A stretch of 64,000 nucleotides of DNA from Planctomycetota bacterium. Its GTDB lineage: Bacteria > Planctomycetota > B15-G4. The notes under the pieces were generated by a model. That model worked only from the letters and a program-made list of their open reading frames with translations, had not been told where the DNA came from and searched no databases. Each line of letters begins with the position of its first letter. Positions within the stretch are counted from its first letter, which is position 1. Position numbers and translations under genes: made by a program. Of the stretch, positions 1 to 64,000 are shown piece after piece. The stretch covers positions 42,544 through 106,543 of the forward strand of contig JAJDEP010000018.1 of assembly GCA_029259715.1 (NCBI GenBank). Reading direction: 5' to 3'.

Positions 1-1483
1 GCCCAGGGTCGGGGGCCGTCACCTCGTCGGACGGCGCGACGAAGGCGCCGGCCACCTCGTGGGCGGAGACGTCCTCCCCCTCCGCGCGCCGCCACGTCCA
101 TGCGGCCTGGATCGCGGCACCGAGCGCCGCCGATTCGTCCTCCGCCAGTCGACGCACCGGCGCGTCGAGACAGTCGGCCAGCATCGAACGCCACAGCGGG
201 TTGGCGGCGGCGCCCCCCACCAGGCGCACCTCGTCGACGGGCAGGCCGAGCGCGACGAGACGCTGGACGCCCCAGGCGAGGTTCAGGCTCGTGCCCTCCA
301 GCGCCGCGCGGAAGAGCACGCCGGGACGCAGATGTCCGGCGCGCATGCCGAGCAGCGTGCCGGTGGCCCGGGGCAGGTCGGGCACCCGCTCGCCGGCGAG
401 GTAGGGCAGCCATTGCAGGCCGTCGCAGCCCACGGGCACGCCCTCGGCGGCACGGGTGAGGGCGTCGAGATCGGCGAGGCCGCCATCGCCGGATGCACCG
501 TCACCCGATGCACCGTCGCCGCACCCATCGGTGCCGAACGCCGCGCGCACCTCCTCGGTGACGCCGGTGAGGTTCATCACGCACAGCAAGGGCAGCCAAC
601 CGCCGGTGGAATCGCAGAAGGGCGCGATGAGGCCTGCCGGGTCGACCACGGGCGCGGATGCATAGGTGAACGCCGTGCCCGACGTGCCCAGCGAGATCAC
701 CAGGACGCCGGGCGCCGTAGCGCCGCTGCCGAGGGCCGCGCACATGTTGTCGCCGCCGCCCGCGGACACGAGCGTGCCCGGGCGCAGTCCGAGCAGCCCC
801 GCGCCCCGGGTGGACAGTTGTCCGGCCGGCGCACCGGGCTCAACCAGGAGCGGCAACATGGACGGCAAACGCTCGTCGATGGCGGCGGCCGCGGCCTCGT
901 CCCAGGCGCGGGCGGTCACGTCGAAGAAGCCCGTCCCCGACGCGTCGCCCGCCTCGGACCGGGGCTCGCCCGTGAGCACGAAGTTGCAGTAGTCGTGGGG
1001 CAGCATCACGCCGCGGGTCATGGCCCAGGCCAGGGGCTCGTGCCGCGCGAGCCACGCCACCTTGCTGGCCGTGTAGCCGGTGGGCACCGCCCGCCCGAGG
1101 CGCTGCGACAGCTCCGCCGCCTCGTCGGCCGTGGAGGTGTCGCACCACAGCTTGGCCGGACGCACCACGGCGCCGTCCTCGTCCACCGCCACCAGGCCGT
1201 GCTGTTGGCCGGAGATGCCGATCCCGGCGATGGCCTCGGCGGGGATGGCCCGCCCCGGATCGTCGCCGCCCGAGAGCAACGCGCGCACCACGCCGGTCAT
1301 GGCGTCGACCCAGGTGCTCGGATGTTGCTCGGCCGCGCCGGTGGGCAGGCCTTCGATGAGCCCGTAGCGGCGCGACGCCCGTGCGATCACCCGGCCGGCC
1401 GTCGGGCCCTCGCCCGCGTTGATGACGACGCCCTTGGTGCCCTGGGTCCCGACGTCGAGGCCGAGGAAGAGGTGGCCGTTCAC
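1..1483 (-). CDS. xylB: xylulokinase (FGGY family), C-terminal end runs off the window
   Basis: Not in the ORF track because there is no stop in the window. My reverse-complement translation from GTG at 1483 reads VNGHLFLGLDVGTQGTKGVV...GISGQQHGLVAVD...GGGDNMCAALG...LPYLAGERVP...VGGAAANPLW. These are typical FGGY kinase motifs. It lies directly downstream of xylA. Confidence 0.85.
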   Translation of the reverse strand, partial: MNGHLFLGLDVGTQGTKGVVINAGEGPTAGRVIARASRRYGLIEGLPTGAAEQHPSTWVDAMTGVVRALLSGGDDPGRAIPAEAIAGIGISGQQHGLVAVDEDGAVVRPAKLWCDTSTADEAAELSQRLGRAVPTGYTASKVAWLARHEPLAWAMTRGVMLPHDYCNFVLTGEPRSEAGDASGTGFFDVTARAWDEAAAAAIDERLPSMLPLLVEPGAPAGQLSTRGAGLLGLRPGTLVSAGGGDNMCAALGSGATAPGVLVISLGTSGTAFTYASAPVVDPAGLIAPFCDSTGGWLPLLCVMNLTGVTEEVRAAFGTDGCGDGASGDGASGDGGLADLDALTRAAEGVPVGCDGLQWLPYLAGERVPDLPRATGTLLGMRAGHLRPGVLFRAALEGTSLNLAWGVQRLVALGLPVDEVRLVGGAAANPLWRSMLADCLDAPVRRLAEDESAALGAAIQAAWTWRRAEGEDVSAHEVAGAFVAPSDEVTAPDPG

Positions 1484-1532
1484 GAGTGCACCCTCGGCAC
1501 CGCGTGAGGTGCCACGTCCGGCGCCACGTCGC

Positions 1533-2753
1533 TCACCCGGCGACACCCAGCATGTACTCGGTCATGAGCTGGTCGAGGCGCTCGTAGCCCAGGCCTCGGG
1601 CGCCGATGGCATTGACGTCGACTTCCAGCGCGCGCAACGCGGCCGCCTTGTCGGCGTCGTAACCGGAGAGCAGGGGCAACACGTCGGTGCCGTGGCCGGC
1701 GCCGGCGGTGAACGCCTGGACCCGCGGATCGGCGTCGAAGGCCCGGGCCCGCGCGGCCAGGATCTTGTAGGTGCGCATGCAGCCCCGAGCGAAGTGCCAC
1801 ACGCCCTCCTCGTCCTCGGTGCGGTAGGCGTGGGCGTCGAAGTGGCGCGGGCCGTCGTAGCGGGAGTGGTCGACGCCGGCGTCGCCCGTCCCCGACGCTG
1901 ACGCCGCCGCGGCCGTGCCCTCGAGCAGGCGCACGAGCAGGAAGGCCTGCTTGAGGTCCTCGCTACCGAAGCGCAGGTCCTGGTCGTAGCGCCCGATGCG
2001 CTGGGCGTTGAGGTCGATGTGGAACAGCTTGCCCGCCTCGATGGCCTGGGCGACTCCCTGGACGAACGAGAGTCCTGCCATGTGCTCGTGGGCCACCTCG
2101 GGGTTCACGCCGACCATCTCCTCGTGCTGCAGTGTCGAGATGAAGTGCAGCATGTGGCCCGTGGTCGGGAAGTACATGTCGCCCCGGGGCTCGTTGGGCT
2201 TGGCCTCGAGGGCGAAGCGCAGGTCGTAGCCCTGGTCCTTCACGTATCCGCACAGGAAGTCGATGGCATCGCGCATGCGCTTCACCGCGTCGCGCGGGTC
2301 GCGGCACGCATCGGCCTCGGTGCCCTCGCGTCCGCCCCAGAAAACGTACGTTTCCGCGCCCAGCTCGACGCCGAGGTCGATGCCCGCCATGGTCTTGGCG
2401 TAGGCGAACGCGCGCACCTGCGGGTCGTTGCTGGTGAAGGCGCCGTCCTTGAAGACCGGGTGCGCGAACAGGTTGGTGGTGGCCATGGGAACGACCATGC
2501 CCTCCGCGACCAGGGTCGCCTTGAACCGCGCGACGATGAGGTCGCGCTCGGCGGCGGAGCTCCCGAAGGGCACGAGGTCATCGTCGTGGAGGTTCACACC
2601 CCACGCGCCGCACGCGGCCAGCTTGCGCACGAGGTGATTCGGATCGGCCACCGGTCGGGTGGCCGCCCCGAAGGGATCGCGACCGGGATTGCCGACCGTC
2701 CACAGGCCGAAGCTGAAGCGGTCGTCGGGGGTGGGGTCGTAGGCGTCGGTCAT
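1533..2753 (-). CDS. xylA: xylose isomerase, class I (short, actinobacterial/Thermus-type)
   Basis: 406-aa ORF with [33 protein letters not shown] and [12 protein letters not shown] motifs. Confidence 0.95.
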
Positions 2754-2762
2754 GAGCGCATT

Positions 2763-4544
2763 CTAGGGGGCCGGAGCGGTCGACAGTCCCGCCATCATGC
2801 GCATGAGAGAGTCCTCGTCGGCATCCCTCCGCGTCCGCTCACCCACCACCCGCCCCTCGCGCAGCACGATGATGCGCGTGCACAGGTGCAGCAGCTCGGG
2901 CATGTCGGAGCTCGCCATGAGCACGGCGGCGCCCTCGGCCGCCCGGCCCGAGAGCAGGGCGTGGATGGACTCCTTGGCCCCCACGTCGACGCCCCGCGTG
3001 GGCTCGTCCACCAGCAACACGGAGGCTTGCCCGTCTGCGCGGGCCCCTTCCGTGCGGGCCCCTTCCGTGCGGGCCCTGTCCGCGGCGGTCTGCACGGATC
3101 CGGCGCGGCGCGGGGCGCGGGCCAGCCAGCGGGCCAGCACCACCTTCTGCTGGTTGCCGCCGCTGAGGGCGGCCACCGGCGTCTCGACCGAAGGCGCCCG
3201 CACGCCCAGGCGTTGGTAGGCCTCCTGTGCAGCGCGGCGTTCGCGCCCCCGCAGCAGGAACGGCCCGCGGCGCCAGCGCCGCAGATCGGCCAGCGAGAAA
3301 TTCTCCCGCCCGCTCAGGCCGAGCACCAGGCCCTGACGCTTGCGGTCCTCCGGCACGAGACCGAGGCCCGCGGCCATGGCGTCCTGCGCCGACCAGCGGC
3401 CGCCGTGTGCACTGCCGCCGGCGCCGCTGTCTGCACTGCCGCGCGAGCCTGCATCCCGTTCGCCGCCGAGCTCCCGGCCGTCAACGCTCACGCGTCCGGC
3501 GCTGACCCGGTCGAGTCCGAACACCGCCCGCAGCAGCTCGCTGCGTCCGGCGCCCACCAGCCCGGCGAGGCCCACGATCTCGCCGGCCTGCACCTGCAGC
3601 GAGACGTCGTGGCAGCCGGCGGCCGAACTCAGGCCCTCGATGGACAGGCGTACCGGGCCCGGCTCGGAGCCGAGGTGCGGCGGCGTGGTCTCGACGAGCG
3701 ACCGCCCGATCATGTGCTTTACGAGCTCGTCGGCATCGAAGGGCGACGCCACTCCGGAGCCGACCACCACGGCATCCGTCGACGCGGCATCCGACCGCGC
3801 GGCCTCGACCCGCTCCAACGTCGCCACGGCGCGACCGTCGCGCAGCACCGTGGCGCGATCGCACAGGCGCTGCACCTCGTGCAGGCGGTGGGTGATCCAG
3901 ATCACGGTCAGGCCGTCGGCGCGCAGCTCCTCCACCAAGGCGTAGAGCCGCTCGGCCTCCGCCTCCGTGAGGGCGCTGGTGGCCTCATCGAACACGAGGA
4001 TGTCGGCGCCCGTGCCCAGGGCCGCCGCCACCTGCACGAGCTGCTCGGCCGCCACCGGCAGGGCGCCCACCGGCTGGGAGACGTCGAGCTCGACACCGAT
4101 GCGCGCGAGCAGCGCGCGGGCCCGGCGGTGCTGTTCACGTCGGTCGATGAAGGGCCGGAGCCAACGCGGGCCGCTTGGTGCGCCACCCACTGCGCCGCCC
4201 GCCGCACCGGCCGCGCCCGGCCCACCACCCCGCCGCGGCCACCGACCGAGGGCCAGGTTCTCGGACACGCTCAGATCGGGGCAGAACGACAGCTCTTGGT
4301 GCACCATGCCCACGCCGGCAGCCAGGGCATCAGCCGGTTGCACGAACAAGCGCGGCTTGCCGTCGATCTCGAGCGTGCCGGCGTCGGGGCGGTGGATGCC
4401 CGCCAGCACCTTGCCCAGCGTCGACTTGCCCGCGCCGTTCTCGCCGAGCAGCCCGTGGCACGCGCCCCGCGCGATCTCCAGGGTGACGTGCTGGAGCGCG
4501 ACCACGCCCCCGAACTGCTTGCGCACGCCGCGGAAGGTGATCAC
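2763..4544 (-). CDS. sugar ABC transporter ATP-binding protein with two nucleotide-binding domains (RbsA/XylG-like)
   Basis: Walker A GENGAGKST and GLVGAGRSE, signature LSGGNQQK, Walker B LVFDEATSALT and LLVDEPTRGVD. The track ORF 2763..5384 has an Arg-rich N-terminal extension, so I trimmed it to the GTG at 4544, which overlaps the upstream stop (GTGA). Confidence 0.85.
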   Translation of the reverse strand: MITFRGVRKQFGGVVALQHVTLEIARGACHGLLGENGAGKSTLGKVLAGIHRPDAGTLEIDGKPRLFVQPADALAAGVGMVHQELSFCPDLSVSENLALGRWPRRGGGPGAAGAAGGAVGGAPSGPRWLRPFIDRREQHRRARALLARIGVELDVSQPVGALPVAAEQLVQVAAALGTGADILVFDEATSALTEAEAERLYALVEELRADGLTVIWITHRLHEVQRLCDRATVLRDGRAVATLERVEAARSDAASTDAVVVGSGVASPFDADELVKHMIGRSLVETTPPHLGSEPGPVRLSIEGLSSAAGCHDVSLQVQAGEIVGLAGLVGAGRSELLRAVFGLDRVSAGRVSVDGRELGGERDAGSRGSADSGAGGSAHGGRWSAQDAMAAGLGLVPEDRKRQGLVLGLSGRENFSLADLRRWRRGPFLLRGRERRAAQEAYQRLGVRAPSVETPVAALSGGNQQKVVLARWLARAPRRAGSVQTAADRARTEGARTEGARADGQASVLLVDEPTRGVDVGAKESIHALLSGRAAEGAAVLMASSDMPELLHLCTRIIVLREGRVVGERTRRDADEDSLMRMMAGLSTAPAP

Positions 4545-5647
4545 TTCAGCCAGACGTCCCAGTTCTTGCGGTACGCGTCGACGTTGTCGGCGGTGACCCG
4601 GGTGAGCGGCACGAAGCGGAATTCCTCGCCGCCCATCACAGTCGCACCGCCCATCGCTTCGCCTTCGCCCCGACCGGCGTGCACCGCGTCGGCCAGGTCC
4701 GTGACGGCCTTGTGCCCCCAGGCGTAGCAGTCCTGCGCCAACAGAGTGGCCACGTGCCCGCTCGACAGGTAGCCGAGCTGCGCCGGCAGGGCGTCCACCG
4801 ACACCACCTTGATGCTCCCCGGATCCCAGCGCAACGCGTTGTGGGCGAAGAGCGGCCAGCCTCCCACGAAGGCCCAGCCGGTGATCTGCGGATGGATGGA
4901 TTGGGCGCGGGCCACCGCCTCGGCCGCCTGCTCGGGTGTCTCGGGGTGATAGAAGACGCCGTCGTCGAGCAGCGTGATGCCCGGGTGCGCGTCGATCCCC
5001 GCCAAGACGCCCTCGACGCGGCGGCGCAGGTTGGGCGCGGCCTGGTTCCCGGCCAGCACCGCCACGACACCCTCGCCGCCCAGGGCGTCGGCCAGCGCGC
5101 CCATCACCTGGCGACCGCACTCGAAATCGTCGGTGCCGAAGTAGTAGCTGCGCTGGCTGTCGGGCGAGTCGCTGTCGAAGCAGATCACGACGGCGCCCAG
5201 TTCGACGGCCTTGTCGATGGCGGGTCGCAGGGTGTTGGCGTCGCTGCACGCCACGGCGATGGCGTCGGCGCCCGCCCGGGCGAGCTGCTCGACGGCCGCG
5301 GCCTGGGCCATGGCGTCCTCGTCCGCCGGCGTCTGGATGTCGACGTTCACGGCGACGCCGTCGGAGGCATGAGCCAGGTTCCATTCCCGCATGGCCGCCC
5401 GGGCGCCGGCGTGGGCCGCCTGGAACACGGGATTGCTCTGGCTCTTGGCGACGATTCCTATCGAGATCGTACGCATCACGTCGCGCGGATCGCCGCCGGG
5501 AGCCGGGCCGGTGTCGCTGCAGCCGGTGAGCAGCGTGACCAACAGAGCGCCCACCAGCACGACGAGACGGTGCGCGACCGCGGACAGAGCGATGCGGACG
5601 GCGCCGCGCGCGGGAGCGGGTCGGGAGGACAGCGCGGTCGGGCTCAT
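4541..5647 (-). CDS. sugar ABC transporter substrate-binding lipoprotein (periplasmic binding protein, RbsB/XylF-like)
   Basis: Trimmed from track ORF 4541..6577 to MSPTAL.... It has a signal peptide with lipobox LLTGC, then ISIGIVAKSQSNPVFQ, typical of the Peripla_BP sugar-binding fold. The start overlaps the permease stop (ATGA). Confidence 0.8.
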   Translation of the reverse strand: MSPTALSSRPAPARGAVRIALSAVAHRLVVLVGALLVTLLTGCSDTGPAPGGDPRDVMRTISIGIVAKSQSNPVFQAAHAGARAAMREWNLAHASDGVAVNVDIQTPADEDAMAQAAAVEQLARAGADAIAVACSDANTLRPAIDKAVELGAVVICFDSDSPDSQRSYYFGTDDFECGRQVMGALADALGGEGVVAVLAGNQAAPNLRRRVEGVLAGIDAHPGITLLDDGVFYHPETPEQAAEAVARAQSIHPQITGWAFVGGWPLFAHNALRWDPGSIKVVSVDALPAQLGYLSSGHVATLLAQDCYAWGHKAVTDLADAVHAGRGEGEAMGGATVMGGEEFRFVPLTRVTADNVDAYRKNWDVWLK

Positions 5648-6732
5648 GACGGATTCTCCCAGCTCTGCAGCGGCGGCTTTCCGCGGGGCGTGCGCTGGCG
5701 CCAGCCTTCGCTCAACCGGTCGACGGCCACCGCCAAGAGGATGGCCAGGCCGATGATGATCTTGCCGTATTCCTTGGTGATGGGGATCGTCGCGAATCCC
5801 AGGGGCACCGCCTTGACGATGTCGATGCCATTCTCGATGAGCTTGATCACCAACGCTCCGAGCAGCGCACCGAGTGCCGAGCCGCGGCCGCCCACCAGGC
5901 TCGCGCCGCCCACCACCGCCGCGGCGATGACCGTCAGCTCGTAGCCCTCGCCCGTGGCCGTGTTGGCCGACTGGTAGAAGCCCGCGGAGACCATGCCGGC
6001 CGCGCCGGCCGCCAGGCCCGCGAGGGCGTAGACGCGCACCTTCACCCGGCCGGTGCGGATGCCGGCGAAGCGCGCCGCCTCCTCGTTGCCGCCGACGGCG
6101 TAGATCTCGCGTCCGCCCGCCGTGTGGTTGAGGTAGAGCCACGCGACCACGCTGCAGACCAGCATGATCAGCATGGGCACCGGCTGCACAAAGACGTCGC
6201 CGAGGTCGGCGCGGGTCCCGATGAAGTCCTCGGTGAAGACGGTGGGCAGGCGCTCGCCCAGGCTCGGCAGGGTCTTGGCGCGCACGGACACGAGGCCGAT
6301 GCCGCGGAAGATGGAGAGCGTCCCCAGCGTGACGATGAAGGGATGGATGCGCAGTCCCACCACGAGCAGGCCGTTGACCAGACCGCAGGCTGTGCCCACC
6401 GCGAGCGGCACGACGATGCCCACAGGGATGGCCGTCCACGCGCTCGCGTCGGCGCCGAGTTCCTGCAGCGCCGCGGCCGCCGACAACGCCGAGAGCCCGA
6501 AGATCGAACCCACCGAGATGTCGATGCCGCCGGAGATGATCACCACCGTGGCACCCAGCGCCATGATGGCCATCCACGACATGGGCGTGGCCACGTTGGC
6601 CGCGAGGTTGTCGAGGCGCAGGAAGTTGTTGACGCTCGTGCCGCGCACGGTCACGGGGTCGGCCAGGGCCGTCAGCGCCAGTCCCAGCAGGACGATGACG
6701 ACGAGCAGGCCGGCTTCCTGCAGGCGCCGCAC
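5644..6732 (-). CDS. sugar ABC transporter permease (BPD_transp_2, RbsC/XylH-like)
   Basis: 362-aa polytopic membrane ORF with GGIDISVGS, GGREIYAVGGNEEAARFAGI and VVGGASLVGGRGS motifs. Confidence 0.9.
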   Translation of the reverse strand: MRRLQEAGLLVVIVLLGLALTALADPVTVRGTSVNNFLRLDNLAANVATPMSWMAIMALGATVVIISGGIDISVGSIFGLSALSAAAALQELGADASAWTAIPVGIVVPLAVGTACGLVNGLLVVGLRIHPFIVTLGTLSIFRGIGLVSVRAKTLPSLGERLPTVFTEDFIGTRADLGDVFVQPVPMLIMLVCSVVAWLYLNHTAGGREIYAVGGNEEAARFAGIRTGRVKVRVYALAGLAAGAAGMVSAGFYQSANTATGEGYELTVIAAAVVGGASLVGGRGSALGALLGALVIKLIENGIDIVKAVPLGFATIPITKEYGKIIIGLAILLAVAVDRLSEGWRQRTPRGKPPLQSWENPS

Positions 6733-6733
6733 C

Positions 6734-7018
6734 TCAGCCCTCGACGCTAACGCCCTTCCAGAAGGCCAGTCGTCCCTTGATGTTTGCGGCTTCCGGAAGC
6801 GGGTCGGGATAGAACCAGGCGGCGTCCTCGTTCACCGCTCCGTTGACGTCGAGGCTGTAGTAGCTGGCCTCACCCTTCCAGCCGCAGACCGACTTGGTCT
6901 CGCTCGGGCGCAGGATGCCCTCGACGACCGACTCGGCCGGGAAGTAGTGGTTGCCCTCGACGACGACCGTGTCGTCGCTCTGCGCGATCAGCTTGCCGTT
7001 CCAGCGGGCTTCGACCAT
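6734..7018 (-). CDS. DUF427 domain protein
   Basis: 94 aa. WNGKLIAQSDDTVVVEGNHYFP...CGWKGEASYYSL is the conserved DUF427 pattern. There is a 1-nt gap to the permease start. Confidence 0.8.
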   Translation of the reverse strand: MVEARWNGKLIAQSDDTVVVEGNHYFPAESVVEGILRPSETKSVCGWKGEASYYSLDVNGAVNEDAAWFYPDPLPEAANIKGRLAFWKGVSVEG

Positions 7019-9081
7019 GGCTGCGTCCTCCCTGCATCGTCCCCTGTGTCGTCCGGCCCAGCATCCATCGGGAGGCCCCCGCGATCCACGGGCGAATCGG
7101 TGGCCTCGCCCTCGTTCGCATCCTCCAACTCGGTCAGGTCGTCGGCCCGGACCGAGCGCACGGACGGCGCCGTCAGGTAGGTCTGGCTCGCCAGGGCGGC
7201 CACCATGTCGTCGCGCACCTCGCGGGCCTCGGCTGGCGTCAGCGACTTGTGCTTCACCAGCCGGGCGAGAGCCCGGTCGTAGCGCTCCAGCAGCCAGGCC
7301 TCGTCGTACTGGGCGTAGTCGAGCACCTCGGCCACCCGCTCGCCCTTGACCTCGTTCACGAGCACCGCCTGCCCCTGCTCGTCGAAGTCGACGTGCACCG
7401 TGTCGGTGTCGCCGAAGAGGTTGTGCAGGTCGCCCAGGATCTCCTGGTAGGCGCCCACCAGGAAGATGCCCAGCTCGTAGGACTCGTCCTCGCGCAGTTC
7501 GTGCACCTCGAGCACGTGCTTGACGTCGCGCTGGTCGGGGAAGCGATCGATCTTGCCGTCGCTGTCGCAGGTCATGTCGCCCAGCACGGCGCGTCTTGTG
7601 GGCTCTTCGTGCAATCGCTTGAGCGGCATGACCGGGAAGATGTGCCGGATGGCCCAGCTGTCGGGCACCGACTGGAACACCGAGAAGTTGCAGAAGTAGA
7701 TGTCGGAGAGCAGCTTGTCGAGCCCCTCGAATTCCTCGGGCACGCGGTCCATCTTCTCGGCCATCGCGGCCACCCGCTCACACGTGCGGTAGAAGAGGCG
7801 CTCGCACATGGCCCGGGTGGGCAGGTCGAGCAGGCCCAGCATGAAGCGCTGCAGCATCTCCTCGCGCAGGGCGTGGGCGTCGTGGAGCACCTCGCGGGCG
7901 GTCTTGCGCGAGAGGCGCTCGAGGTTCTCGTTCAGGTTGACCACCGAGTCGTCGTCGACGTTCGCGCCGGGGACGTCATCCTCGGGGGTCAGGCGCGAGG
8001 CGCCGATGACGTCGAGGGCCAGCATCGCGTGGTGGGCGACCAGGGCCCGGCCCGTCTCCGTGACGATGTCCGGCACCGGCTGGCCGGCCTTCTCGCAGGC
8101 CTCCTGGATGTGCCACACCACGTCGTTGGCGTATTCCTGCTCGGTGTAGTTCATCGACGAGTCGAAGCGCGTGCGGCTCCCGTCGTAATCGACGGCCAGT
8201 CCGCCACCCACATCGAACATCTCGAGGGGCGCCCCGAGTCGTCGCAGCTCGACGTAGATCCGACTCGCCTCGCGCAGCGCCGTGCTCAGGCTGCGGATCG
8301 ACGTGATCTGGCTGCCGATGTGGAAGTGCAGCAGCCGCAACTGACCGAGCAGGCCCTCTTCGCGCAACCACTCGACGGCCTCGACCATCTGGCCCGCGGA
8401 GAGACCGAACTTGGCGCGGTCGCCGGCCGACCCCTCCCAGCGTCCCTGGCCCTTGCTCGCGAGGCGGCTGCGGATGCCGAGCAGCGGCGCCGCCTCCAAG
8501 CCCTGGCGCTCGACGACGCGGCGGTAGGTCTCGATCTCGGACGGCTTCTCGATGACCACCACCACTTCGTGCCCGAGCCGCACGGCGAGGCAGGCCAGCT
8601 CGAGGTAGGCCTCGTCCTTGTAGCCGTTGCAGATGACGAGGCTCGGGCGCTCGAGCAGCGCGATGACCGCCATGATCTCGGGCTTGCTGCCGACCTCGAG
8701 ACCCAGCGCCGTGTCGTTGCCCTTGCGCAGCGCCTCGACCACGTGGCGCATCTGGTTGACCTTGATCGGGTACACCGGCCGGTGGCGCCCGGTGTAGCTC
8801 ATCTCCCGGGACGCGTTGCGGAAGGCGTTGCTCAGGGCCCTCAGGCGATGGCGCAGGATGCCGTCGAAGCGGATCAGCAAGGGCAGCGACATGCCCTGAC
8901 GCCGCGCCTGCGCGATGATCTCGACCACCGACGTGGACGGCCCGTGGGCACCCTTGGGCTGGACCCGCAGCGCACCATCGGCGCCGATGGCAAAGTAGGG
9001 CCGGCCCCAGCCGTCGAGGTTGTAGAGCTCGCTGCTGCGGTCGATGGACCAGCCGGGCGAGTGGGCGGAGCGCTGGGCCAC
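6988..9081 (-). CDS. speA: biosynthetic arginine decarboxylase
   Basis: WSIDRSSELYNLDGWGRPYF N-terminus, PLP-lysine motif YPIKVNQ, and HFHIGSQ and GGGLAVDYDG motifs. The start is set at GTG 9081, because the track ORF start (TTG 9168) would overlap the divergent gene. The start is uncertain. Confidence 0.85.
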   Translation of the reverse strand: MAQRSAHSPGWSIDRSSELYNLDGWGRPYFAIGADGALRVQPKGAHGPSTSVVEIIAQARRQGMSLPLLIRFDGILRHRLRALSNAFRNASREMSYTGRHRPVYPIKVNQMRHVVEALRKGNDTALGLEVGSKPEIMAVIALLERPSLVICNGYKDEAYLELACLAVRLGHEVVVVIEKPSEIETYRRVVERQGLEAAPLLGIRSRLASKGQGRWEGSAGDRAKFGLSAGQMVEAVEWLREEGLLGQLRLLHFHIGSQITSIRSLSTALREASRIYVELRRLGAPLEMFDVGGGLAVDYDGSRTRFDSSMNYTEQEYANDVVWHIQEACEKAGQPVPDIVTETGRALVAHHAMLALDVIGASRLTPEDDVPGANVDDDSVVNLNENLERLSRKTAREVLHDAHALREEMLQRFMLGLLDLPTRAMCERLFYRTCERVAAMAEKMDRVPEEFEGLDKLLSDIYFCNFSVFQSVPDSWAIRHIFPVMPLKRLHEEPTRRAVLGDMTCDSDGKIDRFPDQRDVKHVLEVHELREDESYELGIFLVGAYQEILGDLHNLFGDTDTVHVDFDEQGQAVLVNEVKGERVAEVLDYAQYDEAWLLERYDRALARLVKHKSLTPAEAREVRDDMVAALASQTYLTAPSVRSVRADDLTELEDANEGEATDSPVDRGGLPMDAGPDDTGDDAGRTQPWSKPAGTAS

Positions 9082-9125
9082 GTCTCGGGTCCCCCTGGAG
9101 CGGGCGGGGACTATAGCATGGGTCC

Positions 9126-10280
9126 ATGATCCGCCCGGGAGCCCGCCCCCTGTTCGAGACGCGCCCAAGCACCCTCGGCCGGGCGCTCATCGCCGTGGTC
9201 GCCCTGGCCGCCCTGGCGTGGCGGCCGGCCGCGCCCGACGACCTCCGTCCGGGGGAGTGGAACAAGAACTCCGCCCCGCCCGGCTGGATCGTCATCGAGA
9301 CCAAGCACTACCAGGTCCAGAGCCAGGTCAGCGAGGCCAAGACCCGGGTCCTGGCGGGTCACCTCGAGGAGATGCTCGCGCTCTACCAGGAGATCCTGCC
9401 CTTCCGCAAGCGCATCAAGACTTTCGTGCTGAAGATCTTCGCGACGCGCACGGCCATGCACGCCTACCGGCCCGGCGCGGAAGGGGCGGCGGCCTGGTAC
9501 AGCAAGGGCGAACGGGAGCTGGTCTCCTACGACAGCGGCATCGTCCTGGGCGAGCGCGACATCCCGACCGCCATCCGGCTCGCCCCCGGGCACGCCGACG
9601 GATTCAGCGAAGGCGACAGCGAGCGCCTCCAACAACTCTTCGAGGCCACGGCGGACAGCTACACCTTCGACGTGGCCCGCGTGCTCGCCCACGAAGGCTG
9701 GCACCAGTACTTCCACCACTACACCGTCAGCTGGGTGCCCATGCCGTCGTGGCTCGACGAAGGCCTGGGCGACTACTTCTACACGGCGACGCGCCACGAG
9801 AACGACGAGGGCTACCGCCTCGGCGACATCAACGACCATCGCCTGCGCACGGTGAAGCGCGCCCTCGACACCGGCGCCACGGTGCCCTTCGAGCACATGC
9901 TGCAGTTCGAGCAGGCCGACTACTACACCAACCCGAGCGTCTACTACGCGCAGGGCTGGTCCATGGTGCACTTCCTCATGCAGCACGAGGACGAGGAGTT
10001 CCGCAAGCTCATCCCGCGGCTGATCAAGGACTTCAAGGACAGCAAGAACTTCCGCAAGTCCAGCGAGAAGGTGCTGAAGAAGATCGATCTCGAGGAACTC
10101 GACCGGAATTGGATCCGCTGGCTGCTCGTGACCGAGCCCTACGATCCCCTGCGGGAGTTGGCGCGGGAGTTCGGTGATCGCATCCGGCCCGAAGACCTGC
10201 ACACTCTGTTGTCGTGGCAGCAGGTCTACGCCTGGCACTACGAGCGCCAGGGTTGGTCGTCGATCCGGGCGCCGCGCTGA
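9126..10280 (+). CDS. DUF1570-family putative secreted zinc metallopeptidase
   Basis: N-terminal hydrophobic signal or anchor (ALIAVVALAALAW), an HExxH-like HEGWHQY motif and a downstream DEGLGDYF. Confidence 0.7.
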   Translation: MIRPGARPLFETRPSTLGRALIAVVALAALAWRPAAPDDLRPGEWNKNSAPPGWIVIETKHYQVQSQVSEAKTRVLAGHLEEMLALYQEILPFRKRIKTFVLKIFATRTAMHAYRPGAEGAAAWYSKGERELVSYDSGIVLGERDIPTAIRLAPGHADGFSEGDSERLQQLFEATADSYTFDVARVLAHEGWHQYFHHYTVSWVPMPSWLDEGLGDYFYTATRHENDEGYRLGDINDHRLRTVKRALDTGATVPFEHMLQFEQADYYTNPSVYYAQGWSMVHFLMQHEDEEFRKLIPRLIKDFKDSKNFRKSSEKVLKKIDLEELDRNWIRWLLVTEPYDPLRELAREFGDRIRPEDLHTLLSWQQVYAWHYERQGWSSIRAPR

Positions 10281-10353
10281 GGGCCCCCGGCTGAGAATGC
10301 AGCGGGAGCCGAACCCAGGGCGCTCCGCACGACGAGGCGCGAGGAGGAGAGAA

Positions 10354-10428
10354 TGGAGCGGGTGAACGGATTCGAACCGTCGACAACAACGTTGGCAACG
10401 TTGTGCTCTACCCCTGAGCTACACCCGC
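10354..10428 (-). tRNA. tRNA-Gly (anticodon GCC), CCA encoded
   Basis: The reverse complement folds by hand as a cloverleaf: GCGGGTG TA GCTC AGGGGTA GAGC A CAACG TTGCCAA CGTTG TTGTC GACGG TTCGAAT CCGTT CACCCGC T CCA. Confidence 0.9.
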
Positions 10429-10480
10429 TCTCGGGGTCGGCGGGAATTGTAGTGCTGAAGCCGCGCGGGGCAAGTGGACC

Positions 10481-11656
10481 ATGCTGACCTGGCTCGCCTG
10501 CCGGCTCGCGCCGGCGCTGACGCCCCTCACCGAGGCACCGCCCTGCCCCCCGCCGGAGCCCCACCCGGCCCCGGATCCGGCCACGCGGGCCACCGCCGTC
10601 CTGGCCGAGATGGAAGGCCTGCCCTTCAACCCGGCGGGCCGCTGCAGCCCCGAGCGCTACCTGCTGGGCATGGGCTGCTCCGACCTCACCACCCGGGAGG
10701 CCGACCAGAATCCCGACACGGCCGGCCGCACTCCGAAATATGAGTCCCTGGGCGGATTCGAGCCGGTGGAGATCCCCGGCCACGCCGGGGTGATCCTGCG
10801 CGGCCACCACTCCGTCGGCCCCCCCGGTCAGCCGGTGGTCATCGTCGTCCACGGCATGAACGACTCCCATGTGACCAGCTACGTGGTGGAGCACAGCGAG
10901 GTGCTGCGGCGCATGGGCTTCCATGTCTTCGCCCTCGACATGCGCGACCACGGGTTGTTGCGCGGGAGCGGCCCCCCCCTCTCCATGGGCTTCCACGAGG
11001 GCAAGGACCTGTTCGCGGCGGCGCGCACCCTGTCCCGCCGCGAGGGCGTCTCGGTGGGCATCCTGGGCATCTCGCTGGGCGGACAGTGCGCCGTGCGGGC
11101 GGCCCACGAGGCCACCGAGGCCGGCGAGCCCGAGGTGCTGCGGGGCGGCGTCGCCACCGTGTGCGCCCCGCTCAACGTGCACGAAGCGGTCAATGGCCTC
11201 GACGATCCCTCGCGCCTGCGCCGTGGCGAGACCCTGTTCGACCGCATGATCATGAAGGGCACCCACGACGAGTTGCGACGACACCTGCGCCTGCGAGCGG
11301 TCGAGCGCGACCCCCGGGGGCCGGCCTGCCGTAACTTCGAGTCGTACATCCGGCGGGCGGTGCTGCCGGCCTATCCGGGCGTGCCGCCCATGATGGGCGC
11401 GTTCCTGGGCATGGCCCGCTGCACCCAGGAATCGGTGCTCGGCGCCGTGGCCGTGCCGACGTTCATCCTGCACTCGGAGGACGACCCGCTGGTGTCGGTG
11501 ATCCACGCCGAGCAGGCGGCCACCGCCGCGGCCGGCAATCCCCTGGTGGGCGTGCGCATCGTGCCCAAGGGCGGACACGTCGCCCTCGGCTACGAGGACC
11601 CCCAGGGCTACCTCGGGATGATCACCCACTGGTTCGGACGCCTGGCCGACGGATGA
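10481..11656 (+). CDS. alpha/beta hydrolase (YheT-like)
   Basis: 391 aa. Nucleophile elbow GISLGG, and HSEDDPLV and GGHVA near the C-terminus. Confidence 0.7.
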   Translation: MLTWLACRLAPALTPLTEAPPCPPPEPHPAPDPATRATAVLAEMEGLPFNPAGRCSPERYLLGMGCSDLTTREADQNPDTAGRTPKYESLGGFEPVEIPGHAGVILRGHHSVGPPGQPVVIVVHGMNDSHVTSYVVEHSEVLRRMGFHVFALDMRDHGLLRGSGPPLSMGFHEGKDLFAAARTLSRREGVSVGILGISLGGQCAVRAAHEATEAGEPEVLRGGVATVCAPLNVHEAVNGLDDPSRLRRGETLFDRMIMKGTHDELRRHLRLRAVERDPRGPACRNFESYIRRAVLPAYPGVPPMMGAFLGMARCTQESVLGAVAVPTFILHSEDDPLVSVIHAEQAATAAAGNPLVGVRIVPKGGHVALGYEDPQGYLGMITHWFGRLADG

Positions 11657-12102
11657 GCGCCAGGGCCCCCAGGCCATCGATCCTGATCGTGTGCACCGGC
11701 AATTCGGCGCGGAGCCAGATGGCCGAGGCGCTCCTGCGCCACCGTGCCGGCGACACGCTGGAGGTCCTGTCGGCCGGCACCGCGCCGGCTCGCGAAGTGC
11801 ACCCGCTGGCGGTGGAGGTCATGGCCGAGCAGGGCCTCTCCCTGCACGGTCAGCACCCCAAGACCCTCGACGCGGTCATGCACGCTCGGGGCGGCCGACC
11901 GGTCGACCTGGCCGTCACCGTCTGCGGCCACGCCCGGGAGACCTGCCCGCACGTCGCCGGCGCCCGCACGCAGATCCACATCGGCTTCGACGACCCGGCC
12001 GCCGCCCCGGGCGACGACGACGCGCAGCGCGCCGTGTTCCGTCGGGTGGCCGCGGAGATCGAAGCGCGACTCGACGAGATGCTGGCGGCCCTCCCGGACT
12101 GA
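11653..12102 (+). CDS. arsC: arsenate reductase / low-molecular-weight phosphotyrosine phosphatase family
   Basis: CTGNSARS P-loop (CX5R-S) and a downstream VTVCG...CP cysteine pair. ATGA overlap with the upstream gene. Confidence 0.8.
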   Translation: MSARAPRPSILIVCTGNSARSQMAEALLRHRAGDTLEVLSAGTAPAREVHPLAVEVMAEQGLSLHGQHPKTLDAVMHARGGRPVDLAVTVCGHARETCPHVAGARTQIHIGFDDPAAAPGDDDAQRAVFRRVAAEIEARLDEMLAALPD

Positions 12103-12134
12103 GCCTCCCGGCCCTTGCCCCGGCGCCCGCGGAC

Positions 12135-12986
12135 TCAGCGGCGCGCGGCCCGCCGGCTTTCGTTGCGCCCCATGGCCGGGAAGTCGAGCAGGCGCGCGCC
12201 CCGGTCCGGTGACCGCGCGCCGGCGATGGCGCAGCGCACGTCGGCCTTGGCCCGGCGCACGGCGTCCCGCAGCGCGGCGCCGAGGGCCAGGTGCACCGCG
12301 AGGGACGTCGACAGGGCGCACCCCGTGCCGTGCACCGCCCGTCGGTCGGCCACACGCGGCGACGCGAAGCGGCGCACGCCACGGTCGTCGGCCAGCGTGT
12401 CGACGGCGGACGCGCCGGCGCCGTGCCCGCCGGTGAGCAACACCGCTCCGGGTCCAAGCACCCGCAAGGCCTCAGCAGCCGCCCCGGGATCCCGGGCCAC
12501 CGCCGCGCGGTCGAGGCCCAGCAACACAGCCGCCTCGTCGATGTTGGGGGTGATCAGGTCGGCGCAGGGCAGCAACCGCTCGATCAACACGGGCACGTCG
12601 CCGGGACGCAGCAGCGCGACGCCGCCCGACGACCGGAGCACCGGATCGAGAACCACGGGACAGGCCAGATCCGCCAACCCTTCAGCCAGCGCCTCGATGC
12701 CGGCGGCGTCCGGAATCATGCCGAGCTTGAGCGCCGCGGGGCGCAACTGCTGCCGCACGACGCGCAGTTGTTCCGCCACCACATCCGCCGGCAGCGCGTG
12801 GACGGCGCCGACACCGGCCGGCCCCTGCACCGTGATGGCCGTGGGGATGCCCGCGCCGTGCAGCCCGTAGCTCGCGATGACCGCGAGGTCGCCTTGCAGG
12901 CCCGCCCCGCCCGAAGGATCGCTGCCGGCCACGGTGGCGACCACGAGCGGCCGTGCCTCTGCGCCGCGGCGGCGGGCGGGGGTCAT
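12135..12986 (-). CDS. thiD: hydroxymethylpyrimidine/phosphomethylpyrimidine kinase
   Basis: AGSDPSGGAGLQGDL and HGTGCALS motifs. 283 aa. Confidence 0.85.
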   Translation of the reverse strand: MTPARRRGAEARPLVVATVAGSDPSGGAGLQGDLAVIASYGLHGAGIPTAITVQGPAGVGAVHALPADVVAEQLRVVRQQLRPAALKLGMIPDAAGIEALAEGLADLACPVVLDPVLRSSGGVALLRPGDVPVLIERLLPCADLITPNIDEAAVLLGLDRAAVARDPGAAAEALRVLGPGAVLLTGGHGAGASAVDTLADDRGVRRFASPRVADRRAVHGTGCALSTSLAVHLALGAALRDAVRRAKADVRCAIAGARSPDRGARLLDFPAMGRNESRRAARR

Positions 12987-13687
12987 CGCAGGCCGACCGT
13001 CGAGAGCACGTCGAGGGCCATGCGCAGCATCGCCACGTCGGGCACAGGGGAAACGTCGAGGGCGCTGGGCAGGCCGCGCGGGAGGTTCGCCGCGACCGCG
13101 CTGAAGTCGACCTCCCCCAGACCCGGCGGCAGCCCGCGCTCGTCACCCGCGAGGTCGTCGAGCGAGGCCCCCACCAGCCAGCGGCCCACGCCGTCCAGCC
13201 AGGTCGCATCGCGGACGCCCGCGCGGTGGACCCGCGACGGAACGTGCCAGTAGCCGAGGCCCGAGGCATTCAGGTCCTCGAACAGCAAGCGCAGGTTCTC
13301 GAGGCCGGCCAGCGGTCCCTGCTCGGGGGTCGCGACCGCGAGGGCGAGTCCCGGCGTGCGGCGACCCAGGGCGTGCAACGTGCGACACGCGTCCGGCAGG
13401 TCGAGATCGGCGGGCAGCTCGATGACCAGCCGCGGGCTGCGCGTCCGGGCGGCGAGGGCCAGCCCCGTGTCGAGGGCGGCGAGCGACGCCCGCACCGCGC
13501 TCGCCTTCAGACCGTCGAGAGCCGCCGGGTTCGGGGCCGAGTGTTCGATATCGCCCACGACGAGCAGGACCTCGTCGAGACCCACCGCCTGGAGCGCATC
13601 GCGGATGGCCAGGCCATCGAGTCGAGCCGGTCCGAGACATCCGGTCGCGAGGATCAAGCAGGGGCCTCCAACAGCGCCAGCGTGCAC
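12983..13687 (-). CDS. hypothetical protein, possibly a xylose-isomerase-like TIM-barrel (sugar phosphate isomerase/epimerase fold)
   Basis: 234-aa ORF with non-shadow composition. Its stop overlaps the thiD start (ATGA). PPGLGEVDFSAV resembles the C-terminal part of AP_endonuc_2-type barrels. The assignment is weak. Confidence 0.45.
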   Translation of the reverse strand: MHAGAVGGPCLILATGCLGPARLDGLAIRDALQAVGLDEVLLVVGDIEHSAPNPAALDGLKASAVRASLAALDTGLALAARTRSPRLVIELPADLDLPDACRTLHALGRRTPGLALAVATPEQGPLAGLENLRLLFEDLNASGLGYWHVPSRVHRAGVRDATWLDGVGRWLVGASLDDLAGDERGLPPGLGEVDFSAVAANLPRGLPSALDVSPVPDVAMLRMALDVLSTVGLR

Positions 13688-13735
13688 CGGGTAAGAGGGT
13701 CGTTCGCGGAAAACGGGAAACCCAGGAGAATACCC

Positions 13736-15064
13736 ATGAACTGCACCACCCTACCCACGGTCTGCACCGGCCTCATCGGTCTCGTGCTCTCCGCCGGCGC
13801 CCTCGCCCAGTCCGACGACTCGGCCAACGAGCAGTTCTGGGTCGGGGTCACCGACGCCGACGACGACGGGGCCGCCCAATTGCTCATGCTCCCCGGTGAC
13901 GACGAGAACGGCTTCACCTTCTTCAGTCCCGACGAGATCAACATCCAAGGGGCCCGGGCCGGCGGCAACGTCTTCTTCTCCCGCGCCGACGGCCCCAAGC
14001 TGGGCGTCACCGTGGAAGCGACCGAGGACGGCGTCATCGTCAAGTCGGTGATGGACGATTCGCTGGCTTCCGGAGCGGGCGTGAATGCCGGCGACCTGAT
14101 CCTGTCCATCGACAAGAACCGCATCCACGAGATCGGTGACATCGGCGCCGCCCTGGCCCACAGCCCTCCCGGGAGCTCGGTGGCCATCAAGGTCGTGCGC
14201 AAGGGCGAGGGCGTCGTGAAGTTGAAGGGCGCGCTGCCCCATCCCGCCACTGCCGACGCCCCGCACGGTCGGGCGCACCTGCCGTCCGGCAGCGGCGGAC
14301 CGGTGCTCGGCGTCAGCCTGAGCGAGCACGACGGGGGCGTCATCATCACGGGTGTCTTCGACGACACGGGCGCGTGGTTCGCGGGCATCGAGAAGGGCGA
14401 CGTGCTGACGTCCATCGACGGCCACGAGGTGGGTACGCCCGACGACGTCATCAAGGTCATAGGTGAGCACGAGACGGGTGACTTCGTCACGTTGGCCTTC
14501 GAGCGGGACGGCAAAGGCCTCAAGCGCCGCGCCCGCCTGGGTCGTCGCTCCGGCGCCGGTCAGGGCTTCTCCAACCTGTTCACCCTGCCCCACGCGGCCC
14601 CGGACTCCGGCGCGGCCACCGGCATGCGCTTCGCCGTCCCGCGCGGGCACTTGGACAGGGGCGACCTGATGCGTCGCGTGCCGCAGAGGCTCAACGCGAA
14701 CAAGGGCCTCAAGCTCCGCAACGACGCCCTCCAGGGGATGCTCAAGCGCCACGGCGATGCCGACGCCCGGCACTTCGATCTCGACGGCATGCTCGAGTGG
14801 ATGGAAGAGATGCAGCCCGGCGACAACCACCACGACGTGCGCATCCACATCGAGGATGGCGTCATGACCATCGAACGCGACGGCGAGGTCGAGACCTACG
14901 AGGTCGAGGACGACGTCGGCAGCGACAACATCTTCATGCACATGCCCCGCCCGCGGCACAGCGGTGGTGAGCATGATCATGACGACGACCACGATGAGCA
15001 TGACAGCGACGACGATGGCGATTCCAACGGCTTCGAGCGGGTCAGCGACAACGACGAGGTCTGA
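13736..15064 (+). CDS. secreted tandem-PDZ protein with a His/Asp-rich C-terminal tail
   Basis: Trimmed from track ORF 12953..15064 to MNCTTLPTVCTGLIGLVLSAGALAQ (signal peptide). It has two PDZ-like modules (GVIVKSVMDDSLASGAGVNAGDLILSID and GVIITGVFDDTGAWFAGIEKGDVLTSIDG). The tail reads HSGGEHDHDDDHDEHDSDDDGD. Confidence 0.7.
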   Translation: MNCTTLPTVCTGLIGLVLSAGALAQSDDSANEQFWVGVTDADDDGAAQLLMLPGDDENGFTFFSPDEINIQGARAGGNVFFSRADGPKLGVTVEATEDGVIVKSVMDDSLASGAGVNAGDLILSIDKNRIHEIGDIGAALAHSPPGSSVAIKVVRKGEGVVKLKGALPHPATADAPHGRAHLPSGSGGPVLGVSLSEHDGGVIITGVFDDTGAWFAGIEKGDVLTSIDGHEVGTPDDVIKVIGEHETGDFVTLAFERDGKGLKRRARLGRRSGAGQGFSNLFTLPHAAPDSGAATGMRFAVPRGHLDRGDLMRRVPQRLNANKGLKLRNDALQGMLKRHGDADARHFDLDGMLEWMEEMQPGDNHHDVRIHIEDGVMTIERDGEVETYEVEDDVGSDNIFMHMPRPRHSGGEHDHDDDHDEHDSDDDGDSNGFERVSDNDEV

Positions 15065-15109
15065 GGCCCACTCCGACGATCGGTTTCGCTGCCCCCGGCG
15101 AGCCGAGGC

Positions 15110-15754
15110 CTAGTCGATCGCTCCCACGCCCGGCGGCGGACGTTCACCGTCCTCGCCGGGCGTGCTGCTTGCCTGCGACCGGGTCGCCGATGCATTGCCA
15201 TCCACGGGCCCGTCTGCTCTGGGCCCGTCTGCTCTGGGCCCGTCTGCTCTGGGCACGTCTGCTCTGGGCACGTCTGCTCTGGGCACGTCTGCTCTGGGCC
15301 CGCCGTCCCTGGGCCCGCCGTCCCCGAAACCGCCGACTGGCGGCTCGTCCGATGTCATCATCGCCTCGGCGAGGCGCGCGAAGGCCGAGGCCGCATGCTC
15401 CGCCCGGGGGCCGCGCAGGGGCGCGAGGTCGTCGAGCCTGAGCAAGGCATAGCGGTCGGCGGGGTCGAGACGGTTGAAGGCCCGGGCCACGGGCTCGAGG
15501 TCGTCGCCCGGGAGCGGCCGCAACACCGGTCGTCCCAGGGGCACGAGCCGCCGGGCCGCCAGCGTGCAGATGTCGGTCCCGGCATCGCGGGCGCGATCGT
15601 TGTCGACGAGCCGGCGGCGATAGCGCCGACCCACCCGCTCCCAGATCGCCTGGCAGCCCTCGACCCCCGCCCGGATCCAGCGTTCGGGATCGTCGATGGC
15701 ATCGAGCGTGTCCCGCGACGCGAGACGCGAGGGAATTGGCGACCGATCGACCAA
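15110..15754 (-). CDS. hypothetical protein with C-terminal PRAD[V/G] pentapeptide repeats
   Basis: This is the best of three overlapping minus-strand frames; the other two are Arg/Pro-rich. The N-terminal half has ordinary composition and faint ECF-sigma-like stretches, but no HTH. Confidence 0.45.
   Translation of the reverse strand: MVDRSPIPSRLASRDTLDAIDDPERWIRAGVEGCQAIWERVGRRYRRRLVDNDRARDAGTDICTLAARRLVPLGRPVLRPLPGDDLEPVARAFNRLDPADRYALLRLDDLAPLRGPRAEHAASAFARLAEAMMTSDEPPVGGFGDGGPRDGGPRADVPRADVPRADVPRADGPRADGPRADGPVDGNASATRSQASSTPGEDGERPPPGVGAID
15206..15325. repeat. 8 x 15-bp tandem repeat (3x gggcccgtctgctct, 3x gggcacgtctgctct, 2x gggcccgccgtccc[t/c])
   Basis: Read directly from the sequence. 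It is in frame inside CDS 15110..15754. Confidence 0.95.
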
Positions 15755-15909
15755 GAGTGACCTCCGAGGTGTGCCGGCGGGGAGACGCCTGTGGCACGGG
15801 ACCGGAGGAATGACGTCGCCGCGCTCGGGAAATCACTCCCCGACACGAAAGCGCCCGGATTCAGCGCCGCGGCCGCACGACCTTGCGGACGGACAGCACG
15901 CGATGACGC

Positions 15910-17349
15910 TCAGACGCGGATGTCGCCGCGACCGGCGGGGATCTCGTCGGCATGGGCCGCCAGGACCGGATCGACGTCTTCAGCCAGGAACTCGTCGACC
16001 TGCTGGGGCGCCCGCCCGACGAAGCCGGTCGGGTCGCACAGCTCGTCGAGCCGGTCGGCCACCGAGGCGAACAGCGGGTCGGCGGCGACGCGGGCCAGCA
16101 TGTCGTTGTCGAGGCCTTCCTGCTTGACCCGCTGACCCGCCGCGACGCTGTGGACGCGGATGGCCTCGTGCAGCTCCTGCCGGTCGCCGCCGGCCTTCAC
16201 GGCCGCCATGAGGATCGTCTCGCTGGCCATGAAGGGCAGCTCCTCGGTCAGGTGCCGCGCCACGACCTTGGGATTGCAGACCAGTCCGCTGGTGACGTTG
16301 AGCACGAGCTGCAGGATGGCGTCGGCGGCGAGGAAGGCCTCGGTCACGGCGAGGCGCCGGTTGGCCGAGTCGTCGAGCGTGCGCTCGAGCCACTGGTTGG
16401 CCGCGGTCTCGGCCGGATTGAACGGCAGGGCGGCGAGGAACCGGTTGAGCGCGCAGATCCGCTCGCAGCGCATGGGGTTGCGCTTGTAGGGCATGGCCGA
16501 GCTGCCGATCTGCTCCGCCTCGTAGGGCTCCTCGATCTCTTTCAGGTGGCTCAGCAGACGGATGTCGGTGGCCATCTTGGCGGCGCTCTGCCCGATGCCG
16601 GCCAGCGCCGTGAGCACCGTGTAGTCCTGCTTGCGCGTGTAGGTCTGGCCCGTGATCGACCAGCGCCGGGTGAAGCCCATGCGCTCGGTGACCATGACGT
16701 CGAGGCGCCGCACCTTGTCGTGATCGCCCTCGAACAGCTGCAGGAAGCTGGCCTGGGTGCCGGTGGTGCCCTTCACACCCCGGAAGCGCAACTGCTCGCT
16801 GGTGGCGACCAGCCGGTGCCAGTCGTCGAGCAGGTCCTGCAACCACAGGCAGGCGCGCTTGCCCACGGTGGTGGGTTGGGCCGGCTGGAAGTGGGTGTAG
16901 CCCAGCGTCGGTTCGTCGCGCCACCTGCGCGCGAAGGCCGCCAGGGCGGCCATGGAGGCCAGCAGCGGGCCGCGCAGCAGCTGCAACCCGTCGCGCATCT
17001 GCAACAGCTCGCTGTTGTCGGTGACGAAGCAGCTCGTGGCCCCGAGGTGGATGATGGCCCGGGCCTCGGGGGCCTGGTCACCGAGGGTGTGCACGTGGGC
17101 CATGACATCGTGGCGCAGGCGCTGCTCGTGGACCCGGGCCGCCTCGAAATCGGTGTCGTCGAGGTGCGCGGCCAGCGCGTCCACCTGGGCCTGGGTGATG
17201 TCGAGGCCCAGCTCGCGCTCGCAATCGGCCAGGGCCAGCCACAGCCGGCGCCAGTGGCCGATGCGCACGGCGTCCGAGAAGTTCCGGCGCATGCCCTCGC
17301 TCGCGTAGCGCGTTCCGAGCGGCGAGACGTAGGCGGTGGGGTCGGACAT
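15910..17349 (-). CDS. purB: adenylosuccinate lyase
   Basis: 479 aa. Fumarate-lyase signature GSSAMPYKRNP, plus the THFQPAQPTTVGKR motif. Confidence 0.95.
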   Translation of the reverse strand: MSDPTAYVSPLGTRYASEGMRRNFSDAVRIGHWRRLWLALADCERELGLDITQAQVDALAAHLDDTDFEAARVHEQRLRHDVMAHVHTLGDQAPEARAIIHLGATSCFVTDNSELLQMRDGLQLLRGPLLASMAALAAFARRWRDEPTLGYTHFQPAQPTTVGKRACLWLQDLLDDWHRLVATSEQLRFRGVKGTTGTQASFLQLFEGDHDKVRRLDVMVTERMGFTRRWSITGQTYTRKQDYTVLTALAGIGQSAAKMATDIRLLSHLKEIEEPYEAEQIGSSAMPYKRNPMRCERICALNRFLAALPFNPAETAANQWLERTLDDSANRRLAVTEAFLAADAILQLVLNVTSGLVCNPKVVARHLTEELPFMASETILMAAVKAGGDRQELHEAIRVHSVAAGQRVKQEGLDNDMLARVAADPLFASVADRLDELCDPTGFVGRAPQQVDEFLAEDVDPVLAAHADEIPAGRGDIRV

Positions 17350-17432
17350 GGGGCGCCGATTCTAGCGATTCGAGCCGCCCCGCGGCGGACCGCGCGCCCC
17401 CACCGGCGAGGCTCGCAAGGAGCGGGCGCCCC

Positions 17433-17888
17433 TCAGGTGGCGGCGATGGCGCTGGCCAGGGCCACCACGAACACCACCGCCCCCCGCCGCACGAGGGCGG
17501 ACGGCTGGGCGAAGGCCCAGGGCACGCCGAAGGCGCCCACCGTGTTGGTGACCACGTCCCAGCCCGACGGCACGCGACCGGGGATCGATCCTTGATGCCA
17601 CTCGAGGCCGGCGCCGTAGGCCACCGCGACAAGGCTGGCCCACAACCAGGGCGGGGTCGCCGCCGCGCGCTCGCCCGGACGTCGCACCGCGCGGTCGAGC
17701 AGCGCCGCCTCGAACCCGAACAGCACCGCGTGGGCCAGGTTGTAGAGGTAGGGCATGAACCAGTACCACGGTTCGGGCTTCACCCGGCCGCCAGCCACCA
17801 GCTCGAACACGAGCCAGGTCCACAGCCCGAACAGCAGCCACGCCGCCGGTTGCGGCAGGAAGGCGAGCAGGCCGCGACGTTCACTCAA
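17433..17888 (-). CDS. VanZ-like membrane protein
   Basis: 151 aa with four hydrophobic segments and a VanZ-like pattern (LYNLAHAVLFG...EWHQG). Confidence 0.55.
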   Translation of the reverse strand: MSERRGLLAFLPQPAAWLLFGLWTWLVFELVAGGRVKPEPWYWFMPYLYNLAHAVLFGFEAALLDRAVRRPGERAAATPPWLWASLVAVAYGAGLEWHQGSIPGRVPSGWDVVTNTVGAFGVPWAFAQPSALVRRGAVVFVVALASAIAAT

Positions 17889-17911
17889 CCGTCGGCCGTC
17901 CCGGTTCTGCG

Positions 17912-18331
17912 TCAGGACTCGGGGTCGAGGCGTCGCAGCATCGACACCCGGGTGCCGCCCGAGCGGTAGACCTTCACCCGCACGTAGTCCATGAGCTGAT
18001 TCATGAGCTGGAACCCGCGCCCGCGCTCGCTCTCGTGATCGGGCTCGAAGGCCACGCCGAGGGGCGTCTTGTCGGAGCCCGCGTCCCGCAGGGAGAGCAG
18101 CAGGAAGGTCGGCGAGAAGCGGATGCGCACCTCCAGGCGACCCGAGCCCCCCGAGCCGTGCTCGAGGGCGTTGTCGAGGGCCTCACCAAAGGCCAGCACG
18201 ATGCCGCGCACCTCCTTGTCGGGCAGGGAGTGGTCGGTGAGGAACGAGGTCAGCTGCACACGCAGGGCGCGCACCGGTTCGGGCGACCCATCCATGATGA
18301 GCGTGCGATGCAGGCTGGAGGTCTCGCTCAT
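17912..18331 (-). CDS. anti-sigma regulatory factor-like Ser/Thr kinase (HATPase_c_2, RsbW/SpoIIAB-like)
   Basis: GEALDNALEHG (N-box-like), RDAGSD, and ERGRGFQLMNQLMD (G-box-like). The start is set at MSETSS to avoid overlap with nadC. The alternative start is 18364. Confidence 0.6.
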   Translation of the reverse strand: MSETSSLHRTLIMDGSPEPVRALRVQLTSFLTDHSLPDKEVRGIVLAFGEALDNALEHGSGGSGRLEVRIRFSPTFLLLSLRDAGSDKTPLGVAFEPDHESERGRGFQLMNQLMDYVRVKVYRSGGTRVSMLRRLDPES

Positions 18332-18338
18332 GGCCGGC

Positions 18339-19265
18339 TCACGAGGGCGCCGCGACGCGTGCATCGAGGAGCATCGAGAGGTCGAGCACCGGGGCCGAAT
18401 GGGTCAGGGCCCCCACCGAGATGCGGTCGACGCCGGTGGCCGCCACCTCAGGCACCCGCTCGAGGGTCATGTTGCCGCTGGCCTCGAGTTGGAAGGCCGC
18501 GCGCCGGGGATGGTCGGCCAACTTGGCCACGGCCTCCGTCAGCGCCGCGGTGGTGAAGTTGTCGAGCAGGATGCAGTCGGCGCCGCCGTCGGCCGCCGCC
18601 CGCGCCTCATCGAGGGTCTCGGCCTCCACGGTGATGCGGATCCGGTCCGTGACCGCCTTCCGCACCCGCGCGACCACGCCCTTGATGTCGTCGAGCCCGG
18701 CGATGGCGAGGTGGTTCTCCTTGATCAGCACCTCGTCGAACAGACCGATGCGGTGGTTCTTGCCGCCGCCGTGCACCACCGCCGCCTTCTCGAGCTGGCG
18801 GAACCCCGGCGTCGTCTTGCGGGTGTCGACAATGGCGCAGTGGGTGCCGCCGGCCGCCGCCACGAACTGGGCGGTGAGCGTGGCCACGCCGGAGAGGTGG
18901 GCCAGGAAGTTGAGCGCGGTGCGCTCGGCCTCGAGCAGCGACCCCGCCGGCCCCGAGACGGCCAGGACCTCGTCGCCTGGCGCCACGGCGTCGCCGTCGT
19001 GCCGCTTCACCTCGACGACGATGGCGGGATCCACCAGGGCGAAGACCCGCTCGGCCAGCCCGACGCCGGAGAGTCGCCCCTCGGCCTTGGCCACGATGCG
19101 CCCGCGCGCCTGCGGGCCCCGGCCTCCGACGGTGTGCAGCGTCGTGATGTCGCCGTGTTCGCCGAGGTCTTCGGCCAGGGCGGCGGCCAGGAGCTTCTCC
19201 ACGAAGCCGTCGTCGGCGCCGGCGAAGGGGTTGCGCGACGTATCGGGAGGAGACATGGCGTCCAT
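18339..19265 (-). CDS. nadC: nicotinate-nucleotide diphosphorylase (quinolinate phosphoribosyltransferase)
   Basis: AERTALNFL, DTRKTTPG, HRIGLFDEVLIKENH and SGNMT motifs. Confidence 0.95.
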   Translation of the reverse strand: MDAMSPPDTSRNPFAGADDGFVEKLLAAALAEDLGEHGDITTLHTVGGRGPQARGRIVAKAEGRLSGVGLAERVFALVDPAIVVEVKRHDGDAVAPGDEVLAVSGPAGSLLEAERTALNFLAHLSGVATLTAQFVAAAGGTHCAIVDTRKTTPGFRQLEKAAVVHGGGKNHRIGLFDEVLIKENHLAIAGLDDIKGVVARVRKAVTDRIRITVEAETLDEARAAADGGADCILLDNFTTAALTEAVAKLADHPRRAAFQLEASGNMTLERVPEVAATGVDRISVGALTHSAPVLDLSMLLDARVAAPS

Positions 19266-19303
19266 CTGCAGCAGGGGAACCGTCGGACCGGGACGCAGAG
19301 ATG

Positions 19304-19675
19304 CTATCGCAGCGCCGGATCTGCGGCGAGACTGGGGCCCTCCTGCGTGCCCCGGCGCCAGCGAGCCGCCCGCACCGGTCCGACGCCCTCCACCTGCGTG
19401 AGGGTCTGCTCATCGAGGCGGCCGCCGGCGGCGAGGCGAGCCGCCTCCAGGCGCCGCGCCATGACCGGGCCGGCTCCTTCCAGCAAGCGGAAGTCGCGCC
19501 CCTTCAACGCCTTCAGCGGCAGGACGAGCGCACGGACGGCTGTCGTCCCGGTCCCGTGCGGCCCCTCGAGCGGACCCTCCGGCCCCGCGGGAGAGCAGGC
19601 CTGGCGCCCGAGGGCGAGGCCGGCCAACAGGACCAGGGCGGGCCCGGTGGAGCGCGGTGGGCGGGGACGGTCCAT
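19304..19675 (-). CDS. ComEA-like helix-hairpin-helix DNA-binding protein
   Basis: N-terminal signal or anchor, then LEGAGPVMARRL...LTQVEGVGPVRAARW, which resembles tandem HhH motifs. Confidence 0.5.
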   Translation of the reverse strand: MDRPRPPRSTGPALVLLAGLALGRQACSPAGPEGPLEGPHGTGTTAVRALVLPLKALKGRDFRLLEGAGPVMARRLEAARLAAGGRLDEQTLTQVEGVGPVRAARWRRGTQEGPSLAADPALR

Positions 19676-19729
19676 ACCCCCTCTGACGGCGAGCGGGCGC
19701 CCGCGTGACGCGCCCGCGACGACAGCCGC

Positions 19730-20743
19730 TCAGGCCGAGAGGCGGTCGGGCCCGAGTTGCTCGAAGTAGAGCGTGAAGATGGCGTTGAGGCGCTCGTTGA
19801 ACGCCTCCTCCTCGGTCACCGTCGCCAGCTTCTTCTCGGAACCCACGCCGATGCGCAGACCCTTGGTGTCGAGCTGCAGCGTGGCCAGCGGCTTGCCTTC
19901 CACGGTGAAGCGCGTGACGCCCTGCTCCTGGGACTCGGCGACATGGGTCGAGAGCGCGCGGATGGAGTCCCGGGCCCGCAGGAACAGCGCCTGGGCCTGG
20001 TCGGCCCCCGAGACGCGCGGCTCGGTGTCCTCGACGAGCTCGAGCTCGTCCTCGGCCGGCGTCGCGGCGGCGGCCGGCGGGGCAGCCCGCTTGGCCGGGC
20101 GCGCGGGTTCGGGCCGGGTGGTCGGCTTGGATTCCAACTCGACCCCGGACAGGGCCTCAACCTCGTCCGCCAGGGCATCGCGCTGCGCCCGCGCGGGCCG
20201 CGGCAGCGGCGACGACAACGGACGCGTCCGCCGCGACGACGTGCTGCGTGAAGACGTGCTGCGCGACGACGGCCGGCTGTAGCTCGGCATGACGGTGCCG
20301 CCGGCCCGGTGGAACACGGAGAGGTCGAGCACCGGACGACCGACGCTGCTCTGCACGACGCGGTACTCCACCGCCTGCACCTCGACGCCGGTCATCATGT
20401 CGAGCACGCGCGGAGCGCTGTCGGGGAAGCGCGCGCCCAACAGCACGAAGCGGGGGCGCAGCGACGGATCGAGGCCCTTGTTGTGGTAGAGCCGATTGAG
20501 CAGGTAGCGGCCGCGGCGCAGACCCTCCGCCACCCCCGCCATGCGCGCGAGCTCGCCGGCCACGTCGTCGCCGCAGAACAACACGGCCACCGGATAACCG
20601 AGGGAGTCGCGCAACAGCACGTCGATCTCGACGTCGTCGTCGAGGCGCAGGTCCGAGTCGAGCGCCACCAGTCCCGCCTCGAGGCGCTCGGGATCCGCGA
20701 TGAGCAGTTCGCTCGCGATCTCCTGGTTGCTGCGACTGCTCAT
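19730..20743 (-). CDS. hypothetical protein with a NucS/DUF91-like N-terminal domain, a Ser/Arg/Pro-rich linker and an unknown C-terminal domain
   Basis: Trimmed from track ORF 19730..20938 to MSSRSNQ. The segment IADPERLEAGLVALDSDLRLDDDVEIDVLLRDSLGYPVAVLF resembles the PD-(D/E)xK-type NucS C-domain, but the E-x-K is not evident. Confidence 0.5.
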   Translation of the reverse strand: MSSRSNQEIASELLIADPERLEAGLVALDSDLRLDDDVEIDVLLRDSLGYPVAVLFCGDDVAGELARMAGVAEGLRRGRYLLNRLYHNKGLDPSLRPRFVLLGARFPDSAPRVLDMMTGVEVQAVEYRVVQSSVGRPVLDLSVFHRAGGTVMPSYSRPSSRSTSSRSTSSRRTRPLSSPLPRPARAQRDALADEVEALSGVELESKPTTRPEPARPAKRAAPPAAAATPAEDELELVEDTEPRVSGADQAQALFLRARDSIRALSTHVAESQEQGVTRFTVEGKPLATLQLDTKGLRIGVGSEKKLATVTEEEAFNERLNAIFTLYFEQLGPDRLSA

Positions 20744-20897
20744 GGACGGCCCGCCGGACGCTGGTTGGTGTCGATCGAGGGTGCGCCGGGCGCGTGGTGC
20801 GCCCGGGGGGCCGTAGTGTAGAACGGATCCGGCCCCCACCGCGAATCTGTCCGGTGATCGGGGTGCCGCCACGCCGGGGACCGGGAGGCCCAGACCG

Positions 20898-22103
20898 ATG
20901 CCCGAGGCCGACACGCCGTCCCCGGGAGCGGGGCCCACGCCGGCGGGCGCTCCGTCGACGGCGCCCGCAGCGGCGCTGGCGCGATTGCGCGCCGCTTTTC
21001 CCGTGGCCGAGCGCTGGATCTATTTTGACCACGCGGCCGTCTGTCCGCTGGCCCGTCCCGTCCGGGAGGCCGTCGAGACCCTGCTCGACGATGTCCAATC
21101 CCAGGGAGGGGCCCACTTCGAGGTCTGGCTCGACCGCCGCGAGCAGGCCCGGGTCCGGGCCGCGCGGCTGCTGGGTGCCCAGCCCGACGAGATCGCCTTC
21201 GTGACCTCCACCTCCGAGGGGCTGATCCACGTGGCCGAGGGCCTGAACTGGGGCCCGGGCGACGAGATCGTGGTGATCGAAGACGACTTCCCCGCCAACC
21301 ACGTGCCGTGGTTCCACCAGGAGCGGCACGGGGCCCGGGTGGTGGTCGTGCCCCGCGACGAAGGCCGGGTCGGCGTCGAGGCCATCCTGGCGTGCGTCAC
21401 CGAGCGCACCCGGGTGGTGGCCGTCCCCACCGTGCTCTACGACTGTGGCTTCCGCCTCGACATCGAGACCCTCGGGCAGGCACTGGCCGATCACCCGGCG
21501 CTGCTGTGTGTCGACGCGATCCAGAGTCTCGGCGCCTTTCCCGTCGACGTGCGGGCGGCACACATCGACTTCCTCGCGGCCGACTCGCACAAGTGGATGC
21601 TCGGCCTCGAAGGCATCGGGCTGTTCTATTGCCGGGCCGAGCTGCTCGACCGCCTCGACTCGCCGATCAAGTCGTGGCTGAGCATGGCCGTGCCCTTCGC
21701 GCCCTACCGGCGTGAGGCCGCCCTCGCACCGAGCGCCCGGCGTTTCGAGTACGCCTGCCGCCCCACCGCGGGCCTCTACGGCCTCGACGCCTGCCTCGAG
21801 CTGTTGCTCGCCACCGGCGCCGCGACCCTCGTCGACCAGGTCCTCGCGCTCACCGATCGCCTGGCGGCGGGGTTGCGGGACGCGGGCTGGGTCCTCTCCA
21901 GTCCGCGGGACACCGCGGCCGAGAGTTCGGGAATCGTTCGCGCCTCGGCCCCCGGCCTGTCGGCCGACGCCGTGCGCGACACCCTCGCCAAGCGCGGCGT
22001 GTGCGTGTCCGAACGCGCCGGGGCGGTGCGCTTCTCGCCCCACGCCTGGAACACGGCCGACGAGGTGGACGCCCTGCTGCAACGACTCCCGGAGCTGCCG
22101 TGA
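20898..22103 (+). CDS. class V aminotransferase / cysteine desulfurase-like PLP enzyme
   Basis: 401 aa. PLP-lysine context ADSHKWMLG, and a class V fold pattern (VAVPTVLYDCG, VDAIQSLG). Confidence 0.8.
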   Translation: MPEADTPSPGAGPTPAGAPSTAPAAALARLRAAFPVAERWIYFDHAAVCPLARPVREAVETLLDDVQSQGGAHFEVWLDRREQARVRAARLLGAQPDEIAFVTSTSEGLIHVAEGLNWGPGDEIVVIEDDFPANHVPWFHQERHGARVVVVPRDEGRVGVEAILACVTERTRVVAVPTVLYDCGFRLDIETLGQALADHPALLCVDAIQSLGAFPVDVRAAHIDFLAADSHKWMLGLEGIGLFYCRAELLDRLDSPIKSWLSMAVPFAPYRREAALAPSARRFEYACRPTAGLYGLDACLELLLATGAATLVDQVLALTDRLAAGLRDAGWVLSSPRDTAAESSGIVRASAPGLSADAVRDTLAKRGVCVSERAGAVRFSPHAWNTADEVDALLQRLPELP

Positions 22104-22900
22104 CCGACGATCCGAGCTTCGTGATCGCCGTCGCGACGGGCGTCCTCTTCGCCCTCGGGTGGTTCCCGCTGCGGGCGCGGTTGCCCCGGCTGCTGCCGCT
22201 CCACCCGGCCCACACCGTCGAGCACGGCCCCATGCTGTTCGTGTTCGGCATGTTCGTGGCGCTGCTCGCGGGCACGCTGCTGACCCCGTGGATGGGCATC
22301 GACCTCGAGGCTCCCGATCCGTCGCTGAGCCAGATCATGATCGTGCAGACCCTCTCCAGCGTGCTCGGCTTCGGCCTCATCGTCACGATCGTCGCGAAAC
22401 GAGACGGCCATGCCGCCTCCATCGGGTTGACGCGCCACCATGGACCGTCGCCGTGGATCATCGGGCCCTGCGCCTGGCTCGCCTACCTGCCCGTGCTGCT
22501 CGTGGTGATGCTCGGCAACGAGTGGCTGCACCGCACCTTCGGCTGGGAGCGCGAGAATCAACGGGCGCTCGAACTCTTCCAGTCGAGTGAAGACGCGCAG
22601 CGCTCGCCCTGGCTCTGGCTCTCGATGGCGGTGCTCATTCCGGTCTTGGAGGAGATCGCCTTCCGCGGTCTGCTCTACGGCGGCCTGCGGCGCGTCTTCA
22701 CGGCGCCGGTGGCCATCGGCTTCTCGGCCGCCATCTTCGCGGCCCTCCACGACCCCAGCCACTTCCTGCCGGTGGCCGCGCTCGGCGTGCTGCTCGCCTG
22801 GACCTACGAGCGCACCGGGAGCCTGTACGCACCGTGCATCGTCCACGCCTTGCACAACGCCACCACGCTGATCATGGTGTCCCAGGGCTTGTCGGCCTGA
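22100..22900 (+). CDS. CPBP-family intramembrane glutamic endopeptidase (CAAX protease-like)
   Basis: EEIAFRGLLY and HALHN motifs, with multiple TM segments. The GTG start overlaps the upstream stop (GTGA). Confidence 0.75.
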   Translation: MTDDPSFVIAVATGVLFALGWFPLRARLPRLLPLHPAHTVEHGPMLFVFGMFVALLAGTLLTPWMGIDLEAPDPSLSQIMIVQTLSSVLGFGLIVTIVAKRDGHAASIGLTRHHGPSPWIIGPCAWLAYLPVLLVVMLGNEWLHRTFGWERENQRALELFQSSEDAQRSPWLWLSMAVLIPVLEEIAFRGLLYGGLRRVFTAPVAIGFSAAIFAALHDPSHFLPVAALGVLLAWTYERTGSLYAPCIVHALHNATTLIMVSQGLSA

Positions 22901-22959
22901 CGGGCCGGCCCTGCGCACACGACCGCCCTGCCGCCTGCGCGGCGCGGAAGGAGTCCTTC

Positions 22960-23511
22960 ATGGCGAGCGACCAAGCCGGCACCCCCGGCGCCTCCGACCC
23001 CGCCCCCGACCGCGACGGGCCCCGCTTCCGACTGCGCCGCGAGGGTGAGGCGCTCATCGCGAGCACCGCCGTCGTCTGCGGCGACGTGACCCTCGGCCGC
23101 GACGCCAGTGTCTGGTACGGCGCCGTGGTGCGCGGCGACTGTGCTCCCATCCGCATCGGCGCGCGCACCAACGTCCAGGACAACGCGGTGATCCACAGCG
23201 ACACCGGCGTGCCCAACGACATCGGCGCCGACTGCACCATCGGCCACCTGGCCATGGTCCACGGCCGACGCCTGGGCGACCGCTGCCTGGTGGGCATCGG
23301 CGCGGTGATCCTCGGCGGCGCCGAGATCGGCGACGAGTGCATCATCGCCGCCGGCGCCGTGGTCAAGGAGAACGCCCGCATCCCGCCGCGCTCGCTGGTG
23401 GCCGGCGTCCCCGGCAAGATCATGCGGGCGGTGCGCGACGACGAAGCCGCACACTTCGCCGGGCACGCCACCCACTACGTCGAGATCGCGCAGGGACACC
23501 TGCACGACTGA
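22960..23511 (+). CDS. gamma-class carbonic anhydrase-like hexapeptide-repeat protein (PaaY/YrdA family)
   Basis: Left-handed beta-helix hexapeptide repeats (IGARTNVQDNAVIH, IGADCTIGHLAMVHG, VGIGAVILGGAEIG). The ATG is preceded by GGAAGGAG. Confidence 0.8.
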   Translation: MASDQAGTPGASDPAPDRDGPRFRLRREGEALIASTAVVCGDVTLGRDASVWYGAVVRGDCAPIRIGARTNVQDNAVIHSDTGVPNDIGADCTIGHLAMVHGRRLGDRCLVGIGAVILGGAEIGDECIIAAGAVVKENARIPPRSLVAGVPGKIMRAVRDDEAAHFAGHATHYVEIAQGHLHD

Positions 23512-23574
23512 CGGCGCCGCCCCTGACGGGCCCGCGTCCGTGCGGGTTGAGGCCGGCCCTTCAGGAACCCGGCC

Positions 23575-24657
23575 TTACGGGAAGATCATCTCGAGGGCGT
23601 TGGTCGCCGAGTGGCCGAAGGGGCCGCCCGCGTCCACCGCCCAGCCGTGCAAGTACATCTTGAACCCGGACGGGATGCCGGACGGCATCGAGTTGGTGAT
23701 CGAGATCTCCCCGAACAGCCCCGTCGAGAAGATCACGATCAGGTCGGTGGCGGGCACCAGCGTGCCGCCGTAGAGCGGCGCGTCGATGCGCGTGAAGCCC
23801 GCGAACAGGATCAGCGCGTTGTTGGGCTCCATGTTGTCGAGGTCGAAGGTGTACTGGGCTGGGGAAGGCAACAACGAACCGCTCATCGCCAGGGTCGGCG
23901 AGAAGTTGCCGGGCAGGGCGAAGCCCAGGTCGTTGAACGTGCCGGAGCCGCCCCCCACGTTCGAGGTGCAGGCGCGGATGATCCAATTGCCGTTGATGAA
24001 GTTCGGGCACAGGTTGATGACGCCGAGCACCGTCGCGATGCGCACGTCCTGCCACGGGTCGGCGTCCGTGTCGATCAGGCTCGTCTGCGGTGTCGTGGTG
24101 CAGCCGGCGCCGCCCGAATAGTCCGTGATGAAGTTGGCCGGGTGGCCGCCGCCGCAGGTGCCGTTGAAGTTGAGATTCATGCGGAAGGCCACGACGAACT
24201 TATCCGCCGTCACGACGACGTTCAGTCCCGAGAGGTCGAACAGGTTGATGGCGGTCGACTGCAGCTCCATGGACGAAGCGGTGTCGGCATTGAGGTCGAA
24301 GACCTTGGGGCCGAGGGTCGGCAAGCCGGCGCCGTTGAAGGTCACCCCGTCGTAGATCTCGATGTTGCAGGTGGCCGAGAAGCCCGGACCACCGAGCACG
24401 TGGCCGAAGCCCACGGCGACCCGCTCGACCTTCTGGTCGCCGAGCGCGGTCTTGTCGAACACCTGCGCGATGGCCTCGCCCTCGCACAAACCCTGGATCA
24501 CCGCGACCGGGAAGGCTCCGCCCGGCGACTGGGGCAGGGTGTCGTTCTTCCAGAATGTGTGGGCCGGGTCGGCGCAGGTCTGACCCGAGACGATCGGCGA
24601 GAGCAGGCCGAGGAACAGGGACAGGCCACCGAGGACAGGCAGGAGCAGGCGCGACAT
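23575..24657 (-). CDS. secreted hypothetical protein (Cys-, Asn-, Gly- and Thr-rich)
   Basis: Trimmed to MSRLLLPVLGGLSLFLGLLSPIVSGQ (signal peptide). GGAG lies 6 nt upstream of the ATG. I recognise no family. Confidence 0.65.
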   Translation of the reverse strand: MSRLLLPVLGGLSLFLGLLSPIVSGQTCADPAHTFWKNDTLPQSPGGAFPVAVIQGLCEGEAIAQVFDKTALGDQKVERVAVGFGHVLGGPGFSATCNIEIYDGVTFNGAGLPTLGPKVFDLNADTASSMELQSTAINLFDLSGLNVVVTADKFVVAFRMNLNFNGTCGGGHPANFITDYSGGAGCTTTPQTSLIDTDADPWQDVRIATVLGVINLCPNFINGNWIIRACTSNVGGGSGTFNDLGFALPGNFSPTLAMSGSLLPSPAQYTFDLDNMEPNNALILFAGFTRIDAPLYGGTLVPATDLIVIFSTGLFGEISITNSMPSGIPSGFKMYLHGWAVDAGGPFGHSATNALEMIFP

Positions 24658-25013
24658 GGAGGACTCCGCAGTTTGCATCGAGACCGGGCCGTCCGGCAGG
24701 GGTTCAGGCCCGGGATCCCAAAGGTCGAATACATGACGAGCGAGAGGACTCCCGCCCATTTCCCGATCGAAGAGTGTATCAGCCATCCGGGGAGGCAACC
24801 GTGAAGGTCGGCCAAACTCGTGACCATCGACCGAATTCGGCCAGCTTGTTGCTGCGCACGAGCCCTGATCAGTGCGGGCCGCTATCATCGGACGGTCCGG
24901 CCCTGCTCGCCGCGGTCCTGTTCACCCCGGCAGACCCCACCGCGAGCGGCGGCTCCGAATACCCCACCTCCACCGCACCGGTTCAAGCCGGCGCGAGGAC
25001 AGGCATGAACGGA

Positions 25014-25115
25014 TCAGGTCCGGATCTTCGGCTTCGTCAGCTTGCGACGCGTACGGCGCGAAGCGGGGCGCTTGCCGTGATTCGCCTTCTTGATCTTGCG
25101 GTTCGGCTTGGCCAT
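25014..25115 (-). CDS. 33-aa highly basic peptide, bL37-like ribosomal peptide candidate
   Basis: MAKPNRKIKKANHGKRPASRRTRRKLTKPKIRT. GGAG lies 6 nt upstream of the ATG. KANHGKRP matches my recollection of the actinobacterial bL37 C-terminus. In the track it is only the tail of shadow ORF 25014..25982. Confidence 0.45.
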   Translation of the reverse strand: MAKPNRKIKKANHGKRPASRRTRRKLTKPKIRT

Positions 25116-25304
25116 GGGAGGCTCCGGGACATCTCCCGCGGCCGCGTATCGGCCGGGTCGGGGCGAACGGCGCATTCTACTGATCGGCGTTCCTTTGCCA
25201 ACCGGGCGGACGCGATCCGGGCGCCCGGCGGGCCCGGGGCCCACCCGGCCCTCCCGGCCCAGCGCTCTGGGGGCCTGTGGGCAGCGGGCCTGGCCCTGGT
25301 GCTC

Positions 25305-26909
25305 ATGGCTCCCCCCACGATCGCCCAGGAGGATCCGCCGGCGGCCGATCCGACCCCGCCCGCTGCAACTCCGGCGCCGGACGCCCCGGCCGAGTCCGAG
25401 GACCCCTCCTCCCCCGACGACCCGCAAGCCGACCGGGTCCAGCCCGCGGACCCGGACCCGGAACGGACGGCGACCCGCCGCACCGGCCCGGCGCGTGGCA
25501 ACGGCAAGCCCAATCCACGGGGCCGCAAGACCGAGGCCCCCGTGCGGGAGCCGGAACCCGTCGTGTCGCCCGCCGAGGCCTTCATCGACCGCTTCAAGGC
25601 CGCGTTGATCCACGAGGTCGAGGTGCAGAAGTTTGAGCGCATGCAGCTCGGCAGCGAGGACATCGAACGCCTCAACCGCTTCCAGCTCCAGCGTCGCGAG
25701 CGCATCGACGCCGACATGCTGAGCTTCCCGCCGGCCTTCAACAAGCTGTGGTTCACCGCCGTCGTCGTGCCTGAGCCCCAGGAGGGTGAGCAGCTCAACG
25801 CGGCCGAGCTGGTCGCCCTGCAGCAGATCGAAGGCGCGTACGCACAGACCCGCGACCTCACGCTGGTCAACCGGCTGATCGAGAACAACGGCCGCTTCCT
25901 CGACACCAGCGACTGGAACAAGCGCAAGATCGCCGTCGACATCCGGGACGAACTGCTGGAACGCGAGGCGTCGTTCCAGCACCTGCAGGGCCTCGCCGAG
26001 ATGATCGCCCGCGGCAACGCCTCACCCGAACGACTGGTCGAGGTGCGCGAGACGCTGATGCGCATCGCGCCCCACGCCACCGACGACGGCAGCAGTCTCG
26101 CCCTGCTCGTGCTCGAGGACGAGGACGTGCGCCGCTCGGTCCTCGCCGACGTGATCGGCTACATGCTGGCCGAGGTGCCCCCGCAGGTGACCCTCACCTC
26201 CGACGAGCTGGAGGCCAAGGTCCTCGTGCTCCAGACTGAGGTGGCCGAGCAGTCCGGCCTCGCCGACGACCTGCAGGAGCTGCAGGAGGTCGAGCAGCAG
26301 GTGAAACTCCTCGAGCAGGAGGCCGAGGATGATCTGTCCTTCGATTTCGAACGGCGCAAGGCCCGCAACAGCAAGCTCGTCGAGCTCTACGACCGCCGCA
26401 ACGAACTCCGCTCGCTCTGGCGCAACACCGAGCCGGCCGTCGAACCCGTCGACGAGCTGATCGCCACCTACGACGAGCTGATCCGCACGCGCATGGCCGG
26501 GCTCGGCCTGCGCGGCGCCCTCTTCGGCGCGCGCTTCGACGCCCTCGACCGCCATCGCGAACGGCGGGGCGGCAGCCCGATCCACACCTGGAACCTGCTC
26601 GACGACCAGAACGCGCTGCTCAACGCCATCGGCGAGACCGAGGCCGAGCCCGACTACCTCGAGGGTCTCCCCCCGCCGCCGGACAAGACCTCCTGGGCGG
26701 CCGCCCAGGAGGCGGCCTCGCGTGATGCGAAGGCGCGCACCCAGGCCCTCAACGCCCTCAAGAAGAAGCTCGGCACCGCACCGAAGAAGCCCAGCGTGAA
26801 GGGCAATAAGACCTTCTTCAGCGGAGGGACGAAGGGCGGTGGTGGCGGCAGCAGCGGTGGCAAGAAGAAGGCCGGCGGCAAGAAGAAGAAGGGCGGCAAG
26901 GGCCGCTGA
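25305..26909 (+). CDS. acidic coiled-coil hypothetical protein with a Lys/Gly-rich C-terminal tail
   Basis: The part of track ORF 24555..26909 that has real-protein composition. It has long heptad-like E/L/Q stretches and the tail GGTKGGGGGSSGGKKKAGGKKKKGGKGR. The start is uncertain (see findings). Confidence 0.6.
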   Translation: MAPPTIAQEDPPAADPTPPAATPAPDAPAESEDPSSPDDPQADRVQPADPDPERTATRRTGPARGNGKPNPRGRKTEAPVREPEPVVSPAEAFIDRFKAALIHEVEVQKFERMQLGSEDIERLNRFQLQRRERIDADMLSFPPAFNKLWFTAVVVPEPQEGEQLNAAELVALQQIEGAYAQTRDLTLVNRLIENNGRFLDTSDWNKRKIAVDIRDELLEREASFQHLQGLAEMIARGNASPERLVEVRETLMRIAPHATDDGSSLALLVLEDEDVRRSVLADVIGYMLAEVPPQVTLTSDELEAKVLVLQTEVAEQSGLADDLQELQEVEQQVKLLEQEAEDDLSFDFERRKARNSKLVELYDRRNELRSLWRNTEPAVEPVDELIATYDELIRTRMAGLGLRGALFGARFDALDRHRERRGGSPIHTWNLLDDQNALLNAIGETEAEPDYLEGLPPPPDKTSWAAAQEAASRDAKARTQALNALKKKLGTAPKKPSVKGNKTFFSGGTKGGGGGSSGGKKKAGGKKKKGGKGR

Positions 26910-26945
26910 CCGCTCACTGCGGGCCCCCGGCTCACCCGCGCGGCG

Positions 26946-28202
26946 TCAGGAAACGGCCTCTCCCGCGGCGGCCAGCTCCTCCTCCGAGAGAGCGTTGTAC
27001 GTGTCGTAGCTCTCGGTGGGGATGTAGGCGTTCAGGTAGGAGAACTTGTCCGCCTCCTTGATCAGGTTGCGGGCGATGACCATGCGCTGGATCTGGTTGG
27101 TGCCCTCGTAGATCTGCGTGATCTTGGCGTCGCGCATGTACTTCTCGATGGGGTAGTCCTTCATGTAGCCGTAGCCGCCGAAGATCTGCACCGCGTTGGT
27201 GGTGACCTCCATGGCCACGTCCGTCGCGAAACTCTTCGACATGGCCGCGAGCTTGTTCACCGCCGCCGTGTCGCCCTGGTCCACGGCCGTCGCAGCCCGC
27301 AGCACCAGGCCGCGCGCGGCCTCCACCTTGGTGGCCATGAGCGCGAGCATGTCCTGGATCACGCCCATGGACGAGATCGGCGCGCCGAACTGGATGCGGC
27401 GCTTGGCGTAGGTGACGGCGTACTCGAGAGCGCCCTGCGCCAGTCCCAAGCCCTGGGCGGCCACGCCGGGACGCGCCAGATCGAGGGTGCCCATAGCGTG
27501 CTTGAAGCCCATGCCGGGCCGGCCGCCCAGCAGGTTCTCCTGCGGCACGCGGCAGTCTTCGAAGTGGGTCTCGACCACGGGCACGCAGCGGATGCCCATC
27601 TTGTCCTCGACCTTGCGCACCTCGAAGCCGGGCGTGCCCTGCTCGACCATGACCGCGCTGATGCGCCGGCTCTTGCTGGTCGGATCGGTCACCGCGAACA
27701 CCGTGTAGAGCGACGCGACGCCGCCGTTGGTGGTCCACTTCTTCTCGCCGTTGAGCACCCAATGGTCGCCGTCGAGGCGGGCCTGGCACTGCATGCCGCC
27801 TGCATCGCTGCCGGCGAACTTCTCGCTGAGACAGAAGGCGATCATCTTCTCGCCGCTGGCGACCTGAGGCAGCCACTTCTGCTTCTGCTCCTCGGTGCCG
27901 CCCACGAGCATGGGGAAGCTGCCGAGGGCGTTCACGGCGTAGGCCACGCCGGTGCCGCCACACGCGCGGCTCAACTCCTCAATCACCAGACACAGGGCCA
28001 CGATGCCGGCGCCGTGGCCGCCGTACTCCTTGGGAATCCACACGCCCAGCAGGCCGTTCTCGATGTAGGCCTGCTTGACCTCTTCGGGGTACTCCTGCAC
28101 CTCGTCGAAGTGCTTGGCGATGGGCCGCACGACCTCTTCGGCCACCTTGTGGGCGACCTCTTGCCAGTGGCGGGCTTCCTCGGTGATGACGATGGCGGAC
28201 AC
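26946..28202 (-). CDS. acyl-CoA dehydrogenase
   Basis: CLSEKFAGSDAGG, KKWTTNGG and QIYEGTNQIQRMVIAR motifs. GTG start at 28202 preceded by GGAGGAG. It has a C-terminal extension of about 40 aa. Confidence 0.9.
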   Translation of the reverse strand: MSAIVITEEARHWQEVAHKVAEEVVRPIAKHFDEVQEYPEEVKQAYIENGLLGVWIPKEYGGHGAGIVALCLVIEELSRACGGTGVAYAVNALGSFPMLVGGTEEQKQKWLPQVASGEKMIAFCLSEKFAGSDAGGMQCQARLDGDHWVLNGEKKWTTNGGVASLYTVFAVTDPTSKSRRISAVMVEQGTPGFEVRKVEDKMGIRCVPVVETHFEDCRVPQENLLGGRPGMGFKHAMGTLDLARPGVAAQGLGLAQGALEYAVTYAKRRIQFGAPISSMGVIQDMLALMATKVEAARGLVLRAATAVDQGDTAAVNKLAAMSKSFATDVAMEVTTNAVQIFGGYGYMKDYPIEKYMRDAKITQIYEGTNQIQRMVIARNLIKEADKFSYLNAYIPTESYDTYNALSEEELAAAGEAVS

Positions 28203-28284
28203 GCGTTTCTCCTCCGCGGGGCGGCCCGTTCCGGGCGGCGATCGACGAGCGAACCATCCTAGCGATGGGCTACCATCCCACGCC

Positions 28285-29097
28285 ATGGCCACCATCTACC
28301 GGGCTCTCGCCTGCACCGTGCTGGTGCTCTACGCCTACGTCGTCACCACCGGCATGCACGCCGGCGACGACGGAGCCGCGCTCGGCCTGCACCTGCGCAC
28401 GGGCCTTTTCGCGAGCGTCACGGCCTGCCTGGTCAACTCGATCCCCTTCGCCTATTTCCTCGGGACGCGCTTCTGGGTCAAGGCCTTCGCGCGGGCCAGC
28501 AACGCCGGCGACGTGTGGAACGAGCGCCACGACGGGTGGATGCAGGGTGGCGCCTACCCGCTCATGTACCTGGTCGCGTTCTTCCCCGCCGGGGCGGCCA
28601 TCGCGGGCGGCCTGGAGGACTCGGGACGCATCGCCGCCGGATGGCACTTCACGCTGGTGCTGGCGTCCATCGTCACCCAGCTCGCCACCGTGGTGACCAC
28701 GCCGCGCGCGATGCAGCGCAACTCCGCGCTCATGGACCGACTCGCGGACGAACACTCGGTGCCCAAGCCGGACACGCCCGAGATGCAGGCCTACGTCGAG
28801 CGCGAAGCGGTGGACTCGCTGCCGCCCCTGTTCCAGCTCTCGCGCGTGCTCATGTGGGTCGGGGTGAACCTCGTCGTCATCTGGCTCTACCTGCGCTTCG
28901 GCACCGAGGGTTGGCGCGCTTCGCCGCTGCTGCCCTTCGCCCTGGGCTGCACCGTGCTGGTCGCCATCGGCGCCGGCCTGAACGCACGCTTCGACCCCCA
29001 CCACCCCGCTCCTCCGGCCCGATCCTGGGTCCGAGCGCTGCTGACCGGCATGGTCGGTGTGGCCCTGTCCTTGTGGATGCGGGGTCTCGGCCTGTAG
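28285..29097 (+). CDS. hypothetical polytopic membrane protein
   Basis: Trimmed to MATIYRALACTVLVLYAYVV. About 6 hydrophobic segments and ordinary composition. Confidence 0.55.
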   Translation: MATIYRALACTVLVLYAYVVTTGMHAGDDGAALGLHLRTGLFASVTACLVNSIPFAYFLGTRFWVKAFARASNAGDVWNERHDGWMQGGAYPLMYLVAFFPAGAAIAGGLEDSGRIAAGWHFTLVLASIVTQLATVVTTPRAMQRNSALMDRLADEHSVPKPDTPEMQAYVEREAVDSLPPLFQLSRVLMWVGVNLVVIWLYLRFGTEGWRASPLLPFALGCTVLVAIGAGLNARFDPHHPAPPARSWVRALLTGMVGVALSLWMRGLGL

Positions 29098-29159
29098 ACA
29101 GGTGCCTGCCGGGCACACACGCGGACGCGCGCAACGCGCACCGCCTCCAGGAGGACAGC

Positions 29160-29624
29160 ATGAGTCAGCAAGGACGTCGGGGCGTGGTGATGGTCGTTTG
29201 GGTCGCCGTGGGGCTCATGCTGATCTGGCGCGGACTGCCCTACGCGGGACTGCGTGACCACGTCGACGTGCCGGTCTCCCTCGACGGCAACCAGACCTGG
29301 ATCGCCCTCGGCATCGGGCTCATCGTCGGCATCGGCAAGGGGCTCACAGCCTTGAAGAAAGGCGCCCGTCGCGCGGCGCGGCAGATCATCGATCGCGGCG
29401 AGCAGGCGCCGCCCTGGACCGTGTTCAGTCCCACCATGGTGCTGCTCGTCGGGCTCATGGTCGGCGCCGGCCTGGCTTTGCGGCACAGTCCTTACGACCC
29501 CACGGTGAAGGCCTGGATCGTCGGCATCCTCTACCCGGGCATCGGCGTGGCCCTGATCATCGGCGGACTGCTGGCTCTCTCGGTGGATCCCACCCCGGCC
29601 GCCGGCGACGCCAAGGGCGACTGA
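29160..29624 (+). CDS. hypothetical membrane protein
   Basis: Trimmed to MSQQGRRGVVMVVWVAVGLMLIW. AGGAGGA lies upstream of the ATG. About 4 TM segments. Confidence 0.55.
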   Translation: MSQQGRRGVVMVVWVAVGLMLIWRGLPYAGLRDHVDVPVSLDGNQTWIALGIGLIVGIGKGLTALKKGARRAARQIIDRGEQAPPWTVFSPTMVLLVGLMVGAGLALRHSPYDPTVKAWIVGILYPGIGVALIIGGLLALSVDPTPAAGDAKGD

Positions 29625-29633
29625 ACCGGACCG

Positions 29634-30503
29634 TTGGCACGCGTCGAACGCCGTCGCCCCGAGAACATCGCCGGCGACTTCTACGTCGACGACACCTGCA
29701 TCGACTGCGACACCTGCCGCTGGCTGGCCCCGGCGACCTTCGACCGCGTCGGCGACCAATCGCGGGTGCACCGACAGCCCCGTGATGACGCCGAATTGTC
29801 GGCGGCTCTCGCCGCGGTGGTGGCGTGCCCCACCGTGTCCATCGGCGCCACCGAGCAGCATGACCTGGCCGAGGCCGTGGCCTCCTTCCCCTCCGTCATC
29901 GAGGGGCCGGTCTTCTACTGCGGCTTCCACCACGAGGCCAGCTTCGGCGCCACCAGCTACTTCCTGCAGCACCCCGACGGCAACGTGCTGATCGACACGC
30001 CGCGCTTCAACGGGCCGCTCGTGCGGCGCCTGGAGCAGCTGGGGGGCATCGCCACGATGTTCCTCACCCACAAGGACGACGCCGCCGACCACGCCCGCTT
30101 CGCCGCGCACTTCGGCGCGCAGCGCATCCTCCACGCCGACGACATGGGCCCCGACACCCGCGACGTCGAGCGGCCCCTGCAGGGCGTCGACCCGGTGCCC
30201 CTCGCCGACGACCTGACGGTGATCCCGGTGCCGGGTCACACCCGGGGCAGCGCCTGCCTGCTCTGGCGCGACGTGCTGTTCAGCGGCGACCACCTGTGGC
30301 ACAGCGCGACGCTGGGGCATCTCGCGACGACGCGCACCTATTGCCAGTACGACTGGCAGCGACAACGCGAATCGGTGGAGCTGCTGCTCGACTACGCGTT
30401 CCGCTGGGTCCTGCCGGGACACGGACGGCGCCTCTGCCTGCCGCCCGACCGCATGGCCGAGCAGGTGCGGCGCTGCGCCCATTGGATGACCACGATCCCC
30501 TAG
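29634..30503 (+). CDS. ferredoxin-domain / MBL-fold metallo-hydrolase fusion protein
   Basis: The N-terminus FYVDDTCIDCDTCRWLAP...ACPTVSI is a single-cluster ferredoxin module. The remainder has MBL-like THKDDAADH and PGHTRGS motifs. TTG start. Confidence 0.7.
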   Translation: MARVERRRPENIAGDFYVDDTCIDCDTCRWLAPATFDRVGDQSRVHRQPRDDAELSAALAAVVACPTVSIGATEQHDLAEAVASFPSVIEGPVFYCGFHHEASFGATSYFLQHPDGNVLIDTPRFNGPLVRRLEQLGGIATMFLTHKDDAADHARFAAHFGAQRILHADDMGPDTRDVERPLQGVDPVPLADDLTVIPVPGHTRGSACLLWRDVLFSGDHLWHSATLGHLATTRTYCQYDWQRQRESVELLLDYAFRWVLPGHGRRLCLPPDRMAEQVRRCAHWMTTIP

Positions 30504-30564
30504 CCGGGCGGCGGCGTCCCTCGCCCGGCCTGCACGCCTCCCCGGCGTGCGCCCCTCGTTGGTT

Positions 30565-31245
30565 TCAAACCGTGGGGACGCGGGCGGCGGCCTGCTCGAC
30601 GACCTTGCGGCAACACTGCTCGATGCCCGCCGCCACCGCGGTGATGTCCGGCCCGAGCATGTAGGCGGGCGTGCTCACGATGTTGCGGTCGGCGTCGAAC
30701 GCAATCTCGTCGACGCCGCGGGCCTCGTGGCGGGCGCCCATGGTGTTGAGCGCCGCCGCGGTGTCGGCATCCGTGCCGATGGTGAGGCGGGGGCTCTCGC
30801 CTGCCCCCAGCACCCGCGCGATGACGGCCGGCGCAATGCACAGCGCGCCGATGGGCTTGCCGGCGGCGTGCACGTCGCGGACGAGCTGCTCCACCGCGGG
30901 GTGCACCTGGCACGCCGCCCCCTCCGTCGCGAAGCTGCTCAGGTTCTTGGCGGCCCCGAAGCCCCCCGGCAGGACCAGGGCGTCGAGGTCGTCGGCGCGG
31001 GCCTCGTCGACGGGCGCGATGTCGCCCCGGGCGATGCGCGCCGACTCGGTCAGCACGTTGCGGCGCTCGCCGGGCACCTCCTGGCCGGTGCGGTGGTCGA
31101 CGACGTGCATCTGGTCGACGTCCGGGGCGAACCAGCGCAGCTCGGCGCCCGCCGCCTGGAGGAAGTAGGCGGCCAGGACCGCCTCGTGGATCTCGGTCCC
31201 ATCGAGGTAGCCGCAGCCCGAGAGCACCAATCCGACCGTCACCAT
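30565..31245 (-). CDS. elbB: DJ-1/PfpI-family isoprenoid biosynthesis glyoxalase ElbB
   Basis: VGLVLSGCGYLDGTEIHE, LPGGFGAAKNL and ALCIAP motifs. Confidence 0.8.
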   Translation of the reverse strand: MVTVGLVLSGCGYLDGTEIHEAVLAAYFLQAAGAELRWFAPDVDQMHVVDHRTGQEVPGERRNVLTESARIARGDIAPVDEARADDLDALVLPGGFGAAKNLSSFATEGAACQVHPAVEQLVRDVHAAGKPIGALCIAPAVIARVLGAGESPRLTIGTDADTAAALNTMGARHEARGVDEIAFDADRNIVSTPAYMLGPDITAVAAGIEQCCRKVVEQAAARVPTV

Positions 31246-31334
31246 CGCCCTGCCTCCATACCGAGTGCGCGAGCCCAGGGTACCGCAGCGGCCGGGCCGC
31301 GGCGCGGGCTGCGGGGTGTCGCCCCGCCGCGGCG

Positions 31335-31811
31335 GTGCGCTACCGTCTGCCCATGGCGCGCGTCCCCGGAACCGAGACGCCGAGCAATCGGCAGGGTTGG
31401 CGACCGGGCGATCTCGTCCGGGGCCGGCGGTCCCGCGCCGCCGACGCCCAGGGCCTCGTCGAACGCCCGGGCATCGTCACCGAGGTCCGGGGGGGCCACG
31501 TGCGCGTGCTCTTCGATCCCCGCCATTCCGCGCTGTGGGTCACCAACGAGACGGTGACCAGCGCCGAGGGCGCCGAGCCCCCCGACCTGAGCAGCGTGCG
31601 TCAGCTGCTGCGCACTTTGGGAGCCGTGCGCTTCGAGCGGGAGACCACCGCAGAGGGCGAGCAGCTCGTGTTCTTCTGCGTCCAGGTCGACGGCGACGCC
31701 CTGGACGCGGCGCGCGCCGCCTTGGGCGCCGCCCTGGCGAGGCTGGAGGTGGCGCCCGAGGGCGTCCACGAGATCGCTGTGCGCTTCACCCTCGCACCGG
31801 ACGGCGACTGA
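31335..31811 (+). CDS. hypothetical protein
   Basis: 158-aa ORF (GTG start; alternative ATG at 31353). The C-terminal two thirds have ordinary composition. I recognise no family. Confidence 0.4.
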   Translation: MRYRLPMARVPGTETPSNRQGWRPGDLVRGRRSRAADAQGLVERPGIVTEVRGGHVRVLFDPRHSALWVTNETVTSAEGAEPPDLSSVRQLLRTLGAVRFERETTAEGEQLVFFCVQVDGDALDAARAALGAALARLEVAPEGVHEIAVRFTLAPDGD

Positions 31812-31930
31812 CCCCGCGCCGCCCCACCGCGAGGACGACGGTGTGCGCGGGAGCAACGGCCCCGCCCCCGCCGGGGCATCAGCCGACTGGGGGGTCCTCG
31901 GACACGGCCGCTCCACCCCGCCCACCCGAC

Positions 31931-31959
31931 TGGACCATGTCGTCGGACGGGCCTATAGT
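31931..31959 (+). promoter_or_regulatory. candidate sigma70-type promoter of the ferredoxin gene
   Basis: TGGACC (31931-31936), a 17-nt spacer, then TATAGT (31954-31959). Two short hairpins in the leader follow (TTTCGCC-CTTC-GGCGAAA and GGTCCGG-AACCG-CCGGACC). Confidence 0.35.
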
Positions 31960-32028
31960 TTCCGTTTCGCCCTTCGGCGAAAGGTCCGGAACCGCCGGAC
32001 CGCTCCCGCAAGACAGCCCCGAGGAATC

Positions 32029-32259
32029 ATGGCCGACGTCACCGAGAAGTACGCGGACAATGCTGCCGGCGCTTTCTACGTCGACAAGCAGTGCATCCTG
32101 TGTCACCTCTGCTCCGACATCGCTCCCGCCTACTTCAAGGAGAGCGAGGACGGTGACCACGACTTCGTGCACACGCAGCCGGAGACCGACGAGGCCATCG
32201 CGCTCTGCATCGAAGCCATGGAGCAGTGCCCGGTCGAGGCCATCGGCGCCGACGGCTGA
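32029..32259 (+). CDS. small single-cluster ferredoxin
   Basis: Trimmed to MADVTEKYADNAAGAFYVDKQCILCHLCSDIAP...EQCPVEAI, a CxxCxxC...CP ferredoxin pattern. 76 aa. Confidence 0.8.
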   Translation: MADVTEKYADNAAGAFYVDKQCILCHLCSDIAPAYFKESEDGDHDFVHTQPETDEAIALCIEAMEQCPVEAIGADG

Positions 32260-32289
32260 CCCGCGCCGGCCCGGTGAGGGCCGTCCGCA

Positions 32290-34152
32290 TCAGCTCCGGG
32301 CGCCCGACTCCTTGAGCACCCGCAGGATCGGTTCGTAGCGACCGAATGGCGGGAAGATGTACGCGCCGCGCACGCGCTCGTGGTCGACGGCGGCGGCCAG
32401 ACTCTCGGACGCCACGCGGATGCCCACCTCGCGCTGGTCCTCCCGGGTGGAGGCATCCCGCAGGCGGTGCATGACCGCGTCCGGGACTTCCATGCCCGGC
32501 ACCTCGCGGGTGAGGAACTCGGCGTTCTTCAGCGAGGCCAGCGGCAGGATGCCCACGAAGAAGGGGATGCGCGGGAAGTCCGCGGTCGCCTCCAGGAAGC
32601 GTGTCAGGCGTTCGGGGTCGTAGACCGGCTGGCTGAACACGTACTCGGCCCCCGCCTCGATCTTCTGCCCGAAGCGCGCGACCTCGAGGTCGAGGTCGAC
32701 GGCGCCCGGGTTGCAGCCCACGCCGAGCACGAAGCGCGTGGGTTCGCCGGCCGGCGTGCCGGACAGGTCGAGGCCGTGGTTGAGCATGTTGGCGAAGGTC
32801 ACCAGGCCGATGGCGTCGACGTCGAACACCGCCGTCGCCTCGGGGAAGGGCCCCATCTTGGGCGGGTCGCCCGTGATCAGCATCAGGTTGTGCAGGCCCA
32901 GCGCGTTGGCCCCGATCAGGTCGGACTGCATGGCGAGCACGTTCCGGTCGCGGCAGCAGTAGTGGATGATCGTCTCGATCTCCACTTCCCGCCGCACGAG
33001 CTGCGCCATGGCGGCCGGCGTCATGCGGGCCATGGCCCGCGGGCCGTCGGCGATGTTGACCGCGTCGATGCCGTTGTCGTGCAGGAACCTGGCGGCCTCG
33101 ACGCTCTTGGTCGGCGCGGCCAATCCGTGGGGCGGGTCGAGCTCGACGCTGACCAGGAAGTCCTTGCCCAGCTTGGCGCCCCAGGGACTGCGCTCGGCGA
33201 TGGGCAGCGGCTGCTTGCGCTCGGCCGGCAGCCCCTCCGACTTGATCTCGATGCGGGCCCGGCGCGGCTGGATCGACATCAGGTAGCTGCGCACCTCTTT
33301 GATCTGGGCCGGCGTGACCCCGCAGCACCCGCCCACCAGGCGCGCGTGCTTCTGCACGAAGCGGCGGCTGTACTCGGCCATGTACTCGGGCGAGGAGAGG
33401 AACATCTGGCGCCCCTCGATGAGCGCCGGGCCGCCGACGTTGGGGCAGGCGGCCACCGGTGTCTTGGTGTGGGCCGTGATCTTCTCGATCACGTCGAGGG
33501 TGGTGTGCGGACCGTCGCCGCAATTCGCGCCGACCACGTCGGCCCCCACCCGGGTGAGCGCCTCGACCACGTCCTCGGGCTGCACCAGGAAGTCGTTGTT
33601 GCCCATGATGAAACCGCGGTGGAACGAGAAGCTCGCCACGATGGGCAGGGCGCACGTGGCCCGGCAGGCCTCCACCGCGCAGACCAGGTCGAGCACCGAG
33701 TGGAAGGTCTCGAGGAACAAGACGTCGGCCCCGGCCTCCGCGGCCAGCGCCGCGACTTCCTGATACGCGGCCGTCTGCACTTCTTTCGAGAGCGCCGCCG
33801 TCTTGTTGGCCGGGCCCAACGCGCCGATGCTCGCGGCGACGTAGTTGGCCTCGCCGGCCACTTCCCGCGCCAGGCGCACGCCCGTGGTGACGATGTCCGA
33901 CAGCCGGTCCTCGAGGCCATGGGCCTTGAGCTTGATGCGGTTGGCGCCGTAGGTGTTGCTCTCGATCAGCTCGCTGCCGGCCTTGATGAAGTCGGCGTGG
34001 ATCTCCTGGACGAGCTTGGGGTTGCTCAGGTTGAGCTCGTCGTAGCAGCGGTTGATGAACACGCCGCGGGCGTAGATCTCGGTGCCCATGCCGCCGTCGC
34101 CCAGGATGACGCGATCCGCGAGGGCTTCCAGGAACGGTTGGCGATCCGACAT
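32290..34152 (-). CDS. bifunctional homocysteine S-methyltransferase / 5,10-methylenetetrahydrofolate reductase (YitJ-type)
   Basis: The N-terminal domain has ILGDGGMGTE and GGCCGVTP (zinc site). The C-terminal domain has MTHFR-like SVELDPP, NIADGP and HYCCRDRN. Confidence 0.9.
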   Translation of the reverse strand: MSDRQPFLEALADRVILGDGGMGTEIYARGVFINRCYDELNLSNPKLVQEIHADFIKAGSELIESNTYGANRIKLKAHGLEDRLSDIVTTGVRLAREVAGEANYVAASIGALGPANKTAALSKEVQTAAYQEVAALAAEAGADVLFLETFHSVLDLVCAVEACRATCALPIVASFSFHRGFIMGNNDFLVQPEDVVEALTRVGADVVGANCGDGPHTTLDVIEKITAHTKTPVAACPNVGGPALIEGRQMFLSSPEYMAEYSRRFVQKHARLVGGCCGVTPAQIKEVRSYLMSIQPRRARIEIKSEGLPAERKQPLPIAERSPWGAKLGKDFLVSVELDPPHGLAAPTKSVEAARFLHDNGIDAVNIADGPRAMARMTPAAMAQLVRREVEIETIIHYCCRDRNVLAMQSDLIGANALGLHNLMLITGDPPKMGPFPEATAVFDVDAIGLVTFANMLNHGLDLSGTPAGEPTRFVLGVGCNPGAVDLDLEVARFGQKIEAGAEYVFSQPVYDPERLTRFLEATADFPRIPFFVGILPLASLKNAEFLTREVPGMEVPDAVMHRLRDASTREDQREVGIRVASESLAAAVDHERVRGAYIFPPFGRYEPILRVLKESGARS

Positions 34153-34341
34153 CCGGACCTCTCGAACAGTTGATACGACGGAAGGGAGAGGAGGTTATCC
34201 CCGCCCCCAAGGGCGGGCAAGATGAGCAGCACGCGCCGCCGACCTCCGAGTCGGATCATCGGCAGGGAGTCCACTTCGCCTTGCGCCCGGCTCCCGGCGC
34301 GTGTATCCCTCAACCTCACCGCCCGCACCGAAGGATCCGCC

Positions 34342-34656
34342 ATGCCCGCCGCCGAAGAGCTTCGCACCCAGATCATGGAATCCCTGGGAACCATCTACGA
34401 CCCCGAGGTCCCCGTCGACATCGTCAACTTCGGGCTGATCTACGGGGTCAACATCGCCGACGACGGCACGGTCAACGTGACCATGAGCCTGACCTCGCCG
34501 AGTTGCCCCTCGGCCCAGGCCATCCCGGCGGAGGTCGAGGCCAAGTGCCGCGCCGTCGAGGGCGTGGGCGAGGTCACCGTGAACATCGTCTGGGACCCGC
34601 CGTGGGGCCCCGAGATGATCTCGCCCGAGGGCAAGGTCAAGCTCGGCATGGAGTAG
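34342..34656 (+). CDS. DUF59 / SufT-like Fe-S assembly protein
   Basis: Trimmed to MPAAEE. IYDPEVPVDIVNFGLIY and TLTSPSCP motifs. Confidence 0.8.
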   Translation: MPAAEELRTQIMESLGTIYDPEVPVDIVNFGLIYGVNIADDGTVNVTMSLTSPSCPSAQAIPAEVEAKCRAVEGVGEVTVNIVWDPPWGPEMISPEGKVKLGME

Positions 34657-34707
34657 GGGCGCCCCGCCCCGGCCGGGACTGACGCCTGAATCGACGCCGG
34701 AGCCGCG

Positions 34708-35505
34708 ATGCTGCTGGCCTGCGCCGTCGCCCTGATCGCCTCGAGCCTGACCCTGTTCACCGGGTTCGGCCTGGGGACGCTGCTGCTCCCGGCCCTCGCG
34801 CTCAACATGCCCGTGGTGGACGCGGTGGCCGTCACCGCGCTCGTGCACCTGTTGAACAACCTGTTCAAGGCGGCCCTGGTGGGCCGCTGGGCGCGCCGGG
34901 ACCTGGTGCTGAGCTTCGGACTGCCCGCCATGCTGGCCGCCGTGGCGGGCTCGTCGCTGCTCGCCTGGCTGGGCCGGGGCGACGCGCTCGACGGCCCGCA
35001 CCTCGCCGGTTGGCATCTCGACCCCACGCCCGCCGACCTCGTCGTGGGTCTGGTCATCGTCGTCCTGGCGCTGCGGTCGCTGAGGGCGGCCCGTCAGGCC
35101 CCCGCCACTGGCGCCGGCACGGAGACGGGCCCTGACCTCGGGCCGGGGACGGCGGCCCGGGCCGGGCTGACCAGCGGCTTCATCGGCGGGCTCACCGGTC
35201 ATCAGGGCGCGGTGCGCAGCGCCTATCTGATCCGCCTCGACCTCGACCGGGACACCTTCGTGGGCACCGGCGTCGCCATCGCCTGCCTGGTGGACCTGGC
35301 GCGGCTGGCGGTCTATCGCGGGGGCGCCGGCTCCCTCTCGGCCGCCGGCGTGGAGCTGTGGCTGCCGGTGACGCTGTGCGCCTTCGCGGGCGCCTGGGTC
35401 GGGGCCCGACTCGTCCGCAAGACGACCCTGCCGGGCCTGCGCCGCACGGTGGGTGTCACCATGGCGATCCTGGGCTGCGTTCTGGCAGCAGGCCTGCTCG
35501 GCTGA
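34708..35505 (+). CDS. TauE/SafE-family anion exporter
   Basis: 265-aa membrane protein with two halves, each containing G-rich TauE-like segments (FTGFGLGTLLLP, GFIGGLTGHQG). Confidence 0.7.
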   Translation: MLLACAVALIASSLTLFTGFGLGTLLLPALALNMPVVDAVAVTALVHLLNNLFKAALVGRWARRDLVLSFGLPAMLAAVAGSSLLAWLGRGDALDGPHLAGWHLDPTPADLVVGLVIVVLALRSLRAARQAPATGAGTETGPDLGPGTAARAGLTSGFIGGLTGHQGAVRSAYLIRLDLDRDTFVGTGVAIACLVDLARLAVYRGGAGSLSAAGVELWLPVTLCAFAGAWVGARLVRKTTLPGLRRTVGVTMAILGCVLAAGLLG

Positions 35506-35517
35506 CCCCGAGACCGA

Positions 35518-35634
35518 CACGGCCGAACACCCCGCCGATTGTGCGCCTTCGGCGATCTGTGCGATCCTGGGGGGCTTCTGCCCCGGGATCGCCTCAGTCT
35601 GGGGCCCCCATCCCGCCGATCAGAAGGCTGGCCC
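35518..35634 (+). promoter_or_regulatory. structured nadA leader with two tandem bulged hairpins (candidate NAD+-riboswitch-like element)
   Basis: Folded by hand. Domain 1 (35518-35561): CACGG / bulge CCGAACACCCC / GCCGA-loop-UCGGC / GAU / CUGUG. Domain 2 (35602-35634): GGGCC / bulge CCCAUCCC / GCC-loop-GGC / U / GGCCC. A 10-bp hairpin (35563-35590) lies between them. Confidence 0.25.
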
Positions 35635-35755
35635 GTCACCCTGCCCTGACCCCCTTCCCGCCCGAGGCTCGTGCCGCCTGCTGATGCCGGCGTGACCCTC
35701 CGGAGATCGACCCCTGGCTCCCCGCACCATCGATCGCTCCGCGCGCCTGAGCAAG

Positions 35756-37051
35756 ATGCAGATCGTCCCGCAGATGCCCATCTGCCAGACCGACCTGCCC
35801 CTGGACTGGTACCAGGAGGAGTTCAAGCCGTACGCCGAGGAGTACCTGGCGCTGCCCGACCGGACGCCCGAAACGGTGCTGCCGTGGATGGACGGCTACC
35901 TCAAGCCGGCCCTCGACCACTTCGGCGACAAGCTGCTGCTGCTGGCCCACTACTACATGGGCGGCGAGATCGTGAAGCTCGTCGAGCACTACGGCGGCAA
36001 GATCGCCGACAGCTACGAGCTCGCGCTGCAGGCGCGCAAGAACGAGAACGCCGAGTTCATCGTCGAGTCGGCCGTGCACTTCATGGCGGAGTCCATCGCC
36101 ACCCTGGCGCGCCCCGACCAGCAGGTGTTCATCACCAACCCGCGCTCGGGCTGCACCATGGAGATGTTCGCCAAGGAGCACCACATCGCGCCGGCGTTCG
36201 ACGATCTCTACGAGCGCTACGGCGACGACATGATGGTGCTCGCCTACATGAACACCAGCGGCCGCGTGAAGGCCCTCGCCGGCCGCACCGGCGGCGCCGT
36301 GTGCACGTCCGGCAACGCCAAGGCCATCATGGAGTGGGCGCTGGCGCAGGGTAAGAAGATCTTCTTCGTGCCCGACCAGCACCTCGGCCGGGTCGTGTGC
36401 TGGTGGACCGGCGTGCCGCCCGAGCAACAGTTCCAGTGGAAGGGTGGCGAGGAGGGCGCGCGCATGGGCGTCACCGACCTCGGCCCCGACGACCTCAAGC
36501 GCCTCGACGACAGCCGGGTCGTCCTGTGGGGCAGCTACTGCGGCGTGCACACCGTGTTCAAGCCGGAGATGATCGACTACTGGCGCGACAAGGGCTTCAA
36601 GGTGCTCGTGCACCCCGAGTGCCCGGTGGAGGTCGTGCAGCACGCCGACGGCGCCGGCTCGACCAAGTTCCTGTGGCAGGCTCTGCTCGACAGCCAGCCC
36701 GGCGACAAGCTGGCCATCGCCACCGAGGGCCACTTCGTCAAGAACGCCCGCGATCAGGCCGCCCTGAAGGGCGTCGAGATCGTGCACATGGCCGACATCC
36801 CCGACAACGGGTCCATCGGCTGCGGCTGCGCCACCATGTCGCGCAACGACCCGCCCCACCTGGTGGCCATGGTCGACATGATCCACAAGGGCAACCCGCC
36901 CGACATCAACCGCGTGGCCGTGGGCGACGTCGTGGATGAGACCACGGGCCATCGCGAGCGCCTCGCCCACGATGAGCAGGACGAGGTCACGCAACACGCG
37001 CGCGCCGCCCTGCAACGCATGGTCGACATCACCGAGCGGGCCCGTTCCTGA
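35756..37051 (+). CDS. nadA: quinolinate synthase (long form)
   Basis: 431 aa. NadA pattern with three cluster cysteines (SGCTMEM, YCGVH, CGCATM) and the ESAVHFMAES and HPECP motifs. Confidence 0.9.
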   Translation: MQIVPQMPICQTDLPLDWYQEEFKPYAEEYLALPDRTPETVLPWMDGYLKPALDHFGDKLLLLAHYYMGGEIVKLVEHYGGKIADSYELALQARKNENAEFIVESAVHFMAESIATLARPDQQVFITNPRSGCTMEMFAKEHHIAPAFDDLYERYGDDMMVLAYMNTSGRVKALAGRTGGAVCTSGNAKAIMEWALAQGKKIFFVPDQHLGRVVCWWTGVPPEQQFQWKGGEEGARMGVTDLGPDDLKRLDDSRVVLWGSYCGVHTVFKPEMIDYWRDKGFKVLVHPECPVEVVQHADGAGSTKFLWQALLDSQPGDKLAIATEGHFVKNARDQAALKGVEIVHMADIPDNGSIGCGCATMSRNDPPHLVAMVDMIHKGNPPDINRVAVGDVVDETTGHRERLAHDEQDEVTQHARAALQRMVDITERARS

Positions 37052-37061
37052 GGAGCAAGAG

Positions 37062-38147
37062 GTGAGCGCCGGCGTCATGGCCGCCCAAGCATCGACGGCC
37101 TCCTTCACGGACGGCGGCGCACCGCAGGGCATCGCGGTCCCGGCGCCCGTGCGCCTGCCCACGGACCAGCCCCCGCTGTTGCTCGTGCTGGTGGACGCCG
37201 AGGAGGAGTTCGACTGGAGCGCGGGCTTCCACCGTGCCAACACCGGCGTCTCCGCCATCGACGCGATCGAGCGGGGCCAGGACGTCTTCGACCCCTTCGG
37301 GATCAAGCCGATCTACGTCGTCGACTACCCCGTGGCCGCCGCCCCGGCAGCCGCCGCCCGCATCGGCGCCCTGGCCCGCGACGACCGGGCCGAGATCGGC
37401 GCGCACCAGCACCCGTGGGTCTGCCCGCCCCATGACGAGCAGGTGGGCGACCAGCTCTCATTCCCCGGCAACCTGCCCGCCGAGCTCGAGGCGGCCAAGC
37501 TGGACCGACTCACCCAGGCCATCGAGGCGGGCACCGGCGTGCGGCCGCGCATCTACCAGGCCGGACGCTACGGCATCGGCCCGAACACCGCCCGGATCCT
37601 CGCCGACCAGGGCTACACGGTGGACTGCAGCGCCTCGCCGCCCTTCGACTACGCCCCCGAGGGCGGCCCCGACTACTCGGCCTGGGCGCCCGAGCCCTAC
37701 TGGTTCGGTGCCCGCCGCGACATGCTCGGCCTGCCCTGCACCGGCGCCTACGTCGGCACGGCGGGCGGTCGCAGCCATGGCCTGCACGCCTGGGCCACCC
37801 GCCCCGGCCCGCGCCGACTGCGTGCGCCGGGCATCCTCGCCCGCCTGGGCGTGGTCGAACGCCTGCGCCTCTCGCCCGAAGGCTTCGCGCTGGGCGACAT
37901 GCAACGGCTCACCGACGTGCTGCTCGCTCGCGGTGTGCGCGTGTTCCTCATGAGCTACCACGCCCCTTCGCTCAAGCCGGGCTGCACCGAGTACGTCCGC
38001 GACGCCGACGAATTGGCGGCGTTCCTGCAGAGGATGCGCGACTACTGCCGCTGGTTCTTCGAGCAGCGCGGCGGGGGCACCACGACCACCGAAGGCCTCG
38101 CGACCCTGCTCGCTGCTGGTGGCGCCGCCGGAGGCACGGCCGCATGA
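37062..38147 (+). CDS. WalW-like polysaccharide deacetylase-family protein
   Basis: Trimmed to the GTG at 37062, preceded by AGGAG. VDAEEEFDWS, EIGAHQHPW and LSPEG resemble WalW / carbohydrate-esterase-like proteins. Confidence 0.6.
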   Translation: MSAGVMAAQASTASFTDGGAPQGIAVPAPVRLPTDQPPLLLVLVDAEEEFDWSAGFHRANTGVSAIDAIERGQDVFDPFGIKPIYVVDYPVAAAPAAAARIGALARDDRAEIGAHQHPWVCPPHDEQVGDQLSFPGNLPAELEAAKLDRLTQAIEAGTGVRPRIYQAGRYGIGPNTARILADQGYTVDCSASPPFDYAPEGGPDYSAWAPEPYWFGARRDMLGLPCTGAYVGTAGGRSHGLHAWATRPGPRRLRAPGILARLGVVERLRLSPEGFALGDMQRLTDVLLARGVRVFLMSYHAPSLKPGCTEYVRDADELAAFLQRMRDYCRWFFEQRGGGTTTTEGLATLLAAGGAAGGTAA

Positions 38148-40021
38148 GGGTCCTGGGCATCTCGCCGCTCGACAAGGACGCCACCGCCTCCCTCGTGGAG
38201 GACGGCCGCGTGCTCTTCGCCGCCGCCGAGGAGCGCTACAGCCGCCAGAAGCAGCACGCCGGTTTCCCCGGGCAGGCCACCGAGGCCGCCTTCGCCGCCA
38301 CGGGCCTGGGCCCCGACGACATCGACGTGGTGGCCTACGCCTTCCTCGACGGGCGCGACGAGGCGCGGTTGATCGAGGAGTGCGTGCGCGCCGAGCGCGA
38401 GCTGCTCGCCCGGACGCCGCGCGCACCCCTGGCCCCCCTGCTCGCGGAGGCCAGGCGCCGTGTGCCCGAGCGCACCCAGCCCATCCAGGGCCTGGCGCAC
38501 CCCAACCAACGCATGAACAAGCCGGCCTACAAGCGCCTGGCCTACAAACTGCTGTCGGACGGGCCGGTCTGCACCACCGCCATGGCGCGCCGCTCAACGC
38601 GGGCCTGGGCCGACCGGGCCATCGCCGACCACACCCGTTGGCAGGCCGAGCTGGAACAGGGGCTGCAGCGCTTCGGCCTGGCCGACAAGCTGCGCCGCTT
38701 CGAGCATCACCTGTCCCACGCGGGCAACTCGTACCTGGCCAGCGGCTACGACCATGCGCTCATCGTGACGCTGGATGGCTACGGCAGCGGTCTGGCCGGC
38801 TCCGTGTCCATCGGCGAGAACGGCTCGATCCGCCGGCTGCACAACTTCCGCTTCCCGCACTCACTGGGCAGCTTCTACGAGACGGTCACGTCTGCCCTCG
38901 GTTACCACCCCGATCGTCACGCCGGCAAGATCGTCGGGCTGGCGGCCTACGGCGACCCGGAGATCCTGGCGCCGGCGTTGCTCTCGCGCTTCGTGCGTGA
39001 AGACGGCGACTACGCGATCCTCGGCAACCTCAACGTGCACCTCTCACGCCATCTGGCCGCCCACTTCCCCATGATCGACGTGGCCGCCGCCTACCAGACC
39101 GTGCTCGAGGTGGTCGCCGCCGAAGTGGTCTCGCACTGGGCCAAGCAGACCGGCTGCTCGAACCTGGTCCTCTCGGGCGGCGTCACCGCCAACGTGAAGA
39201 TGAACCAGCGGCTGCACGAGGCCGAGGGCGTCGAGTCGGTGTTCGTCTACCCCAACATGGGGGACGGCGGGTGCGGCACGGGCCTGGGCCTGTTCCTCAC
39301 GCTCAAGGGCCAGTGCCGCGAGCCGCTGCAGGACGCCTACCTCGGCCCCGAGTTCTCCGACGACGAGATCGAGGCCGAGCTGAAGCGCGAGGGCCTCGCC
39401 TACGAACGCCCCACCGATCTCGCCGCCGAGGTCGCGCAACGCATCCACTCCGGCGAGGTCGTCGCCCGCTTCTCGGGGCGCATGGAGTACGGCCCGCGGG
39501 CGCTGGGCAACCGCTCGATCCTCTACCACGCGCGCGAGCCCGAGGTGAACCACTGGCTCAACAAGCGCCTCGGCCGCACCGAGTTCATGCCCTTCGCGCC
39601 GGTGACCCTGTGGGAAGCCGCCGACCGCTGCTACAAGAACCTCGACGGCGCCCGCCACGCGGCCGAGTTCATGACCGTCACCTTCGACTGCACCGACTGG
39701 ATGATCGAGTCGTGCCCGGCCGCCGTCCACGTCGACGGCACCGCGCGACCGCAGCTCGTGCGCCGCGAGAACAACCCCGGCTACTACGACATCCTGGTCG
39801 AGTACGAGAAGCTCTCGGGCATCCCCTGCCTGATCAACACCAGCTTCAACATGCACGAGGAGCCCATCGTGTGCACGCCGCACGACGCCATTCGGGCCTT
39901 CCTCGACGGCCGGCTGGACGGACTGGCCATCGGCTCGTTCTACGTGCCGTCGCCGAGTCGGGATGCGGGCGCCGAGGCCGCGAGCGCATCCGCGCCGAGC
40001 ACCGCCCCGCTGCCCGCCTGA
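38144..40021 (+). CDS. carbamoyltransferase (NodU/CmcH family)
   Basis: EERYSRQKQHAGFP, FEHHLSHA, GGVTANVKMN, EYGPRALGNRS and NTSFNMHEEPIV motifs. ATGA overlap with the upstream gene. Confidence 0.9.
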   Translation: MRVLGISPLDKDATASLVEDGRVLFAAAEERYSRQKQHAGFPGQATEAAFAATGLGPDDIDVVAYAFLDGRDEARLIEECVRAERELLARTPRAPLAPLLAEARRRVPERTQPIQGLAHPNQRMNKPAYKRLAYKLLSDGPVCTTAMARRSTRAWADRAIADHTRWQAELEQGLQRFGLADKLRRFEHHLSHAGNSYLASGYDHALIVTLDGYGSGLAGSVSIGENGSIRRLHNFRFPHSLGSFYETVTSALGYHPDRHAGKIVGLAAYGDPEILAPALLSRFVREDGDYAILGNLNVHLSRHLAAHFPMIDVAAAYQTVLEVVAAEVVSHWAKQTGCSNLVLSGGVTANVKMNQRLHEAEGVESVFVYPNMGDGGCGTGLGLFLTLKGQCREPLQDAYLGPEFSDDEIEAELKREGLAYERPTDLAAEVAQRIHSGEVVARFSGRMEYGPRALGNRSILYHAREPEVNHWLNKRLGRTEFMPFAPVTLWEAADRCYKNLDGARHAAEFMTVTFDCTDWMIESCPAAVHVDGTARPQLVRRENNPGYYDILVEYEKLSGIPCLINTSFNMHEEPIVCTPHDAIRAFLDGRLDGLAIGSFYVPSPSRDAGAEAASASAPSTAPLPA

Positions 40022-40119
40022 GTCCGGGACGCCGCGGGCGAGCGGCATGCCTCACCGAACGGACTGCCTCACCGTAGGGTGCGGCGCCCCTCAGTGCCCT
40101 CGCCAAGCGGCGTGGACGC

Positions 40120-41058
40120 TCAGCCTTCGCGCGGCGGGACGCGGAAGTTGTGCGCCAGTTGCAGCAGGCGCTCCAGCTCGGCCGGGAAGTGTCCGCGCGC
40201 CATGTAGCTGCGCAGGTAGTCGAGGAAGTCGAGCGGCAGGATCACGCCGTAATACACCATCCACACACCGCGCAGAGTGGTGAAGCCGAACAGCGGCAGT
40301 TCGAAGGGGCCGGTGACATGGTCGACCACCGTGGCCAGCACCAGCAGGATCAGTCCGAAGTCGAAGTTGGTGGCCATGGCCCGCAGGGTTACGAGGTTGA
40401 GACCCAGCGGGAAGCCGCTCGGCGCGGGCGCCGTCGTGTCCGCGTCTGCTCCGGCCGACACGGCGTCGGACGCCGCGGTATCGCCGGCCGCGGCCACGTC
40501 CATCCCGACCTCCTCCGCGTAACGGCGGAAGGCGCGGTCCTTGCCGGGCGGGGCCCCGATGACGCCGCGGGTGAACATGATCCCCGGCACCTCGACGAAC
40601 AGCTTGAGCCACAGGGCGGCGATGGCGGCCGTGGCCCCGCACACGATGTACAGCGGCCGCCCCAGCTGGAAGTACAGGCCCGTCCCGATGCCCAGGAAGC
40701 ACAGGGGCTTCACGAGCATGTGGAAGATGTACTCGTAATACCCCCACTTGATGTTCTCGACGCGACGGAAGCGGGCCACCTCACCGTCGACGCAATCGAG
40801 CACGTAGTAGAAGAGCAGCAGCGCGGCGCCCACGGGCAACGCCAGTCCCGAGGACAGGTGCAGGGCCGCGCCGACCAGGCCGGTGACGAGCATGCCCACC
40901 GTGGCCAGGTCCGGCGACAGCTTGAGGTCGACCCAGAGCTTGGTGAAGGGCAGCGAGGCCCAGTCGCCGAACAGCAGTCCGGTCACGTCGTTGCCGCCCC
41001 GCACGGGGAGCTGGCACTTCTCCCTCAGTTCGCGGAACGACACACCCATGGCCGACAC
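40120..41058 (-). CDS. CDP-alcohol phosphatidyltransferase-like membrane protein (second half of the catalytic motif degenerate)
   Basis: DCVDGEVAR matches D-x2-DG-x2-AR. The expected G-x3-D-x3-D is GYYEYIFH. Polytopic membrane protein with an Ala/Asp-rich loop. Confidence 0.6.
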   Translation of the reverse strand: MSAMGVSFRELREKCQLPVRGGNDVTGLLFGDWASLPFTKLWVDLKLSPDLATVGMLVTGLVGAALHLSSGLALPVGAALLLFYYVLDCVDGEVARFRRVENIKWGYYEYIFHMLVKPLCFLGIGTGLYFQLGRPLYIVCGATAAIAALWLKLFVEVPGIMFTRGVIGAPPGKDRAFRRYAEEVGMDVAAAGDTAASDAVSAGADADTTAPAPSGFPLGLNLVTLRAMATNFDFGLILLVLATVVDHVTGPFELPLFGFTTLRGVWMVYYGVILPLDFLDYLRSYMARGHFPAELERLLQLAHNFRVPPREG

Positions 41059-41238
41059 TCTACCCTGCGGGGATTCGCTTCGGAGCCACGCAACGACCGG
41101 TCACCGCGCGGCACACAGCCTCGCTATCGGCGTCCTCGCCGGCGGCCTGAAGCCCCACCCGGAGTGCCCACCCGGAGCCCGTCACTCAGCCTGGCCCAAA
41201 GCCGGATCCGGAGCGCTCCATCCCCTGCCGCGGGCCGC

Positions 41239-42510
41239 TCACGTGAAGAGCCGCGCCGTCTCGAACACTTCGGGGGCGAATCGGGCGGTGCCCGTGGGCG
41301 TTTCCAGCTTCACGCAGCGCTTGACGACGTAATCGAAGGCCAGCGGATTGGCGGCGAAGACCAGGTTGCACAGGCGCCGCTCCTCGCTCGTGAGGAAGCC
41401 GCGGGCCTGCAGGACCCGCGTGCTCAGCACGGGATCCACGGCCACCAGCGGGTAGTCGCTGCCGTTCACCAGTCGGTGGTGGATCTCGGTGGCCCCGAGG
41501 ATGGCCCGCAACGGCCGGCCCGTCCGGTTGACGAAGGTCAGCGCCGAGATGTCGCCGAACAGGCGCCCCTCGTACTGCGACTCGCCCATCATCCGCAGGA
41601 ACAGGTCGACGTTCTTGGCCTCCACCGCTTCCACCGCGCCCGCGGCGCTCGCGCCGGCCGCATCGAGGTCGACGTTGCTGCCGAGGGTGCCGCAGTGGGC
41701 CACGATCACCGTGACGCCCGCGTCGAGGGCGCGTCGCAGGCGCAGCGGGTTGCCGAGGGCCTGCAGGTCGGCCGCGTCGACGGCGTGCTCGGTGCCGGCG
41801 TGGGTCAGCAGCGGGAGGCCGGACGCGGCCAGGCGGCCATAGAAGCGGTCGCAAAGGGGCGACGCCGGGTCGATGCCCTGGGCGTTGGGCAGCCACTTGC
41901 ACGCCCGGGCGCCGGCCTCCACGGCGCGGTCGAGACGCGCCACCGCGTCGCGCCGGTACGGATGGATCGAGACGATGGCCTCCACGTCGGCGTGGTCGGC
42001 CGCCAGGCCCAGCACGTAGTCGTTGGGCGTATGGAACTGACTGCGCTCGGGCACCTCCCGCCCGTCCTCGTCGACGAAGCGGTCGTAGGCCAGCAGCATC
42101 AGGCGACCTTGGGGGTTGGCCTCCCGGTGCAGGCGCAGGAGCTCGGCCAGGAAGTCGGCGTCGGCGGAGGGCCCGTCGTCGATGCGGGCCGCACCCGAGT
42201 ACAGCTCATAGATGAAGCGCTTGATCGGGTGGGCGTGGCTCAGGAAGTCGGGGTGGACCGCGCAACCGCTGTCGCCGCGTCCGAGCCCGACGAGATGGGC
42301 ATGGACGTCCCAGAGAGCGGCGCGGTCGACGTCTCCCAGCTTCTCGGCCAGGAAGTCGGCGGCCTCGCCCTGCAGCGGCCGGCGGGGCCCGGGGGCCCAC
42401 CACCAGGGCAGACCCCAGCGCGCGCCCACCAGGGCCCCGACCGCACCGATCAAGACCCCGCGGCGCGTGAAGCGTCGCCGTCGCGGGCGGGCGACGGGAC
42501 GCTCAGCCAT
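41239..42510 (-). CDS. Tat-signal metal-dependent amidohydrolase (TIM-barrel hydrolase)
   Basis: Trimmed to MAERPVARPRRRRFTRRGVLIGAVGAL (twin-arginine signal). H-x-H motif DVHAHL, later THAG and AHCG. The start overlaps the upstream stop by 8 nt. Confidence 0.7.
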   Translation of the reverse strand: MAERPVARPRRRRFTRRGVLIGAVGALVGARWGLPWWWAPGPRRPLQGEAADFLAEKLGDVDRAALWDVHAHLVGLGRGDSGCAVHPDFLSHAHPIKRFIYELYSGAARIDDGPSADADFLAELLRLHREANPQGRLMLLAYDRFVDEDGREVPERSQFHTPNDYVLGLAADHADVEAIVSIHPYRRDAVARLDRAVEAGARACKWLPNAQGIDPASPLCDRFYGRLAASGLPLLTHAGTEHAVDAADLQALGNPLRLRRALDAGVTVIVAHCGTLGSNVDLDAAGASAAGAVEAVEAKNVDLFLRMMGESQYEGRLFGDISALTFVNRTGRPLRAILGATEIHHRLVNGSDYPLVAVDPVLSTRVLQARGFLTSEERRLCNLVFAANPLAFDYVVKRCVKLETPTGTARFAPEVFETARLFT

Positions 42511-43501
42511 CGAAGGCCGCCTGCGCGCGCTCCACGAAGAGCTGCATGCGCCGGGCGAAGACCGCGTCGTCGATGCGCCCCTTCTCCCGTTCGCGCACGG
42601 CGCCCACCGCGCGACCGACGTGGTAATCGCACTCGTAGAAGCGGCGTTGGCGGGTGTACTCCTCACGGTCGATCCCGCAGCCCTCGGCGAAGTAGGTCTC
42701 GAGGAATCGACGGCGGGCGTCGTCGTCCATGCAGAGGCGGTGACCGGCTCGCACGAGGTCGTAGCCCGCGTCCCCATAGTGCACCGAAGCGAGGTCGATG
42801 GCGGACGCCCGGCCGTCCTTCACGATGTAGTTGTTGCCGTAGACGTGACCGTGGATCAGCTCGTAGGCCGGGCGCTGGCGCAGCGCGTCCGCCGCCTGCT
42901 CAGCGCCCGCCGCGATGCGCGCGACGTCCGCGTCGGCCAGGTGCGGCGCCACACGGTCGAGCCGCAGACGGAAGTGGGCGTGGGCCTTGTCCACGGCCGA
43001 GCCGCGACGCGAGAAGTGCAGCCAGCCGTGCCGCTTGCGACGGTGCCCATGCATGGCCGCCATGGTGCGGGCCAGCGCCGGGGCGGCGGCAGACCGCTCC
43101 TCCCGAGTCATCAACGGCAGCGGCTTGCCCTCGATCAATTCCTCGGCGAGGGCCCAACGGCGCGGGCGCTCCCATCGGGCCCGCAGGCTGGAGCCCAGGT
43201 AGCGGGGCACCGGCAATTGCATGCGCGTGAGCGTCTTCATCACCTGCCGGTTCTTGAGCAGGTCGCTGAGGCTCTCGAAGAGCTTGATCACCACCCCCGG
43301 GACGCCGCGGTCGGCGGGCGGGCGCACCAGGACGATGAGCGTCCGGTGGCCGAGGCGCGGCGCCTCCATGGTCAGCGGGCCGGTCTCGCCCACGATCAGG
43401 GCGCGTCGGGTCCACGCTTCCAGCCATCCCCGCTGGGCCTCGTCCTCGATCAGCGCCAGGCGGGCCGCCTGGTTCCTCTCGCGCATGGAGCTCACCGGCA
43501 T
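42503..43501 (-). CDS. APH/choline-kinase-fold phosphotransferase
   Basis: LIHGHVYGNNYIV (catalytic loop) and IDLASVHYGDAGYDL (DxxxxxxGDxxxDL). The first ATG at 43501 is used. The track ORF start at 43537 is TTG. Confidence 0.7.
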   Translation of the reverse strand: MPVSSMRERNQAARLALIEDEAQRGWLEAWTRRALIVGETGPLTMEAPRLGHRTLIVLVRPPADRGVPGVVIKLFESLSDLLKNRQVMKTLTRMQLPVPRYLGSSLRARWERPRRWALAEELIEGKPLPLMTREERSAAAPALARTMAAMHGHRRKRHGWLHFSRRGSAVDKAHAHFRLRLDRVAPHLADADVARIAAGAEQAADALRQRPAYELIHGHVYGNNYIVKDGRASAIDLASVHYGDAGYDLVRAGHRLCMDDDARRRFLETYFAEGCGIDREEYTRQRRFYECDYHVGRAVGAVREREKGRIDDAVFARRMQLFVERAQAAFDG

Positions 43502-43606
43502 GCAGGGCACTTTCCGGGCACCGCCGTTGGGATGCAAGGGCGGCGCGCTCCCCCCACGCCCGGCGAAGGACGTGGCTGCAACGCGGGCGCGGGCCGCGAA
43601 CCGTTC

Positions 43607-44371
43607 CTAGAGATCGAGGCCACGGCGCACCATCGCGACGAGCGCGGAGCCCTGTGCGGATCCGGGACCGCCGAAGGGCACCGGACCCATGACCTCGGCC
43701 TCGATGAGCTCGCCGAGCACCGAGAGGTTGAGTTCATCGGCCCGTCTCGATTCCGGCGTCCGGTCCGCGTTGCTCTCGGCGGCATTGACTACGACACCCA
43801 GGAGTTTCAGGCCGCGGCTGCGCACCGCCGCCACGGTCAAGGCCGTGTGGTTCAGCGTGCCGAGGCGCGCACGGGCCACCACCACCACGGCCAGGTCGAG
43901 TCGCTCGGCCAGGTCGAGGAAGGTGAACGTGCCCCGCAGGGGCACGGCCACGCCGCCCGCGCCCTCCACCACCACGCAGCGGTGCCGTGCGGCGAGGCGC
44001 GCATGGGCATTCGCCAACACGTCGAGATCGATGCGTTCACCGGCTTCCCGCGCGGCCACCGACGGCGCGGCCGGCAGGGGGAAGGCGCTGGGGAGCACGT
44101 CGCGGGCGTCGGTGTCCGGCGCTCGGGCGGCGAGGTCGGCGGCCTCGGCGAGGGCCCGGGCATCGCTGCCCGGCGGCAGGACCGCAAGCGACACGGGGGC
44201 GTTCGACGCCGTCGCATCGGTCGGGGGCCAACGCGGTGTGATGCCGGTCTCGCAGGGTTTCATCACACCGACGTCGACTCCGGCGGCCACCAGCCCGCGC
44301 ACCAGCCCGCAGGCGATGTGCGTCTTGCCCACGCCCGTGTCGGTGCCGGTGACGAGCAGGCTCGCGGTCAT
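43607..44371 (-). CDS. bioD: dethiobiotin synthetase
   Basis: Trimmed to MTASLLVTGTDTGVGKT (P-loop), with later VVEGAGG. ATGA overlap with the bioA stop. Confidence 0.85.
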   Translation of the reverse strand: MTASLLVTGTDTGVGKTHIACGLVRGLVAAGVDVGVMKPCETGITPRWPPTDATASNAPVSLAVLPPGSDARALAEAADLAARAPDTDARDVLPSAFPLPAAPSVAAREAGERIDLDVLANAHARLAARHRCVVVEGAGGVAVPLRGTFTFLDLAERLDLAVVVVARARLGTLNHTALTVAAVRSRGLKLLGVVVNAAESNADRTPESRRADELNLSVLGELIEAEVMGPVPFGGPGSAQGSALVAMVRRGLDL

Positions 44372-45729
44372 GCGGTGGCGAGGTCCACGGCCCGGCGGGT
44401 CACGTCCACCAACCGTCCGAGCATCGGCGCGTCGATGACGTGGGGCGGCATCAGCACCACCGTGTCGCCCAGCGGTCGCAGGATCACCCCCTGCTCGCGG
44501 GCGGCCAGCGTCACGGCGTGGCCGCTGCGACGCGCCGTCGGATAGGGCCGCACCGGCGGGCCCCGGTCGTCGACCAGCTCGATGCCCGCCATGGTGCCGT
44601 AGCGGCGCACCTCGAGGACGTGGGGATGGTCGGTCAGCGGCGCGAGTCCCTGCTCGATGGCATCGCCCAACGCACGGGCCCGGGGCAGGAAGTCGGGCGC
44701 GGTGCACAGGTCGAGGCTCGCCAGGGCCGCGGCGCAGGCGAGGGGGTTGCCCGTGAAGGTGTGCCCGTGGAAGAAGGTGCGGAACTCCTCGTGCTCACCG
44801 AGGAAGCCCTCGTACAGGTGCTCACCCGCCAGCGTCGCCGCCAGGGGCAGGTAGCCGCCGGAAAGGGCCTTGGCCAGGCACAGCAGGTCCGGCTCGATAC
44901 CCTCGCGCTCGCAGGCGAACAGGGCGCCGCTGCGGCCGAAGCCGGTGGCCACCTCGTCGGCCACCACCAGCAGTCCCGCCGCGCGGCAGCGCTGGACCAC
45001 CGCCGCCGTGAAGCCCGCGGGGTAGGGCCGGATGCCCGCCGCACCCTGGACGCCGGGCTCGATCACCAGGGCGCAGCACTCGTCGCCCTGCTCGGCCAGC
45101 ACCGCGTCGAGGCGCGCGAGGCAGCGCTCGACGTCCGCGGCCCGCTCCGCTTCACCCACTCCGTGCGGTACCGGCAGGGTCGTCGACGCGAACAGCAGCG
45201 GCTGGAACAACTCGTGGAACAGCTCGATGCCGCCCACCGACACCGAGCCGATGGTGTCGCCGTGGTAGCTGTCCTCCATCGACAGGAAGCGGTGACGCGG
45301 CCGGCTCCCCGGCGCCTGCCGGAAGAACTGGAAGGCCATCTTCAGCGCGATCTCCACGGCGGTGGAGCCGCTGTCGGAGTAGAACACCCGCGTCAGGTCG
45401 CCCGGCGCCAGGGCGGTGAGCCGCTCGGCCAGGCGGATGGACGGCTCGTTCCCCAGCCCCAGCAGGGTCGAGTGGGCCACCTTGTCGAGTTGGTCGCGCA
45501 CGGCCGCGTCGATGGCCGGCACCCGGTGACCGTGCAGCGCGCACCACAGCGACGAGATGCCATCGAGGTAGCGCCGGCCGTCGGCGTCGATGAGCTCGCA
45601 GCCCTCCGCAGCCACGATGACCGGGTAGTCCTCGTCCATCCACGAGCGCATCTGCGTGAAGGGGTGCCACAGCGCGCGGCGATCGCGGGCCCGCAGTGCG
45701 GCGTTCCCGTCGGGGCCCTCGCTACTCAT
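44368..45729 (-). CDS. bioA: adenosylmethionine-8-amino-7-oxononanoate aminotransferase
   Basis: 453-aa class III aminotransferase pattern (HPFTQM, YSDSGSTAVE, DEVATGFGRSG, CLAKALSGGY). Confidence 0.9.
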   Translation of the reverse strand: MSSEGPDGNAALRARDRRALWHPFTQMRSWMDEDYPVIVAAEGCELIDADGRRYLDGISSLWCALHGHRVPAIDAAVRDQLDKVAHSTLLGLGNEPSIRLAERLTALAPGDLTRVFYSDSGSTAVEIALKMAFQFFRQAPGSRPRHRFLSMEDSYHGDTIGSVSVGGIELFHELFQPLLFASTTLPVPHGVGEAERAADVERCLARLDAVLAEQGDECCALVIEPGVQGAAGIRPYPAGFTAAVVQRCRAAGLLVVADEVATGFGRSGALFACEREGIEPDLLCLAKALSGGYLPLAATLAGEHLYEGFLGEHEEFRTFFHGHTFTGNPLACAAALASLDLCTAPDFLPRARALGDAIEQGLAPLTDHPHVLEVRRYGTMAGIELVDDRGPPVRPYPTARRSGHAVTLAAREQGVILRPLGDTVVLMPPHVIDAPMLGRLVDVTRRAVDLATA

Positions 45730-46942
45730 GCAGCAGCTCGTCCAGGGCGGCCGCCAGGCCGGCGACCTCGGCGGGGCCGTGCTCGGCGGTCACGGTGATG
45801 CGCAGGCGGCAGGACCCGGCCGGCACGGTGGGCGGCCGGATGGCGGGCACCAGGTAGCCGCGTTCGAGCAGGTCCCGCGAGAGTTGCAGCGCACGCTCAC
45901 CGTCGGCCACCGGTACGGGCACGATGGGCACGTCGTCACGCCCGCGGCCGAGGGTCTCGATGCCGGCGGCGGTCAGGGCCGCGCGCAGCGACGCGACGTT
46001 GTCGTGCAGCCGTCGCAGGCGCTGAGGCTCCTCCCGCAGCACGGCCAGCCCCGCCCGCGCCGCGGCCAGCACCGACGGCGGCAGGGCGCAGGTGAAGACG
46101 AAGGTTCCCGAGCGCTGCACCAACAGCTCGCGCAGGTCGGCGTCGGCGAGCACGAAGGCGCCGTAGCTGCCGAGGGCCTTGCCGAGGTTGCCGATCTGCA
46201 CCGCCACGCCCTCGGTGACGCCGGCGGCGGCCGCGGATCCACGTCCGCCGGGGCCGCGCACGCCGAGCCCGTGAGCATCGTCGATGACCAGCAGGGCCCC
46301 GGTGCGGCGGGCCACCTCGGCGATGGCGGCCAGCGGCGCGTCCTCCCCGTCCATGGAATAGACGCCCTCGACGACGATGAGGGCCACGCCCGGGCCGCTC
46401 TTCCCCCGACCGCTCCGGCCCGGTTCGCCGCGGCTCGCCTCGCCCGCCCGCGCCCGCTCCAGGCGCCGCTCGAGATCCACGGCGTCGTTGTGATCGAAGA
46501 CGACGACCTCGGCGCCCGACAGTCGGCAGGCGTCGATGGTGCTGCGGTGGTTGAGCCGGTCGGAGAAGATCATGTCGCCGGGCCCGGCCAGCGCGGTGAT
46601 CACGCCCAGGTTGGCAAGGTAGCCGGCGCCGTACACCAGGGCGGACGGCGCACCGAAGTGCTCGGCCAATTCGGCCTCAAGGCTTTCGCCGAGTGCGCTG
46701 TGACCGGTGAGCAGGCGCGCCGCGCCCGATCCCGAGCCATGCTCGAGGGCGGCGTCGGCGGCCGCACGGGCCGTGCGCTCGTGTCCGGCAAGGCCGAGGT
46801 AGTCACACGACCCGAACGACACGGCGTCGCGTCCCTCGACCCGCACACGGCACCCGCCCAGCCCCTCGGTGGGCCGCAGCCGCCGCTGTTCTCCGGCCTC
46901 CTCGATGGCCGCCAGGCGCGAGGCGATGGAGGGGTGCGCCAC
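45722..46942 (-). CDS. bioF: 8-amino-7-oxononanoate synthase
   Basis: DYLGL, SMDGE, DDAHGLG and GNLGKALG (PLP lysine) motifs. 8-nt overlap with bioA. Confidence 0.85.
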   Translation of the reverse strand: MAHPSIASRLAAIEEAGEQRRLRPTEGLGGCRVRVEGRDAVSFGSCDYLGLAGHERTARAAADAALEHGSGSGAARLLTGHSALGESLEAELAEHFGAPSALVYGAGYLANLGVITALAGPGDMIFSDRLNHRSTIDACRLSGAEVVVFDHNDAVDLERRLERARAGEASRGEPGRSGRGKSGPGVALIVVEGVYSMDGEDAPLAAIAEVARRTGALLVIDDAHGLGVRGPGGRGSAAAAGVTEGVAVQIGNLGKALGSYGAFVLADADLRELLVQRSGTFVFTCALPPSVLAAARAGLAVLREEPQRLRRLHDNVASLRAALTAAGIETLGRGRDDVPIVPVPVADGERALQLSRDLLERGYLVPAIRPPTVPAGSCRLRITVTAEHGPAEVAGLAAALDELLHE

Positions 46943-46945
46943 GGG

Positions 46946-48061
46946 TCAGCGCCTGTCGCCGGCCGCTCCGGCGAGGGTCGTCGGCTGCTCATCCGAGCCC
47001 GGGGCGCCCGCGCCCGACGCACCCACACCGGGCTCACCCACACCGGGACGCCCGTGGGCGCCGTCGGTGGGCGCCAGCGAGAGGTCGCGCAGCATGGCCA
47101 GGTCTTCGTCGGCCCCGCTCCCGCCCGTGGTCAGGTAGTTGCCCACCATGGTAGCGCTGGCCCCCGCCAGGAACATGAGCGGCTGCAAAGTGCCCAGCGT
47201 CACCTCGCGCCCGCCCGCCACCATGATGTGGTGCCGCGGCAGGATGAAGCGGAACACGGCGATGCACTTGAGCGCCTCGAGGGGCGGCAACACGTCGCGC
47301 TCGCCCTCGGGCGTGCCCTCGATGGGGTTGAGGAAGTTGAGCGGCACGATGTCGGGGTCGACCCCGCGCAGTTCGACGGCCAGCTCGACCCGCTGCCGCG
47401 GCGTCTCGCCCATGCCCACGATGCCGCCGCTGCACACACTCATGCCCGCCTTGCGCACGTTGGCAATGGTGGTCAGGCGGTCGTCGTAGCTGTGCGTCGA
47501 GCACGACTCGTCGAAGCGGCTGCGGGCCGTCTCGAGGTTGTGGTTGTAGGTGTGCAGGCCGGCATCCTTGAGTTTGCGCGCCACGCCCTCGTCGGCGATG
47601 AGCCCGAGGGACGCATCGCAGTGCACCGCGCCGTCCTGGGTCACCTCGCGCACGAGGTCGAGCACCTGCTCCAGCTCGGGGCCCTCGTTGAGCCCGCGCC
47701 AGGCGGCCACGAGGCCGAGGGCCTCGGCGCCGTTGCTGCCGGCCTCGCGAGCGGCCTCCTTCACCTGGTCCTTGTCGAGCAGCGCGTACTCCTCGATGCC
47801 CGTGTCGAAACGCGCCGACTGCGAGCAGAAGCCGCAGTCCTCGCTGCAACGACCGCTCTTGGCGTTGACGATGGAGCACAGGTGCACCTCGTCGCCCACG
47901 AAGTGGCGCCGGATGCGGTCGGCGGCGGCCATGAGCGAGAAGACCTCGTCGCGGCCCACCTCCTCCATCAGGCGGGTGCCCTGATCGAGGGAGACCTCCC
48001 CACCTTGCAGCACGGAACGCTCGAGCTCGTCGATGAAGGCGAGCAGCGGCTGGGTCGCCAT
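46946..48061 (-). CDS. bioB: biotin synthase (radical SAM)
   Basis: CSEDCGFCSQS (CxxxCxxC), YNHNLET and SGGIVGMGET motifs. Gly/Ala/Pro-rich C-terminal extension. Confidence 0.9.
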   Translation of the reverse strand: MATQPLLAFIDELERSVLQGGEVSLDQGTRLMEEVGRDEVFSLMAAADRIRRHFVGDEVHLCSIVNAKSGRCSEDCGFCSQSARFDTGIEEYALLDKDQVKEAAREAGSNGAEALGLVAAWRGLNEGPELEQVLDLVREVTQDGAVHCDASLGLIADEGVARKLKDAGLHTYNHNLETARSRFDESCSTHSYDDRLTTIANVRKAGMSVCSGGIVGMGETPRQRVELAVELRGVDPDIVPLNFLNPIEGTPEGERDVLPPLEALKCIAVFRFILPRHHIMVAGGREVTLGTLQPLMFLAGASATMVGNYLTTGGSGADEDLAMLRDLSLAPTDGAHGRPGVGEPGVGASGAGAPGSDEQPTTLAGAAGDRR

Positions 48062-48077
48062 GGTGACCTCCTACGGT

Positions 48078-49124
48078 CTAGCGGTAGTCGGCGAGGATCC
48101 CGTCGAAGGCCTCACGCGACGGACGCAGCGCGTCGGCATCGCATTGGGCCAGGGGCGTCTCGCCGAGGTGCAACGTCTCGTGCAGCGGCCGGCTGTCCTC
48201 GTTGATGAAGATCAGGCCCGTGTAGACGTGACCCTCGTCGAGGCGATCCTTCTCGAGCAGGCGCACCGCGCTGGCATGCAGGGTCGGGTCGTGATCTTCC
48301 TCGCCGAGCTTGTGCAGCACGATGCTGCCGCCGTCGGGCATGGGCACCTGCAGCTCGGTGCCGGGCTCCTGGTCGACCACCGGCGGATCGTAGGGCGCGA
48401 CGTAGCCCACCTCGTGCAGGGAGACGTTGTGCTCCTTGAGCCACGCGAAGCCTTTGGTCGAGTCGGGCAGGTTGTTGAACGTGACACAGGGGCTGAGCGC
48501 GTCGATGAGGGCGAAGCCGTTGTGGTTGATGGCGGCCCGCAACAGGCCCACCATCTGCTTGGCGTCGCCGCTGAAGCTGCGCGCCACGAAGCCACAGCCC
48601 ATGTCGAGGGCCAGCTGGCACAGGTCGATGTCGGCGAAGTCGTTGATGTCGCCGGTCTTGATCCGTGCGCCCTTGTCGGAGGTGGCCGAGAACTGCCCCT
48701 TGGTCAGGCCGTACACGCCATTGTTCTCGACCACGTAGACCATGTTCGTGTTGCGTCGCATGGCGTGGATGAACTGGCCCATGCCGATGCTGGCCGTGTC
48801 GCCGTCGCCGGAGACGCCCACGGTGACCATGTGCCGGTTGGCCACGCTGGCGCCGGTGGCCACCGAAGGCATGCGGCCGTGCACTGAGTTGATGCCGAAG
48901 GCCCGGTTGATGAAGTAGGCCGGGGTCTTGCTCGAGCAGCCGATGCCCGAGGTCTTGGCCACCATGTAGGGGTCGACCCCCGACTCGTAGGTCGCCGTGA
49001 TGATGTGGCGCGTGATCTGGTCGTGGCCGCAGCCCACACACAGCGTCGACTTGGCGCCGGCGTACTCGGACTTCTCGAGGCCGATGGAGTTGGTCTTGAC
49101 CTTCTTGGGGGCAGCGTCAGGCAT
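48078..49124 (-). CDS. korB: 2-oxoacid:ferredoxin oxidoreductase, beta (TPP-binding) subunit
   Basis: CVGCGHD and the TPP motif SGDGDTASIGMGQ...VVENNGVYGLTKGQ. Confidence 0.9.
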   Translation of the reverse strand: MPDAAPKKVKTNSIGLEKSEYAGAKSTLCVGCGHDQITRHIITATYESGVDPYMVAKTSGIGCSSKTPAYFINRAFGINSVHGRMPSVATGASVANRHMVTVGVSGDGDTASIGMGQFIHAMRRNTNMVYVVENNGVYGLTKGQFSATSDKGARIKTGDINDFADIDLCQLALDMGCGFVARSFSGDAKQMVGLLRAAINHNGFALIDALSPCVTFNNLPDSTKGFAWLKEHNVSLHEVGYVAPYDPPVVDQEPGTELQVPMPDGGSIVLHKLGEEDHDPTLHASAVRLLEKDRLDEGHVYTGLIFINEDSRPLHETLHLGETPLAQCDADALRPSREAFDGILADYR

Positions 49125-50940
49125 GAGCGGGTTCCCTCTCGCCGGCGAGAACGCCTTCCTCGACGGCGCGGGCGGGGATGGGCCGCCCGTTGTAGTGCAG
49201 CAGCTTGCGGATCTTGGCGGCCGAACCGGGCACCTTGAGCCGGATCAGGTCGGCCATCTGGCCGTCCCGATTCTGTTCGGCCACGTAGACCACGCGGCAC
49301 TCGTCGATGAACTCGACCACCGCGTCGTGCAGCGGCAGCGAGCGCAGGCGCAGGCTGCGCGTCTTGATGCCCGCGGCGTCGAGGCGGTGGCGCGCCTCTT
49401 CCACCGCGAAGCTCGTGCTGCCGTAGTGGATGATGCCGACTTCGCTGTCGGCGTCTTCGAGCACCGGGGCCGGGGTCGCGCTGGTCGAGTTCTCGATCTT
49501 GCGCTTGATGCGGTCGACGACCTCCTGGTACTCGTCGCCGTCCTCGGTGTACTCGGCCGCGGCCGTGTGACCCGAGCCGCGGGTGAAGTACGGCGCGAGC
49601 GGGTGGCGCGTCCCCGGCAACGTCCGATAGGGAACACCGTCGCCGTCGATGTCGGCGTAGCGCTGGAAGCTGCCGGCCTTCTCGAGCGCCTCCTTGTCGA
49701 GCACCTTGCCGCGGTCGAGGGCGCCCTCGGGGTAGGTGAACTTGTCCGACATCCACAGGTTCATGCCCATGTCGAGGTCGGTCAGCAGGAACACCGGCGT
49801 CTGGAAGCGCTCGGCCAGGTCGAAGGACATGCGGGCGTGCTCGTAGATCTCCTCGGGACCCGCCGGCAGCAGCACGATGTGGTTCGTGTCGCCGTGCGAG
49901 AGGGTCGCGCACATGAGGATGTCGCCCTGCTGCGTGCGGGTGGGCATACCCGTCGAGGGGCCGACCCGCTGCACGTCGATGACCACGCCCGGGATCTCGG
50001 CGTAGTAGCCGTAGCCGGCCAGCTCGCTCATGAGCGAGATGCCCGGGCCGGAGGTGGCCGTCATGGCCCGCGCCCCGGCCCAGCCGGCGCCGAGCACCAG
50101 CCCCATGGAGGCCAGCTCGTCCTCGGCCTGCAGCGAGGCGAAGCGCGCCTCGCCCGTCTCGGCGTCGACCCGGTGCTCCTTGCACAGCTTGATGAATTCT
50201 TCGCACACGCTCGTCGACGGCGTGATCGGATACCACGCCACGACGGTGCAGCCGCCCATGAGCGCGCCGAGGGCCGTGGCCTGGTTGCCCTCCACCAGCA
50301 TCTTGTCGCCGGTCAGATCGCGGGACTCGATGCGGTAGGGACAGGCAGTGTCAGCGAAGTGCTCGCGGGCGTACTCGATGCCGGCATCGACCACCTTCAA
50401 ATTCAGCTCGACGACCTTCTGCTTGCTCGCGAACTGTTGGTTGACCACCTGCTCGAGCACGGCGCGGTCGAGGCCCACCAGCTCGGCCACCACGCCGACG
50501 TAGACCATGTTGGCCAGCAGCTTGCGCAGGCGCGGGTCGGGGCCGAAGCCCCTGGCGATGTCGGCCATGGGCACGCTGTAGACGATCAGGTCGTCGCGAC
50601 CGATGTCCTTGGCCTGGGGGATCTTCTCGTCGATGACGAGCACACCGCCGGGCTCCACCGACGCGATGTCCTCGGCGGCCGTGGCCGGATTCACCGCGAC
50701 CATGAACTGCGTCCGGGCGCCGATGCAGCGGTAGCCCTGCTCGTTGACGCGGATCAGGAACCACGTCGGCAGTCCCGCGATGTTGCTCGGGAAGAAGTTC
50801 TTGGGCGCAACGGGCACGCCCATGTGAAACACGGTCTTGGCCAGGATCGTGTTGCTGGAGGCACTGCCCGAGCCGTTGACGGTGGCGACGCCGATGGTGA
50901 AATCGTTGACGACGGGCTGCGCGGACGAGGGAGGAGTCAT
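49117..50940 (-). CDS. korA: 2-oxoacid:ferredoxin oxidoreductase, alpha subunit
   Basis: Fused gamma/alpha-type N-terminus (VATVNGSGSASSN), then GNQATALGA, YPITPST and SGPGISLM. The start is set at MTPPSS (50940). The longer alternative start is 51048. 8-nt overlap with korB. Confidence 0.85.
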   Translation of the reverse strand: MTPPSSAQPVVNDFTIGVATVNGSGSASSNTILAKTVFHMGVPVAPKNFFPSNIAGLPTWFLIRVNEQGYRCIGARTQFMVAVNPATAAEDIASVEPGGVLVIDEKIPQAKDIGRDDLIVYSVPMADIARGFGPDPRLRKLLANMVYVGVVAELVGLDRAVLEQVVNQQFASKQKVVELNLKVVDAGIEYAREHFADTACPYRIESRDLTGDKMLVEGNQATALGALMGGCTVVAWYPITPSTSVCEEFIKLCKEHRVDAETGEARFASLQAEDELASMGLVLGAGWAGARAMTATSGPGISLMSELAGYGYYAEIPGVVIDVQRVGPSTGMPTRTQQGDILMCATLSHGDTNHIVLLPAGPEEIYEHARMSFDLAERFQTPVFLLTDLDMGMNLWMSDKFTYPEGALDRGKVLDKEALEKAGSFQRYADIDGDGVPYRTLPGTRHPLAPYFTRGSGHTAAAEYTEDGDEYQEVVDRIKRKIENSTSATPAPVLEDADSEVGIIHYGSTSFAVEEARHRLDAAGIKTRSLRLRSLPLHDAVVEFIDECRVVYVAEQNRDGQMADLIRLKVPGSAAKIRKLLHYNGRPIPARAVEEGVLAGEREPAHA

Positions 50941-51078
50941 GGGAGACGGGCTCGGGATGCGCCGAGCCGCACCGTTGCGCGGGTCGTGGATACGCCTCTT
51001 CAAAGGTGGAGACGCTATCGCCCGAACGATATCAAAGGGGACCGACATCGGGAACGGAGCCGACGCCTCGGCGGTCCC

Positions 51079-51405
51079 CTATTCCACCCCGTCGGGGAGC
51101 TGGTCGAGGAGCTCGCGGATCTCGTCGAAGGGCTCGTCATGACCGAGCTGGTGGGCCAGGTCGGCGCCCCGCTGCAGACACGTCTTGGCCTCGGCCCAGC
51201 GCTCCAGCGCGATCAGGCAGCGTCCCCGCCGGATCGTCGCCATCATCCATTGGGGGTCGAGGGCCAGGCAGCGTTCGTAGGATGCGGCCGCCTGCTCCCA
51301 ACGCTCGTCTTCCATGCAGGCCTGGGCCAAGGCGAAGATGTGCAACGGGTTGTCGGGAGCACTCTCATGCAGGGCGGTGAAACGATCGATCTTCTGCTGA
51401 CTCAC
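51079..51405 (-). CDS. small tetratricopeptide-repeat protein
   Basis: 108 aa with TPR-like A/L/W spacing (FALAQACMEDERWEQAAASYERCLALDP...). Confidence 0.6.
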   Translation of the reverse strand: MSQQKIDRFTALHESAPDNPLHIFALAQACMEDERWEQAAASYERCLALDPQWMMATIRRGRCLIALERWAEAKTCLQRGADLAHQLGHDEPFDEIRELLDQLPDGVE

Positions 51406-51503
51406 GGTGGCTGGGCTCTTCGGCGCGGGGAGGGACAGGGCCCGGGGCGGCTCTCCTGTCCGGGCCGGGGGGTGGATTCTAGCCGGGACGGCGAGGCCGC
51501 CCC

Positions 51504-52250
51504 ATGGTGAGCGCCGACTTCACCACGCAGGTGCGGACCGCCCTGGAGGGCCACCGGGAGCACCCGGCCCTGGCCGCCCTGGACGAGGGCACCCTGACCG
51601 CCCTGGCGGAGTTCTGCACCGCTCTGGTGCGGGCCAACGAGCAGCTCAACCTCACGCGCATCACGGCGCCGGAGGACATGGCCGTGTTGCACGTCCTCGA
51701 CGCCCTCTCGGCGGCCGCCTTCCTCGGGGACGACCCCGACGACCCGGCGGCCGCCGGGCGCCCCCTGGTCGACCTCGGCACGGGCGGCGGCGTCCCCGGG
51801 CTGCCCCTGGCCCTGGTCATGCCCAGGCGCCCGGTGGTGCTGATCGACTCCCGCGGCAAGAAGGCCCGGGCCGTGCAGGCCATGGTCGCTGAGCTCGGGC
51901 TGGGCCGCCGCGTGCGGGTCGAGGCGGTGCGCGGTGAGGCCTGGCTGGCCGCGCGGCCGCCGCAGGCCCCCGCCGTCGACGTCGTCACCCGGGCGGTGGG
52001 CGCCCTGCAGCGGCAGCTCGAACTGCTCGGGCCGGTGCGCCACGAGATCGCCCGCCTGGTGGTGATGAAGGGCCCGGCCGGCGACGACGAACGGGCGGCC
52101 CTCGACCCGCCCGCCGACCAACTCGGCTGGGAGCTGACCCACCGCGACGAGACCGAGCTCCCCGGTGAGGCGGGCCGGCGCGTGATCCTGGTCTGGCGCC
52201 CGCTCCCGACACCGCGTGACCCGTCGCAGCCGCGCCGGCGGCGGCGCTAG
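51504..52250 (+). CDS. rsmG: 16S rRNA (guanine527-N7)-methyltransferase
   Basis: NLTRITAPEDMAVLHVLDAL and the SAM motif DLGTGGGVPGLPLA. Confidence 0.85.
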   Translation: MVSADFTTQVRTALEGHREHPALAALDEGTLTALAEFCTALVRANEQLNLTRITAPEDMAVLHVLDALSAAAFLGDDPDDPAAAGRPLVDLGTGGGVPGLPLALVMPRRPVVLIDSRGKKARAVQAMVAELGLGRRVRVEAVRGEAWLAARPPQAPAVDVVTRAVGALQRQLELLGPVRHEIARLVVMKGPAGDDERAALDPPADQLGWELTHRDETELPGEAGRRVILVWRPLPTPRDPSQPRRRRR

Positions 52251-53695
52251 TAGCCCAGCTCGCGCAGCCGCTGCTCCACGCCGGCGTCGAGGTCGCCCTC
52301 CGGCGCCACCCCGTAGCGGGGTTCCTGCCCGTCCAGCCAGGTCGACAGCAGCCCCGTCAGGCGTCGGGTCTGTTCCGGCTCGGCCGCCGAGCGGTCCGTT
52401 TGCTCGTGGGGGTCGGCGACCAGGTCGTGCAGCCGCCGGAGGCCGTCGGGCAGGCGTCGCAGGAGTTTCCAGCGGCCCTCGCGCACGGCCAGCCAACGCT
52501 CCCCTCCGGGTCCCGCCCGCCCGACGGTGAACACCGGCCGCGCAGCAGCTATGCCCCCGGACCCGGAGACCCCAGGCTCGCGCTCCCCCAGCGTGGGCAC
52601 CAGGGACCGCCCTGACGGCTCGCCCCCCCCTGCGGCCGCGCCAACGCCCAGGCCGAAGAGTTCCACCAGGGTCGGGAAGACGTCGACGGTGGAGACGGGC
52701 ACGTCCACCACCCGGCCGGCGGGCAGGCCGGCCCCGGCCATGATCAGCGGCACGTGCACGTACTCCTCGAAGGCCAGCCACGAGTGACCCAGGCTGCCGT
52801 GCTGAGCGAAGGCCTCGCCGTGATCGGAGAGCAGCACGACCAGGGCCTCGTCATCGAGGGCGGCGAGCAAGGCACCCAACTCGGCATCGACCTCGCGCAG
52901 GGTCGCGCGGTAGAGGTTGCGCAGGTGGGCGATGTCAGTGGGCGCCAGCCGCTCCCGGCCCGAGTTGTGACCGTCGAGCTCCGCCTCGCGGCCCGTGACC
53001 GTGCCCTCGTAGCTTGCGTCGACGAAGAGCCGACGGTGTTCGGCGCCGCCGTCGTAGGGCGTGTGCGGTCGCAGGAAGTGCACGTACAGGAACAGGGGCC
53101 GCGCGTCGTCCCGCGCCGCCAGGTCGGCCGCGATGCGGGGCACCATGGCGGGGCCGTCGCTGCGCACGAGCTGCAGCGACTCGAAGCCCTGGTCGAGACC
53201 GAAGGCCGCGCTGGGGAAGGGATTCTGCGAGTAGCCCCGGGTGGCGTAGCCCGCCTGGGCGAAGCGTTCGGCCAGGGTCACCGCGCTCTCGTCGAGGCGC
53301 TTGTCGGTGGCGCCGCCCACCGGATCGACCCCGTGGCTCGGCACCGCCAGCCCGGTGAACAGGCTGGCCGTGGACGGCAGTGTCCAGGTGGTCGGTGACC
53401 AGGCCGAGGCGAAGCGCGTCCCCCGGGCCGCCAGGGCGTCGGCGACCGCGGAGGTCTGCGGGTCGCCGCCGTAGCTGCCGAGGTGCGTGGCGTGGAGGGC
53501 GTCGAGGACCACCACCACGCAGTCGCGCCCGCGCAGGGAGGCCGGGCGGCCCGCGGCACCGCTCGCGTCGGGCCCGGAGGCCCGGTCCGCGTCGCCGCAG
53601 GCCGCCGACACGGCGACCACCAGCCACACGGCCCCGCGCCTCAGGTGCTGCAGGGCTCCTCCGTCGACCGTCGGACTCTTCGCCCGGCGCTCCAC
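52247..53695 (-). CDS. sulfatase-fold (alkaline phosphatase superfamily) lipoprotein with non-canonical active-site residues
   Basis: Lipobox VSAACG. Sulfatase-like VVVLDALHATHLGSYG, LSDHGE and VPLIM. The position of the C/S-x-P-x-R motif reads TLPST. GTG start. Confidence 0.75.
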   Translation of the reverse strand: MERRAKSPTVDGGALQHLRRGAVWLVVAVSAACGDADRASGPDASGAAGRPASLRGRDCVVVVLDALHATHLGSYGGDPQTSAVADALAARGTRFASAWSPTTWTLPSTASLFTGLAVPSHGVDPVGGATDKRLDESAVTLAERFAQAGYATRGYSQNPFPSAAFGLDQGFESLQLVRSDGPAMVPRIAADLAARDDARPLFLYVHFLRPHTPYDGGAEHRRLFVDASYEGTVTGREAELDGHNSGRERLAPTDIAHLRNLYRATLREVDAELGALLAALDDEALVVLLSDHGEAFAQHGSLGHSWLAFEEYVHVPLIMAGAGLPAGRVVDVPVSTVDVFPTLVELFGLGVGAAAGGGEPSGRSLVPTLGEREPGVSGSGGIAAARPVFTVGRAGPGGERWLAVREGRWKLLRRLPDGLRRLHDLVADPHEQTDRSAAEPEQTRRLTGLLSTWLDGQEPRYGVAPEGDLDAGVEQRLRELGY

Positions 53696-53708
53696 GTCGA
53701 ACCTCCGC

Positions 53709-54620
53709 TCAGCCCTCGTCAGCGACGGGCGAGACGAAGCCCTCGGGCTTCACGGTGAGCACCGAGCACTCCACCAGCTGGAGCAACTTCTCGGCGGTGT
53801 TGCCCACGAGCAACCCGGGGATGCCGCTGCGCCCCACCGTGCCCATGACGAGCACGTCGGCGTTGGTCTGCTGGGCCGCCATGGCGATCTCGGCGTCGGG
53901 ACACCCTTGGGCCAGCCACAGCTTCGGGTCGATGCCGGTGGCCGCTTTGAAGGGGTCGGTGAACTCGTGCAGCTTCTTCCAGCTGAATTCGCGCGCCTCG
54001 TGCTTGTAGGCCTCGATCTCCTCGGCGGGCGTACCGCGCAGCCGCATGGCCCCCTCCTTGGGGTACTCCATGCAGTGCACGACGTGCCACTCGCCGCCAG
54101 TGAGCTTCACCAGCGAACTCGAAAGCTCGAGGATGGTCGCGGTGATGCCGTGGAAGCCGGCCGCCGACAGCACCGTGTGCGGCCCGCCGGCGAAGCGACG
54201 CGGAGCGACCCACACCGGGCACGGGCACTTGCGCACGAGCTTGAGGGCGCTGCTACCGACGATGCGGCGCTCGAGCAGGCTGCGCTTCCGCGCCGCCACC
54301 ACCACCAGGTCGTGACCGTTGCGCATCACCGCGCGGGTGATCTCGAGGAACGGCGTGCCCACGGCCACCGAGACCTGCACCGGGTCGGAACCGAGGGCCG
54401 CGCGGGCCTTGTCGGTGAGGATCTCGCGGGCCTGCTCGATGAGCGCCTCGTCGACCGGGTCGGGCAGGACGGTCATGACCGACACCTTGCCGCCGGACTG
54501 CTGCGCTACCCAGGCCGCGTGGGCCAGGGCCGACGCCGGCTCGGCGGGCATCGGGTCCGACGGCACGCTGCTGATCTGCAGCACGTCGATACAGACGAGG
54601 ATGTCCTGGAAGCGTTGCAC
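53709..54620 (-). CDS. tandem universal stress protein
   Basis: Two Usp domains. The C-terminal one has the ATP-binding pattern MGTVGRSGIPGLLVGNTAEKLL. GTG start. Confidence 0.85.
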   Translation of the reverse strand: MQRFQDILVCIDVLQISSVPSDPMPAEPASALAHAAWVAQQSGGKVSVMTVLPDPVDEALIEQAREILTDKARAALGSDPVQVSVAVGTPFLEITRAVMRNGHDLVVVAARKRSLLERRIVGSSALKLVRKCPCPVWVAPRRFAGGPHTVLSAAGFHGITATILELSSSLVKLTGGEWHVVHCMEYPKEGAMRLRGTPAEEIEAYKHEAREFSWKKLHEFTDPFKAATGIDPKLWLAQGCPDAEIAMAAQQTNADVLVMGTVGRSGIPGLLVGNTAEKLLQLVECSVLTVKPEGFVSPVADEG

Positions 54621-54691
54621 TTCGGCTCCTCCTCAAGGCTCTGCGCCGCCGGCGTCGACACGACGGCCACCGACGTCGGCACGAGCGACGA

Positions 54692-54766
54692 TGGAGCCAG
54701 GAGTGGGATTCGAACCCACGACCTCAGCTTTACGAAAGCCGCGCTCTACCACTGAGCTATCCCGGC
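54692..54766 (-). tRNA. tRNA-Thr (anticodon CGT), CCA encoded
   Basis: The reverse complement folds by hand as a cloverleaf: GCCGGGA TA GCTC AGTGGTA GAGC G CGGCT TTCGTAA AGCTG AGGTC GTGGG TTCGAAT CCCAC TCCTGGC T CCA. Confidence 0.9.
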
Positions 54767-54820
54767 GTCGCTTGCCGACGCACGGAGCAACCGATCCGTG
54801 CGGGGCGGAACGATAGCAAA

Positions 54821-55255
54821 ATGGGGCGGTGGGCTATCATCCCGCCCGTGCGCTACCTCCTCGACGGCTACAACCTCGCCCACTGGCTCGCCGACGGGGA
54901 CGACCTTCAGCCCGAGGCGCTCCGGCGGCTGCTGCTGGATGCCCTGGCCCGCCGCCGCCCCCGGGATGCCCGGTCCATCACCATCTATTGGGACGCCAAG
55001 GGGTCCCATGGCCGCGCCCCCCAGAACGAGTACTCGGCCGGGGTGATCGAGCACTTCGTGCCCATCGCCGACGACGCCATCGTCGACGCCGTGGCCGGCG
55101 ACAGCCAGCCTCGGACGCTCCTGGTGGTGAGCCGCGACCGCGAGGTCACCGGCCGGTCGCGGCAGCTCGGCGCCCGGATCGCGACGCCGGCCGACCTGCT
55201 GAGCGACAAGCGCCGGTCCGGTCGTCGACCGGGGGGGCGTCGCCGTGGCCGCTGA
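54821..55255 (+). CDS. NYN-domain (YacP-like) putative RNA-binding/RNase protein
   Basis: YLLDGYNLAHW at the N-terminus and VSRDREV later, as in YacP/PF05991. Arg/Gly-rich tail. Confidence 0.6.
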   Translation: MGRWAIIPPVRYLLDGYNLAHWLADGDDLQPEALRRLLLDALARRRPRDARSITIYWDAKGSHGRAPQNEYSAGVIEHFVPIADDAIVDAVAGDSQPRTLLVVSRDREVTGRSRQLGARIATPADLLSDKRRSGRRPGGRRRGR

Positions 55256-56204
55256 TCCGGAGGCCGCTCCCGGGTCCCCGGTCGCCGGGCTGGGCCTGAC
55301 CGCCGCCGTCGTCGCCATCGCGGTTTCGAACGTGCTGGGCGGCGTCTCGTACCTGTGGCAGAAGCTCGCCCTGGTCGGGCTCCCCCCGATCACGGTGATC
55401 CTGCTGCGCAACATCGTGGCGCTGGTGGCCATGGCGATCATGCTCGCTGTCAGCGGGAACCTGCGCTGGCCCTACGACCGCCAGGCCACGTGGCGCCTGT
55501 TCATCGTGGGAAACGTCGCCTTCGCCCTGCCCATGGTGCTCGGCATCGTCGGCGTGCAGTGGTCGACGGCGAGCAACGGCTCGATCCTGATCCTGCTCGA
55601 GCCGGCGTCGATCCTGTTCTTCTCGTGGCTGCTGCTGCGCGAGTTCATCCACCGGCTGCAGGTGCTCGGCATCCTCGTCGGCCTCGTCGGCGCCCTGTTG
55701 GTGGTGACCGAGACGGCGCCGCTGGAGGGGCTGTTCACCGGGCAACACCTGTGGGGCAACGTGATCCTCGCCAGCCACGGCGTGCTCTGGGGCCTCTACT
55801 CCCCGCTCATCAAGCCGCTGCTCGACACCTACGGCAAGCCGATCCAGCTCACCTTCGCGTCGATGCTGCTCGCCTGTGTCTCCCTCGTCCCCGCCGCCCT
55901 GTTCGAACACGATCAATGGCAGACGGGACCGCATCTGGCCGAGGCCCTGTGGTGGACCCTCTGCCTCGGGCTCGTGGTCTCGTTCGCGGCCACGCTCCTG
56001 TGGAACGTCTCGCTCACCAAGCTGCGCTCGTCCACCGTGGCGCCCTTCGTGTTCCTGCAGCCCCTGGCCGGCGTCCTTGCCGGGTGGTTCGTCCTCGACG
56101 AGACGCTCACCGCCGAGGCCCTCGTCGGCGGGGCCGTGATCGGCGTCGGGGTGGCGTTGGTGCTGGCGCCGGCTTATCGGCGGCGACGCGCGCTGCGCAC
56201 CTGA
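55245..56204 (+). CDS. DMT-superfamily (EamA) transporter
   Basis: 319 aa, about 10 TM segments in two EamA-like halves. GTG start overlapping the upstream gene end. Confidence 0.8.
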   Translation: MAADPEAAPGSPVAGLGLTAAVVAIAVSNVLGGVSYLWQKLALVGLPPITVILLRNIVALVAMAIMLAVSGNLRWPYDRQATWRLFIVGNVAFALPMVLGIVGVQWSTASNGSILILLEPASILFFSWLLLREFIHRLQVLGILVGLVGALLVVTETAPLEGLFTGQHLWGNVILASHGVLWGLYSPLIKPLLDTYGKPIQLTFASMLLACVSLVPAALFEHDQWQTGPHLAEALWWTLCLGLVVSFAATLLWNVSLTKLRSSTVAPFVFLQPLAGVLAGWFVLDETLTAEALVGGAVIGVGVALVLAPAYRRRRALRT

Positions 56205-56247
56205 CCACAGGGCATCCGGGAGGAGGCGGTCCTGCGAGGGGGAGAAC

Positions 56248-56397
56248 GGTCCCCGTCCGGAACTCCCCCGGGTCTTCGCTCCTCGGGCAGTCCTCGCTTG
56301 CGCGCGCATCGGCGGCGCGGCCTACGGGCCGCACCGCCGATCCGTGCTCGCTGCGGAATCTCGGCTCGAAGACCGGGGGGAGTTCCGGACGGGGACC
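56248..56397 (+). repeat. nested-hairpin repeat, copy 1 (31-nt inverted arms flanking an 88-nt conserved core)
   Basis: The arms GGTCCCCGTCCGGAACTCCCCCGGGTCTTCG and CGAAGACCGGGGGGAGTTCCGGACGGGGACC are complementary except at one position. The core contains a 15-bp central hairpin with loop TAC. Confidence 0.9.
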
Positions 56398-56578
56398 TTG
56401 CCTCGACCTCACACCGGCCTAGCGGAAGGGTGGGAGGAGCGGCTTCAGCAAGACTCCAAGGGGCGGGAGTCTGGGAGAGACTGCGCAGCACCGGCTCAGC
56501 TGAGGGGCCGGGTTCAATCAGCGGTCTCGGATCGACTGGACCTCTCGGCGAGCCACCGCAAGTCGCGGCCGTGGAGCC

Positions 56579-56722
56579 CACCCGGGGAAAAACGGGAGGG
56601 TGTTCGAGCCGAGTTTCCGCAGCGAGCACGGTGATGGGGTGCGGCCCGTAGGCCGCGCTCCATCAGCGCGCGCAAGCGTGGACTGCCCGAGGAGCGAACA
56701 CCCTCCCGTTTTTCCCCGGGTG
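56579..56722 (-). repeat. nested-hairpin repeat, copy 2 (28-nt perfect inverted arms, same 88-nt core in opposite orientation)
   Basis: Arms CACCCGGGGAAAAACGGGAGGGTGTTCG and CGAACACCCTCCCGTTTTTCCCCGGGTG. The reverse complement of the core aligns base-for-base with the copy 1 core. Confidence 0.9.
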
Positions 56723-56742
56723 AGCGGCCCCTCCGCAGCTCC

Positions 56743-58767
56743 CTACCGGACGGCCGCCCTCAACGTCGCCGGCGAAGCGCTCTGCAGCTCGCCGAGCGCC
56801 GCGGCAGCCGCCGCCGAGAGATCGTCGTCGCCTTCATCCATGGCGGCGAGCAGGATCTCCGAGAAGTCGCCGGACGTGCCGGACACCGACCAGATGCGGG
56901 CGGCGGCGTGCATGGCGGCCACGCGCACCTCGGTGGCGAGGGAGTCGTCGGCGAGCATGGACTCGACGTCCGACTGGGCCTCGACGAGGCCGCCGTGGGC
57001 CACCACGTTGAGGATGGCCGTCATGGTCTCGGTGTCGGCGCCGGACCGCAGCGCCTGGGCGACCGAGGACGCCGCCGCCTGCACCACGCCGGGCGGCGCG
57101 TGCAGGAGCACGTTGGCGGCCTTGCGGGCCCGCGCGTGGGACTCCACCTGGCGGCCGCTGGGCTCACCCGCCACCTCGGCCAGGTCGGCGTAGCTCGCCG
57201 ATGTGACGACGCTCTGCACCTCACTGTCGTAGAGGCCGCTGATGCCGTCGACGTCGTGGGTCACGACAATGATGGGCGTGTCTGCCGTGCGCGGGTCGTT
57301 GCGCAGTCCGAAGATCAAGGCGTCGAGGGTCACGCCTTGCAGACCGTCCTGGATCAGGACCACGTCCTTGGGCGGGAAGGCCTTGGCGCGCAGCAGCCCC
57401 TCCTGCACCGAGGCGGCGTTGATCACCTGCCAACCGGGGGCGCCTGCGCCCAGACCGGTCGTGCCGATGGAGACGGCGATGCGCTGCGGCACGGCGGCGA
57501 GGGCCTCGCCCAGACGCTGGGCCACGAAGCCGTCGTACTGGCCGAGCCGGCCGAGGGCCATGGCCGCGCTCTGCGACACGGCGGCGTCGGGGTCGCCGAG
57601 CACGGACGCCAGGGCCTGCACCTCGAGGGCACTGCCGCCCATGCTGTCCATGAGCTGGACCGCGGCGGGCACCCGACGGGGCGTCGACGAGAGGGCGTGG
57701 ATCAGCGCCTGACCGCGCAGGCTGCCGCCCAGCGCGATGTTGCGGTCGAGGGCGACGAGCCGATCGGCGGCGGAGTCGAGCAGCGGGTGACCCGACAGCG
57801 AGTCGAGTTTCTGGGCCGCGAGGATCTCGGCCTTCTGCGCGGCGTGGACGGCCGCCAGCAGGGCCCGCGACTGGGAGCCCGCGCCGGCCTCCATGGCGTC
57901 GAGGCACAGCTCCTCGGCGAGCATCAGGGGCAGCAATCCGCCGAGCACCTGCTCACCGCGCAGCGCGCCGCCTTCCCACTTCCAGAAGATCGTGGAGGAG
58001 TCGTAGGGCTTGGTCAGCTCGGGCGCACCGCGGAAGTAGCCGTCGGCGATGGCCAGCGAAGCGTTCACCGGGTCGAGGGCGGCCTGGCCCATCTTGCCGA
58101 GGGCTTCGGCGGCCGTCGTGCGGGCCACACCGTCGGCGTCGTTGCGGGCCATCCAGGCCAGCGCGGCGAGGGCGCGTTGGTCGCCGAGGCTGCCCAGCAC
58201 GGCGGCGGCGTTGCTGCGCGTGAGCACGTCGTCGGACTCGAGCACCTCGATCAGCGGCAGCACGGCGTTGGAGCCGAGGCGGCGCAGCGCCTGCATGGCG
58301 CGCACGCGGTTGTCCATGGACGAGCTGTCGCCGAGGGGGCCCACGAGCGCCGGCACGGACCACTGTCCGTAGCGGCTCTGGAGCTGCAGCATGGCCGCGT
58401 GCTGCTGGGCGAAATCGCCGCTCAGCAACTGGCCGACCACATCGGCGGCCCCACCCGGGTCGCTGACCACGTCGAGGCGGCCGAGACGGGCGATGGCCAG
58501 GAAACGCTCGGTCAGGTCGCCCAACTCTCCGCGACTGACGAGCATGTCCATGAGCACGGCCTGTTCGACCGTGTCGAGCATCTCGAAGGCCTGGCCGTGG
58601 CCGGGGTTGCTCGCGAGGACCGACTTGAAGGCATCGGCGGCCGCAGCGCTGTCACCACGCTGGAAGGCGTCGACGCCCTGGCGGAAGAGTTCCTCGGAAG
58701 ACTGGGCGGCGGCGACGCCGCCGAACAACAGGGCGACGAGGAACGCGCAGGCGCGGCGGTGCATCAT
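56743..58767 (-). CDS. secreted HEAT-repeat protein with an internal receiver-like (flavodoxin-fold) segment
   Basis: Trimmed to MMHRRACAFLVALLFGGVAAAQS (signal peptide). It has repeated HEAT / PBS-lyase-like units (VRAMQALRRLGSNAVLPLIEVLESDD, RSNAAAVLGSLGD, ...). Confidence 0.7.
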   Translation of the reverse strand: MMHRRACAFLVALLFGGVAAAQSSEELFRQGVDAFQRGDSAAAADAFKSVLASNPGHGQAFEMLDTVEQAVLMDMLVSRGELGDLTERFLAIARLGRLDVVSDPGGAADVVGQLLSGDFAQQHAAMLQLQSRYGQWSVPALVGPLGDSSSMDNRVRAMQALRRLGSNAVLPLIEVLESDDVLTRSNAAAVLGSLGDQRALAALAWMARNDADGVARTTAAEALGKMGQAALDPVNASLAIADGYFRGAPELTKPYDSSTIFWKWEGGALRGEQVLGGLLPLMLAEELCLDAMEAGAGSQSRALLAAVHAAQKAEILAAQKLDSLSGHPLLDSAADRLVALDRNIALGGSLRGQALIHALSSTPRRVPAAVQLMDSMGGSALEVQALASVLGDPDAAVSQSAAMALGRLGQYDGFVAQRLGEALAAVPQRIAVSIGTTGLGAGAPGWQVINAASVQEGLLRAKAFPPKDVVLIQDGLQGVTLDALIFGLRNDPRTADTPIIVVTHDVDGISGLYDSEVQSVVTSASYADLAEVAGEPSGRQVESHARARKAANVLLHAPPGVVQAAASSVAQALRSGADTETMTAILNVVAHGGLVEAQSDVESMLADDSLATEVRVAAMHAAARIWSVSGTSGDFSEILLAAMDEGDDDLSAAAAAALGELQSASPATLRAAVR

Positions 58768-58904
58768 GGGTGCGCTCGCTGGCGGATCGGAAACGGAGGC
58801 GGCGGGACGATTCTGCCGCAAGCTCCGGGAGAGGCGAAGCTTAGGGAAGCGCCCGGATTTATCAAGGCGACCCATCTAGCGCAGCGCGACCGGGGCGTGA
58901 CGGC

Positions 58905-60914
58905 TCAAGCGGGCGGCTTGCTCCGGCTCAGCCCGGGCAACGCGATGGCGAGAACCGCCCCGCCGCCCAGCGCACACAGGACCCAGACCCAGGCGCCGTG
59001 CCCCCCCGAGAGCAGCAGGCTCGCCGGCAGGAACAGGCAACCCAGCACCATCACCACCGAGGCGGCCCAGGCGAGCAGCTGACGGGTCCAGGAGAGGCGG
59101 CCGGGGTCAGGGCTCGCGACGGGCCCCCAGGCCCCCAGGGGCCGAACGCGGGTCACGAACTGCCGCAGATGCTCGGTCTCCACGGGCGGCGTCAGCAGGG
59201 TCACGACCAGCACCGCCAGCGACGACGTCCCCAGCACGATCAGCAGGCGGCCGGCGAAGACCACCTCCCCCTCCGCCACCAGGCCGGCCGGCAGCAGGCC
59301 GGCCCCCAGGGCCGGCTCGAAGTGGTAGGTCACGGTCACGGCCGCCGAAACCAGCAGGGCCGCCACCTCCGACCACGCGTTGATGCGCCACCAGAACCAA
59401 CGCAGGATGTAAACGAGACCGACGCCGCCGAACAGCGTCGAGAAGCTGTCGAACATGTCGCGCAGGCTGTCGCTGGAATAGGCGAAGGCCAGCCCCGTGC
59501 CGATCACCCCGATGCCCACGATGCGGGCGATGCGCAGGTAGTGTCGCTGGTCGGCGTCCTCGCGGATGAAGCGCTTGTAGACGTCGTTCACGAGGTAGGC
59601 CGACGCCAGGTTCAGGTGCGTGTCCACCGTCGACATGAAGGCGGCCAGGAAGGACGCGATCATCAATCCCAGCAGTCCCGCCGGCAGGTAGCGACGCATC
59701 ATCACCGGGTAGGCGTTCTCGTCGTCGGGCGCCGCTACCACCTGCCCTGCGGTCACGGCATCGCCGACAGCCACCCGGGGCTGCGCCTGCCAGTCGGAGA
59801 GCCCCGCGTCGGGCACGAGCACGTTCACGCTCTCTCCCTCGAGCGTCGCGATCGCCACCACCTGCCCGGACACGGACACCACCTCGCCGCTGACGGGGCT
59901 CGTGGCGATGAGCGGCGGCAGGACCAGCAGCGACGCCAGCGCCACGAGGATCCACGGCCACGGGCGCACGGCGAAGAAGGCCACCGCGTACCACAGCGAG
60001 GCCAGGGTGGAGTGCCGCTCGTCCTTGCTGGCCAGCATGCGCTGGACCTGCACGCCGCTGCCGTCGGCGTTCTTGCTGGCGATCCACATGACGCCCACGA
60101 AGACCAGGAATTCCCAGGTCTCGCGGCTCCAGGGCGCCGAGCCGGTGTCCGGCAACGGTGGCGTGCCCGCCAGCAGGCCGGCGGTGGCGGCGCTCGACTC
60201 CAGCGCCGTCTGCAATCCCCCGAAGCCCCCGAAGGGCTCGACCACCGCGAACATGAGCACGATGGCGCCAATGAGGGCGACCCCGAACTGAATGAAGTCG
60301 GTCAGCACGACTCCCCACAGGCCCGCCAACTCCGCATAGATCAGCGCGATGACGAGGCAGCCGAGCATGACCAGGTCGCCCCCCGCCGGTGCGAACGGAC
60401 CGAACACGAAGACGGGCTCGTCGCCGAAGCCGAGCATCACCTCCATGACCTTGCCCATGGCCAGGATCACCCACCCCAGCACGAAGCAGTGCATGAAGAT
60501 CACCTGGTACACGCCTTTGAATCCGCGCAGCAGCCGGGCCGGCCGACCCGAGTAGCGCAGCTCCATGAACTCGACGTCGGTGAGCACCTCGGTGCGCCGC
60601 CACAGGCGCGCGAACACCACGGCGGCCAGCATGGTGCCGACCAGGTACGCCCACCAACGCCAGTTGCCCGAGACGCCGCCGGACCGGGTCCAGCCGCTGA
60701 TCACCAACGGCGTGTCGGACGCGAAGGAGGTGGCCACCATGGAGGTGCCGGCCAGCCACCAGGGCAGGTTGCGCCCCGAGAGGAAGAATCCCTCCAGCGT
60801 GCCCTTCGCGCGGCGCGCCACGGCGACACCCAGGCCCAGCGTGAGCACCAGGTACAGCCCGATGACGACGGCGTCGATCCAGCCCAACTCGGTGGGCGGC
60901 GGCAGCTCGCCCAT
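58905..60914 (-). CDS. sodium:solute symporter (SSF) family transporter with an inserted soluble segment
   Basis: 669-aa polytopic protein with an SSF-like N-terminus (GFFLSGRNLPWWLAGTSMVATSFASDTPL). An insert of about 65 aa, rich in V/G/S/A, lies mid-protein. Confidence 0.8.
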   Translation of the reverse strand: MGELPPPTELGWIDAVVIGLYLVLTLGLGVAVARRAKGTLEGFFLSGRNLPWWLAGTSMVATSFASDTPLVISGWTRSGGVSGNWRWWAYLVGTMLAAVVFARLWRRTEVLTDVEFMELRYSGRPARLLRGFKGVYQVIFMHCFVLGWVILAMGKVMEVMLGFGDEPVFVFGPFAPAGGDLVMLGCLVIALIYAELAGLWGVVLTDFIQFGVALIGAIVLMFAVVEPFGGFGGLQTALESSAATAGLLAGTPPLPDTGSAPWSRETWEFLVFVGVMWIASKNADGSGVQVQRMLASKDERHSTLASLWYAVAFFAVRPWPWILVALASLLVLPPLIATSPVSGEVVSVSGQVVAIATLEGESVNVLVPDAGLSDWQAQPRVAVGDAVTAGQVVAAPDDENAYPVMMRRYLPAGLLGLMIASFLAAFMSTVDTHLNLASAYLVNDVYKRFIREDADQRHYLRIARIVGIGVIGTGLAFAYSSDSLRDMFDSFSTLFGGVGLVYILRWFWWRINAWSEVAALLVSAAVTVTYHFEPALGAGLLPAGLVAEGEVVFAGRLLIVLGTSSLAVLVVTLLTPPVETEHLRQFVTRVRPLGAWGPVASPDPGRLSWTRQLLAWAASVVMVLGCLFLPASLLLSGGHGAWVWVLCALGGGAVLAIALPGLSRSKPPA

Positions 60915-60930
60915 CAGGCGGCTCCCTTCC

Positions 60931-60973
60931 TCAAGACCCCTGCACCTTCAAGGTCCCTGCACCCTCAAGACTG
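60931..60973. promoter_or_regulatory. 2.5 x 17-bp direct repeat upstream of the SSF transporter gene
   Basis: TCAAGACCCCTGCACCT / TCAAGGTCCCTGCACCC / TCAAGACTG, read directly. It lies 17-59 nt upstream of the SSF start codon. Confidence 0.4.
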
Positions 60974-60981
60974 ACGCGCCA

Positions 60982-62478
60982 TCAATCGGCGAGCGGTTCG
61001 AGCAACGTCTCGCTCGGGATCTTGATGCGCGGCGTGATGAAGAAAACGATCTCGGTGTTGGCCTCGCGGCTGCTGCGGCTCTTGAAGAGCCAGCCGATCA
61101 CGGGGATGTCGCCGAGGAAGGGCACCTTGGTGATGACCTCGATGTCGCTGCTCTGGCGCAGCCCGCCGATGGAGAAGACCTGACCGCTGTGGACGTGCAC
61201 CGTGGTGCCGGCCTCGCGCTGACTGATGACCGGGGTCGAGACTTCCACGCCGCTCAGCACGAAGGGCTCCTCGCCGGTGACCGCCGAGACGTCGATGGAC
61301 ACGTCGATGCGGATCACGTCGCCGCCGACGATGAACGGCACCAGCTCGATGGTCACGCCGGTGTCCTCGAAAGACGTCGTGACCTGGGCGTTCGTGCCGA
61401 GGCCGGACGCCGCGAACACGGGCACGCGGTCACCCGTGGTGAGCCGCGCCCGGTGGCCGTTGAGCACCGTGACCGTGGGCGCCGAGATGAGCTCGGACGC
61501 GCCGATGGTCTGGAGGAAGCTCAACAGCGAGTCGACCCGCAGCCCGTTGTGCACGCCCTGCAGGCTGAGCAGGAATCCGGTCACCGACGTGGGCGTGGCG
61601 AAGCTGCTGAAGGCGGCGCCCGCCCCCGTGAGGTCGGGGGTGCCGTTGAGGTCGAGGTCGTCGAAGATCGGCAGGCCCCCGCCGAAGGCCCCGTCGACAG
61701 GGTTGGTCACGGGATCGAAGGGCGCGTCGCGGTTCTCAAGGTTGAAGACCTGCAGCTTGCTGTCCCAGTCGAGCAGGTCGTCGAGGTTGATCTCGACCAC
61801 GCGCACCTCGATCTCCACCTGCGGCACGTCCGCGAGCAGCTTGTGCAACAGCTCGTCGACGTAGAGCAGGATCTCGGGCGGCGCCGTCACCACCAGCATG
61901 TCGGCCACCTTGGTGCCGGCGATGGCCGACCGGATGCCGAAGCCTTCCGTCTCGTCGGAGTAGAAGTCGCTGTGCAGCACGTAGCGGATGGCCTGGCCCG
62001 CCTCGGGGTTGGGGCCGCCCACCACGCCTTCTTCCAGCGGGAAGCCGGGCACCGTCGTCTGCAGCAACTTGACGATCTTGACGCCGTTGCCCGAGCGCAG
62101 CGTGTAGATCTTCGACCAGGTGCCGTCGATGCCGCGCACGACGTCGCGACCGAGGCGCGAGAAGACCTCGCTGCGATCGTCGATGACGCTCGCGAGCGCG
62201 TCTTCGGGCGTGGCGGGCGTGATCAGGCTGAGCAGCCCCTCGTCGTCGCCGGAGCCCGAGTCGATGGAGACCAGCGGCGCAACGTCAGCGATGGCCGGGT
62301 CGAGCTCGCCGGCGCCCGGGGGCGGGGGGCCCACGAACACCTCGGGCTGGTCGGACACCAGCATCCAATCACGGGCATCGCCCGGCGCCCGCTCGGTCTC
62401 GGAGACGCAGGCCGGTGCGACGAGGATCGCCACGAGGGCCGCGGATGCCGCGAGCACGAGGCGCCGGCGGGGAATCAT
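60982..62478 (-). CDS. secretin-family outer-membrane channel (GspD/PilQ-like), predicted lipoprotein
   Basis: Lipobox LVAPAC. Secretin C-domain ending in KVPFLGDIPVIGWLFKS...VFFITPRI. Confidence 0.85.
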   Translation of the reverse strand: MIPRRRLVLAASAALVAILVAPACVSETERAPGDARDWMLVSDQPEVFVGPPPPGAGELDPAIADVAPLVSIDSGSGDDEGLLSLITPATPEDALASVIDDRSEVFSRLGRDVVRGIDGTWSKIYTLRSGNGVKIVKLLQTTVPGFPLEEGVVGGPNPEAGQAIRYVLHSDFYSDETEGFGIRSAIAGTKVADMLVVTAPPEILLYVDELLHKLLADVPQVEIEVRVVEINLDDLLDWDSKLQVFNLENRDAPFDPVTNPVDGAFGGGLPIFDDLDLNGTPDLTGAGAAFSSFATPTSVTGFLLSLQGVHNGLRVDSLLSFLQTIGASELISAPTVTVLNGHRARLTTGDRVPVFAASGLGTNAQVTTSFEDTGVTIELVPFIVGGDVIRIDVSIDVSAVTGEEPFVLSGVEVSTPVISQREAGTTVHVHSGQVFSIGGLRQSSDIEVITKVPFLGDIPVIGWLFKSRSSREANTEIVFFITPRIKIPSETLLEPLAD

Positions 62479-63254
62479 CGCTCGACGGCCGCCACCGCGA
62501 TGGTCGTGATGTCGGGCACGGGGCCGAGTCGGGACGTCACCCCGCCCTGTTCGACCACCGCATCATGGCCGCCCTGCCGGGCCGCCTGACGCACCACGCG
62601 ATTGAGTTCACTCATGTAGCGGTGCCGCAGCAGGTGGAAGCGGGCGTCGGTCTCGTCGAGCAACTGGGCCTCCTGCCAGGCGGGGATCGCCGCGAGCACC
62701 GCCCGCGAATCGAGGCTGCCGATGCGCAGCGCGCCCTTGGCGCGCCCGTAGTGCACCTCACCATGCACATGATAGACGGGCAGCCGGTCGGTGACGTCCC
62801 GGGTCAGGTTCGGCACGGGCTTCGGACTGCCGGTCACGCCCCCGGGGACGGTCACGACGTTGACCGCTCGCTGCCGGGCGGACTCGACCAGGGCGCGATT
62901 CACGTCGGCCTGAGCGGTCGCGAAGAGCGGGCGGCCCAGCGGGTCGGTCTCCCGGCTGCCGATGGCCTTCATGTGCATGTAGGCCGGGTGGCTCGCGTAC
63001 ACGCTGACGATGTCCACCTCGGCGGCGACGGGGGCTTTGCTGCCCCGCGCGTCGTAGAGAATCTGGCCGGTGATCTGGATGCCGTCGTCGTCGGCGGCGG
63101 CTTCCGCCGTCGCGGTCGGCGATGTGATCGGCTCAGGCCCCGTGGTCGGCATCGCGGCCGCGATGGCCGCCAGCGGTCCGACGAACAAGAGCGCGGCCGA
63201 GGCGGTCCACGCCACCACAAATCCCCTCGATGTGTCTTTGCCCGGCCGGTTCAT
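62475..63254 (-). CDS. hypothetical periplasmic protein, weakly Skp/OmpH-like, translationally coupled to the secretin
   Basis: Start set at MNRPGKDTSRGFVVAWTASAALLFVGPLAAIAAA (signal or anchor). A longer start would run through the terminator at 63289-63322. ATGA overlap with the secretin start. Confidence 0.55.
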   Translation of the reverse strand: MNRPGKDTSRGFVVAWTASAALLFVGPLAAIAAAMPTTGPEPITSPTATAEAAADDDGIQITGQILYDARGSKAPVAAEVDIVSVYASHPAYMHMKAIGSRETDPLGRPLFATAQADVNRALVESARQRAVNVVTVPGGVTGSPKPVPNLTRDVTDRLPVYHVHGEVHYGRAKGALRIGSLDSRAVLAAIPAWQEAQLLDETDARFHLLRHRYMSELNRVVRQAARQGGHDAVVEQGGVTSRLGPVPDITTIAVAAVER

Positions 63255-63288
63255 CACCGGTTCCTCCACGTGCGACGGGCCCGCCCCC

Positions 63289-63322
63289 AAAAAAACAGGC
63301 GCCGATACATCTCATCGGCGCG
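63289..63322 (-). terminator. Rho-independent terminator downstream of the S1-domain gene
   Basis: The minus strand reads GCGCCGAT-GAGATGT-ATCGGCGC followed by CTGTTTTTTTGGGG. A second strong hairpin lies at 63395-63429. Confidence 0.7.
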
Positions 63323-63481
63323 AAATCAGGCCCGCATAACAGGATACGGGGACTTTCCTTTGCTCGTCGACCGGAATCGGGCCCTGAGACGACTCCGGCC
63401 CCCTGGACCCGACGGATCCAGAGGGCCGGATGTGAACGAGAAAGTCACCGGCAGGGCCGGTCTCTCCCGGTCGAGCGGGGA

Positions 63482-64000
63482 TCAGCGGCGCGGACCACTG
63501 CGGCCGCGATCACCGCCTCCACGACGGGCTCCGCCACCGCGCGGGCCGCCTTTGCCCCCGCCGGTGCCGGCGTATTCGGCCACCTCGATCTCCTCACCTG
63601 CCTCGACCCGCGCCACCTGGCGCATGGACAGGCGGATGCGGTTGCCGTCCTCGATGGCGAGCACGACGACCTTCACGGTCTCACCTTCGGAGATGACGTC
63701 GGCCGGATCGTTGACCCGCTCCTCGGACATCTCGGAGACGTGCACGAGGCCGTCGGTGCCCGGGAAGAGCGTGACGAAGGCGCCGTAGGTCTTGAGGCTC
63801 GCGACCGTGCCCTCGTAGACCTTGCCGAGCTCGGGCATCTCCGACGGCTCGCGGGGTCCGCCCCCGCCGCCACCGCGCGGTCCCGAGTCCTTCTTCTCGC
63901 CCGGTTCGTGGTGCGGCAGGCACAGGCGCACGCGGCCCATGTCGTCGATGTTCGCGACCTTGATCTGCACCTCGTCGCCGACCTTGAAGACGTCGTTGAT
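63482..64000 (-). CDS. S1 RNA-binding-domain protein, C-terminal part only (PNPase- or RpsA-like; N-terminus outside the window)
   Basis: The frame is open to the window edge. It shows the end of one S1 domain (VFKVGDEVQIKVANIDDMGRVRL), a Gly-rich linker, a complete second S1 domain (GKVYEGTVASLKTYGAFVTLFPGTDGLVHVSEM...IRLSMRQ), and an RGG-rich tail. Confidence 0.7.
   Translation of the reverse strand: MNDVFKVGDEVQIKVANIDDMGRVRLCLPHHEPGEKKDSGPRGGGGGGPREPSEMPELGKVYEGTVASLKTYGAFVTLFPGTDGLVHVSEMSEERVNDPADVISEGETVKVVVLAIEDGNRIRLSMRQVARVEAGEEIEVAEYAGTGGGKGGPRGGGARRGGGDRGRSGPRR

Follow-up and report, generated by a model that had tools for sequence, protein, structure and literature searches.

According to reviews, many palindromic intergenic repeats of 100-170 bp lie near gene 3′ ends, are co-transcribed and affect the fate of the mRNA; some of them show compensatory changes and some alter mRNA stability (PMC3184786). 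ERIC/IRU (~127 bp), Correia/NEMIS (104-157 bp) and RUP (107 bp) are non-coding, long-armed single hairpins; they are intergenic, frequently placed at gene 3′ ends and co-transcribed, and related genomes differ in whether they have them (PMC3184786). bcr1, from the Bacillus cereus group (~155 bp), has a non-conserved genomic distribution, is transcribed, and carries compensatory changes that keep its double-stranded structure (PMC3184786). REP units are 20-40 bp long; their stem has 5-13 bp and one end bears a GTAG or CGTC tag. As REP/REPIN palindromes they form inverted pairs between convergent genes, near stop codons, and some REP dimers are nested in longer palindromes, which have never been found empty (PMC3733652).

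Here we describe two elements, W1 and W2, which lie in opposite orientation in a 64-kb stretch of Planctomycetota DNA (the whole stretch that was analysed, called the window below), together with a third copy from a related genome. Like ERIC, Correia and RUP, they are non-coding hairpins with long arms, located at gene 3′ ends and variably present between relatives; they resemble bcr1 in size and in their non-conserved distribution, and REP/REPIN in being inverted palindromes between convergent genes close to the stop codons. Unlike ERIC, Correia and RUP, they show no target-site duplication and no known cognate IS, their copy number is seemingly low, and the mid-arm sequences of W1 and W2 are unrelated rather than conserved. 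bcr1 is flanked by 5-bp direct repeats and consists of two independent stem-loops with scattered compensatory changes, whereas the W elements have no flanking repeats, their hairpins are nested, and paired segments have been replaced wholesale between the two copies. They differ from REP/REPIN in their length (150 nt), their 31-bp stems, the lack of a terminal tag (GTAG is confined to the apical loop and lies on the opposite strand) and the absence of a RAYT gene from the window. We read W1 and W2, with about even confidence, as belonging to a small family of palindromic intergenic repeats, about 150-160 nt long and not described before, of the ERIC/Correia/bcr1/SPRITE-like MITE kind, in one high-GC Planctomycetota lineage. 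Such a family would be an addition to a phylum whose non-coding DNA is almost unstudied.

Architecture and setting of W1 and W2

The window (71% G+C) encodes ordinary chromosomal functions and a DUF1570 protein, and the homologues of its proteins are labelled Planctomycetota in the source records. Both elements lie in a gap of 538 nt (56205-56742) between two intact convergent genes, one for an EamA/DMT transporter, whose stop codon is 43 nt ahead of W1, and one for a HEAT-repeat protein, whose stop codon (56743, minus strand) is 17 nt from W2 (Table 1). These coordinates bear out the arrangement given in an earlier note on this DNA, that is, two copies in opposite orientation, each in the sense of the gene that reads into it. 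The C-termini of the two flanking proteins (AAVR in the HEAT-repeat protein) align with the ends of their orthologues. The exact EamA/DMT protein is present on Logan contig L001; the longest open reading frame of the HEAT-repeat gene reaches 58875, and its called product (P0001) has 674 aa.

Table 1. Coordinates of the elements, of their parts and of the neighbouring features (positions in the window; those of the third copy are in L014)
Feature	Position	Strand	Description
EamA/DMT transporter gene	55245-56204	+	Pfam EamA, E = 9.8e-36
Element W1	56248-56397	+	150 nt: 31-bp outer stem, 88-nt core, 31-bp outer stem
W1 5′ arm	56248-56278	+	terminus GGTCCCCG, 14-nt variable segment TCCGGAACTCCCCC, inner end GGGTCTTCG
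W1 core	56279-56366	+	left block of 29 nt including GTCCTCGCT, central hairpin, right block of 25 nt including GCTCGCTGCGGAATCTCG
W1 central hairpin	56308-56341	+	15-bp stem with one C.A mismatch, loop TACG; basal 8 bp variable
W1 3′ arm	56367-56397	+	pairs with 56248-56278
Spacer between W1 and W2	56398-56575		178 nt; without detected homologue or feature
Element W2	56576-56725	-	150 nt, inverted copy of W1
W2 3′ arm (own sense)	56576-56606	-	pairs with the 5′ arm
W2 core	56607-56694	-	aligns base for base with the W1 core
W2 central hairpin	56632-56665	-	15-bp stem with two mismatches, loop TACG
W2 5′ arm (own sense)	56695-56725	-	GCTCACCC, then GGGGAAAAACGGGA, then GGGTGTTCG
HEAT-repeat gene	56743-58767	-	Pfam HEAT_2, E = 1.2e-18; 674-aa call
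Third copy, L014 (GCA_029259695.1)	3450-3609		from a long-hairpin scan of the relatives' loci

The arms of W1 pair at 30 of 31 positions (97%), in line with the one mismatch of the earlier note; it is a G.G located 9 bp from the inner end. The note's 28 perfect pairs in W2 also stand, around 56579-56606 and 56695-56722; there, however, the arms (56695-56725 and 56576-56606) go on through a T.G and 2 further bp, which extends the stem to 31 bp and the element to 56576-56725. The note was exact on the 88-nt core of each copy, on the inner arm ends GGGT[C/G]TTCG, on the 29-nt and 25-nt flanks with one substitution each, and on the five Watson-Crick pairs exchanged for others at the base of the central hairpin. 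The 15-bp central hairpin is there as well, with a loop of four nucleotides (TACG) where three (TAC) had been given, and with mismatches, one in W1 and two in W2, that had been overlooked.

From core to core, the inverted match between W1 and W2 extends over 105 nt at 86% identity. W1 has a minimum free energy of -121 kcal/mol (z = -10.2); on either strand, the two elements fold with z-scores of -10.2 to -12.6, and none of 200 shuffled sequences folds as well. No other inverted repeat of the 64-kb window with arms longer than 20 nt reaches 85% complementarity, the best being at 83%, and blastn detected no third copy in the window.

We then looked for known features in the gap. It contains no sigma-70-like promoter, tRNA-like sequence or hairpin followed by a U-tract (terminator-like sites were scanned over 55900-57100), and the spacer (56398-56575) has no blastn match in the loci of the relatives. 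The sequences 3′ of the stems (TTGCCTCG, TCCACGGC and TCCCGTCG) contain no U-tract, so that the elements are not intrinsic (Rho-independent) terminators. The Rfam scan proposed in the earlier note, run against Rfam 15, gave no match in the gap (the highest score there was 21.5 bits, E = 0.35, where 55 is the gathering score) and nothing at E ≤ 1 for the third element; the only matches at gathering level in the whole window were two tRNAs, which places the elements outside Rfam. The note also proposed a search for a RAYT gene, which we ran on the 64-kb window: no RAYT, transposase, integrase or reverse transcriptase was found among its genes. A retron msr-msd was considered, given the long closing stem, and discarded, since no reverse transcriptase gene is adjacent or anywhere in the window. 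Finally, the six-frame translations of both copies, joined into one protein query, had no match among the 8,000 candidates listed; since the window's own genome is among those missed, gene callers call no ORFs across the elements.

Lineage distribution and a third copy

We compared the locus with that of three relatives, L014 (GCA_029259695.1), L015 and L018. Gene order is kept in all three, with Secretin, SSF and HEAT on one strand, followed by the convergent EamA, NYN, Usp and GidB. The spacing between HEAT and EamA is -4 nt in L014, 10 nt in L015 and 170 nt in L018, against 538 nt in the window. HEAT proteins of the relatives are 47-55% identical to that of the window (55% in the nearest homologue), a distance at which exact empty sites are not alignable. 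Because the gap is short in the relatives and both proteins end as their orthologues do, about 475 nt have been added cleanly between two intact genes and, judged from this comparison, the W1-W2 block is a lineage-specific insertion.

The scan for long hairpins revealed the third copy between the Secretin stop and the SSF start of L014. L014 has 389 nt here, the window genome has 67 nt and L015 has 69 nt, and in L018 the two genes overlap. The arms (3450-3479 and 3580-3609) are 30 nt long, 97% complementary and 100 nt apart. In the core, GTCCTCGCT is found close to the 5′ arm and GCTCGCTGTGGAATCTCG abuts the 3′ arm; W1 and W2 have these motifs in the same order and on the same strand. The arms and the centre of the L014 copy are unrelated to theirs. 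Folding of this core alone is no better than that of shuffled sequences (z = 0.35) and, as it has no central hairpin, such a hairpin is not a family feature. A profile made from W1 and W2 only scores the L014 copy at E = 0.75 (92 kb). When at most two mismatches are allowed, about 156 kb searched on both strands contain exactly three instances of the 18-nt right motif, one in each long hairpin, and a score combining the two motifs reaches 26 of 27 at the L014 hairpin (L021) and at most 21 elsewhere among 182,562 windows. The evidence for homology with W1 and W2 is weak from sequence alone, while motif, position and architecture together make it strong.

The three copies (W1, W2 and L014, in this order) have outer stems of 31, 31 and 30 bp around a core of 88-100 nt, and their outermost 8 bp are alike (GGTCCCCG, GCTCACCC and GTCCCCCG). 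W1 and L014 both have a G.G mismatch 8-9 bp from the inner end, beyond which exactly 22 bp are paired. The motif TCGCT has 3, 2 and 4 occurrences on the gene-sense strand, against 0.16 expected, and none on the other; through this strand specificity the palindromic unit acquires a polarity. Each of the three copies is oriented in the upstream gene's sense and begins 18-57 nt past the stop codon of that gene. The elements are thus separate units: their ends are defined, their stems measure 30-31 bp and their termini are similar. In two genera they have been added to intergenic DNA, at sites that are not orthologous and, in the three copies, always just downstream of a gene and in its sense. The earlier note had stated that this is not a transposase-recognised terminal inverted repeat, which cannot be asserted of a stem whose length is kept at 30-31 bp and whose outermost 8 bp are alike.

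Copies were found as an adjacent pair in the 64-kb window and singly in 44 kb of GCA_029259695.1; nhmmer, fuzzy motif searches and long-hairpin scans detected no fourth copy in the other 54 kb of clade DNA (162 kb in total). Exact 20-21-mer searches gave 3 chance matches for the right block in 185,579 species genomes and 8 for the left block in the JGI metagenomes, all of them sharing only 21-53 nt, in unrelated or coding DNA. Three patterns searched against viral contigs gave chance matches or none, and W1 had no blastn match in plasmid and phage collections. The sharp definition of the unit (31-bp stem, strand-specific TCGCT, conserved termini) means that a covariance model could count and map the family genome-wide.

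Differences between W1 and W2

We compared W1 and W2 on an ungapped alignment of 150 columns, with slid pairing partners as the control. Standard pairs occupy 95.7% of the stem cells, against at most 58.7% with slid partners, and both partners differ in 19 pairs, of which 14 belong to the outer stem and 5 to the central one; the controls give at most 6. The compensatory pattern is therefore real, and pairing has been kept despite many two-sided changes, as had been claimed from the letters. The differences are unevenly distributed. In the unpaired blocks and the apical hairpin, only 2 of 72 nt differ between the two copies (a scaffold 97% identical), while 31 of 44 nt differ in four helical segments (9-22 and 129-142 of the arms, 61-68 and 87-94 at the base of the central stem). 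The identity of these segments, 29.5%, equals the mean for random 14-mers of the window (Fisher p = 1.6e-12), and their length is fixed: the replaced stretch is 14 bp long in the outer stem and 8 bp long at the central hairpin's base.

Since most of the scaffold is not conserved in L014, its identity between W1 and W2 reflects recent common origin and not constraint. With differences concentrated in the helical segments of so recent a pair, it follows that these segments were replaced as blocks, with pairing kept, and not by drift pair by pair. This distribution contradicts the idea that structure was conserved while sequence drifted, and it also means that the 19 pair changes are not the product of gradual selection on RNA. 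They nevertheless mimic strong covariation, which is a caution for screens of structured RNAs.

The stems themselves are almost purely Watson-Crick, with G.U pairs in 1 of 92 stem cells. The mismatches of the central stem would become G.U on the antisense strand, and the T.G of the outer stem is on the sense strand. Given the near-pure Watson-Crick stems and wobbles on opposite strands, nothing specifically indicates selection on RNA, and no strand is favoured. We infer that stem complementarity is kept at the DNA level. The central-stem wobbles had suggested an antisense RNA, an idea dropped in view of the outer-stem T.G on the sense strand and because three transitions carry no statistical weight.

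These observations weigh on the main rival of our preferred reading, a dedicated structured RNA (3′-UTR cis-element, terminator/insulator or sRNA), in which the long closing stem and the unpaired motifs would form, for example, a protein-binding platform, and the stems would be free to vary while pairing is kept. Conserved unpaired blocks beside variable paired helices are a classic pattern of non-coding RNAs, the motifs are strand-specific, and the three copies keep the upstream gene's sense and start 18-57 nt from its stop codon. By inspection, the change of GCG to GTG in the right motif of L014 would keep a G.U with the left motif on the sense strand. However, compensatory evolution is too slow to bring helices to random-level identity, a twenty-fold excess over the loops, while the 72-nt scaffold stays 97% identical. 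The scarcity of G.U pairs and their opposite strands in the central and outer stems argue in the same direction, as do the absence of a central hairpin from L014, whose core folds no better than shuffled sequences (z = 0.35), and the lack of any U-tract or promoter-like site. Further, the elements are absent from the orthologous loci of the relatives, so that the flanking genes do not need them. We therefore consider a structured RNA unlikely.

How the two helical segments were replaced might be explained by a fixed scaffold with two exchangeable duplex segments (14 and 8 bp), in which both strands of a helix would be rewritten together, by a templated process that is not gradual. We regard this as a quite improbable account; candidate routes would be hairpin-templated copying, recombination in the folded form, or an insertion that makes an inverted duplication of fixed length. 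If it were true, the rewritten segments might serve as copy-specific 'addresses', and the behaviour of these helices would be unlike that of known MITEs and known structured RNAs. Wholesale helix replacement, if upheld in further copies, would be a sign of some DNA-level mechanism, so far unrecognised, by which the two arms of a palindrome are rewritten together. Guide- or target-like matches were not seen, the sequences of the arm segments occurring nowhere else in the window. A 'flipped duplex', that is, a strand swap between the W1 and W2 segments, was rejected (p = 0.89 for the 22-nt arm; p = 0.024, uncorrected, for its 14-nt part; no relation in the central 8 nt).

The preferred reading and the remaining alternatives

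The earlier note, whose observation is confirmed and whose interpretation is partly supported, had offered a REP/MITE-like element among its options, and this remains the best reading. In favour of a MITE-like nature are terminal inverted repeats of 30-31 bp with 97-100% complementarity around a non-coding core, and presence or absence at orthologous sites, in both the HEAT/EamA and the Secretin/SSF gaps. Against it, only three copies are known, there is no transposase in the window and target-site duplications do not rise above chance: when the boundaries of W1, of W2, of the whole block, of the 105-nt core and of the L014 copy were each given 4 nt of slack, the best direct repeats beside them measured 0-5 nt, within the null expectation. 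The terminal inverted repeats of MITEs are normally conserved, so that arms unrelated between copies are atypical, and the elements fall outside formal MITE membership on these two counts, target-site duplication and conservation of the terminal repeats between copies. The sequence GGGTCTTCGC may resemble the starts of ISL3-type inverted repeats, a likeness that we set aside, as no 8-bp duplication was seen.

According to this MITE-like reading, the elements would spread, or would once have spread, as non-autonomous DNA, with a trans-acting enzyme recognising the conserved termini and the internal motifs. The elements may be transcribed as part of 3′ UTRs and, because they land in 3′ regions, read-through transcripts would carry a very stable hairpin of ~31 bp. 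This hairpin could block 3′ exonucleases and the read-through of RNA polymerase between convergent genes, or be cut by RNase III, and the effect on the host would thus be similar to that of REP or ERIC, as a 3′-end stabiliser, an insulator or a terminator-like structure. The placement of a very stable hairpin in 3′ UTRs is the effect that we consider most likely, and we would give it about half of our confidence.

Alternatively, the whole 478-nt block (W1, spacer and W2) could have arrived at once, as the remnant of a transposon or foldback element or as an invertible segment, L014 being a solo end. Both copies do lie in a single gap that is absent or short in the relatives, they are inverted with their 5′ ends outward, and a short inverted match, noticed by inspection, flanks them (CTGCGAGGGGG at 56231-56241 and CCCCTCCGCAG at 56728-56738); it could be an older bidirectional terminator split by the insertion. 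Two copies of one terminal inverted repeat should, however, have matching arms, and here the arm segments are unrelated; the L014 copy is a single complete unit with both arms; no target-site duplication surrounds the block, whose spacer holds no coding remnant or feature; and no recombinase or transposase is nearby. Arrival as one block has, in our opinion, only a slim chance of being correct.

A mobile core of ~107 nt (GGGTSTTCG...CGAASACC) might instead insert in pre-existing palindromes or terminator hairpins, or duplicate a 22-bp target in inverted form, the arms then being derived from the target. We know of no mechanism for such an inverted target duplication. The segment shared by W1 and W2 stops at the inner 9 bp of the arms and the sequences beyond are unrelated, the junction is marked in W1 and L014 by the G.G mismatch that precedes the 22 bp, and ISs and REP dimers nested in palindromes have been documented (PMC3733652). 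Nevertheless, no empty palindrome with a stem of at least 17 bp was found in the 162 kb of clade DNA, where ordinary hairpins have stems of 12-16 bp. The same outer length of 22 bp and the similar outermost 8 bp of all three copies argue for arms that belong to the element, and the replaced 8-bp segment within the core is left unaccounted for. We consequently give little credence to a mobile core.

Lastly, the elements could be DNA-level sites, in which a cruciform or single-strand hairpin is bound by a recombinase or DNA-binding protein, similar to attC, Xer or single-stranded-DNA origin sites. attC sites keep their structure and length class while their sequence varies, and lie at gene 3′ ends in fixed orientation, with a mispaired base at a fixed position and core sites of consensus RYYYAAC (R″) and GTTRRRY (R′). 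Pure Watson-Crick stems, a mismatch at a fixed position, conserved termini, strand-specific motifs and the location at gene 3′ ends in the gene's sense all agree with such a site, which is nonetheless very improbable: on inspection the termini lack both core sites, so that the elements are not attC sites, the window holds no integrase or recombinase, and the flanking genes are conserved, syntenic chromosomal genes of housekeeping type and not cassettes.

A practical consequence of the hairpins was seen in short-read assemblies. Two Logan contigs of run SRR15505512 match the window at 100% identity, and each of them stops within the elements, which shows how W1 and W2 break such assemblies. We also considered the contig ends as markers of further copies and rejected this, as the other ends of the contigs are ordinary coding sequence. 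Logan contig L013 independently confirms positions 56589-56725 of W2 with 100% identity.

Short-read assemblies and flanking DNA at the hairpin elements

Two short-read Logan contigs from run SRR15505512 (L001 and L013) break off within the hairpin elements, at window positions 56277 and 56589. Elements W1 and W2, the two inverted copies between the convergent EamA/DMT and HEAT-repeat genes, do not have a single exact 31-mer in common. The breaks inside the elements suggest that very stable hairpins cause read coverage to drop out or give rise to chimeric reads, and elements of this kind are probably under-represented in short-read assemblies.

By inspection, the immediate outer flanks of the two-element block are mutually inverted (CTGCGAGGGGG, 56231-56241, and CCCCTCCGCAG, 56728-56738). 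This match may be the stem of an older bidirectional terminator, split by insertion, or alternatively may have arisen by chance in G+C-rich DNA.

The corresponding regions in relatives

In the nearest relative (GCA_029259695.1, locus L014), the HEAT gene and the EamA gene that converges on it share 4 nt at their stop codons (L014:8025-8028), and there is therefore no space for any terminator between the two genes. The element of this relative lies between its Secretin and SSF genes, and a G/T-rich tandem repeat (L014:3617-3727, contig JAJDEQ010000135.1; 3.5 copies of the 32-nt unit GGGAGGTGGGCGTCGGCTGCCGGTGCGTTGGG, 91% matches) starts 8 nt past its end. The repeat makes up most of the remaining expanded Secretin-SSF gap, and no equivalent of it is present in the window.

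The closest relative found was ERZ23486809 scaffold_9783 (L024), with 81.5% nucleotide identity to the window. Since a run of N (scaffold gap, approximately L024:4480-4500) lies at the 5' end of its homocysteine methyltransferase/MTHFR gene, the called protein is shortened to 570 aa.

Other genes of the window

The tRNA-Thr(CGT) gene is located 1.5 kb upstream of the hairpin elements, with neither an integrase nor any other sign of an integrated element adjoining it. The DUF1570 (PF07607) family was originally defined in planctomycetes, and its occurrence in the window is consistent with the Planctomycetota names carried by homologues of other window proteins. Four sizeable ORFs had no Pfam match at E <= 1e-5; because third-position G+C is high in all of them, they are probably real genes.

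Positions of tRNA and other genes in the window
Feature	Window coordinates	Strand
DUF1570 (PF07607) protein	9126-10280	+
tRNA-Gly(GCC) gene	10354-10428	-
ORF without Pfam match	19730-20938	-
ORF without Pfam match	24555-26909	+
ORF without Pfam match	40120-41058	-
ORF without Pfam match	41239-42777	-
tRNA-Thr(CGT) gene	54692-54766	-
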